Part shown: piece after piece, positions 1-64,000 of the stretch | Position numbering within the stretch: the stretch's first letter is position 1 | Layout of the letters: every line of letters begins with the position of its first letter | Virus record (IMG/VR): IMGVR_UViG_3300050015_000276 | Coordinates: 1-64,000 of that record | Source of the DNA: a virus | Reading direction: 5' to 3' (one strand) | Length of the DNA: 64,000 nucleotides | The notes under the pieces: generated by a model | Told to the model about the DNA's origin: nothing | The model's database searches: none | Seen by the model: the letters and a program-made list of their open reading frames with translations, nothing else | Position numbers and translations under genes: made by a program

Positions 1-179
1 TAATAGGTTTTGGTGTATTTGTTATCGAGATAAATAGTATCAGGCATTTGTATTCCTTTCCAAAATACGAGTGCTTAGAGGACATGTGGTATTTCGGTAC
101 TACTTGTCCTCGATACTATTATTTATAATTTCAATAATTTATACTTGACAATTATTAATTTATAGTATAAAATATAATT

Positions 180-1346
180 ATGGGTAGAAAAAAACAAAAC
201 CGCATCGAAGTTATTAATGACGAAGGATTGATTTCCAAAAAGGCAATGAAAGATTCTTCAGTTGTTGCGTGGGGTAAAGAGCCAGATTTTCATCCCCTTA
301 ATCCCCTACTAACCGCCGAAGAAAAAACAATAGAAACGGAAATTGCATTAGCTGATGCTATAAATTGGTACAATGCCCTTTGTGGTGAAAAGAACATTAA
401 ATCTTTTTTTGTTGACTATGCTACCAAGAATTTTCCTTCTGAAGCTCCGAAACTCAAACATTTGGATACAGATCTCTTTATTTGTGGCACAGGACATACT
501 TACGGAATTGTTGCACGCCTTATAATGCGTGGCTGGCCTATCCGTGAACAGCATGTAGAGCGTCTGGAGGAATTGATTCGTGAATACTCTAAGATGGTTT
601 CCAAAAAGGAAGATAAACCAATAACCGTTAAGGCAAGAGATTCCAAGATTACAGAAGCGATTGGAATTGTTAACGGACAACTTGATGATTTTGGATTTGG
701 TTCTAAGAAAGGTTTTCCTGATACATGCCTGTCTAATGTAGTTTTGAAAATTGGTTGCTCTAATGCTCAACGTTTGAAAGTACAAGAACATTTTGTTCCT
801 ATGGTACTTGAATTAAAAGAAGTTATTGATGGAAAGAATGTTGAGATTAAGGAAGCATATACAGCTTACACAAAAGCCACTATTAAGAAAATTTATGATT
901 GGTTGACAGGTATGCCTTCTGTTGATGTTCTACAAATTACAAAAAAAGTCCGGAAAGCACGAAAGAAAAAAGTCAAAACTGCGGCACAATTATTGAAGAA
1001 TTTTAAGTGCCAGGTATATGATGACGAATTGAAAATCAATTCTATAAATCCAGAATCTATTATTGGCGCCCAACAGTTGTGGGTGTTCAATACCAAGACT
1101 AGAAAACTTGGAGTGTATTATGCCTCGGATGAAAAGGGACTTAGTATTTCTCGTATGTCCATTGATAATTACGATGAAGCTACAAGTTTCAGTAAGAAAA
1201 TCCGTAAACCTAAGGAAGTTGTACCGCAGGTTATTTCTGCTGGCAAAGTAGCATTACGGCATATGCTTGAAGATATCCGGGCAACAAAGTCTCCGATGAA
1301 AGGACGAGTTGGTGGTGTTGTATTACTTTTGAGAGTGGTAAAATAA
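180..1346 (+). CDS. Conserved hypothetical protein of large T4-like myoviruses
   Basis: 388-aa ORF behind TTGACA(145)-17-TAAAAT promoter; C-terminal QLWVFNTKTRKLGVY...KKIRKP resembles a family seen in T4-like phages. Confidence 0.6.
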   Translation: MGRKKQNRIEVINDEGLISKKAMKDSSVVAWGKEPDFHPLNPLLTAEEKTIETEIALADAINWYNALCGEKNIKSFFVDYATKNFPSEAPKLKHLDTDLFICGTGHTYGIVARLIMRGWPIREQHVERLEELIREYSKMVSKKEDKPITVKARDSKITEAIGIVNGQLDDFGFGSKKGFPDTCLSNVVLKIGCSNAQRLKVQEHFVPMVLELKEVIDGKNVEIKEAYTAYTKATIKKIYDWLTGMPSVDVLQITKKVRKARKKKVKTAAQLLKNFKCQVYDDELKINSINPESIIGAQQLWVFNTKTRKLGVYYASDEKGLSISRMSIDNYDEATSFSKKIRKPKEVVPQVISAGKVALRHMLEDIRATKSPMKGRVGGVVLLLRVVK

Positions 1347-1347
1347 T

Positions 1348-1698
1348 ATGGAACAAAATACAAATAATGTGAGCGTAGGAGAATATCAACTTGATCCTGT
1401 GGTTGCGTCCACAATTGTAAAACGACAGATTGTAGGTTCAGAAATTATGTCTGGAGTTGTAATGAACTCCGTAATTGATCCATTGGGAGTATTTTTTATT
1501 AATGATATTCCAAAGCGCACATCAAAAATGGAAGAAGAATGGATCCAATTTTTGATTGCATATTACAAAAAGGCTATTTATGGAAAGGCATATCGAGAAA
1601 TAGATTATCGAAGATGGGCAATAACTACTCTTGATGAAGAACTTAGAGGACTGGGAGATTATTTTAGTCGGAGTCAATATGTTCCAGAAACACTATGA
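1348..1698 (+). CDS. Hypothetical protein
   Basis: 116-aa ORF starting 1 nt after the previous stop. Confidence 0.6.
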   Translation: MEQNTNNVSVGEYQLDPVVASTIVKRQIVGSEIMSGVVMNSVIDPLGVFFINDIPKRTSKMEEEWIQFLIAYYKKAIYGKAYREIDYRRWAITTLDEELRGLGDYFSRSQYVPETL

Positions 1699-1852
1699 TA
1701 TTACCTGTCACATTTGTGGTGAGTATATAAATCCAGATGGAACTGGTTGTCCAAATCATCAAGATGACGATGATACTTTTATTGATGATTTGGAAGATGT
1801 GAGACCTGGTGTAGATTATTTTCTTGAGGATGATTATGAGGACTTCAATTGA
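1679..1852 (+). CDS. Small acidic protein with CHIC...CPNH motif (possible Zn finger)
   Basis: ATG at 1679 within track ORF 1631-1852; CxxC plus C/H, Asp-rich tail. Confidence 0.45.
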   Translation: MFQKHYDITCHICGEYINPDGTGCPNHQDDDDTFIDDLEDVRPGVDYFLEDDYEDFN

Positions 1853-2066
1853 ACTTAGACCTATTGCACCTGCCGCAATTGCTGCTGGTATTGTTGATGT
1901 ACGTGGATTGCAGATAAGTGAAACCAAGAAAGTGGTTTTTCTTATAGTTGATCCTGAAATGATGGATGACGATTTTATAGCCAAAGAAGCCAAAGATTAT
2001 TGGATCTTAGCTAAATATACTAGTAAGAATGAAACAACGAATGAACCTATTTCACAAACTCCTTAA
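1824..2066 (+). CDS. Hypothetical protein (start uncertain)
   Basis: ORF fills the gap in a tightly packed + strand run. Confidence 0.45.
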   Translation: MRMIMRTSIELRPIAPAAIAAGIVDVRGLQISETKKVVFLIVDPEMMDDDFIAKEAKDYWILAKYTSKNETTNEPISQTP

Positions 2067-2475
2067 ATTACTAAAATTCTCTCCAAAAAAGAAATTAATA
2101 TACGTTTCACCAATCGGTGCACCTACCTATAATATTCGTGAAGGACGAATGGTAGATTCTTTGGCCAATCCTGATGTATTACAGATGCTTGTTAGGACTC
2201 AAGGAGAATGTATTGTACCAAATGATTACGATACCATAGAAGATCTTGCCGGTATGATAAGTAATGCCGCCTGCGATCATGAATTTCCACGAATCATAAT
2301 GTATCCAATTGATAGTATCCGCCGAACAAAAGTTTTGGATCTTATTAAAAAGGATCATATTAATTATCCGATGTATGAATATCTTGAGGCAAATATTGTT
2401 GGCAACGACGATTTAAATTCCAAAACAATTATTTATAAATATGGAGGCAAAACACATCATGTTAAACCTATTTAA
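2029..2475 (+). CDS. Hypothetical protein
   Basis: 148-aa ORF in operon context. Confidence 0.55.
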   Translation: MKQRMNLFHKLLKLLKFSPKKKLIYVSPIGAPTYNIREGRMVDSLANPDVLQMLVRTQGECIVPNDYDTIEDLAGMISNAACDHEFPRIIMYPIDSIRRTKVLDLIKKDHINYPMYEYLEANIVGNDDLNSKTIIYKYGGKTHHVKPI

Positions 2476-2683
2476 ATTAATTGCCAAGATTAAACGCCAC
2501 TATAATAAACGACCACCTGGTATTTGGATGCCTCCGCCTGAAGATTGTATTTTAGTTTCATATCACACTACTAGAGATGGTATCCAAACCGTATCAACAT
2601 TCCATGATCCTTTTGTTTGTAATGGTGAATGCTCTCGTGGTTGGAAGTATGGTCTTTTAGACCAAGAAGATAATAGTATTTAG
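2441..2683 (+). CDS. Hypothetical protein
   Basis: 80-aa ORF overlapping the previous stop. Confidence 0.45.
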   Translation: MEAKHIMLNLFKLIAKIKRHYNKRPPGIWMPPPEDCILVSYHTTRDGIQTVSTFHDPFVCNGECSRGWKYGLLDQEDNSI

Positions 2684-2692
2684 GTGATTTGA

Positions 2693-2899
2693 ATGAAAAA
2701 TGACAATTGGTTTGAACCCTTGACGCCAGAACAGTATGAAGATTTAAAGCCATTTTTCGAGCAACCGGAATCCTTGTTATTAGACGGTGGTAAATATGTA
2801 GGTCTGCTTTGTGATTTACGGTTCTGTGGACGGCTTGGAATCAGCGCACCAGATGGCATTGATGCTAGTGTCGAAATATTTAATGTGATGAGTCATTGA
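2693..2899 (+). CDS. Hypothetical protein
   Basis: 68-aa ORF preceded by AGGTGA Shine-Dalgarno. Confidence 0.5.
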   Translation: MKNDNWFEPLTPEQYEDLKPFFEQPESLLLDGGKYVGLLCDLRFCGRLGISAPDGIDASVEIFNVMSH

Positions 2900-2939
2900 C
2901 ATCCGAGAATATAAATGTTATACTGTATTAGAGGCTGCA

Positions 2940-3884
2940 ATGATACTTGTCGATTATAATCAGGTTTGTATTTCCAATTTATTTCTCTGCTATCAACCCA
3001 CAATGAAAGTTTCTCCATATACGGTAAGCGTGACAATAGAATTGCCAGATATGAAGAATGAAACTTCTACTTTAAATTACCCTGGTATTCCGGGTCCTTC
3101 TCCTGAAATGAATGTCGATTTTCTCCGCCACATGGTGCTTAATAGCCTTCGATATTATCGTACTAAATTTGGAAATAAATATGGTCGATTAGTTATCTGT
3201 GCTGATAACAGACATTACTGGCGTAAGGATGTATTCGAGTATTATAAAGCTGGACGAAAGAAAAATCGTGATAAGTCTCCATTAGATTGGAACATGATTT
3301 TTGATACCTTGAATAAACTCCGAGAAGAAATTTCGGAATATTTACCATATCAAGTACTTAATGTTGATGGTTGTGAAGCTGATGATTTAATTGGAGTTCT
3401 TGCCAAGAAAAATCATACGGCTGAGAAGATCTTAGTATTATCAGGAGATAGAGATTTCATCCAGCTTCAGAAGTGGCCGAATATAGAACAGTATGCGGCC
3501 ATACAAAAACAATTTTTGAATACTGATAATCCTGTAGAATATCTCCGAGAGCATATTATGTTAGGTGATTCTGGAGATGGTATTCCGAATTTCAAATCTG
3601 CCGATGATATTTTTGTTTCTGGAGGACGTCAAACATCAATTCGGAAAAGTGATCTTGCTAGGTGGGTTAAAGAATCTAAACCAGAAAACTTTTGTGATAT
3701 TGGTATGCTCCGCGGATACCGAAGAAATCAAACATTGATCGATCTAGATTTTATTCCAAAAGAAATACAAAAGGCAATTGTAGATGCGTTTGATAAACCT
3801 TTTACTGAATCGCGGAAAAAGTTATTTGATTATTTTGTGCGATTTAAGTTATCCAATTTAATGGATCATATACAGGAATTCTGA
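2940..3884 (+). CDS. rnh: T4-type RNase H / 5'-3' exonuclease (FEN family)
   Basis: MILVDYNQV, LVICADNRHYWRK..F.YYKA.RKK, EADDLIG, SGDRDFIQL, GDSGDGIPN motifs; TTGACA(2896)-17-TATACT promoter. Confidence 0.95.
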   Translation: MILVDYNQVCISNLFLCYQPTMKVSPYTVSVTIELPDMKNETSTLNYPGIPGPSPEMNVDFLRHMVLNSLRYYRTKFGNKYGRLVICADNRHYWRKDVFEYYKAGRKKNRDKSPLDWNMIFDTLNKLREEISEYLPYQVLNVDGCEADDLIGVLAKKNHTAEKILVLSGDRDFIQLQKWPNIEQYAAIQKQFLNTDNPVEYLREHIMLGDSGDGIPNFKSADDIFVSGGRQTSIRKSDLARWVKESKPENFCDIGMLRGYRRNQTLIDLDFIPKEIQKAIVDAFDKPFTESRKKLFDYFVRFKLSNLMDHIQEF

Positions 3885-4318
3885 TGGCAAAAACAATAGA
3901 GGATCTCATGAGTTTAAAAATTATTCCGGAAATTTTCGATGAAGTTAGAAACTGCGGTACGTCTGAAGAAGTAAAGAAAGTTTTATGGAGTAATCAATCT
4001 CCGGCACTAAAACTTTTATTTCAATATGTTTTCCGTCCAGAATCCGCATTCACAATAACAGAACTACCAGCATTCAGGCCGGATCCGGGCCCGATCGGTC
4101 TTAGCCCATCTTCACTAAATTATGAATTGGGGCGGTTCTATGTCCTACAAGATGTCAAACAAATTCCTCTAAAGAAGAAGCAGGAAATTCTTGTTCGAAT
4201 TCTTCAAAGTATTCATCCTTCTGAGGCTGTTTTAGTTGGACAAATTATTAAGAAGGATCTTGGTATTCCACTATTGACAAAAGAATTGGTACAGAGTCTT
4301 TGGCCTTATCTATTTTAA
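3884..4318 (+). CDS. Conserved T4-like phage protein usually found next to rnh
   Basis: Overlaps the rnh stop; EILQSIHPSEA.L...IIKKDL pattern. Confidence 0.65.
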   Translation: MAKTIEDLMSLKIIPEIFDEVRNCGTSEEVKKVLWSNQSPALKLLFQYVFRPESAFTITELPAFRPDPGPIGLSPSSLNYELGRFYVLQDVKQIPLKKKQEILVRILQSIHPSEAVLVGQIIKKDLGIPLLTKELVQSLWPYLF

Positions 4319-4412
4319 AATGCCTAAGTGTGAAAATCATCCAAGAAATGAAAGTTTTTACTGGGATTCATTACATAAATTTTCTTTGTGTTTTGTATGA
4401 AAAGAAAACTTT

Positions 4413-4994
4413 ATGAAAGAAACTGAAGAAATTTATGTATCAATTGATATTGAGGCCGATGGTAAAGTTCCCGGTCTCAGTTCAATGATTAATTTTGGTG
4501 CCGCTTTTTATTTTAATAATGGAGATTTCATTGATTCATACGAGGCAAACCTTTCACCTCTTCCTCCACCAGCATCTCCCAATCCCGAAACAACTCAATG
4601 GTGGGAGCAGCAATTTGCCAAAAATCCTAAATTAAAAGATTTTCTAAATTTTAATGTCCGGCCGGCACGGGTTGTGATGCCTGATTTTCTTAAATTTAGT
4701 GAATCTGTCGGTGCTCTTTATAAAAAGCCAATGACTGTAATTGCTTATCCGGCTGGGTTTGATTGGACCTGGATGTATTGGTATCTCATTCGATTTACAG
4801 GCAAGTCACCATTTGGGTTTTCATGCCTGGATATTAAATCGTATGCTGCGGCTAAAATGAATTGCGATTATCGACATGCCGTAAAACGTAATATGCCTAA
4901 GGATTGGTTTGATAAGAAACTGAAACACAATCATACTGGGCTAGCAGACTGTCAGGAACAAGCATCACTTTTCTTTTCCATGCGGAATGCATAA
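4413..4994 (+). CDS. DEDDh 3'-5' exonuclease (Rv2179c/DUF5051-like)
   Basis: SIDIEADG (ExoI), FDW (ExoII), HTGLAD (ExoIII H-x4-D). Confidence 0.85.
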   Translation: MKETEEIYVSIDIEADGKVPGLSSMINFGAAFYFNNGDFIDSYEANLSPLPPPASPNPETTQWWEQQFAKNPKLKDFLNFNVRPARVVMPDFLKFSESVGALYKKPMTVIAYPAGFDWTWMYWYLIRFTGKSPFGFSCLDIKSYAAAKMNCDYRHAVKRNMPKDWFDKKLKHNHTGLADCQEQASLFFSMRNA

Positions 4995-5050
4995 AATCAT
5001 TGACATTCAAGAATACCTGTGATAGAATAGTTTTATATGAGGCATTCAAA

Positions 5051-5419
5051 ATGTTAGAGAATAACGACCATTATTCAGACGTACCAGGAGCATACGCTCA
5101 AATTCTTCAAAATTGTATTGATGATGCCTACCGGTTTTGGGGAACAGAATTAGGAGCTATCCAAGATATAAGGCTGTGGACTCAAAAATGGCCAAATAGT
5201 TCATGTGGGTTTTCAACTGCGAAATTTGCCAATGCAACTCCAACATTGGCGCCTACAATAGTAATTAAGTTTGACAATTTACACCGTCTGGTATATCATG
5301 GTGGAGATTTAGCATATAGATTAATTGGTAAACCAACTCTGGAATATTATGATGCTGTTAGGGCCCGTAAATTACCCGGAGCAAACGAAATCATCAAAGA
5401 TTACTACGTTAAAAATTAA
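5051..5419 (+). CDS. Hypothetical protein
   Basis: The track start TTG at 5000 is a -35 box (TTGACA-17-TAGAAT); ATG 5051 has a GAGG SD. Confidence 0.6.
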   Translation: MLENNDHYSDVPGAYAQILQNCIDDAYRFWGTELGAIQDIRLWTQKWPNSSCGFSTAKFANATPTLAPTIVIKFDNLHRLVYHGGDLAYRLIGKPTLEYYDAVRARKLPGANEIIKDYYVKN

Positions 5420-5719
5420 ATGTTGCATATTCTTACTAACCTGCCTGATATTATTAATGGCTCTTTTGAATGCTTTGGAGGAGTTTTTCTTTGTCTCAAC
5501 ATAAAAACGTTATTGAGGGATAAAAGAGTTACGGGAATTCACTGGGGAAGTACCATTTTCTTTACTTCTTGGGGATTATGGAATTTATTTTATTATCCTC
5601 ATTTAGGTCAAATGTTAAGTTTTGCTGGTGGTATTTTCATTTGCGTTGCTAATATCATTTGGGGATGTTTGCGAGTTTATTACCATTACAGAAATAAAAG
5701 GCTAAATATTAGTGAATAA
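5420..5719 (+). CDS. Three-TM membrane protein, PQ-loop/SemiSWEET-like
   Basis: 99 aa, three hydrophobic helices, RDKRVTGIHW loop after TM1. Confidence 0.55.
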   Translation: MLHILTNLPDIINGSFECFGGVFLCLNIKTLLRDKRVTGIHWGSTIFFTSWGLWNLFYYPHLGQMLSFAGGIFICVANIIWGCLRVYYHYRNKRLNISE

Positions 5720-5723
5720 TTTA

Positions 5724-5795
5724 CGGAGTGTAGCCTAGCGGCCAGGCACTTGTTTTGGGAACAAGTTCACGCAAGTTCGATTCTTGCCACTCCGA
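5724..5795 (+). tRNA. trnP: tRNA-Pro (anticodon TGG), CCA not encoded
   Basis: CGGAGTG/CACTCCG acceptor, GCCT/AGGC D stem, CTTGT-TTTGGGA-ACAAG anticodon arm, GCAAG-TTCGATT-CTTGC T arm. Confidence 0.95.
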
Positions 5796-5847
5796 CAATA
5801 TTTTAATAGGAGTCATATGAAGCTTCATTAAGATAAGGAGCATCAAA

Positions 5848-6042
5848 GTGGCACGAAAGAAAAGCGTAATTAGAGGTTGTGGCTGTTTTAGTTGTAGATG
5901 GGGAATGCATAATTCTTCCTGGGGAAAAGCCCAAGTTAAGAATGCGGTACAAAAAGTACGTCATCATACTAAAGCAGCATTGGCAATTGGAGATTATGAC
6001 AAGGCAACAGATTTTATGACTAGCACTGGTTATACGGACTAG
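5848..6042 (+). CDS. Small basic hypothetical protein (CGCFSC motif)
   Basis: GTG start with AAGGAG SD. Confidence 0.6.
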   Translation: MARKKSVIRGCGCFSCRWGMHNSSWGKAQVKNAVQKVRHHTKAALAIGDYDKATDFMTSTGYTD

Positions 6043-6140
6043 TCATTCCACTCGGTTTAATATTCGGTAACGGTTTTAATGTCCCATAGTCGTTTACTTG
6101 GTTTAATAAATGGTACAGGATTTATTTTAAGAAATTGACG

Positions 6141-6420
6141 GTATTATTCGTGTATTACCCTATTTGGGTTGCGAACAAGAAGAGGCTGCGATGCCTCCAT
6201 CTCCACCATCTCCTCCATAATTAAAGTTTTATTATGTGGGGATGAACTAGAATCGATTGGCGTTAATCAGGATATGGGGACGAATACGTGAAGTGCTCAC
6301 GATAAACAGAACAAAACAACAAACGACGAAAGCAATTTCTCGTACTTGCAAATGGCCGCCTAAAGCGGTTCAAGCAGCGCGCCCGGAGGAGCGGGGACCA
6401 GAATCCTCCACTTTCACTTT
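6141..6420 (+). ncRNA. ssrA: Circularly permuted (two-piece) tmRNA
   Basis: T arm + CATCTCC-A-CCA (6182-6208) lies upstream of GGGGATG (6238-6244), giving a G3:U70 acceptor; tag frame ...TNDESNFSYLQMAA-TAA (6319-6363); outer ends approximate. Confidence 0.85.
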
Positions 6421-6476
6421 CCAAAATAATTTTAAAATATCTCCACCTTAAACTCCTAGTTGTGCTATATATTAAT

Positions 6477-7274
6477 ATGAGACAATTAAGACTAGTACTC
6501 TTAATATCTCTATTCTGGATATTTGTGATATATTATGTTTTTATGACACAAAAATCTGGTCAGGTAGCGTTAGTAACACCAATTAATAAAGTAACAGGAG
6601 TAACTACCGAGGATCAAATTAACTGTCTTAGCTCTGCCATCTACTATGAATCAACTAAAGATCTTGATGCTCAAATTACAGCAGCAAAGAACTTGATTAA
6701 TAGTAGTAACGATTACATGAATGTTTGCACTGATCTGTCAATGCATTATCATGAGAATTGGATAGAGATATCAAAACAGAAAAACGATCAATCGATTATA
6801 GTGGCCAGAAATATCTACTGGTTACGCTTCCATTCAACCCAAGAACAAGGTATCAATTTAATTATTAGGTCTGAAGGTTTTGCAAACCATGCCTATAATG
6901 ATGTTGGATACTATTCCATAGGATTTGGTACACTTTTACGCAATAAAAAATTGTACGATGCCTATCGGTATAAAATTATAGATCAAGACGAAGGCGAAAG
7001 GCTTCTAATTGATGAAGTAATTAATATTGAAGTGGCTTTAAAATCTATGGTCAAAGTACCATTAACACCAAATCAAGAGGCAGCATTAACCTCATTCTGC
7101 TATAATGTAGGTCTCACACATTTTGTTTATTCCAAAATGTTAAATCTATTAAATGCGGGTCAATATGCTAATGCTGCTAATGAATTTCAAAGATGGAATT
7201 TAGTAAAAAGAAAAGTGTCGGAAGGTTTGGTTGCTCGCCGAGCCGCAGAAAGAAAACTTTTCTTGAAAAACTAG
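6477..7274 (+). CDS. Membrane-anchored GH24 lysozyme (endolysin-like) with SleB-like remnant
   Basis: N-terminal TM helix; LIIRSEGF..HAYND.GYYSIGFG (E-x8-D triad); LTPNQEAALTSFCYNVG; GLVARRAAERKLF. Confidence 0.85.
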   Translation: MRQLRLVLLISLFWIFVIYYVFMTQKSGQVALVTPINKVTGVTTEDQINCLSSAIYYESTKDLDAQITAAKNLINSSNDYMNVCTDLSMHYHENWIEISKQKNDQSIIVARNIYWLRFHSTQEQGINLIIRSEGFANHAYNDVGYYSIGFGTLLRNKKLYDAYRYKIIDQDEGERLLIDEVINIEVALKSMVKVPLTPNQEAALTSFCYNVGLTHFVYSKMLNLLNAGQYANAANEFQRWNLVKRKVSEGLVARRAAERKLFLKN

Positions 7275-7303
7275 TTGCAATCCATTTTTATTCATGATAT
7301 AAT
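7275..7303 (+). promoter_or_regulatory. Sigma70-type promoter of the gp33-gp59 unit
   Basis: TTGCAA-17 nt-TATAAT with TG extension. Confidence 0.7.
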
Positions 7304-7361
7304 GTAATTATACGGTCGAGGTACTATACTAGATGCTTCGACCGTATAATTGGATTCATAA

Positions 7362-7610
7362 ATGAACAATACCAAAAGTGAAGTTTTCGAAACATTATTC
7401 ATAGATCACCCTTTATTCGATATTAGTGCATCCTCATTTGCATTAGAAATTGAAAAAGTAGTAAAGACGGAAAAGGTGGACTATTTGGCGGCAGTTTGCC
7501 AACTGTGTGAACGATATGAGATTGATTTCTCAGCCGTACCAAAACTTATTACTCCAACAATGCGAGATAAAATCGAAGTGGCGGCGACTGATAGAAAGTT
7601 TAGGATATAA
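7362..7610 (+). CDS. gp33: Late transcription coactivator gp33
   Basis: FALEIEKVV...DYLAAV...CERYEID...VPKLIT..MRDKIE..A; lies just before gp59. Confidence 0.85.
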   Translation: MNNTKSEVFETLFIDHPLFDISASSFALEIEKVVKTEKVDYLAAVCQLCERYEIDFSAVPKLITPTMRDKIEVAATDRKFRI

Positions 7611-7613
7611 AAT

Positions 7614-7799
7614 ATGTTTGTACAATTTAAACCAGATTTAACTAATCCAAATGAACTGCTTGGTGATTCAGTAGTTAGGGCTTGTTGGTACGCCTATAAT
7701 GCTGGAAAAAATAATGAATGTCTCAAAAGTGTAGGTTTTAGTGGGTGCGAAGAATTTCAAAATTTTCGTGTCATTCTGGAGATTAATGAAGGACAATGA
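7614..7799 (+). CDS. Hypothetical protein
   Basis: 61-aa ORF, ATGA overlap with gp59. Confidence 0.55.
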   Translation: MFVQFKPDLTNPNELLGDSVVRACWYAYNAGKNNECLKSVGFSGCEEFQNFRVILEINEGQ

Positions 7800-8419
7800 T
7801 TCCGTTCGAGGCATTTGAGCTTTACATTGCCATAAAACAACACTTCACCAAACCTTCCTACGATTTTTTCAAATATAACGGCAAAACAACCGCATCAGTT
7901 TCCAAATTTGAATCTCGTCCAGACAAATCTTTCTTCTACAAAATTTCCAAAAAATATTCCAGATCTAAACTAATAGATCTTTATGTTGCCAATTTTGTCG
8001 ATAGCCCAGAACTCTGGATAGGCGATCTATTAGACGATACGGCCGAAGCCATATACACCGAATGGCAAAAAAAGATTGAAAGTCTTTCATACCATTTTTC
8101 TGAACAGTGTGATGGATTTTTATCTTGGACAGAATCTAAAGGAATGAAATTCAATGAATTATTCCAAATACATGATGCCGATCACCCAGTCATTCTCAAG
8201 ATGGCACTCCAAAGGATCTTATCTCTTGAATCGTTTCTTATCCTCAATAGGATACTTAATTTTGGAAAGAACTTCAATAGAAAACTAGACGATATAGTTT
8301 GGAAAGACTTTTGGTTCCGTGCCTGCAAATATGATTCGTTTCTGATAAATATAGAGAAGGAGAAATACAAATCAATTCTCCGATCTAAAATAGAAACGGA
8401 ATACCCAAATGTTACATAG
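7796..8419 (+). CDS. gp59: Helicase loader gp59
   Basis: PFEAFELYIAIKQHFTKPSYDFFKYNGKT...FESRPDKSFFYKISKKY; synteny gp33-gp59-gp32. Confidence 0.92.
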   Translation: MIPFEAFELYIAIKQHFTKPSYDFFKYNGKTTASVSKFESRPDKSFFYKISKKYSRSKLIDLYVANFVDSPELWIGDLLDDTAEAIYTEWQKKIESLSYHFSEQCDGFLSWTESKGMKFNELFQIHDADHPVILKMALQRILSLESFLILNRILNFGKNFNRKLDDIVWKDFWFRACKYDSFLINIEKEKYKSILRSKIETEYPNVT

Positions 8420-8609
8420 TGATTTAATACTCCATTATAATTCAGTTTGTGAAAAGCATAAGGAGATGAAAGAACAACGAGATAAAGCCATTGAACGTGC
8501 CAATATTGCAATAGCATTAAATGGATGTTTTGAAGTAGAATTGGCAGGCCTTCGGCAAGAACTTAAAGAAGCATATCGAGAAATATCGGAACTTAAACAT
8601 GGCAGATAA
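8409..8609 (+). CDS. Small coiled-coil protein
   Basis: Heptad pattern; overlaps both neighbours. Confidence 0.5.
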   Translation: MLHSDLILHYNSVCEKHKEMKEQRDKAIERANIAIALNGCFEVELAGLRQELKEAYREISELKHGR

Positions 8610-8787
8610 TCCATATTACACAAAAGTTACATTAGAAACTAATGACCGAAGACTAATTGAAAGAATTACTAGATTATTTAAGGAATATCCACAACACGAT
8701 TATCTCCTTACAATAGAACAAAGACCACGAAAATCTTCAGAAACTCCTATTCTTCTTACGGAAGAATTGGGAGATAATATTGATTAA
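8599..8787 (+). CDS. Hypothetical protein
   Basis: 62-aa ORF in operon. Confidence 0.5.
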   Translation: MADNPYYTKVTLETNDRRLIERITRLFKEYPQHDYLLTIEQRPRKSSETPILLTEELGDNID

Positions 8788-8900
8788 AGTCCTTGACAAT
8801 CTTCAAGGATTATGTTATACTAAATAAATTCAAGTAGTACCTACATTATGATTTGTTTGTGAACAAGACCAAAAATAAAATACAGGAAACAATACAAACA

Positions 8901-9881
8901 ATGTCCTTCTCTTCTTATAAAAAGTCACGCACAGATCTCACCAACCTAAACAAGAAAGTCGATGAGATTGCCGCAAGTTCAAATAAATATTCCAAAGATT
9001 CACGTTTCTGGAAACCTACTGTTGGTAAAGATGGTTGCGGATCGGCACGAATTAGATTCCTACCTGCCGCAGAAGGCGAAGACCTTCCTTGGGTTCAATA
9101 TCACGAACATAATTTTAATGTTGATGGTTCATATTTTGTTAATTTATGCCCAACCACATTAGGACGCGAATGTCCAGTATGTAAGGCAAATGGAGTATTA
9201 TGGAAGACTGAAATTGATGAAAATCAAAAAATTGTCCGAGATCGTAAGCGCAAGTTAGTTTATGTTTCTAATATCCTTGTTCTTAAGGATAAAGAAGCGG
9301 CCGAAAATGAAGGTAAGGTATTTCTATACCAATTTGGCCAAAAGATCTTCGAGAAGATTAAGATGGCATTAAAGCCAAAAGACGAAGAAGATCCCGCAGT
9401 TAACGTATTTGACTTTTGGGATGGCGCCGACTTCTCATTAGAAATCAAGAAAGTGGCCGGTTATCGGAATTATGATGATAGTAAATTCCGTGCACCTTCC
9501 GCATTACTTGGTGGTGACGATAAAGAACTTGAGAAGATCTTTAAGCAATTATATCCATTACAACCTTTTGTCGCCGAAACAAAGTTTAAGACTTACGAAG
9601 AGTTGGAGAAGAAGTTTAATGAAGTGGTTTCTGGAGTAAGAGGAAAGATTCAAAAGAAAGCTGATGAATTGTTTGCTGATGCTGCTCCAGTGGCTATTCC
9701 TGAAAAGAAAGTTGAACGGAAACCAAAAACAGAAGAGGAAGTAACGCCACCTTGGACCTCCTCAGAAAAGTCAACGCGTAAACCAAAAGTGACTAAATCA
9801 AAGCCAGCAGTTGTTGAGGAAGATATTCCTCTTGAAGATGATACTTTAAATTATTACGAACAATTGGCATCCGAAGATTAA
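8901..9881 (+). CDS. gp32: Single-stranded DNA-binding protein gp32
   Basis: DSRFWKP...GSARIRFLPA, CPTTLGRECPVCKAN Zn site, EGKVFLYQFGQKIFEKI, FDFWDGADF, acidic tail DDTLNYYEQLASED; ATG 8901 preferred. Confidence 0.96.
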   Translation: MSFSSYKKSRTDLTNLNKKVDEIAASSNKYSKDSRFWKPTVGKDGCGSARIRFLPAAEGEDLPWVQYHEHNFNVDGSYFVNLCPTTLGRECPVCKANGVLWKTEIDENQKIVRDRKRKLVYVSNILVLKDKEAAENEGKVFLYQFGQKIFEKIKMALKPKDEEDPAVNVFDFWDGADFSLEIKKVAGYRNYDDSKFRAPSALLGGDDKELEKIFKQLYPLQPFVAETKFKTYEELEKKFNEVVSGVRGKIQKKADELFADAAPVAIPEKKVERKPKTEEEVTPPWTSSEKSTRKPKVTKSKPAVVEEDIPLEDDTLNYYEQLASED

Positions 9882-9893
9882 AGATCATTATTT

Positions 9894-10124
9894 ATGAATA
9901 ACTTTGAACCGTTTTCGACTGAATGGTTTGACGAGGAACAAAAACAACCATTTTCTTTGTTTAAGAGAACATCACCTGAAGGTAAAGTAACTATAAGAAT
10001 TAGTAAAAATTATCAAGGAAATCCTAATAAACTCAATGAATTTAGTATGGAATATGATCCTAAATTTTTGAAAGAAACATTAACTTGGATGAAAGAAAAA
10101 GATTATACTGTTTTTGAAAGTTAA
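9894..10124 (+). CDS. Hypothetical protein
   Basis: 76-aa ORF before the terminator. Confidence 0.5.
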   Translation: MNNFEPFSTEWFDEEQKQPFSLFKRTSPEGKVTIRISKNYQGNPNKLNEFSMEYDPKFLKETLTWMKEKDYTVFES

Positions 10125-10133
10125 TCCATAAAC

Positions 10134-10172
10134 AAAAAGAGCTACCCAGAAGAAATTCAGGTAGCTCTTTTT
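10134..10172. terminator. Bidirectional rho-independent terminator between convergent units
   Basis: AAAAAGAGCTACC / GGTAGCTCTTTTT 13-bp stem. Confidence 0.85.
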
Positions 10173-10274
10173 GCATTTTAAATGACGTTTTAAGCGTTTA
10201 CCCTAGTCTACCCCCACCCCACAGTCTACGATGCAACCTACCCCGCTAGGATCGTCAAGAATCGTGCTTTTAAA

Positions 10275-12971
10275 TTACGTATTGACACTGTTTCGGCCTC
10301 TTGTATCTCGAACCGTGTTATCATGATTGCGAGGTGTGGTAGTTGATGCAATAACGTTAGTGTGGTTTACTTGAGTATTGCTAGGTGCATTTACCACGTT
10401 TGTATTTTTGCTACTGTTTTGTTCCGCTTTTTTATCCTCTATTTGACTATTGGTAGACAAAAGATTCTGTCCGGTATTTGGAGAAGTTTTGGGTGCCATT
10501 GCTACTTGTGCATCTTTATCAAATGCCAAAGCTTCAGAATTTCTCCTTTTCGCTAAAACAGAATTAAATTCAGGCTTTCCTTGTTTGTTTTTAGAATTCA
10601 CATATTCTTGTATTTTGGCCGCAGCTTCTTTATTAGAATTTGGTCCGCCAGCATTTAATATTTCTGCCACTTTTGGTTTTGATTTTGAATCTGCTAATTC
10701 TTTTTTGCTACGAGTCAAGACTCCAGGTCCTAAATTGTAAGACATATCTACAAGAGAATCAAATTGTTCTTGCGTCAATGGTACTTTAATAGCTTTATTT
10801 ACAGCATCTTCATATTTTATAATGTCTTTTTTAAGCAATTCAATTGCTTGAGGTTTTGACAGGGATTTTAAATTTTCACCAGGTTGAATTTGATGACCAA
10901 ATCCAATTGACCAATGATCTGATCCTGGAGGATCATTGTATGGTTCGGTTGCATATCCTTCAGAATTTGTTAAATTTTTAAATGCTTCGGGACTCATTTT
11001 CATTTTTGTACTTGCCTTTTTCATTACCGGATTAGATTCTTTTGAAATTTCAGATATCGGTGGTGCCGGAATATTAGATTCTAAATTTGTTGCACTTGCA
11101 GGAGACGAAATAGGATTTGCAGAATTCACACCTGGTGACATAACTGGTGCAACTGGTGGTTTAACTGCTTCAGAAAAATTGGACACTTTAGGTGAAGTCG
11201 GAACTTTTTGTTCTTTCTTTTTATCTTCATGTTGGTCTTTTTCTTCTTTTTTGAAAGTTTTTTTAGCAATATTAGGGTAATGTATTGCTACCCAATCTCT
11301 AAATGATGCTCCGCCTGTTTTATCATTTTTAGCAAAAGCATCAAATGTTTCTGATACTTTACCAAACCAATTTTGATAAGGCATATACCAAGGTTTTTTA
11401 ACATCTACTCCCTGATCGTATAAAAATTCAGATTCTAAATCTGCCCATTCTTCTTGCGAAACTCCATTTACTTTCTTATCTTTTCCATATATTTTTGAGA
11501 AAGCAGATCGATCAATCAATTTTAAAGCGGTAAGTCCACCCATCGCGGCCGCGCCCAATCCAAGCCATGCACTACTTCCTGCGCCGGCCGCTCCTTCAGC
11601 AAGACCTCCAAGGCCTCCAGTGGCTTCTGCACCACCTACCGCCGCTTCTGCACCACCAGCAACGCCTTCACCCGCACCGCCTTTACCACCTTTAAAAAGA
11701 TTCGTAACTTTCTTTAATATACCACCGCCACTTTTATTTTTTTGTAAAGCCTTAGGTGTTATAGAATTTCCAGGTTCTAATAATTTAGGAGTTTCTCCAC
11801 TATTATCACTTCCTTTTTGTTCTTGTAATTCTTCATTTTTATCAATATCTTCTTTATGCCATTTAGTTAATTGTGAACCAATATTAACAATAACTTCTTG
11901 TAAATCTCCAAGATTTGTTTTTAATGTAGAGTTAACTTCTTCAATTCCACCTAATAATTTTGGTTCACCAGGAATAGTATTTTCTTTTGGTTCAGGTGTA
12001 TTATTAATTCCACCAAAACCTGCAATTACTCCTGCCTGTTTAGGAACTAAATTTCCTTCATCATAACCTTTAAGAAATTGTCCCTTTGGTCCGCGTTTTC
12101 TTTGTAATTTGCCAGGACCTAATAATTTAGGAGCATTCTGCTGTGCTACCCAATCAGCCGGAGGATCAGTAACAATTGGTGGAGGTGGAGTAACAATCGG
12201 TTCGTCTTTTTTACGTTCAGGTGCACCTAAAATTTCTTTTAGTAGTTCAGCTTGTTCTTCCTGTTTTTTGCGTGTTTCTTCTGCCGAAACCATTCGTGGT
12301 TCATAATTCGTTGGTGGTCTTGGAGGTTTGGCATCATACTTAGTATAGTTACGACCCGCGTAATCCTGATTACCAACATCTTCGTATTCACCAGTTTTAA
12401 TATTGTCTTCAGATTGTTTCGGTTCATCTGGTGTGAAAGTTTCTGGAGTGACCTTTTCAGGCTTCTTCTTTTTTTCTTTCTCCGGTTTTGATTCCCGTTC
12501 TTCTTGTTCTTTACGGCGCTTTCTTTTTCGAGGAGAAACTATTTCTTCAACATCATCGGAATCAAATATTCTTTTACCTTTTCTACGTTTTCTTTTTTTG
12601 AAAAGTTGTTCAGGAGAATTATCTTCACGCATCTTTAATAATTTGTCTCTTTGTTTAATCAAGAAGGCAAATTGATTCTGAGCATCCAATAATCCTTTTT
12701 TTGCTTTTTCTGTTTTTTTCTTATCAAGAAGAAATTTAATTCCTAGACCAATAAGAGGAGCCTTAGATGTAAATGCATCTATCATATCTTCGGCGCCATA
12801 ACCGTGACGTTCCAAAAAAGATCCAGTTTTATTGGATGTCTTTTTACTAGATTTTGAATCGAGAGATTTTTGACTATCGGCTAATTGTCTAGCAAGTTTT
12901 TTAATTTCAATATTAAGAATTTTAATATCTCGCCGAATTAAAATTGGTTCGCCAGGATTATTTTCAGGCAT
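10275..12971 (-). CDS. Tape-measure/baseplate-hub (gp29-like) protein with C-terminal GH24 lysozyme domain
   Basis: 898 aa, K/E-rich low-complexity body, Gly/Ala-rich segment, LTNSEGYATEPYND..WSIGFGH and LTQEQFDSLVDMSYNLG; follows gp26-gp51. Confidence 0.75.
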   Translation of the reverse strand: MPENNPGEPILIRRDIKILNIEIKKLARQLADSQKSLDSKSSKKTSNKTGSFLERHGYGAEDMIDAFTSKAPLIGLGIKFLLDKKKTEKAKKGLLDAQNQFAFLIKQRDKLLKMREDNSPEQLFKKRKRRKGKRIFDSDDVEEIVSPRKRKRRKEQEERESKPEKEKKKKPEKVTPETFTPDEPKQSEDNIKTGEYEDVGNQDYAGRNYTKYDAKPPRPPTNYEPRMVSAEETRKKQEEQAELLKEILGAPERKKDEPIVTPPPPIVTDPPADWVAQQNAPKLLGPGKLQRKRGPKGQFLKGYDEGNLVPKQAGVIAGFGGINNTPEPKENTIPGEPKLLGGIEEVNSTLKTNLGDLQEVIVNIGSQLTKWHKEDIDKNEELQEQKGSDNSGETPKLLEPGNSITPKALQKNKSGGGILKKVTNLFKGGKGGAGEGVAGGAEAAVGGAEATGGLGGLAEGAAGAGSSAWLGLGAAAMGGLTALKLIDRSAFSKIYGKDKKVNGVSQEEWADLESEFLYDQGVDVKKPWYMPYQNWFGKVSETFDAFAKNDKTGGASFRDWVAIHYPNIAKKTFKKEEKDQHEDKKKEQKVPTSPKVSNFSEAVKPPVAPVMSPGVNSANPISSPASATNLESNIPAPPISEISKESNPVMKKASTKMKMSPEAFKNLTNSEGYATEPYNDPPGSDHWSIGFGHQIQPGENLKSLSKPQAIELLKKDIIKYEDAVNKAIKVPLTQEQFDSLVDMSYNLGPGVLTRSKKELADSKSKPKVAEILNAGGPNSNKEAAAKIQEYVNSKNKQGKPEFNSVLAKRRNSEALAFDKDAQVAMAPKTSPNTGQNLLSTNSQIEDKKAEQNSSKNTNVVNAPSNTQVNHTNVIASTTTPRNHDNTVRDTRGRNSVNT

Positions 12972-12987
12972 TTAAATTTCCTCTAAT

Positions 12988-13281
12988 TTATTTTACTTCT
13001 GTAGATTCGACCACTGCCTTGATATCTTTTATATCGGATTGAGCCTTTAATGTGGCTTGTGTTGCTTTACGCTTGGCTCTTTCATTTTCATATTCGCTAA
13101 CTTTCCTTGCACTAACAAATGTAGTCAAAGCTGTCGCAAATTCTTGCCAAACTTTCTCTTGGTTTCTCATTATGCCAATAAATATGAAAGAAGTGAATAC
13201 TAAAACAATAGCACCTGAAAGAGAAAATCCATCTAGGAAATGTGACCACCAATTATTGTATCTGTCATCAGGATTTGTCAT
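12988..13281 (-). CDS. Small membrane protein (holin-like possible)
   Basis: One strong TM segment, basic C-terminus; ATGA-coupled to the gp51 stop. Confidence 0.55.
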   Translation of the reverse strand: MTNPDDRYNNWWSHFLDGFSLSGAIVLVFTSFIFIGIMRNQEKVWQEFATALTTFVSARKVSEYENERAKRKATQATLKAQSDIKDIKAVVESTEVK

Positions 13282-13463
13282 CGCCTATTGATCCTTTCAT
13301 TTTCATCTTTGGCAAACTTATTCACAAGTTCTACATAGATCGCACGTTCCCATGGTATCATTTCTTCCAACTCAGTCAATGAGTACTTATAATGTAACAT
13401 CATTGCATGATTTGTTAGCATCAAATTTCCAAGAGATTCATGGCGGAGTCCGAGGCTAAAAAA
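13278..13463 (-). CDS. gp51: gp51-like baseplate hub assembly protein; frame has no start codon before its N-terminal HESL motif
   Basis: Not in the ORF track; -1 frame reads FFSLGLRHESLGNLMLTNHAMMLHYKYSLTELEEMIPWERAIYVELV, matching the HKYSLTELE.MIPWER.IY signature. Confidence 0.85.
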   Translation of the reverse strand, partial: FFSLGLRHESLGNLMLTNHAMMLHYKYSLTELEEMIPWERAIYVELVNKFAKDENERINRR

Positions 13464-14218
13464 CTTCTTGTTCCTTCAATGATAATATCAGCTTCATGTT
13501 TGCATTTTGGACATTTAAAATGCACTTCATGCCTAATAACTGGTAAGGTTTCAAAGAATTTCATAATCTTAGTAAATTGAGGTTGAGAAAGAGATTCTAA
13601 AAATGTTTTCAATTCCTCATTATCCATATATTCTTTTTCATAGGTATTACCCTTACCATCATAAATCATTTCTACGCATGATTGAATGAGAGCAAAAGAT
13701 TCATCCATATCATTACTTTCCAATACCGAATTTAAAGTTCGAAAGATTTCAAATGTTGGATATTTCATAATAATTCCAATACCATCTTGTAATTCAATTT
13801 TTGGATTATTTTCTGGATCTCTCTTTACTTCAATTTTATCTAAATTAACGGGAACATTAACAGTTACTCCGCAATAATCGCGTTTATTGCCTTCTTGGTC
13901 TTCAATTGTTTCTCCTGCGGGTAATTTATTACGACATTCGAAAGGAATGGTAACAATTTCTTCTACAGATTTACTTCGAAGTTTTAACCAAATATAATCA
14001 ATATCAAATACTGGTAATTTTTCAACATCTAAATTTCCAGAAAGAAGACAATTATTAATAACTTGTCGTAATGCTCTAATTTGGGCTTCGACATCATCAT
14101 CTACAGCAATCAAAAGTAATTTTTCTTCTTTGACTGTAAATGGTCTGTAAATAATCTGTTTTCCATTAGAAGGAAGTGTTAATGTATATTGTGGCGTATT
14201 AATCTTTGGTAATGACAT
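13421..14218 (-). CDS. gp26: Baseplate hub/tail assembly protein gp26
   Basis: MSLPKINTPQYTLTLPS...YRPFTVKEEK.LL, FDIDYIWLKLRSKSVEE, KFFETLP, CPKC. Confidence 0.92.
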   Translation of the reverse strand: MSLPKINTPQYTLTLPSNGKQIIYRPFTVKEEKLLLIAVDDDVEAQIRALRQVINNCLLSGNLDVEKLPVFDIDYIWLKLRSKSVEEIVTIPFECRNKLPAGETIEDQEGNKRDYCGVTVNVPVNLDKIEVKRDPENNPKIELQDGIGIIMKYPTFEIFRTLNSVLESNDMDESFALIQSCVEMIYDGKGNTYEKEYMDNEELKTFLESLSQPQFTKIMKFFETLPVIRHEVHFKCPKCKHEADIIIEGTRSFLASDSAMNLLEI

Positions 14219-14221
14219 ATT

Positions 14222-14962
14222 CTATTGCTCTTTTTGTGGACGTATTGTTGATTCGAATCCGGCAGGTGTTCCACCAGAAGATTCTATTGTTGTTGGTGTT
14301 CCTGAATTAATTCTCAGGTTCACCCATTTACGAAATGTAAAAGTAATTGGCAGAACATGAAATGTATTCATTATTCCATATTCTAAATGTAACTCGCCTA
14401 TTTCTTTTGGCCAGCACTGAAAAAACCTAACCCCATATGTTGCCTTGTCTGCTTCATCTAATTGATAAACATCCATTGTTGTTGCATAATCTGCAACATA
14501 ATTGAAATCAGATGTTTCTGGATCTTGGATTGTATACGACCATGCATCGAAAAAATGCTTTTCTACCATATCTCTTCCAACCATAAAAGATAACGTGGTA
14601 TTTGTATACACATCAACAAATGGAATATCAAAATATGCTCCGTAAGTTTTTACAGAATTAGTATTGAATGATTTGCCTGGTAAATCTGCCTTGTTACACA
14701 TAAAGTCAAGCCGATTGGGAATATCACTTTCAGCTATATCCATCACTTCAAAATAATTAGAAGGTAATCCTTGAGATTGTGTATTACTTCCATTTAATTG
14801 CGACTGTTGTTGTGCCGCATGTATTTGCTGTAGTGTTAAATTATTATTTTGATTTATTATGGAAGAAATATTTGGCGGTACAATTTGTACGGCAAAGCGA
14901 TTAGGTCTAGCCAATCCACCAGCTTTGGTAATTTGTGAAATGAGATCTTGTATTTTTGCCAT
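14222..14962 (-). CDS. Tail tube initiator, gp54-like (gp19 fold)
   Basis: GGLARPNRFAV, CNKADLPGK, FFDAW, YQLD, CWPKEIG; between gp2 and gp26. Confidence 0.8.
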   Translation of the reverse strand: MAKIQDLISQITKAGGLARPNRFAVQIVPPNISSIINQNNNLTLQQIHAAQQQSQLNGSNTQSQGLPSNYFEVMDIAESDIPNRLDFMCNKADLPGKSFNTNSVKTYGAYFDIPFVDVYTNTTLSFMVGRDMVEKHFFDAWSYTIQDPETSDFNYVADYATTMDVYQLDEADKATYGVRFFQCWPKEIGELHLEYGIMNTFHVLPITFTFRKWVNLRINSGTPTTIESSGGTPAGFESTIRPQKEQ

Positions 14963-14963
14963 A

Positions 14964-15692
14964 TTAACTCTTTGTTGGTGCGCCATTACTTGGAGCTACT
15001 TTAGATGCTGTTGAAGTTCTCTGAGAATTTTTTGGTAAACCGGTATTACCTATTGTCGATTTATTTCCGGAAATAATTTCATCAGAATGATTCCATACGG
15101 CCGTTTTTGATTTCTTGGCAAAATTCTCCACAGGAAGGAAAAGAGATATTTCCCAATCCGGAGCATCAATTTTAACAAGATTTGATGTTATGTGTTGTGG
15201 CAAATATTTATGAAAACAGGGTTTGAAAGCCTTAAATCTTGCCATACCTTTTAACATTTTATAAGACAGTTGTAATTTGGTTCTTTCATCTGTCAATTTA
15301 TTTGTGGCCAAGGTTGCTAACTCATGAAAAAGTAATAAACGTTGACGATATCCTAGATAATGAAAATTTATACCCATCAATGTTCCATCAGAACAAGGAC
15401 CAATAAAGAATACTAGAGGAAAACGATCATAAAAAGGAAGAGTCTTTTTTAACTTGGGATCATAGCAAAATAAATATAAACGACCTGGAAAATATTGAGA
15501 TCTAGACCTTGATGCGTCTGAAAGCATTTCTTTTCGTAATCCAGAACCACGCGAATAATGCGAATCGCCAGCAAAACCAGACAATTCTCGAATTTTATTT
15601 CGGTACCAGCGGATAGATTCTTCAATAGATTTTTGAAGAGGTTGTTTTTGCATAACCAACCTCACACGGTCAAGAATATTATTTTGTGGCAT
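14964..15692 (-). CDS. gp2: DNA end protector gp2
   Basis: GRLYLFCYDPKLKKTLPFYDRFPL, GINFHYL, W...FLPVENF. Confidence 0.92.
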   Translation of the reverse strand: MPQNNILDRVRLVMQKQPLQKSIEESIRWYRNKIRELSGFAGDSHYSRGSGLRKEMLSDASRSRSQYFPGRLYLFCYDPKLKKTLPFYDRFPLVFFIGPCSDGTLMGINFHYLGYRQRLLLFHELATLATNKLTDERTKLQLSYKMLKGMARFKAFKPCFHKYLPQHITSNLVKIDAPDWEISLFLPVENFAKKSKTAVWNHSDEIISGNKSTIGNTGLPKNSQRTSTASKVAPSNGAPTKS

Positions 15693-15709
15693 ATTGATAT
15701 TTATGGGGT

Positions 15710-16144
15710 TTATTTATAAATGTCATTTTCTGTCATAATACGCCATTCCCAACCTTTTGCTTTACAAAATGCCGCGGCAGCTTTCCATTTTGCAATATTA
15801 ACAGCATAAACCATACACTCAGCAAAATATTTTTTTGTTTTCCTTTTTGGTACTTTTGGAGGAATAGTTTGTCTTTGTGGTTTCACTTCTATCATTATAA
15901 TTTTTGTTTTATCATCTTTTGTTTTGGCATATATTACAAAATCCGGAAAATATTTGCGAATTTGATTATATCTAGGAGAAAAATAAGGAATTTGAATTTC
16001 CTCCGAACTCCATTTAAGTACCGCAAATGATGCATCGAAGTAACGCATCATTTTCCTTTCCCAACTAGATCTGTAAATTATCTTAGTTGGATCTCCAATA
16101 TATTTTTTTGGATTTGTAGGTTTATACTTTCCTGAATAGGCCAT
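15710..16144 (-). CDS. gp4: Head completion nuclease gp4 (TnsA-like)
   Basis: MAYSGKYKPTNPKKYIGDPTKIIYRSSWE, YFPDF, IEVKP, KWKAA. Confidence 0.93.
   Translation of the reverse strand: MAYSGKYKPTNPKKYIGDPTKIIYRSSWERKMMRYFDASFAVLKWSSEEIQIPYFSPRYNQIRKYFPDFVIYAKTKDDKTKIIMIEVKPQRQTIPPKVPKRKTKKYFAECMVYAVNIAKWKAAAAFCKAKGWEWRIMTENDIYK
15712..15719 (-). promoter_or_regulatory. T4-type late promoter upstream of gp2
   Basis: TATAAATA on the minus strand, 20 nt before the gp2 ATG. Confidence 0.75.
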
Positions 16145-16151
16145 ATAAATA
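16144..16151 (+). promoter_or_regulatory. T4-type late promoter upstream of gp48
   Basis: TATAAATA 16 nt before ATG; (C)ATAAATA/CTAAATA variants also precede gp5, fibre, GT, gp25, the 30080 gene and 35940. Confidence 0.75.
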
Positions 16152-16167
16152 TATATCAGAGACATCT

Positions 16168-17220
16168 ATGCCACTAACTTTTCCAACCGGCAATATTAAC
16201 GACCGACAAGGTGCGAGCAATCCATTAAATGCTCTTGAAAGTAACGGTTATAATGTTAGCAGTTTTACTTATCCAATTGATCTCACCGCAGATCCTGGCG
16301 AAAACCACATGGTGGTTTTTTATATTAATGAATCAATAAATACTCAATTCCAAACTGTAAGTTCCAACGGTGCAGTAAATAACAAAAGAAACGATTTCAC
16401 AGGAAAAGTATCTCCCGTTTCTATATCACCTTCAAATACTGGCACAGTTGTACCAGGAACTCAATTAGGAAGCAATGAACCTGCAAAGGCAACAATTAAT
16501 AGTCAAGATAATACGACAACTGCTAATTTTCGACCTATTAGCCGAGTCGCAACAACTATTGCACTTTATATTCCCCCAATGGTCCAAACATCATACCAAA
16601 CATCATGGGATACTGTTGAATTTGGAGCCGCTGGTGGTGTAGCAAAAGCAATGATGAACAAAGGCGGTCCTGATATTCTTAGAGCATTGGGTGAAGTAGG
16701 TATTGGATCAATGGCGGGTTTAGTAGAAAGTGGAAAAGATGCCGCTAAAAGTAAATTGGGAATGAATCTTGAATTGGAAGCTGGAGTATCTTTTGGAACT
16801 CGGGCCGTAAGAAATCCCAATACTGAAATGCTATTCAGATCAATTGGATTCCGCGAATATCAATTCGATTTTAAATTTACACCACGTTCTGAACAAGAAG
16901 CAAAAGCTGTCCAAAATATCATTAAAGCTTTTAAATTTTATTCAGCACCAGAAATTCGTGTTGGTGCAAATACTCCCAGATTCTATATCTGGCCTGCCGA
17001 ATTCGATATTGAATTTTGGAGTAATGGAAAACTAAATTCATTCATTAATAAGATTTCCACTTGCGCGTGCGTTGATGTTACGGTAGATTATACAGGCGCA
17101 GGAGAGTGGAGTGCATTGAGGCCTGGTGATATCAATGGAATGGGCGTGCAAACTAATCTTCTTTTGAAATTTAAAGAATTGGAAATTATCACAAAGAATC
17201 GGATACTTCAGGGGTTTTAG
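16168..17220 (+). CDS. gp48: Baseplate tail-tube cap gp48
   Basis: IALYIP, NPNTEMLFRSIGFREYQFDFKFTPRSEQEA..V.NIIKAFK, P.EFDIEF, F.ELEIITK. Confidence 0.9.
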   Translation: MPLTFPTGNINDRQGASNPLNALESNGYNVSSFTYPIDLTADPGENHMVVFYINESINTQFQTVSSNGAVNNKRNDFTGKVSPVSISPSNTGTVVPGTQLGSNEPAKATINSQDNTTTANFRPISRVATTIALYIPPMVQTSYQTSWDTVEFGAAGGVAKAMMNKGGPDILRALGEVGIGSMAGLVESGKDAAKSKLGMNLELEAGVSFGTRAVRNPNTEMLFRSIGFREYQFDFKFTPRSEQEAKAVQNIIKAFKFYSAPEIRVGANTPRFYIWPAEFDIEFWSNGKLNSFINKISTCACVDVTVDYTGAGEWSALRPGDINGMGVQTNLLLKFKELEIITKNRILQGF

Positions 17221-17229
17221 GAATAATAA

Positions 17230-17760
17230 ATGACACAATTTTTTACCAAATATCCAAAAATCACCTATGATATCGATGGTACTGGAACTAATACTCGGCT
17301 GATTATCGATATCATTCATCGAGCAAAATTCATTGATATTGTTAAGTCCAATTTGGTCATTTTTTATCCTTATCATGTCAAAGAAGGTGAAACTCCAGAG
17401 ATCATCGCTCATAAATTATATGGATCTTCTCAATATTATTGGGTAGTTTTGTTGTCAAATAATATTATGGATTTATGGAGAGATTGGCCTCTTTCGTATG
17501 ACCAGATGCAACAATATTTGATTCATCGCTACGGTTCAGTACCAACATCACAAACTACCATAGATCATCATGAGGATAAATTTGGCAATTTCATTGATCT
17601 GGCAACTTACAATAATACCTTTTCACAAGGAAGTACTATTGTGTATGCTGACCAATATGCCTTTAGGTTGAATGAAGAAAAGAAATTGATAACATTGCCA
17701 GATCCCAAATATGTGACTCAAATAGAGAACGAATTAGACCAATTTTTTGTGGTGAATTAA
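17230..17760 (+). CDS. gp53: Baseplate wedge gp53 (LysM-like)
   Basis: FFTKYPKITYD, Y.VKEGETPEIIAHKLYGSSQYYWVVLL.N, DWPL. Confidence 0.92.
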   Translation: MTQFFTKYPKITYDIDGTGTNTRLIIDIIHRAKFIDIVKSNLVIFYPYHVKEGETPEIIAHKLYGSSQYYWVVLLSNNIMDLWRDWPLSYDQMQQYLIHRYGSVPTSQTTIDHHEDKFGNFIDLATYNNTFSQGSTIVYADQYAFRLNEEKKLITLPDPKYVTQIENELDQFFVVN

Positions 17761-17761
17761 A

Positions 17762-19015
17762 ATGGACTTCGCAACAGATTTCCAAATAAAAGAAATTGTC
17801 ATTGAAGGAATTAATGGTGTAGAAACAGACATCGTTAATCAAATGGCAGAACTGAATGTATATGAAGACATTCATACTTCATGTATAACTGCCAATATTG
17901 TTGTTGATGACGCACTGAACCAAATTAAAACTCTTCCTATCACCGGACATGAATGGATTAGATTTTCTTTCAGTACTCCCGGAAAACAAGAAATATCTTT
18001 ACATTTACGGATCTTTAAAATCGATTCCCGTGAATTGGAGAAAATGCATCGGCAGGTTTATGTTATTCATTGTGTGGATAATTTAGAATTTATCAACGCA
18101 CAGACGAGAATAAGTAAGGCATATAAAGGTAAATTGATTAGTGATATCGCAACAGATATACAAACCTATTTTCTTGGTTCAAATTTTAACTTTATCGAAA
18201 CTACAAGAAACTTACATCATATCATACCAGCCTATTGGACTCCTTTCAAGACATTAAATTTCTTGGCTGCAAGAGCCAACTCAATTCAATATGCCGGATC
18301 GAATTTCATTTATTACCAAACTGTAGATGGATTTAATTTTGTATCCATTGAAAAGCTTTGCGATTCTACACCACGTATTCATTATATGGTGCAACCTGCG
18401 AATATTAGAGAAGATAGTTCATCTGGACATTCTACACGAACTGTGGATGTTGATGAAGTGGCTATCCAATCATATAAGTTTGTAAATAACTTCGATACGT
18501 TAGATAATGTAACACACGGAATGTATACTAATCGTTTGTTGTGGTACGATATTCAAAATAAAACATTCGGTACAAACGATTTTAATTATTCGGATTCTTA
18601 CAACAAATATAAACATGTGGAGTTCAATAATGTGAAAGGTGGTAGTTCACAATTATGGACATCGAAATCTGATTTTGATAATGATGCTTATGGAGAAATG
18701 CGTTTTATGTCTACTGGACTTCCAAATCAAGAAAATTATCACCAGCAATGGATTCAACAAAGAATTTCGCAGATGCAGCAACTCCAGAATGTTAGTTTAC
18801 ATGTAACTGTTCCTGGAGATAGTGAACGTAGAGCCGGTAATATAGTTCAAATTACTTTACCATCTCCTGAAGCCAATATTGAAAATCAACTCCAAATTGA
18901 TGATTACTTTACGAATCGTTATTTGGTAGCTAGTGTTCGCCATCAACTAAATCGCCAACAATATACTACTTCAGTAGATTTAATAAAGGATTCTATTGCT
19001 TCTGTGTACCCCTAA
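17762..19015 (+). CDS. Baseplate hub, gp27-like
   Basis: LNVYEDI, LPITGHE, RISKAY, FIYYQTVDGFNFVSIE, VPGD..RRAG.IV, YLVASVRH; between gp53 and gp5. Confidence 0.8.
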   Translation: MDFATDFQIKEIVIEGINGVETDIVNQMAELNVYEDIHTSCITANIVVDDALNQIKTLPITGHEWIRFSFSTPGKQEISLHLRIFKIDSRELEKMHRQVYVIHCVDNLEFINAQTRISKAYKGKLISDIATDIQTYFLGSNFNFIETTRNLHHIIPAYWTPFKTLNFLAARANSIQYAGSNFIYYQTVDGFNFVSIEKLCDSTPRIHYMVQPANIREDSSSGHSTRTVDVDEVAIQSYKFVNNFDTLDNVTHGMYTNRLLWYDIQNKTFGTNDFNYSDSYNKYKHVEFNNVKGGSSQLWTSKSDFDNDAYGEMRFMSTGLPNQENYHQQWIQQRISQMQQLQNVSLHVTVPGDSERRAGNIVQITLPSPEANIENQLQIDDYFTNRYLVASVRHQLNRQQYTTSVDLIKDSIASVYP

Positions 19016-19125
19016 AGTATTAATTCTTATAGATTTAAAATTATTCCTAAAATAGCTTGCTTTCCAGCTTGACACATGCTACAATGCTTGTGTAGCCTAT
19101 TAATGAATTTACTTAAAGATACTTT

Positions 19126-19392
19126 ATGCCTTATAACTTACCAGAACAATTAGGAAGAAGTTTGCCACAAATTGCATTAGATGTTCATATGACAACAACT
19201 GGATCATATGAAAGATCTGATAAAGACCAACAAGCAGATATTGAATTGCTTGGATATAAAATGGATCATTGGGAACCAACAGAAAATAAAAAAGATTTGG
19301 CTTTTGATAGAGCCGTATTAAATTTAATTGGTCTTGCGTGGGTTGAAACAGAATTAAAAAGAACTGAACATTATGAACTGTCCAATATGTAA
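19126..19392 (+). CDS. Hypothetical protein (inserted cassette)
   Basis: 88-aa ORF after TTGCTT-17-TACAAT (19057-19085). Confidence 0.55.
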   Translation: MPYNLPEQLGRSLPQIALDVHMTTTGSYERSDKDQQADIELLGYKMDHWEPTENKKDLAFDRAVLNLIGLAWVETELKRTEHYELSNM

Positions 19393-19648
19393 AACAAAGA
19401 TGAAAGCTGAAGTGAAATTAACTGGTGGATGTAGGGGACATGATAGTGGGTATCGTTGTTATTGTGACTCTGCCGATGTGCATATAGAATTTTCTTGTCC
19501 AAATTCTCAGACTGTTTTCTATAAAGATGGCAAATGGATCAAAAATAAAAAACGTTGTAAACAACCAAATTTGAATGTTAGTGAATTGTCGGATCAATAT
19601 TCATTAGCTCGGTGGTTATCAGAATATTATGTTCCTACTGAAGGATAA
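19373..19648 (+). CDS. Cys-rich Zn-ribbon-like protein
   Basis: MNCPIC, GGCRGH, CYCD, CPN. Confidence 0.55.
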   Translation: MNCPICKTKMKAEVKLTGGCRGHDSGYRCYCDSADVHIEFSCPNSQTVFYKDGKWIKNKKRCKQPNLNVSELSDQYSLARWLSEYYVPTEG

Positions 19649-19766
19649 GAAATATGAATAAATTATGGATGATATTGTGTGGTCGTTGTACCACATGTGG
19701 AGCCAAGAAAGTTTGGTTTAAGTCGTGTTTGTTATGTATGTTCGATTACATGAATAGGAAATAAAA

Positions 19767-20012
19767 GTGCTGGAATATCAAATAATTCTGATGGTTTATA
19801 TGTCGGCTCAAGGTGGTAGTTCAGTAAAGAAGATTATCCGAGGGTCTGATCGTGACAACATGGTAACAAAATTTAAATATATTTGTGATCTTGTCACCGA
19901 TAAAAGAAAAGTAAGAGAATTGGCATCCTGGGCTTTGGATAATAGCATTTCTGGAATTATTGTTGGGGTTGAAGGACTTTATGGTGTTGCCTATGTTAAG
20001 ATTTTGCCATAA
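19767..20012 (+). CDS. Hypothetical protein
   Basis: 81-aa ORF ending just before the gp5 late promoter. Confidence 0.5.
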   Translation: MLEYQIILMVYMSAQGGSSVKKIIRGSDRDNMVTKFKYICDLVTDKRKVRELASWALDNSISGIIVGVEGLYGVAYVKILP

Positions 20013-20020
20013 ATAGTAAT

Positions 20021-21205
20021 ATGCCTGAACCTAATTTCATGGGCCATGAATTTATATGGTTCCATTGTTTTGTAGAAAACCGTCAAGATCCCGATATGTT
20101 AGGAAAAGTCCAGGTGAGAATACTTGGATTTCATAATCCCGACAAAAGCTTTTTACCTACAGATCAATTACTCTGGGCATACATAATGATGCCGGTGAAT
20201 TCAGCTTCTATTTCAGGAATTGGTACCAGTCCTAATGGAATAGTTCCTGGTTCCTGGTGTATAGGATTTTTCAGAGATGGATCAGCATGTCAAGATCCTA
20301 TAATTATCGGAACAATAGGTGGAATTCCTCAATTAGCTGCAAATCCTTCACTAGGTTTTAATGATCCTCGAAACGATTCAGAACTGACCGAAACCCTTCA
20401 GACCGCACCAAGACACATTGCAACTCGTAAATATCCCATTGATGGTTCTGGCGCTCAATTAGAAAATGCATCGCAAGGTGAAAATTATCCTTTAGTGAAT
20501 CAGTTAGGCGAGGCTGATACTAATAGAATAGCGCGTAACCAGAATATTGATAAAACCATTCTTTCAGTTGTAAAACAAATAATTGACACTAATGTTCCTA
20601 TTGCATTTGGTGGTACATGGTCAGAAAGTCCTTTATTCTACAATGGCATTTACCCATACACAATTGTTCAAGAATTTGAAGCTGGTAGTGTTAAAGTTAT
20701 TGATAATACTCCTGGTCATGAAGGTCAATTAGATATTGATCGTTCTGGAACATCTACTCAAATTCAAACTGATGGTTCAAAAGTTGAGAAGATTGTAAAG
20801 AATGGATATACGATTATTATGTCGGATAATCATGTTCATGTGATGGGGAATGAATTTGCGAGAACGGATCATGAGTATAATTTATCTGTTGGTGGTAGAT
20901 GGAATTTAGAGGTTTCTGGAAATATTAATATCAAATCTGGTTCTGGAGGTCTTTATCTTTCAGTGGCCGGTGATGCTAATATATCATCTTCTGGAAAATT
21001 AAATTTAGAATCTTCTGGAGATACCAATGTCAAAGCAACAGGAAATATTAATATTGGTTGTGATATTGGAAAGATAAGTATGGACGCGCTGGCCTTAAAT
21101 GTAAAAGCTAAAACTGCAATATTACTTGATGCGCCATTATTATCATTAAATTCTGGAAAAGCACTTACAATTAAACCAGTATCGAGTGATAAACCTAAAG
21201 CATAA
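20021..21205 (+). CDS. gp5: Baseplate spike gp5 (OB fold + beta-helix, no lysozyme domain)
   Basis: VENRQDPDMLGKVQVRILGFH, LLWAYIMMP, CIGFFRDG..CQDPIIIGTI; C-terminal alternating beta repeats. Confidence 0.9.
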   Translation: MPEPNFMGHEFIWFHCFVENRQDPDMLGKVQVRILGFHNPDKSFLPTDQLLWAYIMMPVNSASISGIGTSPNGIVPGSWCIGFFRDGSACQDPIIIGTIGGIPQLAANPSLGFNDPRNDSELTETLQTAPRHIATRKYPIDGSGAQLENASQGENYPLVNQLGEADTNRIARNQNIDKTILSVVKQIIDTNVPIAFGGTWSESPLFYNGIYPYTIVQEFEAGSVKVIDNTPGHEGQLDIDRSGTSTQIQTDGSKVEKIVKNGYTIIMSDNHVHVMGNEFARTDHEYNLSVGGRWNLEVSGNINIKSGSGGLYLSVAGDANISSSGKLNLESSGDTNVKATGNINIGCDIGKISMDALALNVKAKTAILLDAPLLSLNSGKALTIKPVSSDKPKA

Positions 21206-21213
21206 ATATTGAT

Positions 21214-23196
21214 ATGCAAGCTGCCCAAAATACATTTGTCGAAAATCTACCTGTACTAATTGGAGATCCTGGAATAGCGGCATCTTCTATTACAGGAAGT
21301 ATAGTAGAATCACAAATTAGTTCGGTAAGTGCATTGTCAATTACGGGAACCATTAACGCATCACAAATTAATTCAGTAGATGCGTCCGATATTAATGGAA
21401 TTATAACAGCTTCAGTAATTGGTTACATTCAAGCATCCGGTATTAATGGTGTTATTAATGCTTCTACAATCGGTTATGTGACGGCATCATCTATAAGTGG
21501 CATTATTAATGCATCCACTATCGGTTATGTGGCGGCATCCGGTATTAATGGTATTATTAATGCTTCTACAATTGGATATGTCCAAGCTTCTGGAATATCC
21601 GGTGTTATTAATGCTTCTACAATTGGATATGTCCAAGCTTCTGGAATATCCGGAGTAATAACCGCTTCCGTGATTGGTTATGTGACGGCATCATCTATAA
21701 GTGGCATTATTAATGCATCCACTATCGGTTATGTGGCAGCATCATCTATAAGTGGTGTCATAACAGCATCTAGTATTGGACCAGTTAGTGCCTCGGCAAT
21801 ATATGGATTAATTGTTACTTCACAATTAGAATCTCAAATTATTAAATCTTTGGATTCCTTTGCGGAAAATATTGCCATAGTTCAAAGAGTTACTGTTTTG
21901 CCAACTACAGATGGTTTAACAGAAGGTGCATTGGCATTATTAACAACATCACATCCACCGGCATTATATATGAATCAAGGTGGAACTTGGACATTAGTTA
22001 CAGCATCTACCGCAATAACAGGACAAATAACAAGTGCTGATATTACAAATATTCAAGCATCACAAATTAATGGTTTAATTTTATCGGAACAAATATCTCA
22101 AATTCAAGCAAATCAAATTAATGGAGCAATAACAGCATCAGTAATAGGATTTATTGAATCTTCTGGAATATCTGGAGGAATTCAAGCATCACAAATAACA
22201 GCAGTTTTTGCATCACAAATTTCTGGTGCCATTACTACATCGGTGATTGGATATATTGCGGCATCTGGTATTTCTGGAGGAATTCAAGCATCACAAATTG
22301 GTTCAGTTTATGCTTCAACAATTAATGGGGCAATTACAGCTTCGGTGATTGGATATGTTGCGGCATCAGCGATTTCTGGTGACATTACAGCATCAGTAAT
22401 AGGTCCTATTAATGCATCACAAATTTCTGGAGCAATAGTTGCTTCTCAAATAAATTCAGTTTATGCTTCAACAATTTCTGGTGCCATTACAGCTTCAGTA
22501 ATTGGAACTATTAATGCATCTCAGATTAGTGGCTATATTCAAGCATCTCAGATTAATACGATTAATGCTGGATCAGTAACTATTATTGGTGGATTTTCTG
22601 GAAGTATTATTACATCTGGAACTATTGATGGTTCTTCTGTTAATTTGACAAATATAAATGCCAGTAATATTGTGACAGGAACATTGAATGCGTCTTTTAT
22701 TACTGCTGGTACTATAGGGGCTTCTGTTATATTTGGCGGAACAATAAGTGCAGATCAAATTACTGCCGGAACATTAACTGGCGTGAGCATCGATACGATT
22801 AAGGGATCATTACGTGTAACTTTAAATGTATCATATGGATTAACTATAAATAACGCAATAGCTGGCCAGGGTGCGCAATATAATTATGATGGTATTAATA
22901 TTACACACGGCTTATCTAGTGGACAATTTAGTACTAATGAAGTGTCTGTGGGAAATAATTATCAATATTCGTCAATGTCAAATGATGCTTTAATTATTAA
23001 TAGTTATTCAGTTATTAATGGTGTTAATGGATATTTTGTTGGTCCTGGTGTTAGTATCGGTACTGGTCCTGTAACGGCCGGATCTTTTGGATTTTGGGAT
23101 GGTACAGCATATTGGGCAGGTCTTACCGATACAGTTACTATAGGTGGAGTTGTATTAGTTTATAAGGCAGGTTTGTTATTTAGTCATACTCCATAA
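21214..23196 (+). CDS. Ser/Thr/Ile/Gly-rich repeat fibre or spike protein
   Basis: About eight 17-aa units I(N/T)AS(T/V)IGYVxAS(G/S)I(S/N)G(I/V) plus a second degenerate block; follows gp5. Confidence 0.7.
   Translation: MQAAQNTFVENLPVLIGDPGIAASSITGSIVESQISSVSALSITGTINASQINSVDASDINGIITASVIGYIQASGINGVINASTIGYVTASSISGIINASTIGYVAASGINGIINASTIGYVQASGISGVINASTIGYVQASGISGVITASVIGYVTASSISGIINASTIGYVAASSISGVITASSIGPVSASAIYGLIVTSQLESQIIKSLDSFAENIAIVQRVTVLPTTDGLTEGALALLTTSHPPALYMNQGGTWTLVTASTAITGQITSADITNIQASQINGLILSEQISQIQANQINGAITASVIGFIESSGISGGIQASQITAVFASQISGAITTSVIGYIAASGISGGIQASQIGSVYASTINGAITASVIGYVAASAISGDITASVIGPINASQISGAIVASQINSVYASTISGAITASVIGTINASQISGYIQASQINTINAGSVTIIGGFSGSIITSGTIDGSSVNLTNINASNIVTGTLNASFITAGTIGASVIFGGTISADQITAGTLTGVSIDTIKGSLRVTLNVSYGLTINNAIAGQGAQYNYDGINITHGLSSGQFSTNEVSVGNNYQYSSMSNDALIINSYSVINGVNGYFVGPGVSIGTGPVTAGSFGFWDGTAYWAGLTDTVTIGGVVLVYKAGLLFSHTP
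21400..21800 (+). repeat. 51-bp tandem coding repeat
   Basis: 47-nt exact repeat at 21556 and 21607 (period 51); 62-nt exact repeat at 21472 and 21676 (period 204). Confidence 0.9.
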
Positions 23197-23216
23197 ATAT
23201 TATAAAGGAATATTTT

Positions 23217-24695
23217 GTGAAAATTTTTAATGTGAATTTTTTTGTTAGATTGAAGTTGACGAATATTATCGGCTCGGCAATTGGGCCTTTAGGAAAATTA
23301 TCAGATCTTCAGGTAGTTTTTAATTTGGTTCGTTGTTCTGAAAATGAATTAAACCAAGTAAAGACGACTGATTTGGGAAATGGTATGACATCATATCAGC
23401 CTCCCAATAATAATTTTGGAATGAAAACAATTGAGTTAGAAGATAATATTTGGAAAACTTTAATTTCTGAAATAGAAGATTGGAAACAATTTAATATTAG
23501 TGATCTTGAATGGGTTAATAATTTAAAAGAAGGAAAGAAAGATTTATTTCCTGTTGTAGAAATTCCTAAACCAAAAGAAATTTCTAATGTACAATTGGCT
23601 TCTGTGGCAAGGGAATTAAATGATGCTGAGTTGGCTATATCTTTATCAGATAAAGCAATTCTTGAGAGTGATTCTATTATTCCTTATCAGATAAAGGCTT
23701 CATGTTTGGGAGATCTTTGTAGACACGAAGAGGCTCTAAAAACAGTAGATGCTGGTTTATTAAAAGCTAAAAATGATGTAGAAGGACGTCAACTTTTACA
23801 TGAGAGGGGTTTCCAAAATCTTCTTTTAGGTAATTATGATGAGGGATGGAAATATTGGGAATATAGGACTCAGAGGAAAGAGCTTGGTGAAAATCTCGCA
23901 AAGGTTTGGCCTGGTATATTAGAATGGGATGGGTCTCCAAATCAGAGAGTTTTAGTTTGTGGTGAAAAGGGTTTAGGAGATAGTATTCTTTTTGGACGTT
24001 ATTTGGAAGTTTTACAAGAACGAAATTGCACTGTGCAATTTCTAGCCTCTAAAGCATCGGCTCCTATGGCCGGAATGTTAAAAGGATATCCTGGAGTTTA
24101 TGGAACATATTGTAATGAAGATGCGATTCCACCATTATCGCAATATTGGATAACATTAGAGAGTTTACCAAAATATACAACAGAAATTCCAGAACCTTTT
24201 AAATTTCTAATTCCATTAAATTGGAAAGCTTCAAGCCGCGATGGAAGAAATTTACGTGTTGGATTTTGTTGGCATGGTAATCTAGAATATTCAGCCTCCA
24301 AACAACGCCGGCCAGAGGATTTGAAATTTTGGGAACCAGTATTACAAGTACCCGGAGTAGATTTTATAAGTCTTCAATTGGGAGAACAAGGACCTTGTAA
24401 GACTTTATTACCAGCAACAAATAGTTTGCTGGATACAGTTAAGGAAATTTGTTCTTGTGATTTGGTTATTTCTACAGATACGGCGGTAGTTCATATGGCA
24501 GCAACAACAGGTATACCAACCTGGATGCCATTGCATTATTTGAATTATTGGCCTTGGATTAAAAAAGGCGAAACTGAAACGGTTTGGTATCCATCATTGA
24601 AGATTTATCGTCAAAAAGAAAATAATAATTGGGACCACCCATTTCAAAATATTGCAGAAGATCTCATAAAGGAGAGACTGAAAGGTTCCGAGTGA
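23217..24695 (+). CDS. TPR-containing GT-B glycosyltransferase (GT9/heptosyltransferase-like C-terminus) with extra N-terminal domain
   Basis: TPR-like helices, LLLGNYDEGWKYWEYR, VLVCGEKGLGDSILFGRYL, RVGFCWHGN, DLVISTDTAVVHMAATTGIPTW. Confidence 0.85.
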   Translation: MKIFNVNFFVRLKLTNIIGSAIGPLGKLSDLQVVFNLVRCSENELNQVKTTDLGNGMTSYQPPNNNFGMKTIELEDNIWKTLISEIEDWKQFNISDLEWVNNLKEGKKDLFPVVEIPKPKEISNVQLASVARELNDAELAISLSDKAILESDSIIPYQIKASCLGDLCRHEEALKTVDAGLLKAKNDVEGRQLLHERGFQNLLLGNYDEGWKYWEYRTQRKELGENLAKVWPGILEWDGSPNQRVLVCGEKGLGDSILFGRYLEVLQERNCTVQFLASKASAPMAGMLKGYPGVYGTYCNEDAIPPLSQYWITLESLPKYTTEIPEPFKFLIPLNWKASSRDGRNLRVGFCWHGNLEYSASKQRRPEDLKFWEPVLQVPGVDFISLQLGEQGPCKTLLPATNSLLDTVKEICSCDLVISTDTAVVHMAATTGIPTWMPLHYLNYWPWIKKGETETVWYPSLKIYRQKENNNWDHPFQNIAEDLIKERLKGSE

Positions 24696-24706
24696 AATCT
24701 TCGTTT

Positions 24707-24735
24707 CCTGTACGGTACTCGTAATACCGTACAGG
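24707..24735 (+). terminator. Hairpin after the GT gene
   Basis: CCTGTACGGTA-7 nt-TACCGTACAGG 11-bp stem; weak U tract. Confidence 0.55.
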
Positions 24736-24763
24736 TGTTTATAAAGATGCTAAATATATACAA

Positions 24764-25153
24764 ATGGTACAGAAACCTATATACTCAGATATTAGTCTGA
24801 CTTTTCGAGCAAATCCCGTTACTGGAGATGTTGTAAAACTCTATGACGAAGATTCGGTTAAAGCTTCTGTAATAAACTTAGTTATGACTATGAATTATGA
24901 AATACCATTTCATCCTGAAATTGGTTGTGCCGTACAAGCATCTCTTTTTGATAATATTAGTACAATGACGGCTATTAATATTCGGCGTTCTATTTCTGAT
25001 GTGCTCCAAAATTTTGAACCGCGAGTACAGGTTATTGATGTACAAGTATCCGTTTCACCAGATTCTAATGGTTATAATGCGTTAATAATTTTTCAGGTTA
25101 TTGGACAACCTACGTCCACAACGATTACTTTATTTCTAGAAAAGGAAAGATAA
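24764..25153 (+). CDS. gp25: Baseplate wedge gp25
   Basis: YSDISLTF..NPVTGDV, SVKASVINLV.T..YEIPFHPEIG, NFEPRV. Confidence 0.93.
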   Translation: MVQKPIYSDISLTFRANPVTGDVVKLYDEDSVKASVINLVMTMNYEIPFHPEIGCAVQASLFDNISTMTAINIRRSISDVLQNFEPRVQVIDVQVSVSPDSNGYNALIIFQVIGQPTSTTITLFLEKER

Positions 25154-27250
25154 ATGTCGAATAGTTCTTCCAGTACAAAACTTTCTTTATCATCTCTTGA
25201 TTTTGACGGTATTAAAAATAATTTAATCGCATATCTACAATCTCAAACTGAATTTAGTGATTATCAGTTTGCCGGAAGTGGATTAAATGTAATTCTCAAT
25301 ATACTCGCATATAATTCCACATATTTAGCATACTATTTAAATTTCGTGGCGAATGAGTCTTTTTTGGATTCTGCTGACCGACGAGAAAATATAGTGAGTA
25401 TTGCAAAACAACTTGGTTATACTCCAACATCAAGAAAATCGGCTCAAGCAATAATTAATATAAAAATTATTCCACCAAATAATTCTAATCCGACCATTAC
25501 ACTTGTAATTCCAAAGTATACAACATTCAATACGAATGTCAGCGGAATTAATTATACGTTTGTAACGACCCAAACATATTCGGTTGATTACGATTCAGTT
25601 AATAATTGTTATAGTGCCAATAATATTTCTATTTTTGAAGGTATTCCATATACATTTCAATATACTGTTAGTACTAGTAATCCTATCAAATATGTGATTC
25701 CCAGTCCCAATATTGATACGAGCCAACTGACAGTTCAAATACAGGATAGCGCATTAAGCACTTCATTAACTACATTTAATTTAATAAATGATTTGAATGT
25801 TTTAAATGGAACATCAAATGTCTTCTTTTTACAAGAAGGTGATAATATGCAGTATGAAGTTTATTTTGGAGATGGTATTCTTGGTAAATCCTTAATAGAT
25901 GGAAATATTGTAAATTTAAACTACATCATTTGTAATGCGGATTTGCCCAATTATGCTAATACATTTGCGGTGTCTGGTAATATTGGCGGGTACTCTAATA
26001 TTATAGTTACTACAATTAATCCGGCATCTGGTGGCGCCGAACGAGAAACTAACGATAGTATTAGGTTTAATGCACCTCAAAACTACCAAACGCAAAATAG
26101 AGCCGTAACGGCTTCTGATTATGAAACTATCATTACGAGAGAATATCCGAATGTTGATAGTGTGGCAATTTGGGGTGGTGAAACAAATAATCCTCCAAAG
26201 TATGGAACAGTATTTATTAGTTTGAAACCTGTTTCTGGTTATGTTATAACTAATTTAACAAAACAAAATATTGTAACAAATATATTACAATCGAGAAACA
26301 TTGTTTCTATTGTACCTGTCATTGTAGATCCTGATTATACTTATTTGGTAATTAATTCTATTGTTAAGTATAATGACCAAAGTACTATTCTCTCGTCTGG
26401 ACAATTACAAAACAACGTTCTCAATACAATTCAAAATTTTTCAATAACAAATATTGGACATTTTGGAGATATATTTCGGTATTCTCAATTGGCAAATGTT
26501 ATTGACAATACAGATCCTTCCATATCGAATAATCTAACAACTGTTTTATTACAAAAAAGAATAATTCCTGATTTTAATAATATTGTCAACTATACATTGC
26601 AATTTTCTAATTCATTAATTCCTGGTACATTAACCAGTGATTCGTTTGTGGATTCACAAGATCAAAATTATAGTTTAGGAGAATTATATTATTTTGATGA
26701 TGATGAAAATGGAAATATTAGGATTTACAAATATAAAGGATCAGTAAAATCTTATACTAATATAAAAGCTGGTATAATTTCTTATGATACCGGAACTATT
26801 GTGTTAAACTCCTTTAAACCTTCGGTTGTAACGAATGCCTCACAAAATTTAGGTATTACTGTTCAACCTTTAATTAATGATGTGACTCCAATTCAAAATC
26901 AAATTATTGTTATTGATCCATTAAATATAACAATAAATATGAAAGTTAATTCTCCACCTTCCGTGACATCAGGGAAAAAAGCTTCTTTGATTTCAATTTT
27001 TAATGATACTCGATTTGGCGGATATAATTATTATATTGACCCAATGACAGGAAATGATTCTAATTCCGGAACATCAGTTACAACGGCGTGGGCAACAACA
27101 GCCCAGGCTGATACAATTTCTTTGGCTAATTCACAATCGATAGGTTATAAATATAATGGGTTTTGGTATTTATATCGAGTGCCTGGAATGACAGCCGATC
27201 TCGGACAATTGACCGCAGATATCGTGTCGGCTCCGGCAGATAGTTTCTAA
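25154..27250 (+). CDS. gp6: Baseplate wedge gp6 with C-terminal extension
   Basis: LDFDGIKNNL.AYL..Q.EF.DY.F.GSGL..ILNILAYN, AKQLGYTP.S, YEVYFGDG.LGK, QNRAVTASDY. Confidence 0.95.
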   Translation: MSNSSSSTKLSLSSLDFDGIKNNLIAYLQSQTEFSDYQFAGSGLNVILNILAYNSTYLAYYLNFVANESFLDSADRRENIVSIAKQLGYTPTSRKSAQAIINIKIIPPNNSNPTITLVIPKYTTFNTNVSGINYTFVTTQTYSVDYDSVNNCYSANNISIFEGIPYTFQYTVSTSNPIKYVIPSPNIDTSQLTVQIQDSALSTSLTTFNLINDLNVLNGTSNVFFLQEGDNMQYEVYFGDGILGKSLIDGNIVNLNYIICNADLPNYANTFAVSGNIGGYSNIIVTTINPASGGAERETNDSIRFNAPQNYQTQNRAVTASDYETIITREYPNVDSVAIWGGETNNPPKYGTVFISLKPVSGYVITNLTKQNIVTNILQSRNIVSIVPVIVDPDYTYLVINSIVKYNDQSTILSSGQLQNNVLNTIQNFSITNIGHFGDIFRYSQLANVIDNTDPSISNNLTTVLLQKRIIPDFNNIVNYTLQFSNSLIPGTLTSDSFVDSQDQNYSLGELYYFDDDENGNIRIYKYKGSVKSYTNIKAGIISYDTGTIVLNSFKPSVVTNASQNLGITVQPLINDVTPIQNQIIVIDPLNITINMKVNSPPSVTSGKKASLISIFNDTRFGGYNYYIDPMTGNDSNSGTSVTTAWATTAQADTISLANSQSIGYKYNGFWYLYRVPGMTADLGQLTADIVSAPADSF

Positions 27251-27251
27251 T

Positions 27252-28637
27252 ATGACAGAAAACACTATTTCACAATACATTAAAAATTCTCCGGGCGCGA
27301 CGGCTAATGTTCGTGATAATTTTCCTATAGTGTTAGATTTTCTACAGGCATATTATGCTTGGATGGAAACTTCTGGTGAACCTATTAGTGGAATATTTTC
27401 ATTATTAGATAATAGAGATGTTGATTCTACATTAAATGGATTTCTTTCTTATTTTCGTTATGAATTTTTACCTAATATTCCGGCGACAATTATTGCTGAT
27501 CCTAAAAAATTATTAAAACATGCAAAGGATTTTTATCTTGCTCGTGGATCTGAAAAATCCTTTGCATTGTTATTTCGAATTTTGTATAATGATTCCGTAT
27601 TATTTTATTATCCTAAAACTGATTTAATTAAACCATCAGATGGAAAATGGTCAGTTGATACTATCGTCAGATGCACAACCGTGAATGACACTTATAAATT
27701 TATCGGAAGACAAATTGTGGGACACACCTCCCAAACTATTGCCAACGTTGAAAATGTAGTTAAAATTTCACTAAATAATACAATCATCAGTGAAATTTAT
27801 ATTTCTAATATAACAGGCAGATCCACATTTCAAATTGGTGAAAAAATAGATGTATTGCTTTCCGATGGCACTATTGTTCAAGAAACTCTGTATGGTTTAG
27901 CTACCGGTATAAATATTATTGATACGGGTACAGCATATATTTCGGATGATATAATTATTACAGCAAAACCTACAAATGGTTCCGCTGCTATTTTTTCCGT
28001 TGATGCTGTTGATGGAATAGAAAATGGAAGAGTAGTTCAGGCAAATTTTGGAAATTTTATTACTTTGCCAACAATTGAATTGTCAAGTAATGCTTCTTCA
28101 ACTGATAATTTTTATCAGGATATGTTTATAACAATTACTGATGGCAGTGGTGGTGGACAAACAAGATTAATTGTGTCTTATGATGGCACTCATAAGTTAG
28201 CAAGTATTAATAATAATTGGGATGTTCTTCCAGATATTACAAGTCATTATAGTATTTCTCTAGGAAATATTAAAACCATTAAAGTTAAAGATTTTGGTTA
28301 TAATTATACAACACCTATATCTGCTAATTTTTCTTTATCTGGAAACGGGGATGCATTAGGAAATATTTCTATTGGCTCTGTCGGAAGATATGCTGGTAGA
28401 TATGTTAATCCAGATGGTTTCCTTTCTAATAAAAATAAAATTCAAGATAGTTATTATTACCAAGATTTTTCGTATGTATTAAAAGTCCATGAAACTTTAG
28501 ACCAATATAGGGATGTGGTCAAACAGTTATTACATCCTGCTGGCCTGGCTTTATTTGGTGATGTTGTTATTGATGGAACTTTATTTACAAGAAAAATACA
28601 TAGTGTTTCTGGTTCGATAAATATTTCTACATCTTGA
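27252..28637 (+). CDS. Baseplate wedge initiator, gp7-like
   Basis: FLQAYYAWME, KLLKHAKDFYLARGSEKSF.LLFRILY, PSDGKW, QDSYYYQDFSYVLK, LHPAG..LFG. Confidence 0.85.
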   Translation: MTENTISQYIKNSPGATANVRDNFPIVLDFLQAYYAWMETSGEPISGIFSLLDNRDVDSTLNGFLSYFRYEFLPNIPATIIADPKKLLKHAKDFYLARGSEKSFALLFRILYNDSVLFYYPKTDLIKPSDGKWSVDTIVRCTTVNDTYKFIGRQIVGHTSQTIANVENVVKISLNNTIISEIYISNITGRSTFQIGEKIDVLLSDGTIVQETLYGLATGINIIDTGTAYISDDIIITAKPTNGSAAIFSVDAVDGIENGRVVQANFGNFITLPTIELSSNASSTDNFYQDMFITITDGSGGGQTRLIVSYDGTHKLASINNNWDVLPDITSHYSISLGNIKTIKVKDFGYNYTTPISANFSLSGNGDALGNISIGSVGRYAGRYVNPDGFLSNKNKIQDSYYYQDFSYVLKVHETLDQYRDVVKQLLHPAGLALFGDVVIDGTLFTRKIHSVSGSINISTS

Positions 28638-28710
28638 AGCGGTATGACTGAATCACAATGGGCTAATATGACATCTGACCAATGGTCTTCAATAAAAGAA
28701 TAAGGAACAC

Positions 28711-30054
28711 ATGAATAAATCTTTAGAATCCAATAATTTTCGTATTTATTCGGCACAGAAATTTATTGAAGGATTACAAACTCAATTTTCTGCCAATAAT
28801 CTTTATTGTTTTATTGGAAAAACTACACCGTGGAATGATGAAGCTAATCCTGATATGCCTAATGATTCTGTTGCCGCGAGAAAGGAAACTTTCTCTGATA
28901 TGCTCGCAGTGAAACGGGTTTCACCATCTGATGTTACTTTAGTAATTCCAAATAATAGTTGGACAGCATCAGTAGTTTATTCTCAATATAACGATCAGGG
29001 TTTGCCAGCATCGGGAATCTATTACGATCAATTTGAACCAACAATAAACGCGGTGCCATTTTTCGTCATAACAAAAGATAATAATGTTTATAAATGTTTG
29101 AGTAATAGTAATGGAATGCCATCTTCTGTTATGCCAACAGGAACTAGTACCACACCGATTACACTTTCAGATGGATATATTTGGAAATTTATGTACCAAG
29201 TAGATTCAACTTCGGCATTAAAATTTCTTTCTTCGAGTTGGATTCCAATACACACATTAAATTATAATGATGGATCATTTCAATGGTCAGTCCAAGCAAC
29301 ATCAATACCAGGAGAAATATTTGCAATTCAAGTGACAAATGGGGGAACTGGTTATTCTACAGTTCCTATTATAACTGTTAATGGTGATGGAACTGGATGT
29401 ACTGCAACAGCAGTACTAACAGGAACAACATTAACTAATATTGTAGTAAATACACCGGGTGTAAATTACACCCAGGCGACGGTGACAATTGGTGGTCCTG
29501 GTACACTTGGTGCCGCAACGGTTATTTTGAGTCCTCCTGGTGGGCATGGATCTAATCCAGTTTATGAATTGGGTGCCATGTATGCTATGGTAGACGTTCA
29601 ATTTGCAAATTCTGAATCTGATAAAATTACGGTTTCTAATGATTATCGAAAATTTGGTTTGTTGTTAAATCCTTTAACATATAATTCGCCATTTTATTAT
29701 TTTCCTTTGATAGGAACATTAACCACAAATTTATTAATTAGTAACATAACAGGAACTTTTAATCCAGATGATATTGTTATCGGAAATACAAGTGGAGCAA
29801 CAGCATATGTTGTGGATTTTAATTCTACTTTAAATGGTCAGTCAAATGTATTGAGATTAACTCAAATACAAGGAACATTTCAAGTTTCTGAAACATTAAA
29901 TGATAGTACTTCCTCGGCGATTTCGGAAATTGTTTCTATTATATCACCCGACCTTGCACCAAATACAGGTTTGATATTAACGACAGAACATATTAGTCCA
30001 GTCAGTAGGTCATTAACACAATTGGAAGATATTAAAGTTGTAATACCGTTTTAG
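28711..30054 (+). CDS. gp8: Baseplate wedge gp8
   Basis: LYCFIGKTTPW, KRVS..DV..VIP...W, VYKCLSN, DGYIWKFMY, PPGGHGSNPVYELGA, EDIKVVIPF. Confidence 0.9.
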   Translation: MNKSLESNNFRIYSAQKFIEGLQTQFSANNLYCFIGKTTPWNDEANPDMPNDSVAARKETFSDMLAVKRVSPSDVTLVIPNNSWTASVVYSQYNDQGLPASGIYYDQFEPTINAVPFFVITKDNNVYKCLSNSNGMPSSVMPTGTSTTPITLSDGYIWKFMYQVDSTSALKFLSSSWIPIHTLNYNDGSFQWSVQATSIPGEIFAIQVTNGGTGYSTVPIITVNGDGTGCTATAVLTGTTLTNIVVNTPGVNYTQATVTIGGPGTLGAATVILSPPGGHGSNPVYELGAMYAMVDVQFANSESDKITVSNDYRKFGLLLNPLTYNSPFYYFPLIGTLTTNLLISNITGTFNPDDIVIGNTSGATAYVVDFNSTLNGQSNVLRLTQIQGTFQVSETLNDSTSSAISEIVSIISPDLAPNTGLILTTEHISPVSRSLTQLEDIKVVIPF

Positions 30055-30079
30055 GAAGCTAAATAGATAAGAGACAACA

Positions 30080-33000
30080 ATGCCACTTCAATTTTCAAAC
30101 GCCCCATTTTTCGATGATTTCAATGCCGCAAAAGATTTCATAAAAATATTATTCCGACCAGGATATAGTTTACAAACTCGTGAATTGAACCAATTGCAAT
30201 CTATATATGGAGAACAATTAAATCGGTTCGGACAATATATTTTTAAAGATGGTGCGATGGTTACACCTGGTCAAATAACGTTTGACCAAAATCTCTCCTA
30301 CGTTAAGGTTAATTCAACATATTCAGGATCACCCGTGAACTATGATGCTATTGATCCTTCAAAAGTCAGAACTAATGTACAACTTAAAGGCGCGACATCC
30401 GGAATTATTGCGCAGGTTGTACAAGTGTCTAGTGATATTAATACCATTTATATTAAATATGTAACTTCTGGTACAAGTAATGTGGTTGCAACGTTTTCGG
30501 ATGGTGAAGTTATTGATATTATTCCGGCTAATACCGCGATTTGTCAAGCTATTTCTTCTAATTCAACAGGATTAACATCTCAAGTATCAATTGCTTCGGG
30601 TGTTTATTTCATTTTTGGTAAATTCTTAACTGTTGATTCGCAAACTATTCGTCTTGCTGATTATGACCAATTTCCTTCTGTTAACGTTGGTTTAGAGGCA
30701 ATAGAGAATATTATAACTCCAGAGGACGATATTACCTTATACGACAATGCTATGGGGTCTCCAAATTATGCTGCTCCTGGTGCATATCGGTATCAAATTG
30801 TTTTGAATTTAGTGTCTTTGCCTATAGATGCCGTACCTGATGGCAATTTCACTTCATTGATGGTTATTTCTAATGGAGTTATTCAATCTCAAGTACAAGT
30901 AACAGCATTGAGTGAAATTGCCGATACCTTAGCTCGTAGAACATATGATACAAATGGTAATTTTATTACAACACCATTTGGTTTTGATATTCATGAGAGT
31001 CTTTTAAATGGAAATAATGGTGGAATTTATAGTTCTGGACCACTAGCTCGGGAAGATCAATTGTCATTTGGAATTGAACCCGGAAAAGCTTACGTGCAAG
31101 GTTATGAAATAAAAACTATATCTAAACAATATATTTCTTTAGATAAGGCACGGACAACCAACTTCTCTCAAAATAGCCACATAAGAGCTTATCTTGGAAA
31201 TTTTATATATGTTAATAAAGTGTTTGGATTACCAAATTATGATTTGTGGCCACAAGTTAATCTCTATGCCACTCCTATAGTTACTAGTGGAATTGCACCG
31301 GTAACTACAGTTGTAGGAACTGCTACTATTAGAGGATTTCAATTTTATCAAGGATCATTTAGTGGTTCAGGACCTATTTTTAAATGTTTTTTGACAGACA
31401 TTAATATTACCTCACCCGGTATTTCATTAAATGATGTTAGATCCTTGGCAGTAAGCGATGGAACTTTAATGACCACTGCCAACATTCTAACACAAGTGGA
31501 TATAGTAAATGTTTCTGGTAATTTTGATGTGGGAAGTACAATTACTGATGGAATAGAATCTGAAACTATTTTCGCATGGGATACAATTAATAATATTTTA
31601 TTAACTCAACCATTAACGGTAGCTATTCCGACTAATTATCCTATTATTTCGACGAGTTCATCAATTGGTAAGGCAAATATATTACAGCGCCTTACACTTT
31701 TTGATCCGGCTGACAATACTTTAATATATCAGTTACCACAGAATACTATAGCTACACTACGAGATAATAATGGTGTAAACACTACATCCTATTCTTATCG
31801 TAAAGTATTTACTCCGGTATCTGCAAGTTCAGGAACAGTTACCTTTTCTACTGGAACTAATGAAGTTTTCTCTTCTATGGATGTTAGTGATTATGTAGCC
31901 TGTATTGAAACTGGAACTAATGCTGGCGCATTAATTGATGTTACAAATGCTAATCCTTCTTTTCCTCCTAGCAATTTAACGCAATTAACATTTGATGCTC
32001 CAAACGGTACAACCGTAAAACTTTCAGCTACAGTTGATAAACAGGTGGCATCAGAAAAAACAAAAATATTACAAACACAAACATTAACTGTAAATATTCC
32101 GGCTAGAGTTTTAAATCTTGGAAAAGCTGACATTTATGCTATTGATGGTGTATGGACAGGTTCTGACAATACTGGAACAAATATTACATCGTGGTTTGTT
32201 TTAGATAATGGACAACGAGATAACCGTTATGATTTTGGCACATTGACATTATTACCGGGATATAGTTTACCTAGCACCATTTTTATTCAGTACAAATATT
32301 TTTCTCACAGTTCTGGAGATTATTTTAGTGTTAATAGCTATTTAAATTTTGATGCGTCTTTACCTGGTTATATTTCTAGTGCGACCTATTATCCATTAAT
32401 TCCATATTATAGTGGATCTAATGGTATACAATTTTCATTACGAGATTGTTATGATTTCCGTCCACGTGTGAATGATTCGGCAACGCCAACAAGTACGATT
32501 GCTAATGCCGTAGTACAATCACCACCAATATATGTGACACCAGGAAAATTAGTAAAACCTAATGATGATATCATTTCAGATTTTTCTTATTATCTGGGGC
32601 GTATTGACAAAATTTATTTGTCACAGGATGGTTATTTTGAAATAGTCAAAGGAACACCATCATTGACACCTTTGGCACCTCCAGATCCCTCATCGGGTAT
32701 GGTTGTGGCCCTTATTGGATATCCACCTTACACATTTACCCCATCAAATGTTTCGGTTAAAACCATTCCCAATAAAGTTTATACAATGGCAAAAATCGGA
32801 GATCTTGAAACTCGTATTGCTAATTTGGAATATTATACTGCATTGAATTTACTCGAACAACAAACCGCAAACATGCAAATTATTGATGCCACTACAGGAT
32901 TGAATCGTTATCAATCTGGTTTTATAGTGGATAATTTTGTTGATAATTCCGTATCAGATTATACCAATTCGGATTGTAATTTTTCTTTAGATGCTTTAAA

Positions 33001-35701
33001 TAAAATTATGCGGCCGAGGTATGACACAAATTCTGTTGCCATGCAATTCGATTCGGGTTTGAGTTCAAATGTGGAACTCAATACACTAAAACCTAATAAT
33101 AACATTATTACTTTGCCGTATACAGAATCGCCAATTGTAACGCAAGACAAAGCATCACGCCAAGAAAATATAAATCCATATAATATTTTCAGTTTTGTTG
33201 GAACAATGACATTAACTCCGGCTACAGATACTTGGGTAAGTACTGTTTATTTGCCTGATATTACTATAACGGATAATACTTTATATGACGCTGCGGCTTC
33301 TCAATTAGCAGCCACAAATACTTTAGGTACTATTTGGGATGCGTGGACAACAGATTGGGTTGGAATACCAGTAACAACATTCAATGCGCCTAATACTAAT
33401 CCAAATAATTTAATAGATCAAAGCCTGGGTAGAACAGTTCAATCAAGAACAGGGACAACAAGATCAGTTATTGCAACAACTGATACCACAACATATCAAT
33501 CAAGAACAGGGACAACAACATCCATTATTAACGTACCGCAAACAACCGTGGCAGACGTATTAGTTAATACGGGGATGGTTCCTTATTGCCGCGGCAATAG
33601 TATTCAATTTACAGCCAAAGGACTTAAACCATTCACACAATTTTGGCCATTCTTTGATATAACACCAGTAAGTGCTTATTGTACACCTTCATCTTTAGTG
33701 AGTGATGCTAATGGTATGGTATCTGGAACATTTAATTTGCCAAATCCTTCAATTACTGGAGATCCTGCATTTAGAACAGGAACTAGAGTATTTAAACTTG
33801 TAAACGATATTAATAATACTATAGCTAATATTACATCATATTGTACAGCTAATTATGTGGCTTCTGGAGTTTTAAATACCGACCAAAACACCGTCACATC
33901 TGTTGGAGTAGCTGAAATACAAACACAATCAGTAACCGATATCAGATCTATTGACAATATAACAAGTGAGCTATATGTGCCACGCGAGCCAAGAACACGT
34001 AATTATTCAGATCCTTTAGCCCAATCATTTTTGGTAAGTACATTGCAAGGTGGATTTTGTGCCACAAGTGTAGATGTGTTTTTTGCAACTAAAGACGCCT
34101 CTATTCCAGTAACGTTACAAATTCGAGAAATGCAAAATGGAACACCAACACAATCGGTTGTTCCGTTTAGTACTGTAGTTTTAAATCCTAGCCAGATCAA
34201 TATTTCGGGTGATGGAAATACAAGTACCACATTTTCCTTTCCTTCGCCTGTGTATTTGCAACAGGGTTCAGAATACGCTATTGTCTTGATGTCCAATAGT
34301 AATAGTTATTTTGTGTGGACCGCATTGATGGGAGATTATGTTTTAAATACTGATGTGTTAATTTCTCAAGTGCCGTATACTGGGTTGTTATTTAAATCTC
34401 AGAATGCTAGTACTTGGGTACCGGCACCCGTACAAGCTTTAAAGTTTACCCTTCGCCGCGCAGTATTTAGTTATGGAGTTCTTGGAACTGCTGTAGTTGA
34501 GAATCCTGTTTTGCCATCAACAGTATTGCCAAATCTCTCATTGATAACTTATAATGGATTGAATGCTGTTAGAGTTAAAACACAAACAGCACATGGTATG
34601 CCTGATGGTAGTTTTGTTACAATTAGTATACCTCCAGGAACTAGTAATTCAAATTGGTCCGCATCTTATAATGGTATTCCAGTTACACAAATAGTTCCAA
34701 CAACTAGTGGTGATTTGAGAAATTCATCGTGGGCATCCGGAATTGCCGATACTACTATTGGTTCTCGAACATATATTGTTAGAAATCCTGAATTAGATAA
34801 TTATACTATTTTTATTATGGATGGTAGTGGTCATCCGGTAAATGCATCATCATCAGGATTTACTGGAGTTTCATTGAATGTAACACAAAATTATCCGTAT
34901 GATGTTATGATGCCAATTGTAACTGAATTGAATTTTTCAGGTACTAATACTAATTATTATGTGAGAGCGATTACAGGAAAGTCTCCCCAAGGAACAAGTT
35001 TGCAAATACCATATCTGAGAACTGTAGATGGTACACAATTTATTCCAAATCAAAATATGATTTTGACAAGTCCTCAATTAGTTGCATCAGATATTAATGA
35101 AAAGCATCTAATAACTAGTGATAGTACCAAGAGTTTAATATGGCAAATTAAGTTAACATCGACTGCGGATAATCTTTCGCCCATGATTGATAGTAGTAGA
35201 TTATCCGCATTACTGATATCAAATAGGATTGATTATAGAACAAATTTAACAATTCCAGCAACTTCACCTTCTGGTGCTGAGGCCGCGTGGGTTGCTGAAA
35301 CTTTACCATCTGGAGCAACAGATGCCGCCATTTACATTACTCGGCCGGTAGCATTGGTGAATGCTGCTAACAGTATTCATTTTTGGTTGAATATTATGTG
35401 GCCATATGGATCACAAGTAGATGTTTATTATAAGATTTTATCGACAAATACAAATTCTCAATTTGCGGATGGAAATTATGTTTTGATGCTTCCTGATCCT
35501 AATACAGATTTTTCACCAGCGCAAAATGCAAATGATTTTAGGGATTATTATTGGACAAGTACTCCTAATCCTAATCTTAGTAACTTAACTGATAATATTG
35601 GGGAATTTACACAGTTTTCAGTTAAAGTGGTAATGAGATCTACAAATAGTAGCGGCGTTCCGTTATGTCGTCAAATGCGTTGCATAGCTTTGGAGACGTA
35701 A
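30080..35701 (+). CDS. Giant virion structural protein, DUF4815/VrlC-like
   Basis: PFFDDF...KILFRPG..LQ.RELNQLQS, LADTLARRTYD.NG, GKAYV.GYE, IGDLE.RI.NLEYYT.L.LLE, DPLAQSF, VDVFF..KD. Confidence 0.85.
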   Translation: MPLQFSNAPFFDDFNAAKDFIKILFRPGYSLQTRELNQLQSIYGEQLNRFGQYIFKDGAMVTPGQITFDQNLSYVKVNSTYSGSPVNYDAIDPSKVRTNVQLKGATSGIIAQVVQVSSDINTIYIKYVTSGTSNVVATFSDGEVIDIIPANTAICQAISSNSTGLTSQVSIASGVYFIFGKFLTVDSQTIRLADYDQFPSVNVGLEAIENIITPEDDITLYDNAMGSPNYAAPGAYRYQIVLNLVSLPIDAVPDGNFTSLMVISNGVIQSQVQVTALSEIADTLARRTYDTNGNFITTPFGFDIHESLLNGNNGGIYSSGPLAREDQLSFGIEPGKAYVQGYEIKTISKQYISLDKARTTNFSQNSHIRAYLGNFIYVNKVFGLPNYDLWPQVNLYATPIVTSGIAPVTTVVGTATIRGFQFYQGSFSGSGPIFKCFLTDINITSPGISLNDVRSLAVSDGTLMTTANILTQVDIVNVSGNFDVGSTITDGIESETIFAWDTINNILLTQPLTVAIPTNYPIISTSSSIGKANILQRLTLFDPADNTLIYQLPQNTIATLRDNNGVNTTSYSYRKVFTPVSASSGTVTFSTGTNEVFSSMDVSDYVACIETGTNAGALIDVTNANPSFPPSNLTQLTFDAPNGTTVKLSATVDKQVASEKTKILQTQTLTVNIPARVLNLGKADIYAIDGVWTGSDNTGTNITSWFVLDNGQRDNRYDFGTLTLLPGYSLPSTIFIQYKYFSHSSGDYFSVNSYLNFDASLPGYISSATYYPLIPYYSGSNGIQFSLRDCYDFRPRVNDSATPTSTIANAVVQSPPIYVTPGKLVKPNDDIISDFSYYLGRIDKIYLSQDGYFEIVKGTPSLTPLAPPDPSSGMVVALIGYPPYTFTPSNVSVKTIPNKVYTMAKIGDLETRIANLEYYTALNLLEQQTANMQIIDATTGLNRYQSGFIVDNFVDNSVSDYTNSDCNFSLDALNKIMRPRYDTNSVAMQFDSGLSSNVELNTLKPNNNIITLPYTESPIVTQDKASRQENINPYNIFSFVGTMTLTPATDTWVSTVYLPDITITDNTLYDAAASQLAATNTLGTIWDAWTTDWVGIPVTTFNAPNTNPNNLIDQSLGRTVQSRTGTTRSVIATTDTTTYQSRTGTTTSIINVPQTTVADVLVNTGMVPYCRGNSIQFTAKGLKPFTQFWPFFDITPVSAYCTPSSLVSDANGMVSGTFNLPNPSITGDPAFRTGTRVFKLVNDINNTIANITSYCTANYVASGVLNTDQNTVTSVGVAEIQTQSVTDIRSIDNITSELYVPREPRTRNYSDPLAQSFLVSTLQGGFCATSVDVFFATKDASIPVTLQIREMQNGTPTQSVVPFSTVVLNPSQINISGDGNTSTTFSFPSPVYLQQGSEYAIVLMSNSNSYFVWTALMGDYVLNTDVLISQVPYTGLLFKSQNASTWVPAPVQALKFTLRRAVFSYGVLGTAVVENPVLPSTVLPNLSLITYNGLNAVRVKTQTAHGMPDGSFVTISIPPGTSNSNWSASYNGIPVTQIVPTTSGDLRNSSWASGIADTTIGSRTYIVRNPELDNYTIFIMDGSGHPVNASSSGFTGVSLNVTQNYPYDVMMPIVTELNFSGTNTNYYVRAITGKSPQGTSLQIPYLRTVDGTQFIPNQNMILTSPQLVASDINEKHLITSDSTKSLIWQIKLTSTADNLSPMIDSSRLSALLISNRIDYRTNLTIPATSPSGAEAAWVAETLPSGATDAAIYITRPVALVNAANSIHFWLNIMWPYGSQVDVYYKILSTNTNSQFADGNYVLMLPDPNTDFSPAQNANDFRDYYWTSTPNPNLSNLTDNIGEFTQFSVKVVMRSTNSSGVPLCRQMRCIALET

Positions 35702-35913
35702 TGATAGTTCCGAATTATATAAAAATTGAAAACCGGCCGGGCTTGTGTAGGCATACCAAGAGTATGGGTGTTGTGAACCATGATAAACAAGCCCGGACAC
35801 AATATATAAACCAAAGAGAAAAGATCATTAATGATCAAAAAGTTATTGAACAATTGAAAACGGATGTTTTAGAATTGAAAAATTTAGTTCAACAACTATT
35901 AGATCATAAATAG
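35701..35913 (+). CDS. Small coiled-coil protein typically following the DUF4815 gene
   Basis: IKIE..PGL.R...S.GVVN.D...YI...EK; IEQLKTDVLELKNLVQQLL. Confidence 0.65.
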   Translation: MIVPNYIKIENRPGLCRHTKSMGVVNHDKQARTQYINQREKIINDQKVIEQLKTDVLELKNLVQQLLDHK

Positions 35914-35939
35914 TAATGTAAGGAAAAGGAAAAGGAAAT

Positions 35940-36323
35940 ATGAGTTTTATCACATCATTAGTTAACGAATTGAAAAAGATTTGGGCGTGGCTCGATAGTC
36001 CAAAAACACAAGCAGCATTACAACAAGCGGCGGCTTTAGCGTTAGAAGCAGCGCCAATTGTTGCTGAAATTTCATTATTGGTACCAAATAGTACATTTGC
36101 TGAAGTAGCAGCGGTTTATCAAAAATATGGAGTACCATTTGCTGCTACGGTAACTGCTGATCCAACACAAATTGGCAATTATTTACTTAATTTGGCAACT
36201 ATAGTGCTTCAGAAGAATTTACCAAAAACACAATCATCGGTTGCAGTAAGTCTTTTAAATACAGCCGTACAACTTGCAGTAACAGCATTGAAGGCTTCTG
36301 GTGGTGTTCCAGTAACCAAGTAA
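35940..36323 (+). CDS. Ala-rich hypothetical protein (last late gene)
   Basis: 127 aa, CATAAATA late promoter and AAGGA SD. Confidence 0.6.
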   Translation: MSFITSLVNELKKIWAWLDSPKTQAALQQAAALALEAAPIVAEISLLVPNSTFAEVAAVYQKYGVPFAATVTADPTQIGNYLLNLATIVLQKNLPKTQSSVAVSLLNTAVQLAVTALKASGGVPVTK

Positions 36324-36352
36324 GTTTAAACGAGAGATCTATTAGAACACTT

Positions 36353-36381
36353 AAAGCGGTACTCCATGAGTACCGCTTTTT
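36353..36381 (+). terminator. Rho-independent terminator closing the late module
   Basis: AAAGCGGTACTC-CAT-GAGTACCGCTTT followed by TT. Confidence 0.85.
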
Positions 36382-36574
36382 TCGTTTATAAGAGGTTCTA
36401 TTAGAACACTTGACAACCATTTTGTTATGTGCTAACATGCTTGTTATGCCTACTTTTCTATAGAATTTATTCAGAGACTTTCACCCAACGAAGTCATTCA
36501 ATTGACGAATTATTTTATCAATACTTATCCTGAAGATATTTTTGATGAAATATTAGAAAGGACCGGAGTAGATT

Positions 36575-36760
36575 ATGAGTGATTACAAATATGAAATGCA
36601 AATGATTGCCGAACAAGTCGCATATGATGATTATGGCTGTGATTTTTTCGATTTGTCTTCTGAAACACAATATAATATTTTCCGAAAGGCTGAAGATACC
36701 TGGTCTGAAAATATGATGGCAGAAGCAGAATCTTTATCCGATAGATTGAAAGAACGATGA
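36575..36760 (+). CDS. Small acidic hypothetical protein
   Basis: GGAG SD, ATGA overlap downstream. Confidence 0.6.
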   Translation: MSDYKYEMQMIAEQVAYDDYGCDFFDLSSETQYNIFRKAEDTWSENMMAEAESLSDRLKER

Positions 36761-37071
36761 CATATACCGAACGTCTTGAACAAGTAAAGAATGATCCCGA
36801 AAAACATGTTTCTTCGGAAAATATAAAAATGTTTTTGGATATTGGAGTTAAAGTAGAAAGTCAAGTGGTTGGCAAATTTGGTTATGTTTCTGGAATTTCT
36901 GACAATGGGTTAGTATTTATCAAACCGTCGAAATATTCTAAAATCAAATACGCCACAACATTCCAGCGAGGTGACCCGGTGGAACTTTGGATTTGTGGAA
37001 ATTATGTTCTTTTGAAAAATCCAAAATGGGTAATTGATGGAATGCTTCGGGGAAACGAAGATCTTGAATAA
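36757..37071 (+). CDS. Hypothetical protein
   Basis: 104-aa coupled ORF. Confidence 0.6.
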   Translation: MTYTERLEQVKNDPEKHVSSENIKMFLDIGVKVESQVVGKFGYVSGISDNGLVFIKPSKYSKIKYATTFQRGDPVELWICGNYVLLKNPKWVIDGMLRGNEDLE

Positions 37072-37113
37072 ATAATATTTGACAAACCAATCTTTTTATG
37101 ATACTATGACCAA

Positions 37114-37323
37114 ATGACCAAACCGTACATTGAAATAACCAAGATAACCATATTACAAAATTTCGCAACTGATGAAATTTTGATGGAAACAACTCTTCCA
37201 TCAGGAATTTATCCATACAATGATAATTCCTATGTTAAAATGCAGGTGACTCATAATCAAGGTCCAAATTATTGCAAAATATATTTTCCGGAAATTATTC
37301 CGGAAATTATAAATATCAGGTAA
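37114..37323 (+). CDS. Hypothetical protein
   Basis: Behind TTGACA(37080) promoter. Confidence 0.55.
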   Translation: MTKPYIEITKITILQNFATDEILMETTLPSGIYPYNDNSYVKMQVTHNQGPNYCKIYFPEIIPEIINIR

Positions 37324-37485
37324 ATAATACTTGACATCCGTAACATTTTATGAGATCATAAGAATATGATATTAACTTTAACAACGCCCGTAAAAAAGCT
37401 TCCCGTTGTATATCTTAGATCTAATTACAGTGGAAAATTACCAAGTTCTTAACCTAGATGTTTCTGAATAATAAAGATCTGTTTT

Positions 37486-37723
37486 CTTGGAAGTAAATTC
37501 CAAGCTAGAATGGAGGCCGAGGCAGGGTGATGCCGAGGTCTATAAACCTAATCTAGTCACCCGGACGGAATTGGTTTAATAGGGAATGGCATCTGATGTT
37601 GAAACAATACAAGGAAAAACTCCGTCAAATCGTCTGAGATGGAATCAGAAGGACGTAAATTTCAATTAAACCACAATAAAAGGACAAGGTAAGAGCCTCC
37701 AAATTAGGGCGCCTTGTCCTTTT
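37486..37723 (+). ncRNA. Candidate structured ncRNA or leader
   Basis: No ORF over 60 aa; at least six helices and two pseudoknot pairings read by eye. Confidence 0.45.
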
Positions 37724-37795
37724 GTTGTTTTGAAGGTTTTGTTATCATAACACATATTCTTGCTTTCCTCTTCTTTGTGTGCTACCTTAGATGAT

Positions 37796-38728
37796 ATGAA
37801 ATTAGAACAAATTGGTTTCTATACTCTTTCCGATCGACGGGCAGCTAATGCTAGTGAATTTTCCAACCTCTCACGGTGTGAAATTCTTTTGACTGGAAGA
37901 TGCAATTTCCATTGTCCATATTGTCGGAGCGTTGGTGGTCCAGATAAACCTTTCGAAGAAGTGGCCGCTATTGTTAGACTTTGGGCTTCTCAAGGATTAT
38001 ATGCTATCCGTTTTAGTGGCGGAGAACCTTTGATGTATCCTCGTTTGAAGGAATTAGTAGAAATAGCAAAAATTGAAGGAATTAAGAAAATTGCCATTTC
38101 TACTAATGGTTCATTTCCTCTTAATAAATATTTGGATCTTATTGCTGCCGGAGTTAATGATTTTTCTATTTCTTTGGACGCTTGTTGCGCCGAAGATGGT
38201 GATTTTATGGCCGGCGGTATCAGAGGAGCATTTGAACGGGTTACAGCAAATATAAAGGAGTTGTCTAAAGTAATATACATAACTGTTGGAGTGGTTTTGA
38301 CTACAACCAACGCGGCAAATGTTAGTAAAATTATTGAATTTGCCTCTAATCTTGGAGTTCAAGATATTAGAGTTATTCCGGCGGCCCAAGCTGGCGATAA
38401 ATTAGGTGAAATTGTTGTTTCTGAAGAACTCCTCAATAAATATCCTATTTTGAAATACCGTATCCAGAATTTGCATGACGGAAAACCCGTCCGTGGTATT
38501 CGTGATGGTGATAGCCGCAATTGTGGACTAGTTTTGGATGATATGGCTGTTTGTGGAAATCACCATTATCCTTGTATCATCTATCTTAGAGAAGGTGGTT
38601 CTCCAATAGGAAGTATGAACGATTCAAATATTCGAAGTGTCCGTGCTGAGTGGTATAGAACCCACAATACACATTCTGATCCAATTTGCCGAAAAAAACT
38701 GTTTAGATGTGTGCGTGGATTACAATAA
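37796..38728 (+). CDS. Radical SAM protein (MoaA-like N-terminus)
   Basis: CNFHCPYC, IRFSGGEP, ISTNG, SISLDA; C-terminus probably frameshifted. Confidence 0.9.
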   Translation: MKLEQIGFYTLSDRRAANASEFSNLSRCEILLTGRCNFHCPYCRSVGGPDKPFEEVAAIVRLWASQGLYAIRFSGGEPLMYPRLKELVEIAKIEGIKKIAISTNGSFPLNKYLDLIAAGVNDFSISLDACCAEDGDFMAGGIRGAFERVTANIKELSKVIYITVGVVLTTTNAANVSKIIEFASNLGVQDIRVIPAAQAGDKLGEIVVSEELLNKYPILKYRIQNLHDGKPVRGIRDGDSRNCGLVLDDMAVCGNHHYPCIIYLREGGSPIGSMNDSNIRSVRAEWYRTHNTHSDPICRKKLFRCVRGLQ

Positions 38729-38733
38729 TTGTT

Positions 38734-39030
38734 ATGAATCCTATAATATTCCATTTTAGTAGAATACAGGAATTAGATGGTACATTATTTGATTGGCTTA
38801 CGTGGCGTAATGGATCTCCATTAGATGTATTTGGAATCGAATGTCGTTCATATGATTTGGAAAGAAATGCTGATACTTTACGCCGCTATATAATTGGTTG
38901 GTGTTCGGCCGAGCAGGTATTGTGTCGTCCAAAAATTAAAAACATAGCCGTAATGTTTTTGAAAAATGACCATTATTTTTGGTTTCATTTCCGTAATCCT
39001 GAAGCGAAGAAAATATTTGACATCCATTAA
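38734..39030 (+). CDS. Hypothetical protein
   Basis: ATG 38734 within track ORF 38707-39030. Confidence 0.5.
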   Translation: MNPIIFHFSRIQELDGTLFDWLTWRNGSPLDVFGIECRSYDLERNADTLRRYIIGWCSAEQVLCRPKIKNIAVMFLKNDHYFWFHFRNPEAKKIFDIH

Positions 39031-39051
39031 CCTATTTGATAATATAAGTTC

Positions 39052-39276
39052 ATGAACACTTCATTAAACCGAGATAAGATTCAAAATTATGATACGGAAT
39101 ATGTGGTCGCTTGTTTTTCGCGCGGCCGTATTTTCTCCGAACATCGGACCACAAAAGGCGCTCAAAAGAAACTGGCCAAATATCCGGCTCTTGAAGAGGA
39201 CGATTATGCCATTTATTCTCGTAGAGAATGGAGTCTAGGATATGTGGAACCGCAATTGCATTCTATGTGGATTTGA
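39052..39276 (+). CDS. Hypothetical protein
   Basis: Behind TTGACATCC(39017) promoter. Confidence 0.55.
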   Translation: MNTSLNRDKIQNYDTEYVVACFSRGRIFSEHRTTKGAQKKLAKYPALEEDDYAIYSRREWSLGYVEPQLHSMWI

Positions 39277-39294
39277 CGCGGAGTAAAAATAATA

Positions 39295-39717
39295 ATGCAA
39301 CCACAATGGAAGTATCTTGATACCATAGGTGACAGAGATCCTATTACCAATTGGGGTGGATTTGTCTATGTTGACGAACTCGGAAACTATGACCCCGAAC
39401 TGGTATGGTTTGAGTCTGATTATAATGGCTCTTGTTACGAAATTACAAATGTAAGAATTTCTCGTATTATACTCGAAAGAAATTCTCTAGAGGAATGGTG
39501 GTACGATAAATTGCAAAGTGTTGCCGATTTTTCTGGTTGTCCTCTTGAAGAATTACAACAAATGGCAATTAGTAATGTTTATTTGGAAAAAGCTTTGTTG
39601 TATGCTTATCTTCTGAGTTATTTTGGAGCATACGAGTTCGACCAGGAACCAATCACACTCACCGAAGATGAGGCATACCGAAAGTATTCTTTGGAAATAA
39701 CAGGAAAGGAACTATAA
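39295..39717 (+). CDS. Acidic hypothetical protein
   Basis: 140-aa ORF coupled to the next gene. Confidence 0.65.
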   Translation: MQPQWKYLDTIGDRDPITNWGGFVYVDELGNYDPELVWFESDYNGSCYEITNVRISRIILERNSLEEWWYDKLQSVADFSGCPLEELQQMAISNVYLEKALLYAYLLSYFGAYEFDQEPITLTEDEAYRKYSLEITGKEL

Positions 39718-40127
39718 TGGAAAATAATTATGAACCTTTGACAGGACATACCAGTCCAGAGACCGCTTACTTGGTGGAAGATTATCCATATGGATTTAGG
39801 CTCCGATGCAAGATTAGATATTGGCTTGAATTCAAGTCTGGACAAGGTTTCCGTTTTGTATCACAGACCACAAATCCAAAGAGAACTGGTGAGTTTTGGA
39901 ACAAACCGAAAGCCAGCACTTATTCTATGCTCGGAATGATGGTAAAGAATATTACTCCAGGAGATAAATTTGGGCACATCACCTGGATCGGTGTAAATAT
40001 GTATCATTTTGAGGATTTGAAATCGTTCGGCGAAAAATACAGTTCTTCTTTTGACCAGAACCAACAGACCACGTTTGATCTGGCAACAAAGGCTTATAAG
40101 AAGTATATGGCTCGACAAGTATCCTAG
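39717..40127 (+). CDS. Hypothetical protein
   Basis: 136-aa ORF, AGGA SD. Confidence 0.65.
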   Translation: MENNYEPLTGHTSPETAYLVEDYPYGFRLRCKIRYWLEFKSGQGFRFVSQTTNPKRTGEFWNKPKASTYSMLGMMVKNITPGDKFGHITWIGVNMYHFEDLKSFGEKYSSSFDQNQQTTFDLATKAYKKYMARQVS

Positions 40128-40171
40128 AAATAACACTTGACATCCAGACTTCGATATATTATCATAGTTTT

Positions 40172-40516
40172 ATGATGAAACGCAGCAGACACACCAAAGA
40201 AGATATGGCAATTAGGTATGAGTTCGCCTTGCAATATCTGGATGATAAATTTTTGAAGATTGATTTTCCATCAATCTATGTCCTTGTCGCTCGAAAAGGA
40301 GAAGGATTGAAAAAGAAACTTCGTTTTTTTATTTCCAGCAAGGGTGAAATTGAGGACATAACCGTGAAGGTTGCTGATATTACTGGCTTTCCTCTTTACG
40401 ATTGTTTTGATTATTTTGCCATCTATACTCACCGTACAAATAAGTTTGATATTGTCCAGAAGGTTTCGGAGAAACTCTTTGGAAATCCGAATGCCATAAC
40501 AATGGAAAAGCTTTAA
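40172..40516 (+). CDS. Hypothetical protein
   Basis: Behind TTGACATCC(40137) promoter. Confidence 0.6.
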   Translation: MMKRSRHTKEDMAIRYEFALQYLDDKFLKIDFPSIYVLVARKGEGLKKKLRFFISSKGEIEDITVKVADITGFPLYDCFDYFAIYTHRTNKFDIVQKVSEKLFGNPNAITMEKL

Positions 40517-40581
40517 TCGATTGACAATCCAATCAATCTGCGCTATACTGGTGAGTACGTTAATTCAAATAAAGGACAAAC

Positions 40582-41598
40582 ATGTCTGCAAAAAAGCCAT
40601 TTGCATTAGCTGTTGGAGATATTGTTGCTAAGTATGGAAAGATCATTTCCCGGCGAGACTTGATTGCTTACTGTCATGAGTTCCATATTATGCTGCCTGC
40701 AATTATCAGGCAGTATCGAGCCGGCCGAGGGTTTTTTAATTTGGAGCCATTACTGAATATGGCACAACAAACGAATAGCCAAATTTCAGATCCCGTTCCG
40801 CCTCCTCCAGAAATGACGGATGAAGAAATTGAAGTGGATATTAATTCTAGGTTTGCCAGCCTTGATCTGATGGCTTATGGGGTAGTTAATGGTGATTTCC
40901 GTTCTTTGATTGTTAGTGGTAATCCAGGTACAGGAAAGACTTTTACTCTCGAATCTATCATGGATGCCGCTGCGAATACTTCAAAGATCCTTTTTATTCC
41001 TGTCAGAGGATATGTTCGGGCAACTGGTCTTTATCGTTTGATGTATGAAGCCCGGCATAAGGAATGTGTCCTTCTCCTAGATGACAGTGACAGTATATTC
41101 CAAGATGAAATTTCCCTCAACCTCCTGAAAGCTGGTTTGGATACCACAAAACGCCGGCATATTTCCTGGCGTTCGGAAAAGAATTTTGTGAACGATGAAG
41201 ATGAGGATATTCCGAAGGAATTTGATTTTCTCGGAGCAATCGTCTTTATTTCCAATATAAACTTCCAACGTGAAATTGCGCGCGGAACTAAGATTGCTTG
41301 CCATTTGGACGCACTCATGAGTAGGTCGTATTACTTGGACTTGAATCTCCTGAGCACGCGGGAACTTATTGTCCGTATCAAGAGTGTTGTGGCACACACA
41401 AATATCCTTAGTGGTATGAAAATTAGTAAAAAGGACTCTGAAACAATTCTGGAATATATTACTACGAATAAGGATAAATTCCGTGAATTGAGTCTCCGGA
41501 CTGTGATTAAGCTTGGCACGATTTGGCGCGCCTCGGCCGGCGATGTTGATAAGTTCGAGAAAATGACTTCCGCGACGTGTTTGGTAAGAGGACGTTAA
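40582..41598 (+). CDS. AAA+ family ATPase
   Basis: Walker A GNPGTGKT, Walker B LLLDDSD, LKAGLD, GAIVFISN, ALMSRS, LSLRT. Confidence 0.85.
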   Translation: MSAKKPFALAVGDIVAKYGKIISRRDLIAYCHEFHIMLPAIIRQYRAGRGFFNLEPLLNMAQQTNSQISDPVPPPPEMTDEEIEVDINSRFASLDLMAYGVVNGDFRSLIVSGNPGTGKTFTLESIMDAAANTSKILFIPVRGYVRATGLYRLMYEARHKECVLLLDDSDSIFQDEISLNLLKAGLDTTKRRHISWRSEKNFVNDEDEDIPKEFDFLGAIVFISNINFQREIARGTKIACHLDALMSRSYYLDLNLLSTRELIVRIKSVVAHTNILSGMKISKKDSETILEYITTNKDKFRELSLRTVIKLGTIWRASAGDVDKFEKMTSATCLVRGR

Positions 41599-41608
41599 AG
41601 GAATAATT

Positions 41609-41998
41609 ATGAGTAAACTGACATTGAATCGTAGTGATTGGAAACTGGTAGGCCACTTTGGTGTGGACGCCGGATTGTGTTGGATTGGTGACCCGTGTTA
41701 CATCCTTCACAAAGACAAGCCAGCTTACGAAGGCGCAACGCCGGAAGGTCTGCCGGAAAGTCTTGGCAAGGATTGGGGCGAGTTTTGCAATAAGTTGGAT
41801 CATAGCGGCCCTTTATTGCAGAGCTTTCCTTACGCAATGGGGCACGAAGGTTTGGGCATCTGTGTGTCCACCGGCTTCGGCGACGGCATGTATCCTGTCT
41901 ACGCTCACATCTCCGAAGAAGGTGATTGGGGAAAGCGTGTGAGTGCAATCTTCATTGACTTCCTGGGTGCGTTTGAGGATGAAAACGAAGAGGAATAA
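41609..41998 (+). CDS. DUF4241-like protein
   Basis: GVDAGLCWIGDPCY and STGFGDGMYPVY motifs. Confidence 0.65.
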   Translation: MSKLTLNRSDWKLVGHFGVDAGLCWIGDPCYILHKDKPAYEGATPEGLPESLGKDWGEFCNKLDHSGPLLQSFPYAMGHEGLGICVSTGFGDGMYPVYAHISEEGDWGKRVSAIFIDFLGAFEDENEEE

Positions 41999-42070
41999 TA
42001 TGGTTATTAAGAAACCCGGATGGTCCATGTTGTTTTGGATGAAATGATTGATAAGGGAGAAGGAGATTAG

Positions 42071-42302
42071 TATGAAACGTGGAAACTTTGAAATCGTTCC
42101 GATTCTGGAACAACATTGTTCTGAAAAGGAACATTCTACCGGAGAAGTAATGGGTGTTAAATTTATTGATCCGAAAGGACAAGAAATTTGTGTTTATGTC
42201 AATTGTGGATCTCCAGATTATATTACTATCATCTCCAGTGATAGTATTGTTGTCCAACCGTGGTCAACCAACGTGGTACGGGTCCAACATTCCAAACTTT
42301 AA
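42071..42302 (+). CDS. Hypothetical protein
   Basis: ATG after AAGGAG SD within track ORF 42048-42302. Confidence 0.55.
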
Positions 42303-42515
42303 TATTTGATTTCCTAATTTCTTTGTGATACAATAAATTATGCTAAAATATAAATGCCCTGAATGTGGAGGAAAAACAAAGAACCGCATTCAGGTTAAAG
42401 ATGGAAGTGAGAAAATCGCAGCACCTTGTGGTGGATGCCAGGTCAAAATATCCGAGAAGACCCACGAAATTATTGCCAAAATTTGTTTGGATTATGTAAA
42501 AAGGAATAATTACAA

Positions 42516-43133
42516 ATGAGATTACTATACACTCTGGCATTTTGTTTTCCTCTTATGGCTCAAAGCCATTTTTCTAACCTGAATAAGTTGGAAACCAGAA
42601 CCTCGCGGTTAATGCCGCAATCAACGGATTGTATAACCAAACCCTGCCAGAGTGTTGTTAATGTGGCTTGGGATTCTCAGGGTGTTCCTGATAGTAATCC
42701 TAATGTGTGGGGAAACGCCGGGTTTGTATTAGTTAATATTCCCTTTGTTAATGTTCCAGTTGGATATAGAGTTCGCATCATACGAATGTTTGGAGATTAT
42801 ATCGCATGGATCCATGGTATAGTCCAGCCGGCCACCCACACCGGGATTTTGTTTGGATTTATGCGGACACAAGATCTCCGAGAAAAAACCGGTCTTGGTT
42901 CCCTTAATATGTCATATGGTTCGGACCAGTGTTTTATGTACCATCAAGGCGCATTGTCTACTGGAGATTTCACCCAGTATTTTGACCACGATGTTTCGGC
43001 AGGAGGACTTCTCCAACCGGACAATACTATGTTGCTCCAAATTGCCGTGTTTGAAAATGAAACCGGTTCAAGTGTCCACCAAGAAGTAACATCTAACGTG
43101 GTGTATCAATTCGAGCCAAATAAAATAAATTGA
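42516..43133 (+). CDS. Secreted beta-rich protein with signal peptide
   Basis: MRLLYTLAFCFPLMAQ N-terminus; no C-terminal anchor. Confidence 0.65.
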   Translation: MRLLYTLAFCFPLMAQSHFSNLNKLETRTSRLMPQSTDCITKPCQSVVNVAWDSQGVPDSNPNVWGNAGFVLVNIPFVNVPVGYRVRIIRMFGDYIAWIHGIVQPATHTGILFGFMRTQDLREKTGLGSLNMSYGSDQCFMYHQGALSTGDFTQYFDHDVSAGGLLQPDNTMLLQIAVFENETGSSVHQEVTSNVVYQFEPNKIN

Positions 43134-43164
43134 CATCCGTTTGTAATTGTGATATTATGTAGTT

Positions 43165-43725
43165 ATGAATACTTTTCTAAGATTTCTAATTTCAATGGCA
43201 TTTGCACTTAGTTGCTTTGCCTCCACATTAACATTGATGAATGCTCCTACGGGCCAAACAGGACCTTATGATCTCCTGATAGATGGTACCAATGTCCAAG
43301 GTGTTTGTGTTACCTACAATATTGATATTCCTATTGGTTATACCTGGCAAGCCACCGAATACCAGGTGACTGATTTTGCAGATCCTGGAGTACAAGTCCA
43401 ATACTTCCAGGCTGAATGGCTAACACAGCAATTTGCTTCAAATCCAAATGACTATGCTGGAATCCATGATGCTATTTGGAATATTTTCGAACCCGGAACA
43501 TTCAGTGGTTTTAATGTTTCGGCATGGCAAACTTCTGCTGAACAAAATTACGGATCAGTTGATCCAAATTCCTTTAATATTTATGTGCCAAATCCAGTTA
43601 ATAGTTCACAAACTTTCCTCACTCAAAATTCTGGTGCTACTCCAGAACCGAGTTCTATTCTGCTAATTCCGGCCGGAATTGGTCTTATTGTACTCGGAAA
43701 ATTCAAACATAAGTCAGTAGTATAA
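43165..43725 (+). CDS. PEP-CTERM sorting-domain protein
   Basis: Signal peptide (FLISMAFALSCFA), Ser/Thr/Asn-rich body, C-terminal TPEPSSILLIPAGIGLIVLGKFKHK (PEP + TM + basic tail). Confidence 0.85.
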   Translation: MNTFLRFLISMAFALSCFASTLTLMNAPTGQTGPYDLLIDGTNVQGVCVTYNIDIPIGYTWQATEYQVTDFADPGVQVQYFQAEWLTQQFASNPNDYAGIHDAIWNIFEPGTFSGFNVSAWQTSAEQNYGSVDPNSFNIYVPNPVNSSQTFLTQNSGATPEPSSILLIPAGIGLIVLGKFKHKSVV

Positions 43726-43942
43726 TTCCTATCCTTGGGGTGGCTAGACTTATGTTTGGCCACCTCCTCTCAAATAAATTTTAGGTTTAGTTGACATCCA
43801 ACAAAACATTTGATACACTTTTAATTATGCAATATACTAGCATGATGGTCAATTCGAATTGGAACCTACTACGGGCAGTTACCGCGCAGTTCCGGAATGC
43901 CGAGGAATTAAAGTGGTTATCTATAACGATTAGGAGAATTTT

Positions 43943-44203
43943 ATGAATAAACGAACTGTAAAAGAACGTGAACTGAAACCTGGAATGGTAATTCGTCCAT
44001 TAGATGTCACGTCTCAATTTGCCTTCTCGGATAATGTGGTTACCAAAGTAACGGATCGATTTATCACACTTGCTCGCCCATATGCCACCGGACATCTTTT
44101 GAATACGGCTTGTGGCACTTGTCTGATAGGGCTGGAAAAGTATGATGTTAATCCCAATAGTGATTGGGAATGGGAATTGTTGGAAGAAAATCGGTGGGTA
44201 TAG
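43943..44203 (+). CDS. Hypothetical protein
   Basis: AGGAG SD. Confidence 0.6.
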   Translation: MNKRTVKERELKPGMVIRPLDVTSQFAFSDNVVTKVTDRFITLARPYATGHLLNTACGTCLIGLEKYDVNPNSDWEWELLEENRWV

Positions 44204-44310
44204 TAAAATGGAAGAAAGTGTCATTCTGTTCTTTTATGGACTTTCGGCCATTTCCTTGTTTTCATCGTTAGTTGTCTTTGTTCGCCAAAATCTTCGAAGG
44301 ATAAATTAAA

Positions 44311-44544
44311 ATGACAACGATGATAAGGATAATTAAGATAGATGGAGTCAAATACAAATTCAATTCCACTAATTTGTGGAAATACTTGTGTGTTTATTAC
44401 TCTACCTCTTTCATATTGTATTTCCCAATTCATTATATTTTTCCGGTATGGACTTTATTTGCATTTTCTGTGATGTGTATTGTGAATGCCGCAGCATGGC
44501 CATATAAATTTCCGTGGTTGGTGGAAACTAAGGAAATTACATAA
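44311..44544 (+). CDS. Small two-TM membrane protein
   Basis: Hydrophobic C-terminal half. Confidence 0.4.
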   Translation: MTTMIRIIKIDGVKYKFNSTNLWKYLCVYYSTSFILYFPIHYIFPVWTLFAFSVMCIVNAAAWPYKFPWLVETKEIT

Positions 44545-44628
44545 TGTTCTTCCCAGTAATTACTGGGAAGGGTGCGTTATCATAAACAAAGACTTGACAT
44601 CCACCAAAGTATTTGATACCCTTGGTTC

Positions 44629-46221
44629 ATGAGCGCGATTACATATTCACCTCAACAGCAGGCAGTCTTGGATTTTACATCCAAGAATGGCCATGGCAAC
44701 TGCTTAATTACAGCCGTGGCCGGGTCTGGCAAGACTTTCACCCTTATGCAGGCAGTTCCTGGTTTAGAGGGATACATTGCCATTGCGGCTTACAATACAG
44801 CAATTGCCAACGAGATTGAAAGTAAACTCCAAGGAGTTCAGTTACAAGATGGAAGCCGTGTATATGTTGGAACAGTTCATCGGTTTGGACGCAAGGCTTT
44901 GTCTAAGGTTTATCCCAAGGGCAAATTACCTGCCCGTGGTGATAAGTCCAAGATTGACCAGATGATGGCATTGGTTTTCAATCCGAAAACCAAAGAAGTT
45001 GGCGTACCTCAGCATCTCCAGAGTTTTGCGAGGAAGTGTTACAATCTGGCACGTCAACAAGGCGCAGGTGTCTTACCTGAATTCCAGTTTTCCAATCAGG
45101 CAGCATGGCTTGATATGGTTGAACATTTTGATCTCCGTGATGATTTTGCCAATGCAGATGGCGATCTACCTCTGGATGTTGAACAGCTAGTCCGCGATGG
45201 CATTAACTGGGCTTGCCGTCTTATCAAATATGGCATTACAATCTTGGATAAACTTTGGGATTTCGAGGATATGATTTATGCTGTCCTCTACCAGAATCTC
45301 AGGATCGAACCAAACAATTGGGTCCTTGTGGACGAAGTTCAGGATATAAATCCTACTCGGAGAGCCTTGATTAAGAAGATGTTGGCGGTTGGTGGACGTG
45401 CAATCTTTGTTGGAGATCCAAAACAAGCAATATATGGATTTACTGGTGCCGATGCCAAATCATTCGAGAATATCCGAAAAGAATTTGATTGCACGGATTT
45501 GCCGCTCACGTGGTCATTCCGATGTGCAAAGACGATTGTTCGTTTTGTGCAGCAGTGGGTTTCCCATATTGAATCCCATCCTGATGCTCCTGAGGGAGAA
45601 GTGATTCAGACGGATGAACAGGGAATGTGGGAATTGAATCCAAATACAGATGATGCTATCCTTTGCCGCAATAATGCTCCTTTATGCCAGTTATTTTTTG
45701 AATTGTTGAAAAGAGGTATTCCATCTCATGTGGAAGGTAAGGACATTTCAGGAAAGCTACTTAAAATGGCCTCTCGCTGGCCTTCTTTGAAGTCCTTGGT
45801 TGCCCTTGGTGGAAAACTTGAAGAATATAAGGAACGTCAAATTCAAAAGGGATTACAATCTGGACGTGAAGATAAAGCGGAAGAAGTTGCTGATGTTGTG
45901 GATGCTATCCAGGCTGTGATTGCTGGTTTACCTTTTGGAAGCAAAGTTGAAGATCTGAAACGAGTTATCGCGGAAATGTTCGAAGATACCCAGGATGGAA
46001 AGAAACCAAAGAATTTAACACTTACAAGTATTCACCGTTCAAAGGGAAGAGAATGGAATCGTGTATTTTGGTATGGCCGCAATCGTTGGAACCCGAGCAG
46101 CTACGCTCGCCAAAAATGGCAAATGGAGCAAGAAACAAATCTACAATATGTCGCGGGAACTCGGGCGAAGATGACATTGGTGGATGTTAGTGTAGTTATT
46201 CCTCCAAAGAAAATGAGGTAA
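44629..46221 (+). CDS. UvrD/Rep-like superfamily 1 helicase
   Basis: AVAGSGKT, LVDEVQD, VGDPKQAIYGFTGA, LTWSFRC, ILCRNN, TSIHRSKGREW, YVAGTRAK. Confidence 0.93.
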   Translation: MSAITYSPQQQAVLDFTSKNGHGNCLITAVAGSGKTFTLMQAVPGLEGYIAIAAYNTAIANEIESKLQGVQLQDGSRVYVGTVHRFGRKALSKVYPKGKLPARGDKSKIDQMMALVFNPKTKEVGVPQHLQSFARKCYNLARQQGAGVLPEFQFSNQAAWLDMVEHFDLRDDFANADGDLPLDVEQLVRDGINWACRLIKYGITILDKLWDFEDMIYAVLYQNLRIEPNNWVLVDEVQDINPTRRALIKKMLAVGGRAIFVGDPKQAIYGFTGADAKSFENIRKEFDCTDLPLTWSFRCAKTIVRFVQQWVSHIESHPDAPEGEVIQTDEQGMWELNPNTDDAILCRNNAPLCQLFFELLKRGIPSHVEGKDISGKLLKMASRWPSLKSLVALGGKLEEYKERQIQKGLQSGREDKAEEVADVVDAIQAVIAGLPFGSKVEDLKRVIAEMFEDTQDGKKPKNLTLTSIHRSKGREWNRVFWYGRNRWNPSSYARQKWQMEQETNLQYVAGTRAKMTLVDVSVVIPPKKMR

Positions 46222-46705
46222 GATATTCCGAGGCTCTTTTTAGGGTTTCGGAATTGTCTTTGAATTGCCCCAATCCTCTATTACAAGCATCACATAATAA
46301 TCCTCGGATTGTTCCGGATATATGATTGTGGTCTACGGCTAATTTTTTATGGTTTTGTGGTTTCAAACATATAGCACAGACACCATTTTGTTTGGAAAAC
46401 ATATTATCGTATTCCTCAATAGAAATACCAAACATATTCCTCAGATATTGGTTCCTTTTGGTTCTTTTGTATTTTGGAGTTTTTTCGTATTTCTGTTTAT
46501 AGGCTTTATGTTGCGGAGTTTTAGAATATTCTTTGCTGTATTCTCGTTTACTATCGGAGTTATTATATTCTTTCCGACAAGAGATGCATCCATAATCTCT
46601 GGTATTTTTTAGAGTTGTTCCACAATTTTTACAAGGTTTTCCGTTGTAGGTTTTGGCGCCGGCGGCTTTGGCTTCTTTTCTGGACGAATAAATAGTTTCA
46701 GACAT
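46196..46705 (-). mobile_element. Free-standing EndoVII-type HNH homing endonuclease
   Basis: CKNC/CISC Zn finger, CAIC...LAVDHNH.SG.IRGLLC..CN.GLG; antisense to neighbours; late promoter TATAAATA (minus, 46773-46780). Confidence 0.88.
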
Positions 46706-46825
46706 TCGCGGTACCTCCGTACCACATTGTTTAGAGGTCAAGTGATACGCAAATATCACTTGACCTCACATATATTTATACAACCTCTATTGACATTCCA
46801 AATAAAATGTGAGATACTTGGGAGT

Positions 46826-46915
46826 ATGTTAAATTTGATGTATGTCGCCGGTACGCGTGCGAAAACCACGTTAGTTGATGTTATAGTTCCTATACCGTTA
46901 AGGAGATACAAATGA
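46826..46915 (+). pseudogene. Duplicated helicase C-terminal fragment (29 aa)
   Basis: LMYVAGTRAKTTLVDV versus helicase LQYVAGTRAKMTLVDV. Confidence 0.8.
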
Positions 46916-47117
46916 TAGATGATTTAGAGAAGTTGAAATTGAAAATCCGGGCGATGGGAAAACCAAAATGATTCACGAAGTAGAATGGAAACGGTCACGC
47001 TGGCAAGATTTGATTCACCCCAAAGCGTGGAAATGTTTTGCGGATACTCATAAATCTAATCCGTGGGCAGGACCTTGGTATTGGCGAAGTGTTAAGATTC
47101 ATTAAAGGACAAGCATT

Positions 47118-47321
47118 ATGGCTGAAATTTCTGACGAACGGATTGATGAAATTCTTTATGCTCCTACTGAGGCCTGGATGTTGGTAGAGGATGTCCAGGT
47201 ACTTGCTTCCTCAGTAAAGCAATATAGAGAGTTTATGGAGCGAGAAAGATTAAGATTGGAAAAGGCATTTCAGTCTCTAATCGGAAGAAGGATAAAATAT
47301 GGCGATAATGGTACCCGATAA
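47118..47321 (+). CDS. Hypothetical protein, tandem paralog A
   Basis: DERIDEILYAPTEAWML. Confidence 0.65.
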   Translation: MAEISDERIDEILYAPTEAWMLVEDVQVLASSVKQYREFMERERLRLEKAFQSLIGRRIKYGDNGTR

Positions 47322-47499
47322 ACGGATCGATGAAATTCTCCTTACACCTACTGAATTGTGGATGTTGGAGAAAGATGTCCGCTCACTTGCATTTGAAGTA
47401 AAACGTGATAGGAAGTTTATCCGTGAAATGTTGTTGGACGAAGCGTGCCGGACTACTGGTTTGTTTTCCAGCCGGCCGTCGGAGAATAAGGAGGAATAA
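47299..47499 (+). CDS. Hypothetical protein, tandem paralog B
   Basis: DKRIDEILLTPTELWML. Confidence 0.65.
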   Translation: MAIMVPDKRIDEILLTPTELWMLEKDVRSLAFEVKRDRKFIREMLLDEACRTTGLFSSRPSENKEE

Positions 47500-47850
47500 T
47501 ATGGTACTACGCCAAGATCATGAAATTTTGTTCTGACTTTTCTTGGAATGTAATATATTACATATTGTTGCCATTTAAAGTGGTTACATTCTGGGGATCC
47601 ATAGCTTGTATTGGCTGGTTCCTTTATGCTCTTGGTATATGGATTTGGCCGATCCTTTGGAGTTAATATGCAAAAAGAAATGACACTCTCCGAACATGCA
47701 GAAGCCTGGTGGAGTGACCAAGGTAATATAGTTCCGGAACCATATTCTGAAGAATGGGTGGCTATGTATGTGCAATGGCACACGTATGCCTTTAAGGATT
47801 TCCCAGATTAAGTCTTGACATCCATTAAAGTATTTGATACACTTGGGTAT

Positions 47851-48135
47851 ATGCGAGAAGAAATAACACCTGAAGAAATGGACTACTCTATCGAAAAAAT
47901 TCGGGAAATGAGAAAGCGGTGGGGCTTTGACGGTTTCACGGCGGACACATGTGGAAACTGCAAAGCAACCGTTAATGTGCTGAATGACATGCCTGGATGG
48001 TCTTGCCCATGCGGACATTACAATGTCCAGAGTTGGAGTAGTTGTCGGATTCCGCATGATACACCCATGTATGGTCCAAGCCGAGCGAAAATTTTAATGG
48101 CATATGGTGAGGAAATTCCTGGGTTCCGTTTGTGA
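47851..48135 (+). CDS. Zn-ribbon protein
   Basis: CGNC...CPCGH; behind TTGACATCC(47815) promoter. Confidence 0.6.
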   Translation: MREEITPEEMDYSIEKIREMRKRWGFDGFTADTCGNCKATVNVLNDMPGWSCPCGHYNVQSWSSCRIPHDTPMYGPSRAKILMAYGEEIPGFRL

Positions 48136-48150
48136 TTTGAGGAGAAGACT

Positions 48151-48375
48151 ATGATATCTATTAACATTACCGCCACCGTAGAATGTTCCGATTGTGCAAT
48201 TGAAATGGAAGTGGAATTGACACGGCTGTTTTCCACTTCGAGCAATATGTGGGATGATCGGAATGTTGAGACTCAATTGGTGAAGGCTGGTTGGGAAGAA
48301 AGTGGGGATAGTTGGATTTGTGATTCTTGTGTCCGTTGTGGTGAGGAAGTCTGGGATGAGGATGAGGAAGAGTAA
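48151..48375 (+). CDS. Acidic Zn-ribbon protein
   Basis: CSDC...CDSC, GGAG SD. Confidence 0.6.
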   Translation: MISINITATVECSDCAIEMEVELTRLFSTSSNMWDDRNVETQLVKAGWEESGDSWICDSCVRCGEEVWDEDEEE

Positions 48376-48446
48376 ATGACATTCATGTTCTTTCTTTTGT
48401 GCTTTTATTTTGGATTTAATATGGGCGAGATTTGTGAGAGGAACAA

Positions 48447-48782
48447 ATGAATATGACAGCATCATCCAAGGCACGTATTGAAGCGTGGTTTGACGAATTT
48501 ATCCGATCTGATTATGTGACGGGACTAACATCAGATAAGGACTCGGATTTGATTAATCACAGGGAACGTGCGGAAAGATGTTATAATGCCGCGGAATGTG
48601 GCGCCGATGGAAAGACACCTGCCGATTATATTGAGGATTGGCGTGAAGCATTACGTGCAATAATAAATGGACGTCCAGGCCATTATGTACCTGGACGATT
48701 TTTGGATGCTGTGGAAGACCATATTGATTCGGTGGAATCACAGCATGAATTTCAAGGATCTTTATTTCAGGAGATTGGATAA
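48447..48782 (+). CDS. Hypothetical protein
   Basis: 111-aa ORF, GAGG SD. Confidence 0.65.
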   Translation: MNMTASSKARIEAWFDEFIRSDYVTGLTSDKDSDLINHRERAERCYNAAECGADGKTPADYIEDWREALRAIINGRPGHYVPGRFLDAVEDHIDSVESQHEFQGSLFQEIG

Positions 48783-48855
48783 TATCCAGCCCTTCGGGGC
48801 TTGAGCGTGTTATGATAACACTTTCTTGAGTTCAGGTTCTCCAGACCCTCAATAA

Positions 48856-48950
48856 TCGCGTAGGACCGCTCTAGGTTGCATTTGTTAATACGGGCTGTGG
48901 GGTGATAAGGGGTCTACTGGAGTAATGCAACCTAGAGCGGTCCTACGCGA
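48856..48950. repeat. 27-bp perfect inverted repeat with 41-nt G-rich spacer
   Basis: TCGCGTAGGACCGCTCTAGGTTGCATT (48856-48882) / AATGCAACCTAGAGCGGTCCTACGCGA (48924-48950). Confidence 0.95.
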
Positions 48951-49140
48951 CCTTTGCGCATTTGAATTGTTTATGACGGGGCCTGTGGCCAGCAAATACT
49001 TCGGACATTGCAGATTGTGACAAATTATGGAGTTTACAAAATTGATTTAAGCCAGATATATTTTCTTGATGTCCATCTGGATTGGGTGGATTAACTACGG
49101 TATTTGTAATACGGTAAATATAATAAATATTGGTAGACAT
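48943..49140 (-). pseudogene. Internally deleted GIY-YIG homing endonuclease remnant
   Basis: YYIYRITNTV followed directly by NPDG..ISGLNQFCKLHNLS.SAMS.V..G.R..HK (NUMOD/HTH-like tail); AAGGA SD; TATAAATA (minus, 49200-49207). Confidence 0.6.
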
Positions 49141-49229
49141 TTTGTGTTCCTTTGTAACACGGAATGTGGTATGTGGTTTATTAGTGTAAGCCACATACCT
49201 ATTTATAGGAAAATAAAGAGGAACAAAAT

Positions 49230-50466
49230 ATGCAACCTACCAGTAGGGAAACGTTTATACAATACTGTAAAGCGAATTTAGGAGATGGAATTATACACAT
49301 CGAACTAACAGACGCCCAGGCTAATAATTGTGTGGATGACGCGCTTACGATGTGGAGAGAATACAGTTATGAGGGAACGCAGCGGACGTACCTTAAGCAC
49401 CAAGTGACGGCTCAAGATATGATTAACCACTGGATACCGTGTGACGATTCCATTATGTCAGTGGTAAGAATAATTCAATGCAACGAGGGAAATTTAAATA
49501 TTTTTGATGTCCGGTATCAACTCCGTTACTGTGTAGCGGCTTAAGGAAGTAATTTCTTAAGCAAACTCCGTTAATTGCTGGAAACTCCTTTCATAGAGGA
49601 CAATCAGCAGCCAAGCCAAGGAAACTCTTGGAAGGTTCAACGACTATGGCAATTGCCAGTAGGGTTCAAGTGGACTCGAAATGCGGAGCATCCAACAATC
49701 ATTGGATGGTGATATAGTCTGATCTCCTAGGTAACTAGGAGAGGTTAAATGGCAACGATTTAACCGCAACATAAATGTTACAAGACTTTTATAATTTCTC
49801 TAACGTTTCCATAAATGTTTGTGGCTTTTTCGAGTAATCGGAAAATGAAAACTCTGTTAATTGCTGGAAACTCCTTTCATAAAGGACAATCAGCAGCCAA
49901 GCCAAGAAAGTAATTCTTGGAAGGTTCAACGACTAGGATTTAATCCGTAGGGAATAGTATTCCCGAAATGCAGAGCATCCAGATTTCCTGGATGGTGATA
50001 TAGTCTGATCTCCTAGGTAACTAGGAGAGATTAAACGGTAACGGTTTAATCGTAACATAAATGGCAACATTACGTCATTACCATGGAGAAACTCCGGCTC
50101 ATTGATTGGCTCATGAACCCGGAACCCACAATATCTTTTGAGCGTCTTGCCAATCGCATCTATGTTAATGCGGATTGGGGATACAGAGTAAAGCAAGGAG
50201 ACTTCTTTGTATTCGAAGTATACCAATGGCTTGATGAACTTTCATATCCACGTATTTGGACAGATAGATGGTTAAAATCATATGCCACCTGTTTGATGCG
50301 GAGAAATTGGGGTTCTAATTTAAAGAAATTTAATGGTATCCAAACCCTTGGTGGTGTCCAATTAAACGGACAACAAATCTATGACGAAGCGATGGATGAA
50401 AAGAAAGATTTAGAAGATATCCTTTATCGTGATTATCAGATACCACCTAGATTGTTTATTGGCTAA
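49230..50466 (+). CDS. gp13: Neck protein gp13, spliced from exons 49230-49526, 49778-49812 and 50064-50466 (244 aa)
   Basis: FIQYCKANLG...IELTDAQ...CVDDAL; spliced junctions read FDVRYQLR-LQDFYNFSNVSM-QHYVITMEKL; WLKSYATCLMRRNWGSNLKKF.G..TLGGV.LNGQQIYDEA. Confidence 0.92.
49527..49777 (+). ncRNA. Group I intron (IA2-like), gp13 intron 1, 251 nt, no ORF
   Basis: P AATTGCTGGAAAC, Q AATCAGCAG, R TTCAACGACTA, S GATATAGTC; P1 CCGT/GCGG with U.G; P7.1 and P7.2; terminal G49777. Confidence 0.93.
49813..50063 (+). ncRNA. Group I intron (IA2-like), gp13 intron 2, 251 nt, no ORF
   Basis: Same P/Q/R/S elements; P1 CCAT/GTGG with U.G; P10 ATGTT/AACAT; terminal G50063. Confidence 0.93.
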
Positions 50467-50468
50467 TA

Positions 50469-50500
50469 TCTTCAGGACGGAATTAATTCCGTCCTGAAGA
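50469..50500. repeat. 32-bp perfect palindrome
   Basis: TCTTCAGGACGGAATT AATTCCGTCCTGAAGA. Confidence 0.95.
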
Positions 50501-50559
50501 ACCCGTTATCATAACGGTCGTTAATTGACATCCTCAATGTTCTTTGTTACCCTTGTTAT

Positions 50560-50820
50560 ATGATGAATAAATCACCCGAAACGAGAATTATTGCGGTCTC
50601 TCCAGGGCCACTTGGAAATTGGTCAAAAACTCGTAAGTTGTTTTGGAGTGGCGATCTTTTGCATATTGAGAGACCTGCCACACATCAAGAATTTATTAAT
50701 TCGCATCGGATTGATCCGGAAACCATTTTTTTGGCCCTAAATCAATTTGATTATTATCTTGTCCACTATGTTGGCAGGATAGATATCGTTGAATGGTTAA
50801 AATTGCGTGATGTATCATGA
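50560..50820 (+). CDS. Hypothetical protein
   Basis: First gene of the cassette with promoter 50525. Confidence 0.55.
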   Translation: MMNKSPETRIIAVSPGPLGNWSKTRKLFWSGDLLHIERPATHQEFINSHRIDPETIFLALNQFDYYLVHYVGRIDIVEWLKLRDVS

Positions 50821-51000
50821 CGACCCAAGAACGCATTGCATCTAACAGAGCCATGGAGGCCCGGATAGCTCCTATACTCAAAGCTAAAGCGGCGAAGGAG
50901 AATTTTAATTGTATTAGGACAGAGGTAAAACGAGAAAAGCGTTTATCCCGAATTAATTTTTTGTCTTGACATCCGCAATGTTCTTTGCTATCATCATTAC

Positions 51001-51420
51001 ATGCTAAGCATTGACGCCGAGAAAATTGCCTGGGACCTGATACAACAATACGCTCCAGGCTGGTCATTTGAATTTGACCGAGGCACTCGCCGCTGCGGCT
51101 GTTGCAATTATCGGAAACTCCAGATATCGCTCAGCCTTCAATATGTCCAATTGAATTCCGAGGAATGTGTGCGGAATACCGTTCTGCATGAACTGGCTCA
51201 CGCCCTTGCTGGATTTGCGGCACACCACGGACCTGATTGGCAATGGTGGTGCCGCAAGTTAGGTGCTCGTCCAGAACGCCTGAATACGGAAGCGGTGGTG
51301 ATCTATAATGTATTCGCAGATTGCCAGTGTGGACCGAATACGCACAAGAAAATGCGGATGCCTAAGGGTACACGGATTTGCCTCAGATGCCGCCAAGAAT
51401 TGACTTGGAGAAGGATATAA
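51001..51420 (+). CDS. SprT-like zinc metalloprotease
   Basis: RRCGCC, TVLHELAHALAG, HHGPDW, C-terminal CQC/CLRC. Confidence 0.88.
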   Translation: MLSIDAEKIAWDLIQQYAPGWSFEFDRGTRRCGCCNYRKLQISLSLQYVQLNSEECVRNTVLHELAHALAGFAAHHGPDWQWWCRKLGARPERLNTEAVVIYNVFADCQCGPNTHKKMRMPKGTRICLRCRQELTWRRI

Positions 51421-51422
51421 TC

Positions 51423-51770
51423 ATGATACAAGAACCGGTTGGTTATATTTTTACCACATGGGAACTTTCCACGTATGATGTTCTTGGGAACGCCCGTGAT
51501 GGATATGAAGTGAATGATTTTTATGCTGTGCATGTAGTGGAAATTAATATTCCACAAACTAGATACAATACTGGAACGAAATATGAATTTCTTGGTGCAG
51601 CTCCTACTGACCGGCAAATTAAAAAAGCTTTTGGTCTCCGATGCCAAATTCGTACCGAAGGAGATGACATGCAAATTTTTGTGGAACGTGAACGTGATGG
51701 ATATCCCATAGGACAAATGATTTGCATATCACATGAATCATTGAGTCCTGTCCGAAAGAAAAAGGCATAA
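51423..51770 (+). CDS. Hypothetical protein
   Basis: ATG 51423 with GGAG SD. Confidence 0.6.
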   Translation: MIQEPVGYIFTTWELSTYDVLGNARDGYEVNDFYAVHVVEINIPQTRYNTGTKYEFLGAAPTDRQIKKAFGLRCQIRTEGDDMQIFVERERDGYPIGQMICISHESLSPVRKKKA

Positions 51771-52216
51771 CATGCAGAGAAACCCAAATCGGTTAACTTC
51801 CAATCCTCTTAAGCTTCGTGAGGATATGGAATTTAAGGAAACTCACAAGACTCCAAACGGCCGGATTTTCAATTGTTGTAACAAAGTTGGTGCGCCAAAC
51901 GGTTGCAAACATGGCCGTTATTTTCTTCCGAAAGCCAGGTGGGACAAGTCTCTCAGAGATCACCGGTAATCCTGGGCGGAAACGCCCAAGACATCGTTAT
52001 CATAAGTGATTCCTATTTGACATCCATGATTTACTGTGCTATAGTATAACTATGAAAAGCTTACAACCTTTCAATAGTCAATATGACGCGATCCTGTGGT
52101 GTGTGGATAATGCGTGTGGTGAGTGTGTTGTCTTTCTTTCCGACTGGCGCCGGGCGGTTAGGCTAGCACCCATAGGCGGGAAATGGTATTGGGATTACGC
52201 GACATAGGAAAATCCG

Positions 52217-52432
52217 ATGATTAATAATCCAGAACGACCCCAGGCCACAATGGACATCGGTGAGTTTATGCTTTCCGTTGATGACCGGAAAGTAAAGCCT
52301 TTCCATTGTGAGAATTGTGGTGATACCTACGAGCCATGTGAACACTGGTCACAGGAAGAGAAATACGACCTGGAACATCCTGAATTTGATTTTTATGTGG
52401 ATCTTCAATATCCGGAAGAAGGAGAATGGTAA
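52217..52432 (+). CDS. Small Cys/His protein
   Basis: CENCG..YEPCEH. Confidence 0.55.
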   Translation: MINNPERPQATMDIGEFMLSVDDRKVKPFHCENCGDTYEPCEHWSQEEKYDLEHPEFDFYVDLQYPEEGEW

Positions 52433-52842
52433 GAGCCATGACCTGTCTAATTTGTGGTCAAACAATCACGTTAACAGGCAACACCACCACTAACGGCCGA
52501 GCTATTGGTTCCTGCGGTGATGCTTTCCGGCATTTTTCCGCGCCGCGCGCCGGTGATGGTGCCACGATCAGTAGTGGTTCGGATGCCTATCCAGCAACCA
52601 TAACGGAAATAAGTAAAGGTGGAAAGATAATCACATTACTCCATGATGACTTCAAAGTGGTTAGTGGTAGTGTTCTTGATGGATCGGCCGAATATGAGTT
52701 CCGACCAGGGCCGTCTAATGGCCGGCAAGATGTTGCAACCTGGCGAGAGAAGGAACAAGGTTATCGCCTACAAGGATGTAAACGTGGTTATGGATGGGTA
52801 ACTATCGGCCGGCGAGTCAAGTATTACGATCCACATTTCTAA
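52426..52842 (+). CDS. Hypothetical protein with N-terminal CLIC
   Basis: 138 aa; GDGAT...SDAYPATI...YYDPHF. Confidence 0.65.
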   Translation: MVRAMTCLICGQTITLTGNTTTNGRAIGSCGDAFRHFSAPRAGDGATISSGSDAYPATITEISKGGKIITLLHDDFKVVSGSVLDGSAEYEFRPGPSNGRQDVATWREKEQGYRLQGCKRGYGWVTIGRRVKYYDPHF

Positions 52843-52846
52843 AGAT

Positions 52847-52917
52847 TGGCACAAGTAGTTTATAGTAAAACGTCCACCACTTATTCGTGGAAGATACCCT
52901 GTAAAGGTCTTGTGCCA
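52847..52917 (+). ncRNA. Degenerate tRNA-like cloverleaf
   Basis: 9-bp outer stem, TA then GTTT/AAAC D arm, TCCAC/GTGGA arm with 9-nt loop, weak T arm. Confidence 0.4.
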
Positions 52918-53017
52918 TAGAAAGGGAGAGCCGATCACTCTCCCTTTCCGCGATTCCTACGTATTATGATAACGCTTTCTTGTTGACATCCACTATAGTA
53001 TCTGTTATACTTTAAAT

Positions 53018-53242
53018 ATGAAACTTGATCGGCACGATAACCTGATCGTCCTCATCAACACATACAACGAGTCCAGTTCCCCGTCAGTTCCGCGAACCGA
53101 TGATGAACACTCCATCGAACGCAGCCGCGCGAAGATCGCCCTGGGCTCGATTCGGCGCAACTACACAGAGGGTGTGGATTACAAAGAGCTTTCGAACGGC
53201 GCATTGTGGCCGGTTTCCGCACCTGCGGGAAAGGTGGCGTAA
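53018..53242 (+). CDS. Hypothetical protein
   Basis: First gene behind promoter 52983. Confidence 0.55.
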   Translation: MKLDRHDNLIVLINTYNESSSPSVPRTDDEHSIERSRAKIALGSIRRNYTEGVDYKELSNGALWPVSAPAGKVA

Positions 53243-53243
53243 G

Positions 53244-53513
53244 ATGCTACTATTAACTCCGGAAGTCAAGGAAGCCATCAGGGCGCATAATAACCGTGCT
53301 TCGGAACCATGCTACAACGAGCATTGGAACACGGCGAACCACACCGGCACAATGCGGGCACGGTACCTCGTAACGTGCGCCTTGACTCGGAAACACGGCA
53401 TTTGTTGTGGTTCGATGAAAGTCCGGAAGGCAACGTCGGCGCTTGTCGTAGACTACTTAGTTGGCAATTCCAAGGATCGAGAATGGGCTTTTACTCGGGT
53501 GGAGGTGGCGTAA
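53244..53513 (+). CDS. Hypothetical protein
   Basis: ATG 53244 after AGGTGG SD. Confidence 0.5.
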   Translation: MLLLTPEVKEAIRAHNNRASEPCYNEHWNTANHTGTMRARYLVTCALTRKHGICCGSMKVRKATSALVVDYLVGNSKDREWAFTRVEVA

Positions 53514-53592
53514 GATGCAAAACATACAACAGACGTGCGTGGAATGCAGTCATGTGGCAAACGTGCGGTCGGATTGAGCGTCCTGGGCGTGC

Positions 53593-53778
53593 ATGAACTG
53601 CGGAAAGGTCCATAAGGTCGAGAAATTCCAGTGGGTTCGGATGGCGAGCGGGGATTCGGCATCGAGTTTGGCGATGTATGAGCGGGATATGAAGGCGTCC
53701 GGGTTGCCGGTAAAGGTCGAAAAAGACGTGACTGGCCGCTTTGTAATCTACCAGTACATCGAAAACAGGCTTCTTTGA
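53593..53778 (+). CDS. Hypothetical protein
   Basis: 61-aa ORF. Confidence 0.45.
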   Translation: MNCGKVHKVEKFQWVRMASGDSASSLAMYERDMKASGLPVKVEKDVTGRFVIYQYIENRLL

Positions 53779-53860
53779 ATTGCAGACGGCGCAACCTTTG
53801 CGCCGTAATGCAGCGGGAATGGGCTTTTACTCGGGTGGAAGGAAACTAAAGGATAACCAA

Positions 53861-54253
53861 ATGAAATCTCATATTACAATGGAACAAAAACTCTGTGGTG
53901 TCTGTGGAAAAGGTCACGACACCGGCATACTTTTGTTAGACCGCCAACTCCGGCAACGTTTTGAATCACACACATTGACTTTAGGTTGGAGTATGTGTCC
54001 AGAATGTCAGGAACATTATGATTCGGGGTATGTGGCGTTAGTAGGAGTGGACGAAACCAAATCAGGAAAGACTCCTAATGGAAATATCAAACCGGAAGAG
54101 GCATACCGGACCGGTGAAGTAGTATACCTGAAATTTGAGGCATTTGATCGGGTTATGGCCGTTTCTGGATTTAACCCTCACGGTAAACGGTATCCTATGA
54201 TGTTCTGCGATCCGGAAGTAATTAAGGTCATAGTTGAAAGGAGTCAAAAATAA
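53861..54253 (+). CDS. Zn-ribbon protein
   Basis: LCGVCG...MCPECQ; AAGGA SD. Confidence 0.65.
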   Translation: MKSHITMEQKLCGVCGKGHDTGILLLDRQLRQRFESHTLTLGWSMCPECQEHYDSGYVALVGVDETKSGKTPNGNIKPEEAYRTGEVVYLKFEAFDRVMAVSGFNPHGKRYPMMFCDPEVIKVIVERSQK

Positions 54254-54322
54254 GATTTGACATCCCTACAACCGTGTGCTATTATTAAGCATACTCGAAG
54301 CGTTACAGGAGAAATAAACAAT

Positions 54323-54628
54323 ATGAAAACTTATGATTATTTTGGCAACCTCGATTCTCCCTGGACTAACGGAAAGGCAACCGGTATGTTCCAGAAGGAA
54401 AAGATTGATCCTACTCTTTTCAAGATTAATGCCATCAAGGCACTCCGCGAGTGGGGAGAAACCACTCTTACCGTTAACATCGGACTGAAAGAGGCGAAGG
54501 ATTTTATCGAAGTCCTGATCGAACGCCAACGCAAGGAACGGCTTACGGAAACTGTCCGTAAAGCCTTGGTTGATTCGGGAGTTTCATTTATCGAGTATTC
54601 GGAAGTCAAGGACACGATTTGCTGGTAG
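54323..54628 (+). CDS. Protein with ribosomal bL12 C-terminal-like motif
   Basis: KINAIKALREW...IGLKEAKDFIE. Confidence 0.7.
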   Translation: MKTYDYFGNLDSPWTNGKATGMFQKEKIDPTLFKINAIKALREWGETTLTVNIGLKEAKDFIEVLIERQRKERLTETVRKALVDSGVSFIEYSEVKDTICW

Positions 54629-54742
54629 TCCATCACAAGTTTGGGCCATTGCTGCCATTACACGACCACCGAGTCGGACGGCTGCCTTGGCCCAATTTCC
54701 ATTTAAGGAAAGTATGGAACACAAGAAATAAGGAGAACGAAA

Positions 54743-54952
54743 TTGTCCTACGTTGATCCAAACTACAAATCCAAGAAGGAATTCGTCGCGGCCGTAAAGG
54801 CTGGGACAAAACATCAAACCTACAACCCTTCCGGAATGTTTCCTACCACTCGGAATGGCTCGGATGTAATTGAAGGACCGCACTATCCTCAACCGCATAA
54901 GTGGTATGCTTCGGTCATTGTCCAGGATGGTGTGGTTGTGAAAGCCAAGTAA
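54743..54952 (+). CDS. Hypothetical protein
   Basis: AAGGAG SD, 69 aa. Confidence 0.65.
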   Translation: MSYVDPNYKSKKEFVAAVKAGTKHQTYNPSGMFPTTRNGSDVIEGPHYPQPHKWYASVIVQDGVVVKAK

Positions 54953-54962
54953 GGAGAATTAA

Positions 54963-55169
54963 ATGAAATTTCTAATTGAGATCGTAGGCGATACACAACC
55001 GGAATTACTCCGTAGTCTGGAAGAATGTAGTAAAAGGCTCCGGTCAGGTGGATGTTATCTGTATCGTGGTTCTGTTACGATGGAGCCGTCCAGTTATATA
55101 ACAGAAGATGAATTCCATCAGCAACACGCCGCATCGCATCCGCAACGAACAATGCCATGGATTGATTAA
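54963..55169 (+). CDS. Hypothetical protein
   Basis: AAGGAG SD. Confidence 0.55.
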   Translation: MKFLIEIVGDTQPELLRSLEECSKRLRSGGCYLYRGSVTMEPSSYITEDEFHQQHAASHPQRTMPWID

Positions 55170-55181
55170 AAAGGAAAACAT

Positions 55182-55438
55182 ATGAAAGCATCATATGTTG
55201 AAATTAAGACAGTACACAAACAAAAAACTTGGGAGTTATTTATGGATCTATGATTCCCAATGGTGAGATTTTTACTGGGGTAATTGCCAATTGTGCCAAT
55301 CGACTTTTTGTCAAACTGGAAAATATAATTTATCCTTTGGATAGGGAGGTTTATTCGGTTACAGCTAGGTGGACTGAACCGTGTATTAGGAGTTACAAAC
55401 CGGTTAGAAGCCTTACCGTCACGGTAGAAACAGACTAA
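55182..55438 (+). pseudogene. Frameshifted paralog of 58021-58299
   Basis: ATG 55182 frame stops at 55253; the -1 frame carries IPNGEIFTG...RLFVKLE...YKPVRSLTV; A6 run at 55222-55227. Confidence 0.55.
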
Positions 55439-55535
55439 CAAAAAAGGAAATGTGGATCCACATTTCCTTTATAAACTATTGTTATGATAACAATTTCTAG
55501 TTGACATCCAGGCTCGATAATGTTACATTGGTAAC

Positions 55536-55868
55536 ATGATGAAACACACGCCGAAGCAAGAAAAGAGATTTGCGGCCCTTGCCACCAAGATGGGCATTGA
55601 TGTTGTGGATGCCGAAAGCATTTGCCGATGTGCCTCTGGTATTTGGGATTACATTGGCTTTGATTGCCTCGAAGCCAATGGAGGTAAGGACATGCGTCGA
55701 TCCGAGGTCATTGAGGTTGTTATGGATGCAAGTCACATGACCACGGGTGATAGCAGGAAGCGGCTCACCGCGCCGGCCTTGGCACTTCTTCAGTCATATC
55801 AGCATTCCGATGACATCGCCGCACTCCTCAAGGAATTCGAATTCACCCACGCATTATACGGTATGTAA
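55536..55868 (+). CDS. Hypothetical protein
   Basis: First gene behind promoter 55501. Confidence 0.65.
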   Translation: MMKHTPKQEKRFAALATKMGIDVVDAESICRCASGIWDYIGFDCLEANGGKDMRRSEVIEVVMDASHMTTGDSRKRLTAPALALLQSYQHSDDIAALLKEFEFTHALYGM

Positions 55869-55880
55869 AAGGAAAACATC

Positions 55881-56240
55881 ATGGAAAATAATTTTGACGC
55901 GAAAGAACTCAAGGACCTAGGTATTTTGCCAGTCGGAGAAACTGTCCACTTCAATATGCCATGTGGCACGTTCTTGTCTGTCTGCCGAGTCGACCGTGGA
56001 TTCTTGGTTGCTGTGACCGATAAGGAAAACCTGGTACTCCCGGGAGTTTATAAGCCTCTATACGGAACTGGGTTTAAACAAAACGCCAAGCAGGTCAATT
56101 TGAATTTGATTGACATGTGGATCGAAACGTGGTCCGATGTGACCAACAATTTTGTGTTTTATGTGGAATGTAAGGCTATTCCGATGCTCCGGATGCTGTT
56201 GGCCCACATGTCCAAGAATCCGGATAGGGATCGTTTTTAA
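55881..56240 (+). CDS. Hypothetical protein
   Basis: AAGGA SD. Confidence 0.6.
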   Translation: MENNFDAKELKDLGILPVGETVHFNMPCGTFLSVCRVDRGFLVAVTDKENLVLPGVYKPLYGTGFKQNAKQVNLNLIDMWIETWSDVTNNFVFYVECKAIPMLRMLLAHMSKNPDRDRF

Positions 56241-56450
56241 GAGAAACCACATGGTGGAAACGAGTCAGAGGTTCCCCAATGGGTGCGCTTCAAGACGTTG
56301 GTGTGATGGAACTAGATCGTCGGAGAGATCGTAGTATAGTATAACCATTATAAACCAACATACAATACCGGAGAGGTCTGCCTCTCCGGTATTTCCGGCC
56401 GCAAGAATACGTTATCATAACACAATCCACATTGACATCCATTATTCACT

Positions 56451-56672
56451 ATGCTATACTTGTATTGTATGAAACAAAAAGACCCGTTATATGAAATTCT
56501 GATCCAGTTTGTGAGTCTGAACCTGAATACACTTACCGGATTGGAACAGAAGATTATGGACATTGCCTGCGTGCGTGGTGAGTATCTCATGCCGACCAAT
56601 TGCCATGCAGAGTTTATGCCGCCGGTCAAAATTGATCCAATTTACAGGAGCAAAGCTCCATGCAAGAATTAA
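56451..56672 (+). CDS. Hypothetical protein (start probably 56469)
   Basis: Behind promoter 56432. Confidence 0.45.
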   Translation: MLYLYCMKQKDPLYEILIQFVSLNLNTLTGLEQKIMDIACVRGEYLMPTNCHAEFMPPVKIDPIYRSKAPCKN

Positions 56673-56914
56673 AAAAGCTTATGACACCACCAGTGCCGAA
56701 GCCTGTCCTTTATCTGGTCCATTTTTGCGACCAGTGCTATCTTTCCACCTGGGATGGCAAGAGTAGTCGGGATGATCTGCGTCCTTATTACCGGTCGGGG
56801 AATTCGGAACTCTGCGAGCGGGGTCCGACTCGGTTCGATACCGTGGAAGAAGCATACAAGTCAGTACGCCTTGATGGCGATCATTTTGAAATAAAGGAAA
56901 GGGTAAAGGTATGA
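56660..56914 (+). CDS. Hypothetical protein
   Basis: AGGAG SD; CDQC. Confidence 0.55.
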   Translation: MQELKKLMTPPVPKPVLYLVHFCDQCYLSTWDGKSSRDDLRPYYRSGNSELCERGPTRFDTVEEAYKSVRLDGDHFEIKERVKV

Positions 56915-57132
56915 CAACGCAATATGGAGAGATTGTTTTTGATGAAAACGGCTACGCGGCGGGGGCTATTTGGATTCCTTCGTGCACGAAGCGGACATTG
57001 ACTCAGAATTGGCGAGTAAAGTCTTTTACAAGCCGTCCTGGAGAGTCCAACACAACGTTGGTCAAGACTGAAAGCGAAGCACGGGAATCTGTCCTTGCCA
57101 CTGGATGTTTCGAGGTTGAAAATGCCAATTAA
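56911..57132 (+). CDS. Hypothetical protein
   Basis: Coupled overlap with the previous gene. Confidence 0.55.
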   Translation: MTTQYGEIVFDENGYAAGAIWIPSCTKRTLTQNWRVKSFTSRPGESNTTLVKTESEARESVLATGCFEVENAN

Positions 57133-57460
57133 CACGCAAGATTACATAAACGCCACGTCCGGAATCGGTCCACTCGCAAAGGAGTGGACCGATAAGCCGC
57201 ACAGGCTCGTATACGACCTAGTCCGGGAACTCCTTGCAGTCCAAAGGGTTCTCGATACACAAACTCCAAAGACAGTACTTGTATTTGGCGATTGCTCCAG
57301 CGGCCGCTTTTATTTGGTATTGAAAGACAGGAGTGACGGAAATGCGCGCATTTATTATCGTTCCGGTTCTCAGATATTACATGATACTTGGCCCACCTGG
57401 TTCTCTTCCAGAGAAGCGGCCGAGAAGGATATAAAAGACTCCGAGATCTTTGCGATCTAA
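57095..57460 (+). CDS. Hypothetical protein (start probably 57122)
   Basis: GAGG SD before ATG 57122. Confidence 0.55.
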   Translation: MPLDVSRLKMPINTQDYINATSGIGPLAKEWTDKPHRLVYDLVRELLAVQRVLDTQTPKTVLVFGDCSSGRFYLVLKDRSDGNARIYYRSGSQILHDTWPTWFSSREAAEKDIKDSEIFAI

Positions 57461-57601
57461 TAGACCATAGGCCAATATACCATACCATGTTGTTGGAAGA
57501 ATAACCATATGGAGTTTCATATAACATGGTATGGTATACGAAAAGCGATATAACAATATCATTGTGCGTTGCAACGGATGTATTTGTTATTAGGAGAATA
57601 A

Positions 57602-57790
57602 ATGAGAAAAGCCGATTCCGGTAGGCCTCACGGTAATTATGATGGTAAGGATAAAGAACAGTGTTGTTCCTGTGGTAAGGAGACCAACTATCTAATGGAA
57701 AATGGTGAATGTATGAGGTGTTGGAGTTCCTATGCAAGTATATTCCAATTCAGTGGAATAAAGGATAGTTATATTAAAAAGGAACAATGA
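57602..57790 (+). CDS. Small Zn-ribbon protein
   Basis: CSCG...CMRC, AGGAG SD. Confidence 0.5.
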   Translation: MRKADSGRPHGNYDGKDKEQCCSCGKETNYLMENGECMRCWSSYASIFQFSGIKDSYIKKEQ

Positions 57791-58020
57791 GTTCTAGAGT
57801 TCTAGAGTTCTGGAGAGTTCCAAGCTGTGGCGGTATCTGTCCGTATCTGTCCTTCAAACCCACAATCCATCGGAGAAACACAAAGACCTCCGTGTCCTTG
57901 CAAGGCCTCATTATCATAACGGCCTCCGTATCCTCTGTTATCATAACGTCCTCTTCCATTTCATACTCACGTTATGATAAACGAATCTTGTTGACATCCA
58001 CCCTACAATTTGATACACTT

Positions 58021-58299
58021 ATGAATATGCAAGCACGCAAAAATTACGTACACTTCGAAGATCGGGTTGATTTGAAGGAGACTCCAAACAAGGATATTCC
58101 ACTCAATCAGATGTTCGCCGGGTCCATCGGGTCCATCGGCTCCTATGAGGACCGGCTCTTTATCAAATTGGAAGCCGACGCCGGCCGTTCCTGGATCTAT
58201 TGCGTCGATGCCCCGCTTGGCGCCACCGGCGAATACAGGACAGATCAACCGGACGTTACCAATTACAGGCCCGTGATTTCCCTGACCGCCAAGATTTGA
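58021..58299 (+). CDS. Hypothetical protein, paralog of 55182-55438
   Basis: IPLNQMFAG...RLFIKLE...YRPVISLT; behind promoter 57991. Confidence 0.6.
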   Translation: MNMQARKNYVHFEDRVDLKETPNKDIPLNQMFAGSIGSIGSYEDRLFIKLEADAGRSWIYCVDAPLGATGEYRTDQPDVTNYRPVISLTAKI

Positions 58300-58340
58300 A
58301 AGGCCTTGACATCCACCACAACGTGTGAGACAATATACCT

Positions 58341-58733
58341 ATGATACTCACTATCAATGCAATGAAAGAAGCCGGCCGGGACATCGTTCTGGATGACCTG
58401 ACCATCCGGGTGACAGATGTTCCGCTGGACCGGACCAGCGATGTGGAATACTATCGCAATAAGTATTTGACGCAGGTGGAGGAAGTGTCCAAAGTCAATG
58501 CCGAACTCCGCAGTGTCCAGGATATGCTGACCGCCGAACGGAACGCCAATGCCGGAACCGTATCGCTGGCCCTTGTCCGGGATTGGCTCAATACCGTCCG
58601 GGATGGCGCCGTGTATTCCGCGGTGGAACGGATCAACCTCATCAAGGCTGTCCGGTTGCTCACCTACATGGGCCTGAAAGAATCCAAGGATCTGGTGGAA
58701 TCGTTTATTACCGTCAACTATAACCACTCCTAA
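58341..58733 (+). CDS. Coiled-coil protein with bL12 C-terminal-like motif
   Basis: RINLIKAVRLLTYMGLKESKDLVE. Confidence 0.75.
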   Translation: MILTINAMKEAGRDIVLDDLTIRVTDVPLDRTSDVEYYRNKYLTQVEEVSKVNAELRSVQDMLTAERNANAGTVSLALVRDWLNTVRDGAVYSAVERINLIKAVRLLTYMGLKESKDLVESFITVNYNHS

Positions 58734-58746
58734 TCATCCATTCCGT

Positions 58747-58778
58747 ACCGGAGGCCTCTCACGCAGGAGGCCTCCGGT
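58747..58778 (+). terminator. GC-rich hairpin, near-duplicate at 61142-61165
   Basis: ACCGGAGGCCTC-8 nt-GAGGCCTCCGGT followed by TTCC. Confidence 0.75.
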
Positions 58779-58888
58779 TTCCTCTATTACCTACGTTATG
58801 ATAACGCAAGCTTGGTTTCTGTTATGATAACGCGGCCTTCCACCATTATTTTCTTGCATTCCATAGAATACTCTGTTACCCTTATAAC

Positions 58889-59164
58889 ATGATGAAAAAG
58901 ACGACCGACCCAGCCCTCAAAGCCGCGTTGAAGCTGATTGCCAAGGCCCTCACGGATGCAGAGCCGTATTCCGCCTACCGCATTCGGAACGTCCGCTACA
59001 ACCTGCTACGGGCCCGTGGGATTGCAGCCAATCGGACTTACGAACGCACCAATCCGGAAATCGAGAAGTTCGTCCATGTCCGGCCCGTGACCGTTCGCCA
59101 CATCAACCGCATGTCCTCCGGGAACAAGGGCCGCACGGCCTTGTCCATGGCGCTTGCTGCGTAG
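58889..59164 (+). CDS. Basic hypothetical protein
   Basis: Behind a variant promoter TTGCATTCC (58854). Confidence 0.55.
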   Translation: MMKKTTDPALKAALKLIAKALTDAEPYSAYRIRNVRYNLLRARGIAANRTYERTNPEIEKFVHVRPVTVRHINRMSSGNKGRTALSMALAA

Positions 59165-59231
59165 AGATCACACGGCATCACCGGGGTCCGTAGTGGACCC
59201 CGGCAACCCAGCGGCGTCAATTGGAGGTGCT

Positions 59232-59534
59232 ATGCAAAGACTACGAATCAAGAAGGCCGTGCTAGTGTACCAAGCTGGCATAGCTAACGTGTTCACAGTA
59301 CGGAGCTTTAATATGGCAGACTTTGGACGGGATGGCGAGCGCATTCTGCAAGGGGACTTTCGAACATGCGAATGTTTCGCCCGTGGTCTAGTGGCTGCCG
59401 GTGTCCATGTGACTAGCGCCCACTGCAACCAAGCGGGTGATATTGCTAGTGCGCACTGGCTTGAGGGCTTGGAGAGTGCCCCATTCTTTGAGTCAATGGT
59501 CCCAGTGTATGGGATGACAGACAGAGTTAAGTAG
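59232..59534 (+). CDS. Hypothetical protein
   Basis: GGAGG SD before ATG 59232. Confidence 0.65.
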   Translation: MQRLRIKKAVLVYQAGIANVFTVRSFNMADFGRDGERILQGDFRTCECFARGLVAAGVHVTSAHCNQAGDIASAHWLEGLESAPFFESMVPVYGMTDRVK

Positions 59535-59571
59535 AGGCTCCAGCTAAGCGGCAGTCCGAGCTAAGATTCCT

Positions 59572-59766
59572 ATGCGCCCAACACATCATATCCTTCATCC
59601 CGCTGTTGGATGCAATAAGTCAGGCGAGGTGCGTTATCCTCGCCTGACTTCCGTAATGGTAGAGCCATTTGGAAATAGTATGGTTCAGCTTACATTTCCT
59701 GGTGGTGAATCCATTGCAGTGTGGGATGCCGCCATTGCAGTAAAAGAACTAAGGAGAATCAAATGA
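59572..59766 (+). CDS. Hypothetical protein
   Basis: 64-aa ORF. Confidence 0.45.
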   Translation: MRPTHHILHPAVGCNKSGEVRYPRLTSVMVEPFGNSMVQLTFPGGESIAVWDAAIAVKELRRIK

Positions 59767-59939
59767 AAGAACGATTACGGAAGATCCTACCGGATACACC
59801 TCTCCAAGGACCTGGTTGGTCCCTGAACTTCTGGCCTTTGATTGGATTGGTATCCATGGCCATTCCATGGGCCTTAACAATCTTGATAATTTTCCTTGTG
59901 TTGCATATCCTGGCCAATGTTCCATTCGTGGTTCTCTGA
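59763..59939 (+). CDS. Small membrane protein
   Basis: AAGGAG SD, ATG 59763, hydrophobic C-terminus. Confidence 0.55.
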   Translation: MKERLRKILPDTPLQGPGWSLNFWPLIGLVSMAIPWALTILIIFLVLHILANVPFVVL

Positions 59940-59953
59940 TACCGTTTTGGTAA

Positions 59954-60310
59954 TTATGAATTATTTCTGAGATAGTGAATGGCTTTTTCTAAGAGTTCAA
60001 TACTATCATTGAAGCTTCCAAGTGCCATGTTACACTTCTGGCAAAGTAAAGAACGAATTTTTCCTGTGATGTGATCGTGGTCCACAGCTAGTTTTTTGAC
60101 TTTTCCTTTCCATGTAACTGTTTCGAGATTTCCACAAATAGCACATAAAGAATTTTGTTTTTTCATTAGAGAGTCAAACTCAGTTGGGGAGATTCCAAAA
60201 CGTCTTTGGCGGCCAAGTGCCACTGCACGACCAGGATGTTTTATGTTGTAACGATCTCTTCGTTCTTTTCCTAGTCTTTTTATGTTGGAGAGTTCTTCAA
60301 GTGTTATCAT
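59954..60310 (-). mobile_element. Second EndoVII-type HNH homing endonuclease
   Basis: CAICG...KKLAVDHDH.TG.IRSLLC..CN.ALG; antisense; CTAAATA late promoter. Confidence 0.88.
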
Positions 60311-60526
60311 TCGTTATTCTATTTAGCGCATTTGGGAATCGCGAATAGCGAATGGAGTTTTATCCTCAAGGGCACGTTATTATAAGTGGTTCTTGCCTTT
60401 AAATGCGCGTTTAATGAGTGGGGCCCTTGTTACCCCCTTACCCCCGCTCACAAATGCAACCTACCCCTGTAGGATCGTCAAGAAACAGCTATTGACAAAC
60501 GATCATGAACACTGTAATATGGTCCT

Positions 60527-60733
60527 ATGATGAAAAACGTGATAGAACCGATGAGCCCCATGATAAAACAGTGCATTACTGTTAGCCGATCCTTTGTAAA
60601 GGAGAGTATCTGTCGGCTTTTGGTCCGCCTCCTTGGGCTTAAGCCGATACCTTATACTGCCTGGGAAGTTCTCGGTGAAGGTGGCCGGGATCATGAGTCT
60701 TTTAATAGGTCGCGCCAGGAGGAGAGTCTATGA
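60527..60733 (+). CDS. Hypothetical protein
   Basis: Behind TTGACA(60492) promoter. Confidence 0.45.
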   Translation: MMKNVIEPMSPMIKQCITVSRSFVKESICRLLVRLLGLKPIPYTAWEVLGEGGRDHESFNRSRQEESL

Positions 60734-61011
60734 GCCCCACAATGAAGAAACAGGATGCCTCCTCTGCCATCGCGTTGTCCTTGGCCGCGGAGGTAGTAGA
60801 TCAAATAACAATCATCCTTTCCAGTGTTGATGATGCCATGTCATCCACAGATTTGGCAGCATCACACCCGGCCCGCATCAATTTGCTGGATATCAAGGCT
60901 GCGGCACTCAGGATATCGAGCCGTTGTAACCAGACCAATTCGGTGTTCCAGCGTACTGGTATCCGATTGGGCCGTGGTTCCTTCGATGCCATCTGCGATA
61001 ACATGTATTAA
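60730..61011 (+). CDS. Stand-alone HisKA/DHp-like helical hairpin without the phospho-His
   Basis: LAAEVVDQITIILS...HPARINLLDIKAAALR. Confidence 0.55.
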   Translation: MSPTMKKQDASSAIALSLAAEVVDQITIILSSVDDAMSSTDLAASHPARINLLDIKAAALRISSRCNQTNSVFQRTGIRLGRGSFDAICDNMY

Positions 61012-61336
61012 AGCCTCCAATTGGAGGCCATACACCAGTTATGATAAGCGATTCTTGTTGACATCCACGATGAAGCGTTCGCCGACAGGTTTGGCTATCT
61101 CCGAGTTGTAGTTTGCTCCGTATCGGTCCAATAGCAGAGAGCCGGAGGCCTTGCAAGGCCTCCGGTTTTCCTCAAGGCCCGTGTTATCATAACAGAAGCT
61201 TGACACGATCCCAGCGATCCTCCAGAGGGGCCCTGCTACCCTATCAACCCTAGTGGCAGGATCGATCCTAGAGCGAACCTGCGCGATTATTTTGACAGTT
61301 GACAAAGGCCCCGCGACACTGCTATCATGAGGTTGT

Positions 61337-61531
61337 ATGAAACCCAAGAAACTGAAATACTTCACAACCCGTAAGTATATGGGAGATGATGCCTACTCCT
61401 GGGCTGTGTTCCGCAAGGGTGTTAGCAACCCGATCTGTTCTGGCTGTTCCAAAAACGAGGCCCGGTACCATGCGGGAGAGATCGAGAAGAATTACATCCA
61501 GATGTTGACTGACCAGGGTGCCAAAGTATGA
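61337..61531 (+). CDS. Hypothetical protein
   Basis: Behind TTGACA(61300) promoter, GAGG SD. Confidence 0.6.
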   Translation: MKPKKLKYFTTRKYMGDDAYSWAVFRKGVSNPICSGCSKNEARYHAGEIEKNYIQMLTDQGAKV

Positions 61532-61776
61532 CAATCACCGAACTGGCGTCCTCCGTTAACAAGGCAGTGTACTTTGTGGCCGGAGATCTCAAATTCACCT
61601 GCATGGTCACGGATGCCCGTATGTCATGGGGTAAGCCACAATTCCAGATCAGACCAGTGACCGGGTTGGGTACTCGGTGGGTCGAGTTCTCCTCAATCGA
61701 ACCCGTCGAATCCATTCCACAGATCAAAAAACCCTTGACAACCGTTTCATACTCTGCTAAACTGGTCCTACGATGA
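61528..61776 (+). CDS. Hypothetical protein
   Basis: Coupled overlap. Confidence 0.55.
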   Translation: MTITELASSVNKAVYFVAGDLKFTCMVTDARMSWGKPQFQIRPVTGLGTRWVEFSSIEPVESIPQIKKPLTTVSYSAKLVLR

Positions 61777-62377
61777 AACGTGAAAGCTACCGACACACAA
61801 CGAACGCCTATTATGAAAACCGGGCCGCAAGCCGACCCCGCCAAGTGTGGAAGAAAGCCAAGATAGATGGACAGCCCAGCCGGCGCTTTGCCGCAGCCAA
61901 TGGTGAGATCGGCGCCATTCCGGTCCATGTGAATCCTCGGGTCGTGTAGTCCAACAAGTTTGGGGCCGATAACGCCGTGCCGTTGCCGCAAGAGCCGTCC
62001 ACGGAAGGTCCGGCCCCAATTCGTACACCAATAAGGAGAATGTCATGAAGAATACAAACGATTTCGCCGTCAGGCGCGGCCGGACCTTCACCACGTTTTC
62101 GACTTCCATAGCCGCCGCGGCCTACCAGAATGTTACGCTCGGATAGGTCCTGATGGTCCGGACCGCATCGGGTTGGAAGAACCTGTTCTAGAAGTCCAAG
62201 TTTGTGGTTGCCGGGAGGTAGACATCCATAGTGAATGGAGGCTGGCTCTGAACCCCAGCCTCCATTTTCCGGTCTATAACTCACTTATCATAACGGGACC
62301 TTGGCGATCTAATAGCCAACGATCTAATAGCATGTATACTACTTGACAATCCATATACATTCTGATACACTTACCCT

Positions 62378-62581
62378 ATGATCGACATGCAGAATTTCAT
62401 GAAAAGGCCAGACTCCTTCGACATGAAGATTGCTATGGTCAATGGAAGTCCGGTCTGTATATTCCGGGATTGCCATTTGGACAAGCCAGGTATGGAGATG
62501 GTTTTCCCGAATGCTCCAGTTGTCACGTCTCCATTGGATGCCTGGGACCTGGCACTCCGTGAAGATGAGGATAAGTATTAG
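62378..62581 (+). CDS. Hypothetical protein
   Basis: Behind TTGACAATCC...TGATACACT promoter (62344). Confidence 0.6.
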   Translation: MIDMQNFMKRPDSFDMKIAMVNGSPVCIFRDCHLDKPGMEMVFPNAPVVTSPLDAWDLALREDEDKY

Positions 62582-62915
62582 CCATGGAGCGAAAATACTA
62601 TATTCCGTTTGTCATGGAGGTGACAGTGGTATCCAGGCCTCCAATGCCTTGGGCTTTGCTCTATGATGGAAAAGAATCCACCAATCTGGAAATCTTACCT
62701 GGAGGCCTGTTTCTAATAGGCCTATTGGTCTCCGTATGGATATCATCTCCATAAGGAGATGGAAGGATGCGTTATGATAAGAGTATCTAATAGAATGGAA
62801 GGATCTGTTATGGTAACAAATGGAACTAATAGCCACATGCTTTGCTTATGATAACGCGACCTTGAACCAAAGGAAACGCCCGGGCCTCGGAGGCCCGGGC
62901 GTCGGTCGGAGTGGA

Positions 62916-63356
62916 TTACTCGGTGACGGTCAGGTCGGCGACGGTCTCGGGAGCAGGCCCCTCGATCAGCTTCGGTTCGGTATTGACGGGCGGAGCGGTG
63001 CGCTTGGACTTCGCTTCGCGCTTCGGTTTCGCTTCCTTCTTGGCTTTCGGCTCGACAACGGCGACGGCAGCCTTGGAGGCAGACGCGGCGAGCTTGAACA
63101 CGGACAGGTTGTAGATGCCCGGGGTGTTTTTGACTTTCGCCGACAGGTTGCGCCCGATGAAATACGGCATATATTTCTTGCCCCGGAGGGACTGGTTGGC
63201 GGTGATCAATTGCTTGGAGGACAGCTTGGTCTCGCCCTTGTGGAACGCGATGATATCCTGAATGATCTTGAACTGGTCGGTGGATAGCGCGTACCCGCGG
63301 AATAGCGTGTGCGGAGTCCCCTTCTCAGTCGTCCCGTCGATAATCTTGAAAGACAT
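62916..63356 (-). CDS. GC-rich gene for a basic protein with K/A/P-rich tail (possible DNA binder)
   Basis: AGAGGAG SD; minus-strand TTGACC...TGATACACT promoter about 63405-63433; PKAKKEAKPKREAKSKR tail. Confidence 0.75.
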   Translation of the reverse strand: MSFKIIDGTTEKGTPHTLFRGYALSTDQFKIIQDIIAFHKGETKLSSKQLITANQSLRGKKYMPYFIGRNLSAKVKNTPGIYNLSVFKLAASASKAAVAVVEPKAKKEAKPKREAKSKRTAPPVNTEPKLIEGPAPETVADLTVTE

Positions 63357-63667
63357 GTGTTTAATTCTCCTCTGTTTTCGTTTGTACTGTTTCAGTACTC
63401 TATAAGTGTATCAAATGCGGGGACGTGGTCAAGCGTTTTTGGTAAGAAAAAGGCGAAGCCGAAGCGAAAGCCGCATTAAAGTATTTTAATGTTAAAAAGC
63501 TTGACATTCCATCGGTTCTATTGCGCAAGCTTGCGTTATCTGTTTCCTTTTCCAAGCTTGCGTTATCATAAGCGAAGCTTGCGCTGCCAAGGTCACGTTA
63601 TCATAAGCGAAGCTTGGAACCAAAGGAAAGGGGGATCCTTTTGATCCCCCGATCCGTTTCTATTAGG

Positions 63668-63853
63668 TCAGGCGTCCTTGAGACCCCAATACCACTCCCG
63701 ATCTATTAGTTCCTTGCGGAGTGTAACCAGCCGCGCTATTAGAGCGGCCCGCGTTTCAGGGTCCGTGACACTCTGCAAGCGGTACTCGGTCAGGCAGATA
63801 TCGCTTTTGATCCCCGAGGTTCGAACCTCATTGATTGAATCCAAAAAACTCAT
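63668..63853 (-). CDS. Hypothetical protein
   Basis: AGGAGG SD before ATG 63853. Confidence 0.6.
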   Translation of the reverse strand: MSFLDSINEVRTSGIKSDICLTEYRLQSVTDPETRAALIARLVTLRKELIDREWYWGLKDA

Positions 63854-64000
63854 GAGGCCCTCCTGATTACTGCGGGTTCTATTGACCGGACCAGAACTGC
63901 GGGTCCATGGATGGGCCGCGCGGGCAGGTGCACCCAGAAGCATAGCAGTACTATTAGAACCTGCACTTTTCACCTCCAAAGACCACTGATATTAGCAGCC

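Follow-up and report, generated by a model that had tools for sequence, protein, structure and literature searches.

Why should the neck gene of a T4-like phage be interrupted twice within a few dozen nucleotides, and did the two interruptions arise from one another or arrive from elsewhere? The question is raised by gp13 in a peat phage of about 180 kb (179,687 bp, with direct terminal repeats), of which the window, that is, the whole stretch of DNA analysed here, comprises 64,000 nucleotides. The gene and its interruptions are laid out as follows.

49230–49526, plus strand: gp13 exon 1, 99 codons ending in ...YQLR, colinear with uninterrupted homologues (phrog_211, head-tail adaptor Ad2, E 7e-13).
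49527–49777, plus strand: group I intron 1 at site 1, phase 0, 251 nt, with guide GCGG pairing with exon CCGU (RF00028, 103.5 bits).
49778–49812, plus strand: micro-exon 2, 35 nt, coding LQDFYNFSNVS and the AT of a Met codon, the peptide being invariant in homologues.
49813–50063, plus strand: group I intron 2 at site 2, phase 2, 251 nt, with guide GUGG pairing with exon CCAU (RF00028, 95.9 bits).
50064–50466, plus strand: gp13 exon 3, comprising the G of the Met codon, 133 codons and the stop (phrog_211, E 1e-16).

Joined to 735 nt, the three exons encode a protein of 244 aa, the length that the first-pass annotation had given for the doubly spliced gene, and this protein aligns end to end and gaplessly with 12 uninterrupted homologues of 243-262 aa. 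The junction peptide RYQLR-LQDFYNFSNVSM-QHYVITMEKL, with the (M) at the second junction, is invariant across these 12 proteins, and the micro-exon is present as unbroken sequence in intronless alleles. Exons 1 and 3 match positions 723-812 and 844-964 of the phrog_211 profile, exon 3 is 88% identical to the uninterrupted homologue P0001, all homologues carry a precomputed match to PF26809 (gp13 neck protein / head-tail adaptor Ad2), and identity to the annotated gp13 of cyanomyoviruses and of Methylophilales phage Melnitz is about 41%. A Pfam search returned no match for the gp13 exons or P0002, nor did megablast find any for the locus among 50,697 phage records, and a scan for sigma-70 promoters and terminators gave nothing beyond shuffled expectation. 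Since the genome holds a single gp13, with no second copy found in it, the gene depends on splicing at both sites, as had been proposed; both predicted introns would have to leave the late transcript to yield the 244-aa protein. Joining exon 1 straight to exon 3 on paper, with the micro-exon skipped, causes the frame shift that had been expected of a 35-nt exon, and a truncated product.

Both elements match RF00028 over the full model (1-253), at 49517-49741 (E 1e-25) and 49803-50027 (E 2e-23), well above the gathering score of 50 bits, and the genome contains no further match. Their boundaries were fixed by colinearity with intronless homologues, which places the terminal (omega) G at G49777 and G50063, and in each P1 helix the last exon base forms the U.G pair of the 5' splice site (U49526.G in intron 1 and U49812.G in intron 2). 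No ORF of at least 60 aa lies inside either intron, and in-frame stops follow 5 codons into intron 1 (at 49542) and 8 codons into intron 2. Both sequences fold more stably than shuffled ones (z -5.6 and z -5.0), and between the two there are compensatory changes in P2, P3, P6, P7.1/7.2, P8 and P9.2. P7.1 and P7.2, two extra hairpins (49647-49678 in intron 1), occur in both introns, and the core shares about 78% identity with the T4-type nrdB intron, which is among the best phage-database matches; assignment to subgroup IA2 fits both of these features. The motif CATAAATGTT stands at 49770 and at 49810, with no other copy within the 64-kb window. The earlier observation (twin ORF-less introns of IA type and 251 nt each, with near-identical cores, compensatory changes, guides matched to their own exons and a repeated motif mimicking a 3' splice site) was thus confirmed in every detail, including by the group I covariance model that it had suggested as a check.

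A wider test of the structure comes from an alignment of 11 related introns, each taken with 6 nt of 5' exon, whose consensus has 65 pairs in P1, P2, P3, P4, P5, P6, P6a, P7.2, P8, P9 and P9.2, the invariant P7 being left out of the nested structure that was counted. Paired cells make up 96.1% of the total against 80.4% in shuffles, and double changes occur at 40 of the 65 pairs, where shuffles average 21; neither the observed paired fraction nor the double-change count was reached by any of 500 shuffles, and sliding the partners lowered pairing to 31-45%. The P7.2 helix (helix 8) covaries. The U.G pair at the 5' splice site is found in all 11 introns, and the pair beside it follows the exon, being G-C with CCGU (sites 0 and 1, defined below) and A-U with CCAU or ACAU (sites 2 and 3). 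This comparative evidence suggests that all 11 copies are under selection to splice. It also bears on the idea that the introns no longer splice and that gp13 is a pseudogene or an assembly artefact, which is hardly credible: no support for it was found beyond the reminder that decay can occur, given by the site-2 intron of one relative (L189), whose last base is A and not G, whereas the window gene has intact and conserved exons in one copy only, compensatory changes keep every helix, the window introns retain the U.G pair and the terminal G, and independent contigs reproduce the sequence.

The assembly itself is delicate at one place, the longest repeat within the pair of introns.

49703–49743, plus strand: 41-nt stretch from the P8 3' strand to P9, identical to 49989–50029 in intron 2, the longest identical run at offset 286.

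This repeat is where assemblies break or take a short-cut. An independent Logan contig from run X2 spans 49703-50018 with no mismatch and so bridges the micro-exon. In a contig found in runs X3 and X4, 49702 is followed directly by 49989, so that 286 nt are passed over via the repeat and the micro-exon would be lost; this was treated as a k-mer assembly short-cut and not as a variant, because exon 3 of that strain has in-frame substitutions, as expected of a working gene, and because run X1, mismatch-free against the window, is also without cover at 49741-49854. The same repeat would be a substrate for exchange between the twin introns.

Relatives were collected by searching the C-terminal exon against proteins of its own length and by examining their contigs together with one metagenome scan, and intron positions were set by colinearity with conserved coding sequence. 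Gene calls of 125-159 aa proved to be halves of split gp13 genes. The metagenome survey, which had been suggested at the outset, revealed the same family at four sites inside 54 nt, singly or paired, alongside intronless alleles: site 0 after DIR, site 1 after YQLR, site 2 within a Met codon (AT|G) and site 3 after QH. This hot spot is the most conserved coding stretch of gp13. Twins at sites 1 and 2 occur in the window, L189 and L190, and twins at sites 0 and 1, separated by a micro-exon of 12 nt, in L157 and L158; site 1 is occupied alone in L152, L188 and L196, site 2 alone in L191 and L197, and site 3 alone in L154, L155 and L156, while L003, L004, L182-L187 and L198 are intronless. The twin arrangement thus recurs, and both sites of the window are also found occupied singly. 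Orthologues of window intron 2 are found at site 2 in L189, L191 and L197. A search of viral contigs for related loci yielded 30 for gp13, and the 16 of them that were scanned showed no intron. The extra length of one locus (L023) was ruled out as an intron, being an in-frame protein insertion. Two patterns tried as family markers, the P4-P6 core (more than 119 matches) and the P9.2 hairpin (20 matches, none in gp13), were discarded as generic to many phage introns.

The first-pass annotation had explained the twins by a local intron duplication with guide retargeting. Spelled out, this would be a tandem duplication in the window genome that placed a second copy of one intron 286 nt farther downstream, after which mutation adapted the guide of the copy to its new exon. 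Taken by themselves the two introns invite this reading, with their equal lengths, the 41-nt identical stretch, further identical runs of 26 and 24 nt, the repeated CATAAATGTT and an overall identity of 75%; they score 219 bits to each other and at most 111 to 119 unrelated viral-contig introns that share the P4-P6 core. The comparison with relatives makes it improbable. Alleles with an intron at site 1 only and at site 2 only exist, the same pair at sites 1 and 2 is present in the distant lineage of L189, and the site-2 intron of L197 is the closest relative of both window introns (82% and 79%), nearer to each than they are to one another. Different segments also have different affinities. 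P1-P2 follows the insertion site across genomes, so that window intron 2 is 81% identical to the site-2 intron of L189 in this segment and 49% to its own neighbour, whereas P7.1-7.2 comes in two types independent of site: the window introns are only 32% alike here, intron 1 being 81-84% identical to the introns of L157 and L188, and intron 2 86% identical to the site-1 intron of L152 (84-86% for the two to their best foreign counterparts). The introns are mosaics, and because the two are mosaic and not each other's closest relatives, duplication within the window genome is unlikely to have produced them. Neighbouring copies appear to exchange sequence, as in the twins of L189, where P7.1-7.2 is identical and the region from P9 to the 3' end 96% identical although P1-P2 is only 45% so; such exchange would account for the identical P9 region.

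How the introns come and go can be followed on a tree of exon-3 proteins, which places the window in a clade with three intronless alleles (support 97/95). L157 (sites 0 and 1) is sister to L188 (site 1), and L191 (site 2) to the intronless L185. L189, with twin introns, and L187, with none, do not differ in the exon-3 protein, and the spliced L189 sequence agrees at every base with the hot-spot DNA of L187, which verifies the predicted junctions. Since phages as close as these two can lack the introns, the latter are best regarded as dispensable selfish elements. This tells against the other proposal of the first-pass annotation, an assembly checkpoint. In its fuller form, two obligatory splices would act as a timing or assembly checkpoint on the supply of neck protein, possibly by exon skipping. 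The circumstances that could recommend it are that gp13 is single-copy and needs both splices and that skipping would give a truncated, frame-shifted product. However, nothing was found to support a checkpoint: close relatives, one of them exon-identical (L187, which has the hot-spot exon sequence of L189), have no intron, one intron or introns at other positions, and the pattern is that of selfish gain and loss with endonuclease decay. An adaptive role of this kind is accordingly rated very unlikely.

In a sliding comparison, nucleotides 241-420 of the window coding sequence match intron-bearing alleles best (L189 at 92% and L154 at 93%, against 75-78% for the intronless L183), while the rest of the gene is closest to the intronless L183 and L182. 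This is suggestive of arrival by DNA recombination with co-conversion of flanking exon, and the exon tract looks imported. However, no other part of the gene is as conserved as the hot spot, so that some of the raised identity in 241-420 would be expected even without recombination, and a few positions are constrained by guide pairing. A single continuous import tract is not seen, because intronless relatives are what gp13 resembles in its first 240 nt, the part situated between the introns and the gene remnant described next.

Among the plus-strand neighbours of gp13 no homing endonuclease was found; the relevant ORF, immediately upstream, is on the minus strand.

48946–49194, minus strand: 83-aa remnant of a free-standing GIY-YIG homing endonuclease, divergent from gp13, retaining the GIY strand at the N-terminus and the DNA-binding domain at the C-terminus.

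The remnant aligns to residues 6-37 and 174-217 of an intact 219-aa protein encoded at the same position in L190, which passes the Pfam threshold for GIY-YIG (30.1 vs 22.6 bits) and also that for NUMOD3; the PF01541 catalytic domain of the window copy is incomplete, lacking L190 residues 38-173, that is, 136 aa or 408 nt. A near-identical strain (contig from run X4) has exactly 408 nt extra at 49081|49082, so that the window remnant is a recent in-frame deletion of the catalytic core. The C-terminal part of the remnant matches phrog_2081 (E 8e-6). In L157 the same slot is filled by an intact 253-aa homing endonuclease of HNH type (phrog_655, E 4e-22; the HNH-type endonuclease P0027 gave no Pfam match), the C-terminal 45 residues of which are 48% identical to the window remnant, so that the GIY-YIG and HNH-type genes have a C-terminal DNA-binding domain in common. 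L188 has the L157-type HNH gene with a frameshift, and remnants with different deletions are found in L189, L191 and L154-156. In sum, 7 of 8 intron-bearing lineages have an endonuclease gene or remnant upstream of gp13, as against 0 of 5 intronless ones (hypergeometric p about 0.005, a figure that ignores kinship and rests on small, non-independent counts). The exception among the former is L196, in which 1.3 kb of upstream sequence shows no sign of an endonuclease; in the five intronless lineages of the clade, each with at least 1.4 kb of upstream sequence, this position is devoid of any trace. Elsewhere, an endonuclease 2.5 kb away in L003 is unrelated, the GIY-YIG gene of the distant L005 lies on the downstream side of gp13, and the window genome has at least 6 further paralogues of the HNH-type gene.

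An ORF-less intron accompanied by a free-standing endonuclease gene beside the interrupted gene is thus what is found here, the endonuclease gene being complete in relatives but reduced to a remnant in the window. The most probable reading, which we hold with reasonable confidence, is that the introns are selfish mobile elements which move with the free-standing endonuclease by trans or collaborative homing and exchange sequence with one another. We infer that movement takes place at the DNA level together with the divergent upstream gene, and likewise what the endonuclease recognises. The enzyme would cut intronless gp13 alleles nearby, and repair would copy the endonuclease gene, the introns and flanking exon into the cut allele, the introns either interrupting the endonuclease target or hitch-hiking with it. 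Self-splicing would keep each intron harmless, and after fixation the endonuclease would decay; in the window it has already decayed through the 408-nt in-frame deletion. The short guide requirement may open the way to new sites, whether by reverse splicing or by relaxed cleavage on the part of the endonuclease. The endonuclease target could also be the intergenic region or something unrelated, in which case the linkage with the introns would stem from mere proximity.

The question of how new sites were reached leads beyond gp13. Co-occurring phages (L163, L164, L174 and L177) have introns in gene 32 with the same GCGG guide, inserted after TGCCCCGT, and these are 89% identical to window intron 1 over 57 nt of P1-P2; the intron family has members at four gp13 sites in related phages and, in other phages, in gene 32. 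Sites 0 and 1 nearly repeat each other (TCCGT|TACCAA and TCCGT|TTACAA) and have YCCGU|U and the GCGG guide in common with the gene-32 site. By site, the exon and guide sequences are CCGU/GCGG (0 and 1), CCAU/GUGG (2) and ACAU/GUGU (3), the guides of sites 1, 2 and 3 differing by single bases. Guide retargeting, postulated earlier together with a local duplication, holds for the intron family as a whole.

These same features could speak for spread without the neighbouring endonuclease, by reverse splicing into guide matches of 4-6 nt followed by reverse transcription and recombination, or by homologous recombination in co-infection, the endonuclease being an unrelated neighbour. Common guides at sites 0, 1 and gene 32, the near-repeats, the one-base steps between guides and the P1-P2 likeness of the gene-32 introns would all be accommodated, as would the first 240 nt of gp13, which are not donor-type. 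The association of the endonuclease gene or its remnants with introns, present in nearly all intron-bearing lineages and absent from the intronless ones, tells against this explanation, and it is considered unlikely, if less so than a local duplication. A bolder version of the homing account is that the hot spot records group I intron transposition by guide retargeting, between gene 32 and gp13 sites 0/1 via YCCGU|U and then to sites 2 and 3 as single bases of the guide changed (GCGG, GUGG, GUGU); a modular endonuclease, in which one DNA-binding domain is combined with a GIY-YIG or HNH cartridge, would then drive each new allele through the population. We regard this as a tentative proposal that may well prove wrong; if true, no earlier protein-coding phage system would have allowed ectopic intron integration, possibly by reverse splicing, to be reconstructed and put to the test.

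Phage group I introns have classically been studied in nucleotide-metabolism genes. The gp13 introns resemble the IA2 introns of T4 nrdB, td and nrdD (sunY) in Tevenvirinae in the P1-P9 core with P7.1/P7.2, the P9.2 hairpin, an in-frame stop soon after the 5' splice site and a T4-like myovirus host. However, they lie in a virion neck gene and not in a gene of nucleotide metabolism, contain no internal endonuclease ORF or remnant, stand as a pair 35 nt apart and belong to a family at four sites in 54 nt. In Staphylococcus phage Twort, orf142 has three group I introns and undergoes exon skipping. DNA polymerase genes with multiple introns have been described in Bastillevirinae (PMC11878797). Both of these systems are similar to gp13 in having several related group I introns per gene and in the possibility of alternative or skipped products, but the skipped product of gp13 is predicted to be frame-shifted, and the micro-exons of 35 nt (window) and 12 nt (L157) set it apart. 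Group I introns in virion genes occur in Cluster J mycobacteriophages and in lactococcal phage Tuc2009 (PMC3706429), where the host is likewise a late structural gene and the genome rich in free-standing endonucleases; there, however, the phage groups and genes are different and the introns are single.

The closest precedents for mobility are the collaborative or trans homing of the cyanophage S-PM2 psbA intron with F-CphI and of the T4 nrdB intron with mobE (PMC3984707, PMC2790892, PMC2988022). As in those cases, presence and absence vary among relatives, and flanking exon may have been co-converted. In contrast to them, cleavage at the intron site is presumptive in the gp13 system, GIY-YIG and HNH families with one common DNA-binding domain use the same slot, and there are several intron sites, twin introns and, in the window, an endonuclease already deleted. 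Replacement of mobC and mobE by SegH and Hef in T4-related phages (Sandegren et al. 2005, as cited in PMC2988022) is a similar case of endonucleases from different catalytic families in the same genomic slot; the gp13 neighbours differ in sharing a C-terminal DNA-binding domain (48% identity) and in adjoining an intron hot spot. A 2010 review of mobile DNA in T4 relatives contains neither gp13 nor gene 13 in its text (PMC2988022), and no report of introns in gp13 of T4-like phages was found. Multi-intron phage genes, introns in virion genes and collaborative homing are already known. Of more interest than the window's introns by themselves is the population picture, in which four sites lie within 54 nt, the micro-exons measure 12 and 35 nt, the introns are mosaic and two endonuclease families share a DNA-binding domain.

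A practical warning follows for public metagenome annotations, in which gene callers break gp13 into fragments of 99-187 aa and 125-159 aa. As regards the biology of these phages, an essential virion gene of a T4-like phage appears to depend on two ribozymes placed 35 nt apart. The comparison of relatives outweighs this single locus, since it brings together two twin arrangements, exon-identical intronless alleles and an endonuclease at every stage from intact to nearly erased, and it offers a compact natural data set on how free-standing endonucleases and introns come to cooperate.

In two sequencing runs (X3 and X4), contigs fuse the first of the twin gp13 introns with the second (window 49702/49989) through the 41-nt repeat that the introns share, and the micro-exon between them is missing. 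The strain behind these contigs is approximately 96-97% identical to the window, and the join is probably an assembly short-cut. A real recombinational deletion between the twin introns would have the same appearance in the contigs, and its outcome would be lethal.

In the related twin-intron loci L189 and L190, the terminal base of the site-2 intron (L189:2017-2258) is A instead of G. As the intronless relative L187 reads ...TCCATGCAG, the first base of the downstream exon has to be the G of ATG. This intron is either a splicing-impaired copy (present in two samples) or one with an unusual 3' splice site. Related introns also split gene 32 (ssDNA-binding protein) in five loci, between CPV and C of the zinc-finger motif:

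L174:3337-4512, gene 32 intron with a 326-aa ORF (DUF7487, nuclease-like) in its P5 loop
L177:10345-10748, gene 32 intron with P5 extended by ~170 nt
L163, L164 and L175, gene 32 introns

In T4, gp13 is followed by gp14 and gp15, whereas in the window phage neither comes next. The stretch 3' of gp13 (50470-50545) carries a hairpin, followed by small ORFs together with a SprT-like protein (51001-51420), a gene order common to the window and the intronless locus L198. A distant gp13 of 340 aa (L023:518-1540) contains an in-frame insertion of ~100 aa after residue 63, enriched in Thr, Ser, Gly and Ala; an intron was rejected as the source of this extra length.

The window also encodes a permuted tmRNA, which scores 78.2 bits with RF04321 and 52.6 bits with the alpha-proteobacterial model and may hint at the host group:

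6098-6412 and 5724-5795, permuted (two-piece) tmRNA with an adjoining tRNA

Between the starts of gp13 and the divergent GIY-YIG endonuclease remnant lies a 14-pair hairpin (window 49168-49199) overlapping the first codons of the remnant. The translation start of some T4 endonuclease genes is known to be sequestered by a hairpin, and by analogy this one could act likewise on the remnant. Of the HNH-type free-standing endonuclease, the whole virus record (G000) holds at least six further paralogues outside the window, one with an internal TGA:

G000 68664-69056, HNH-type paralogue
G000 79062-79268, HNH-type paralogue
G000 85575-86213, HNH-type paralogue
G000 141636-142241, HNH-type paralogue
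G000 153498-153689, HNH-type paralogue
G000 179120-179674, HNH-type paralogue

A GIY-YIG endonuclease homologue (L005:3793-4239) lies directly downstream of a distant, intronless gp13 (42% identity), and the attraction of such endonuclease genes to the gp13 neighbourhood may be a wider pattern.
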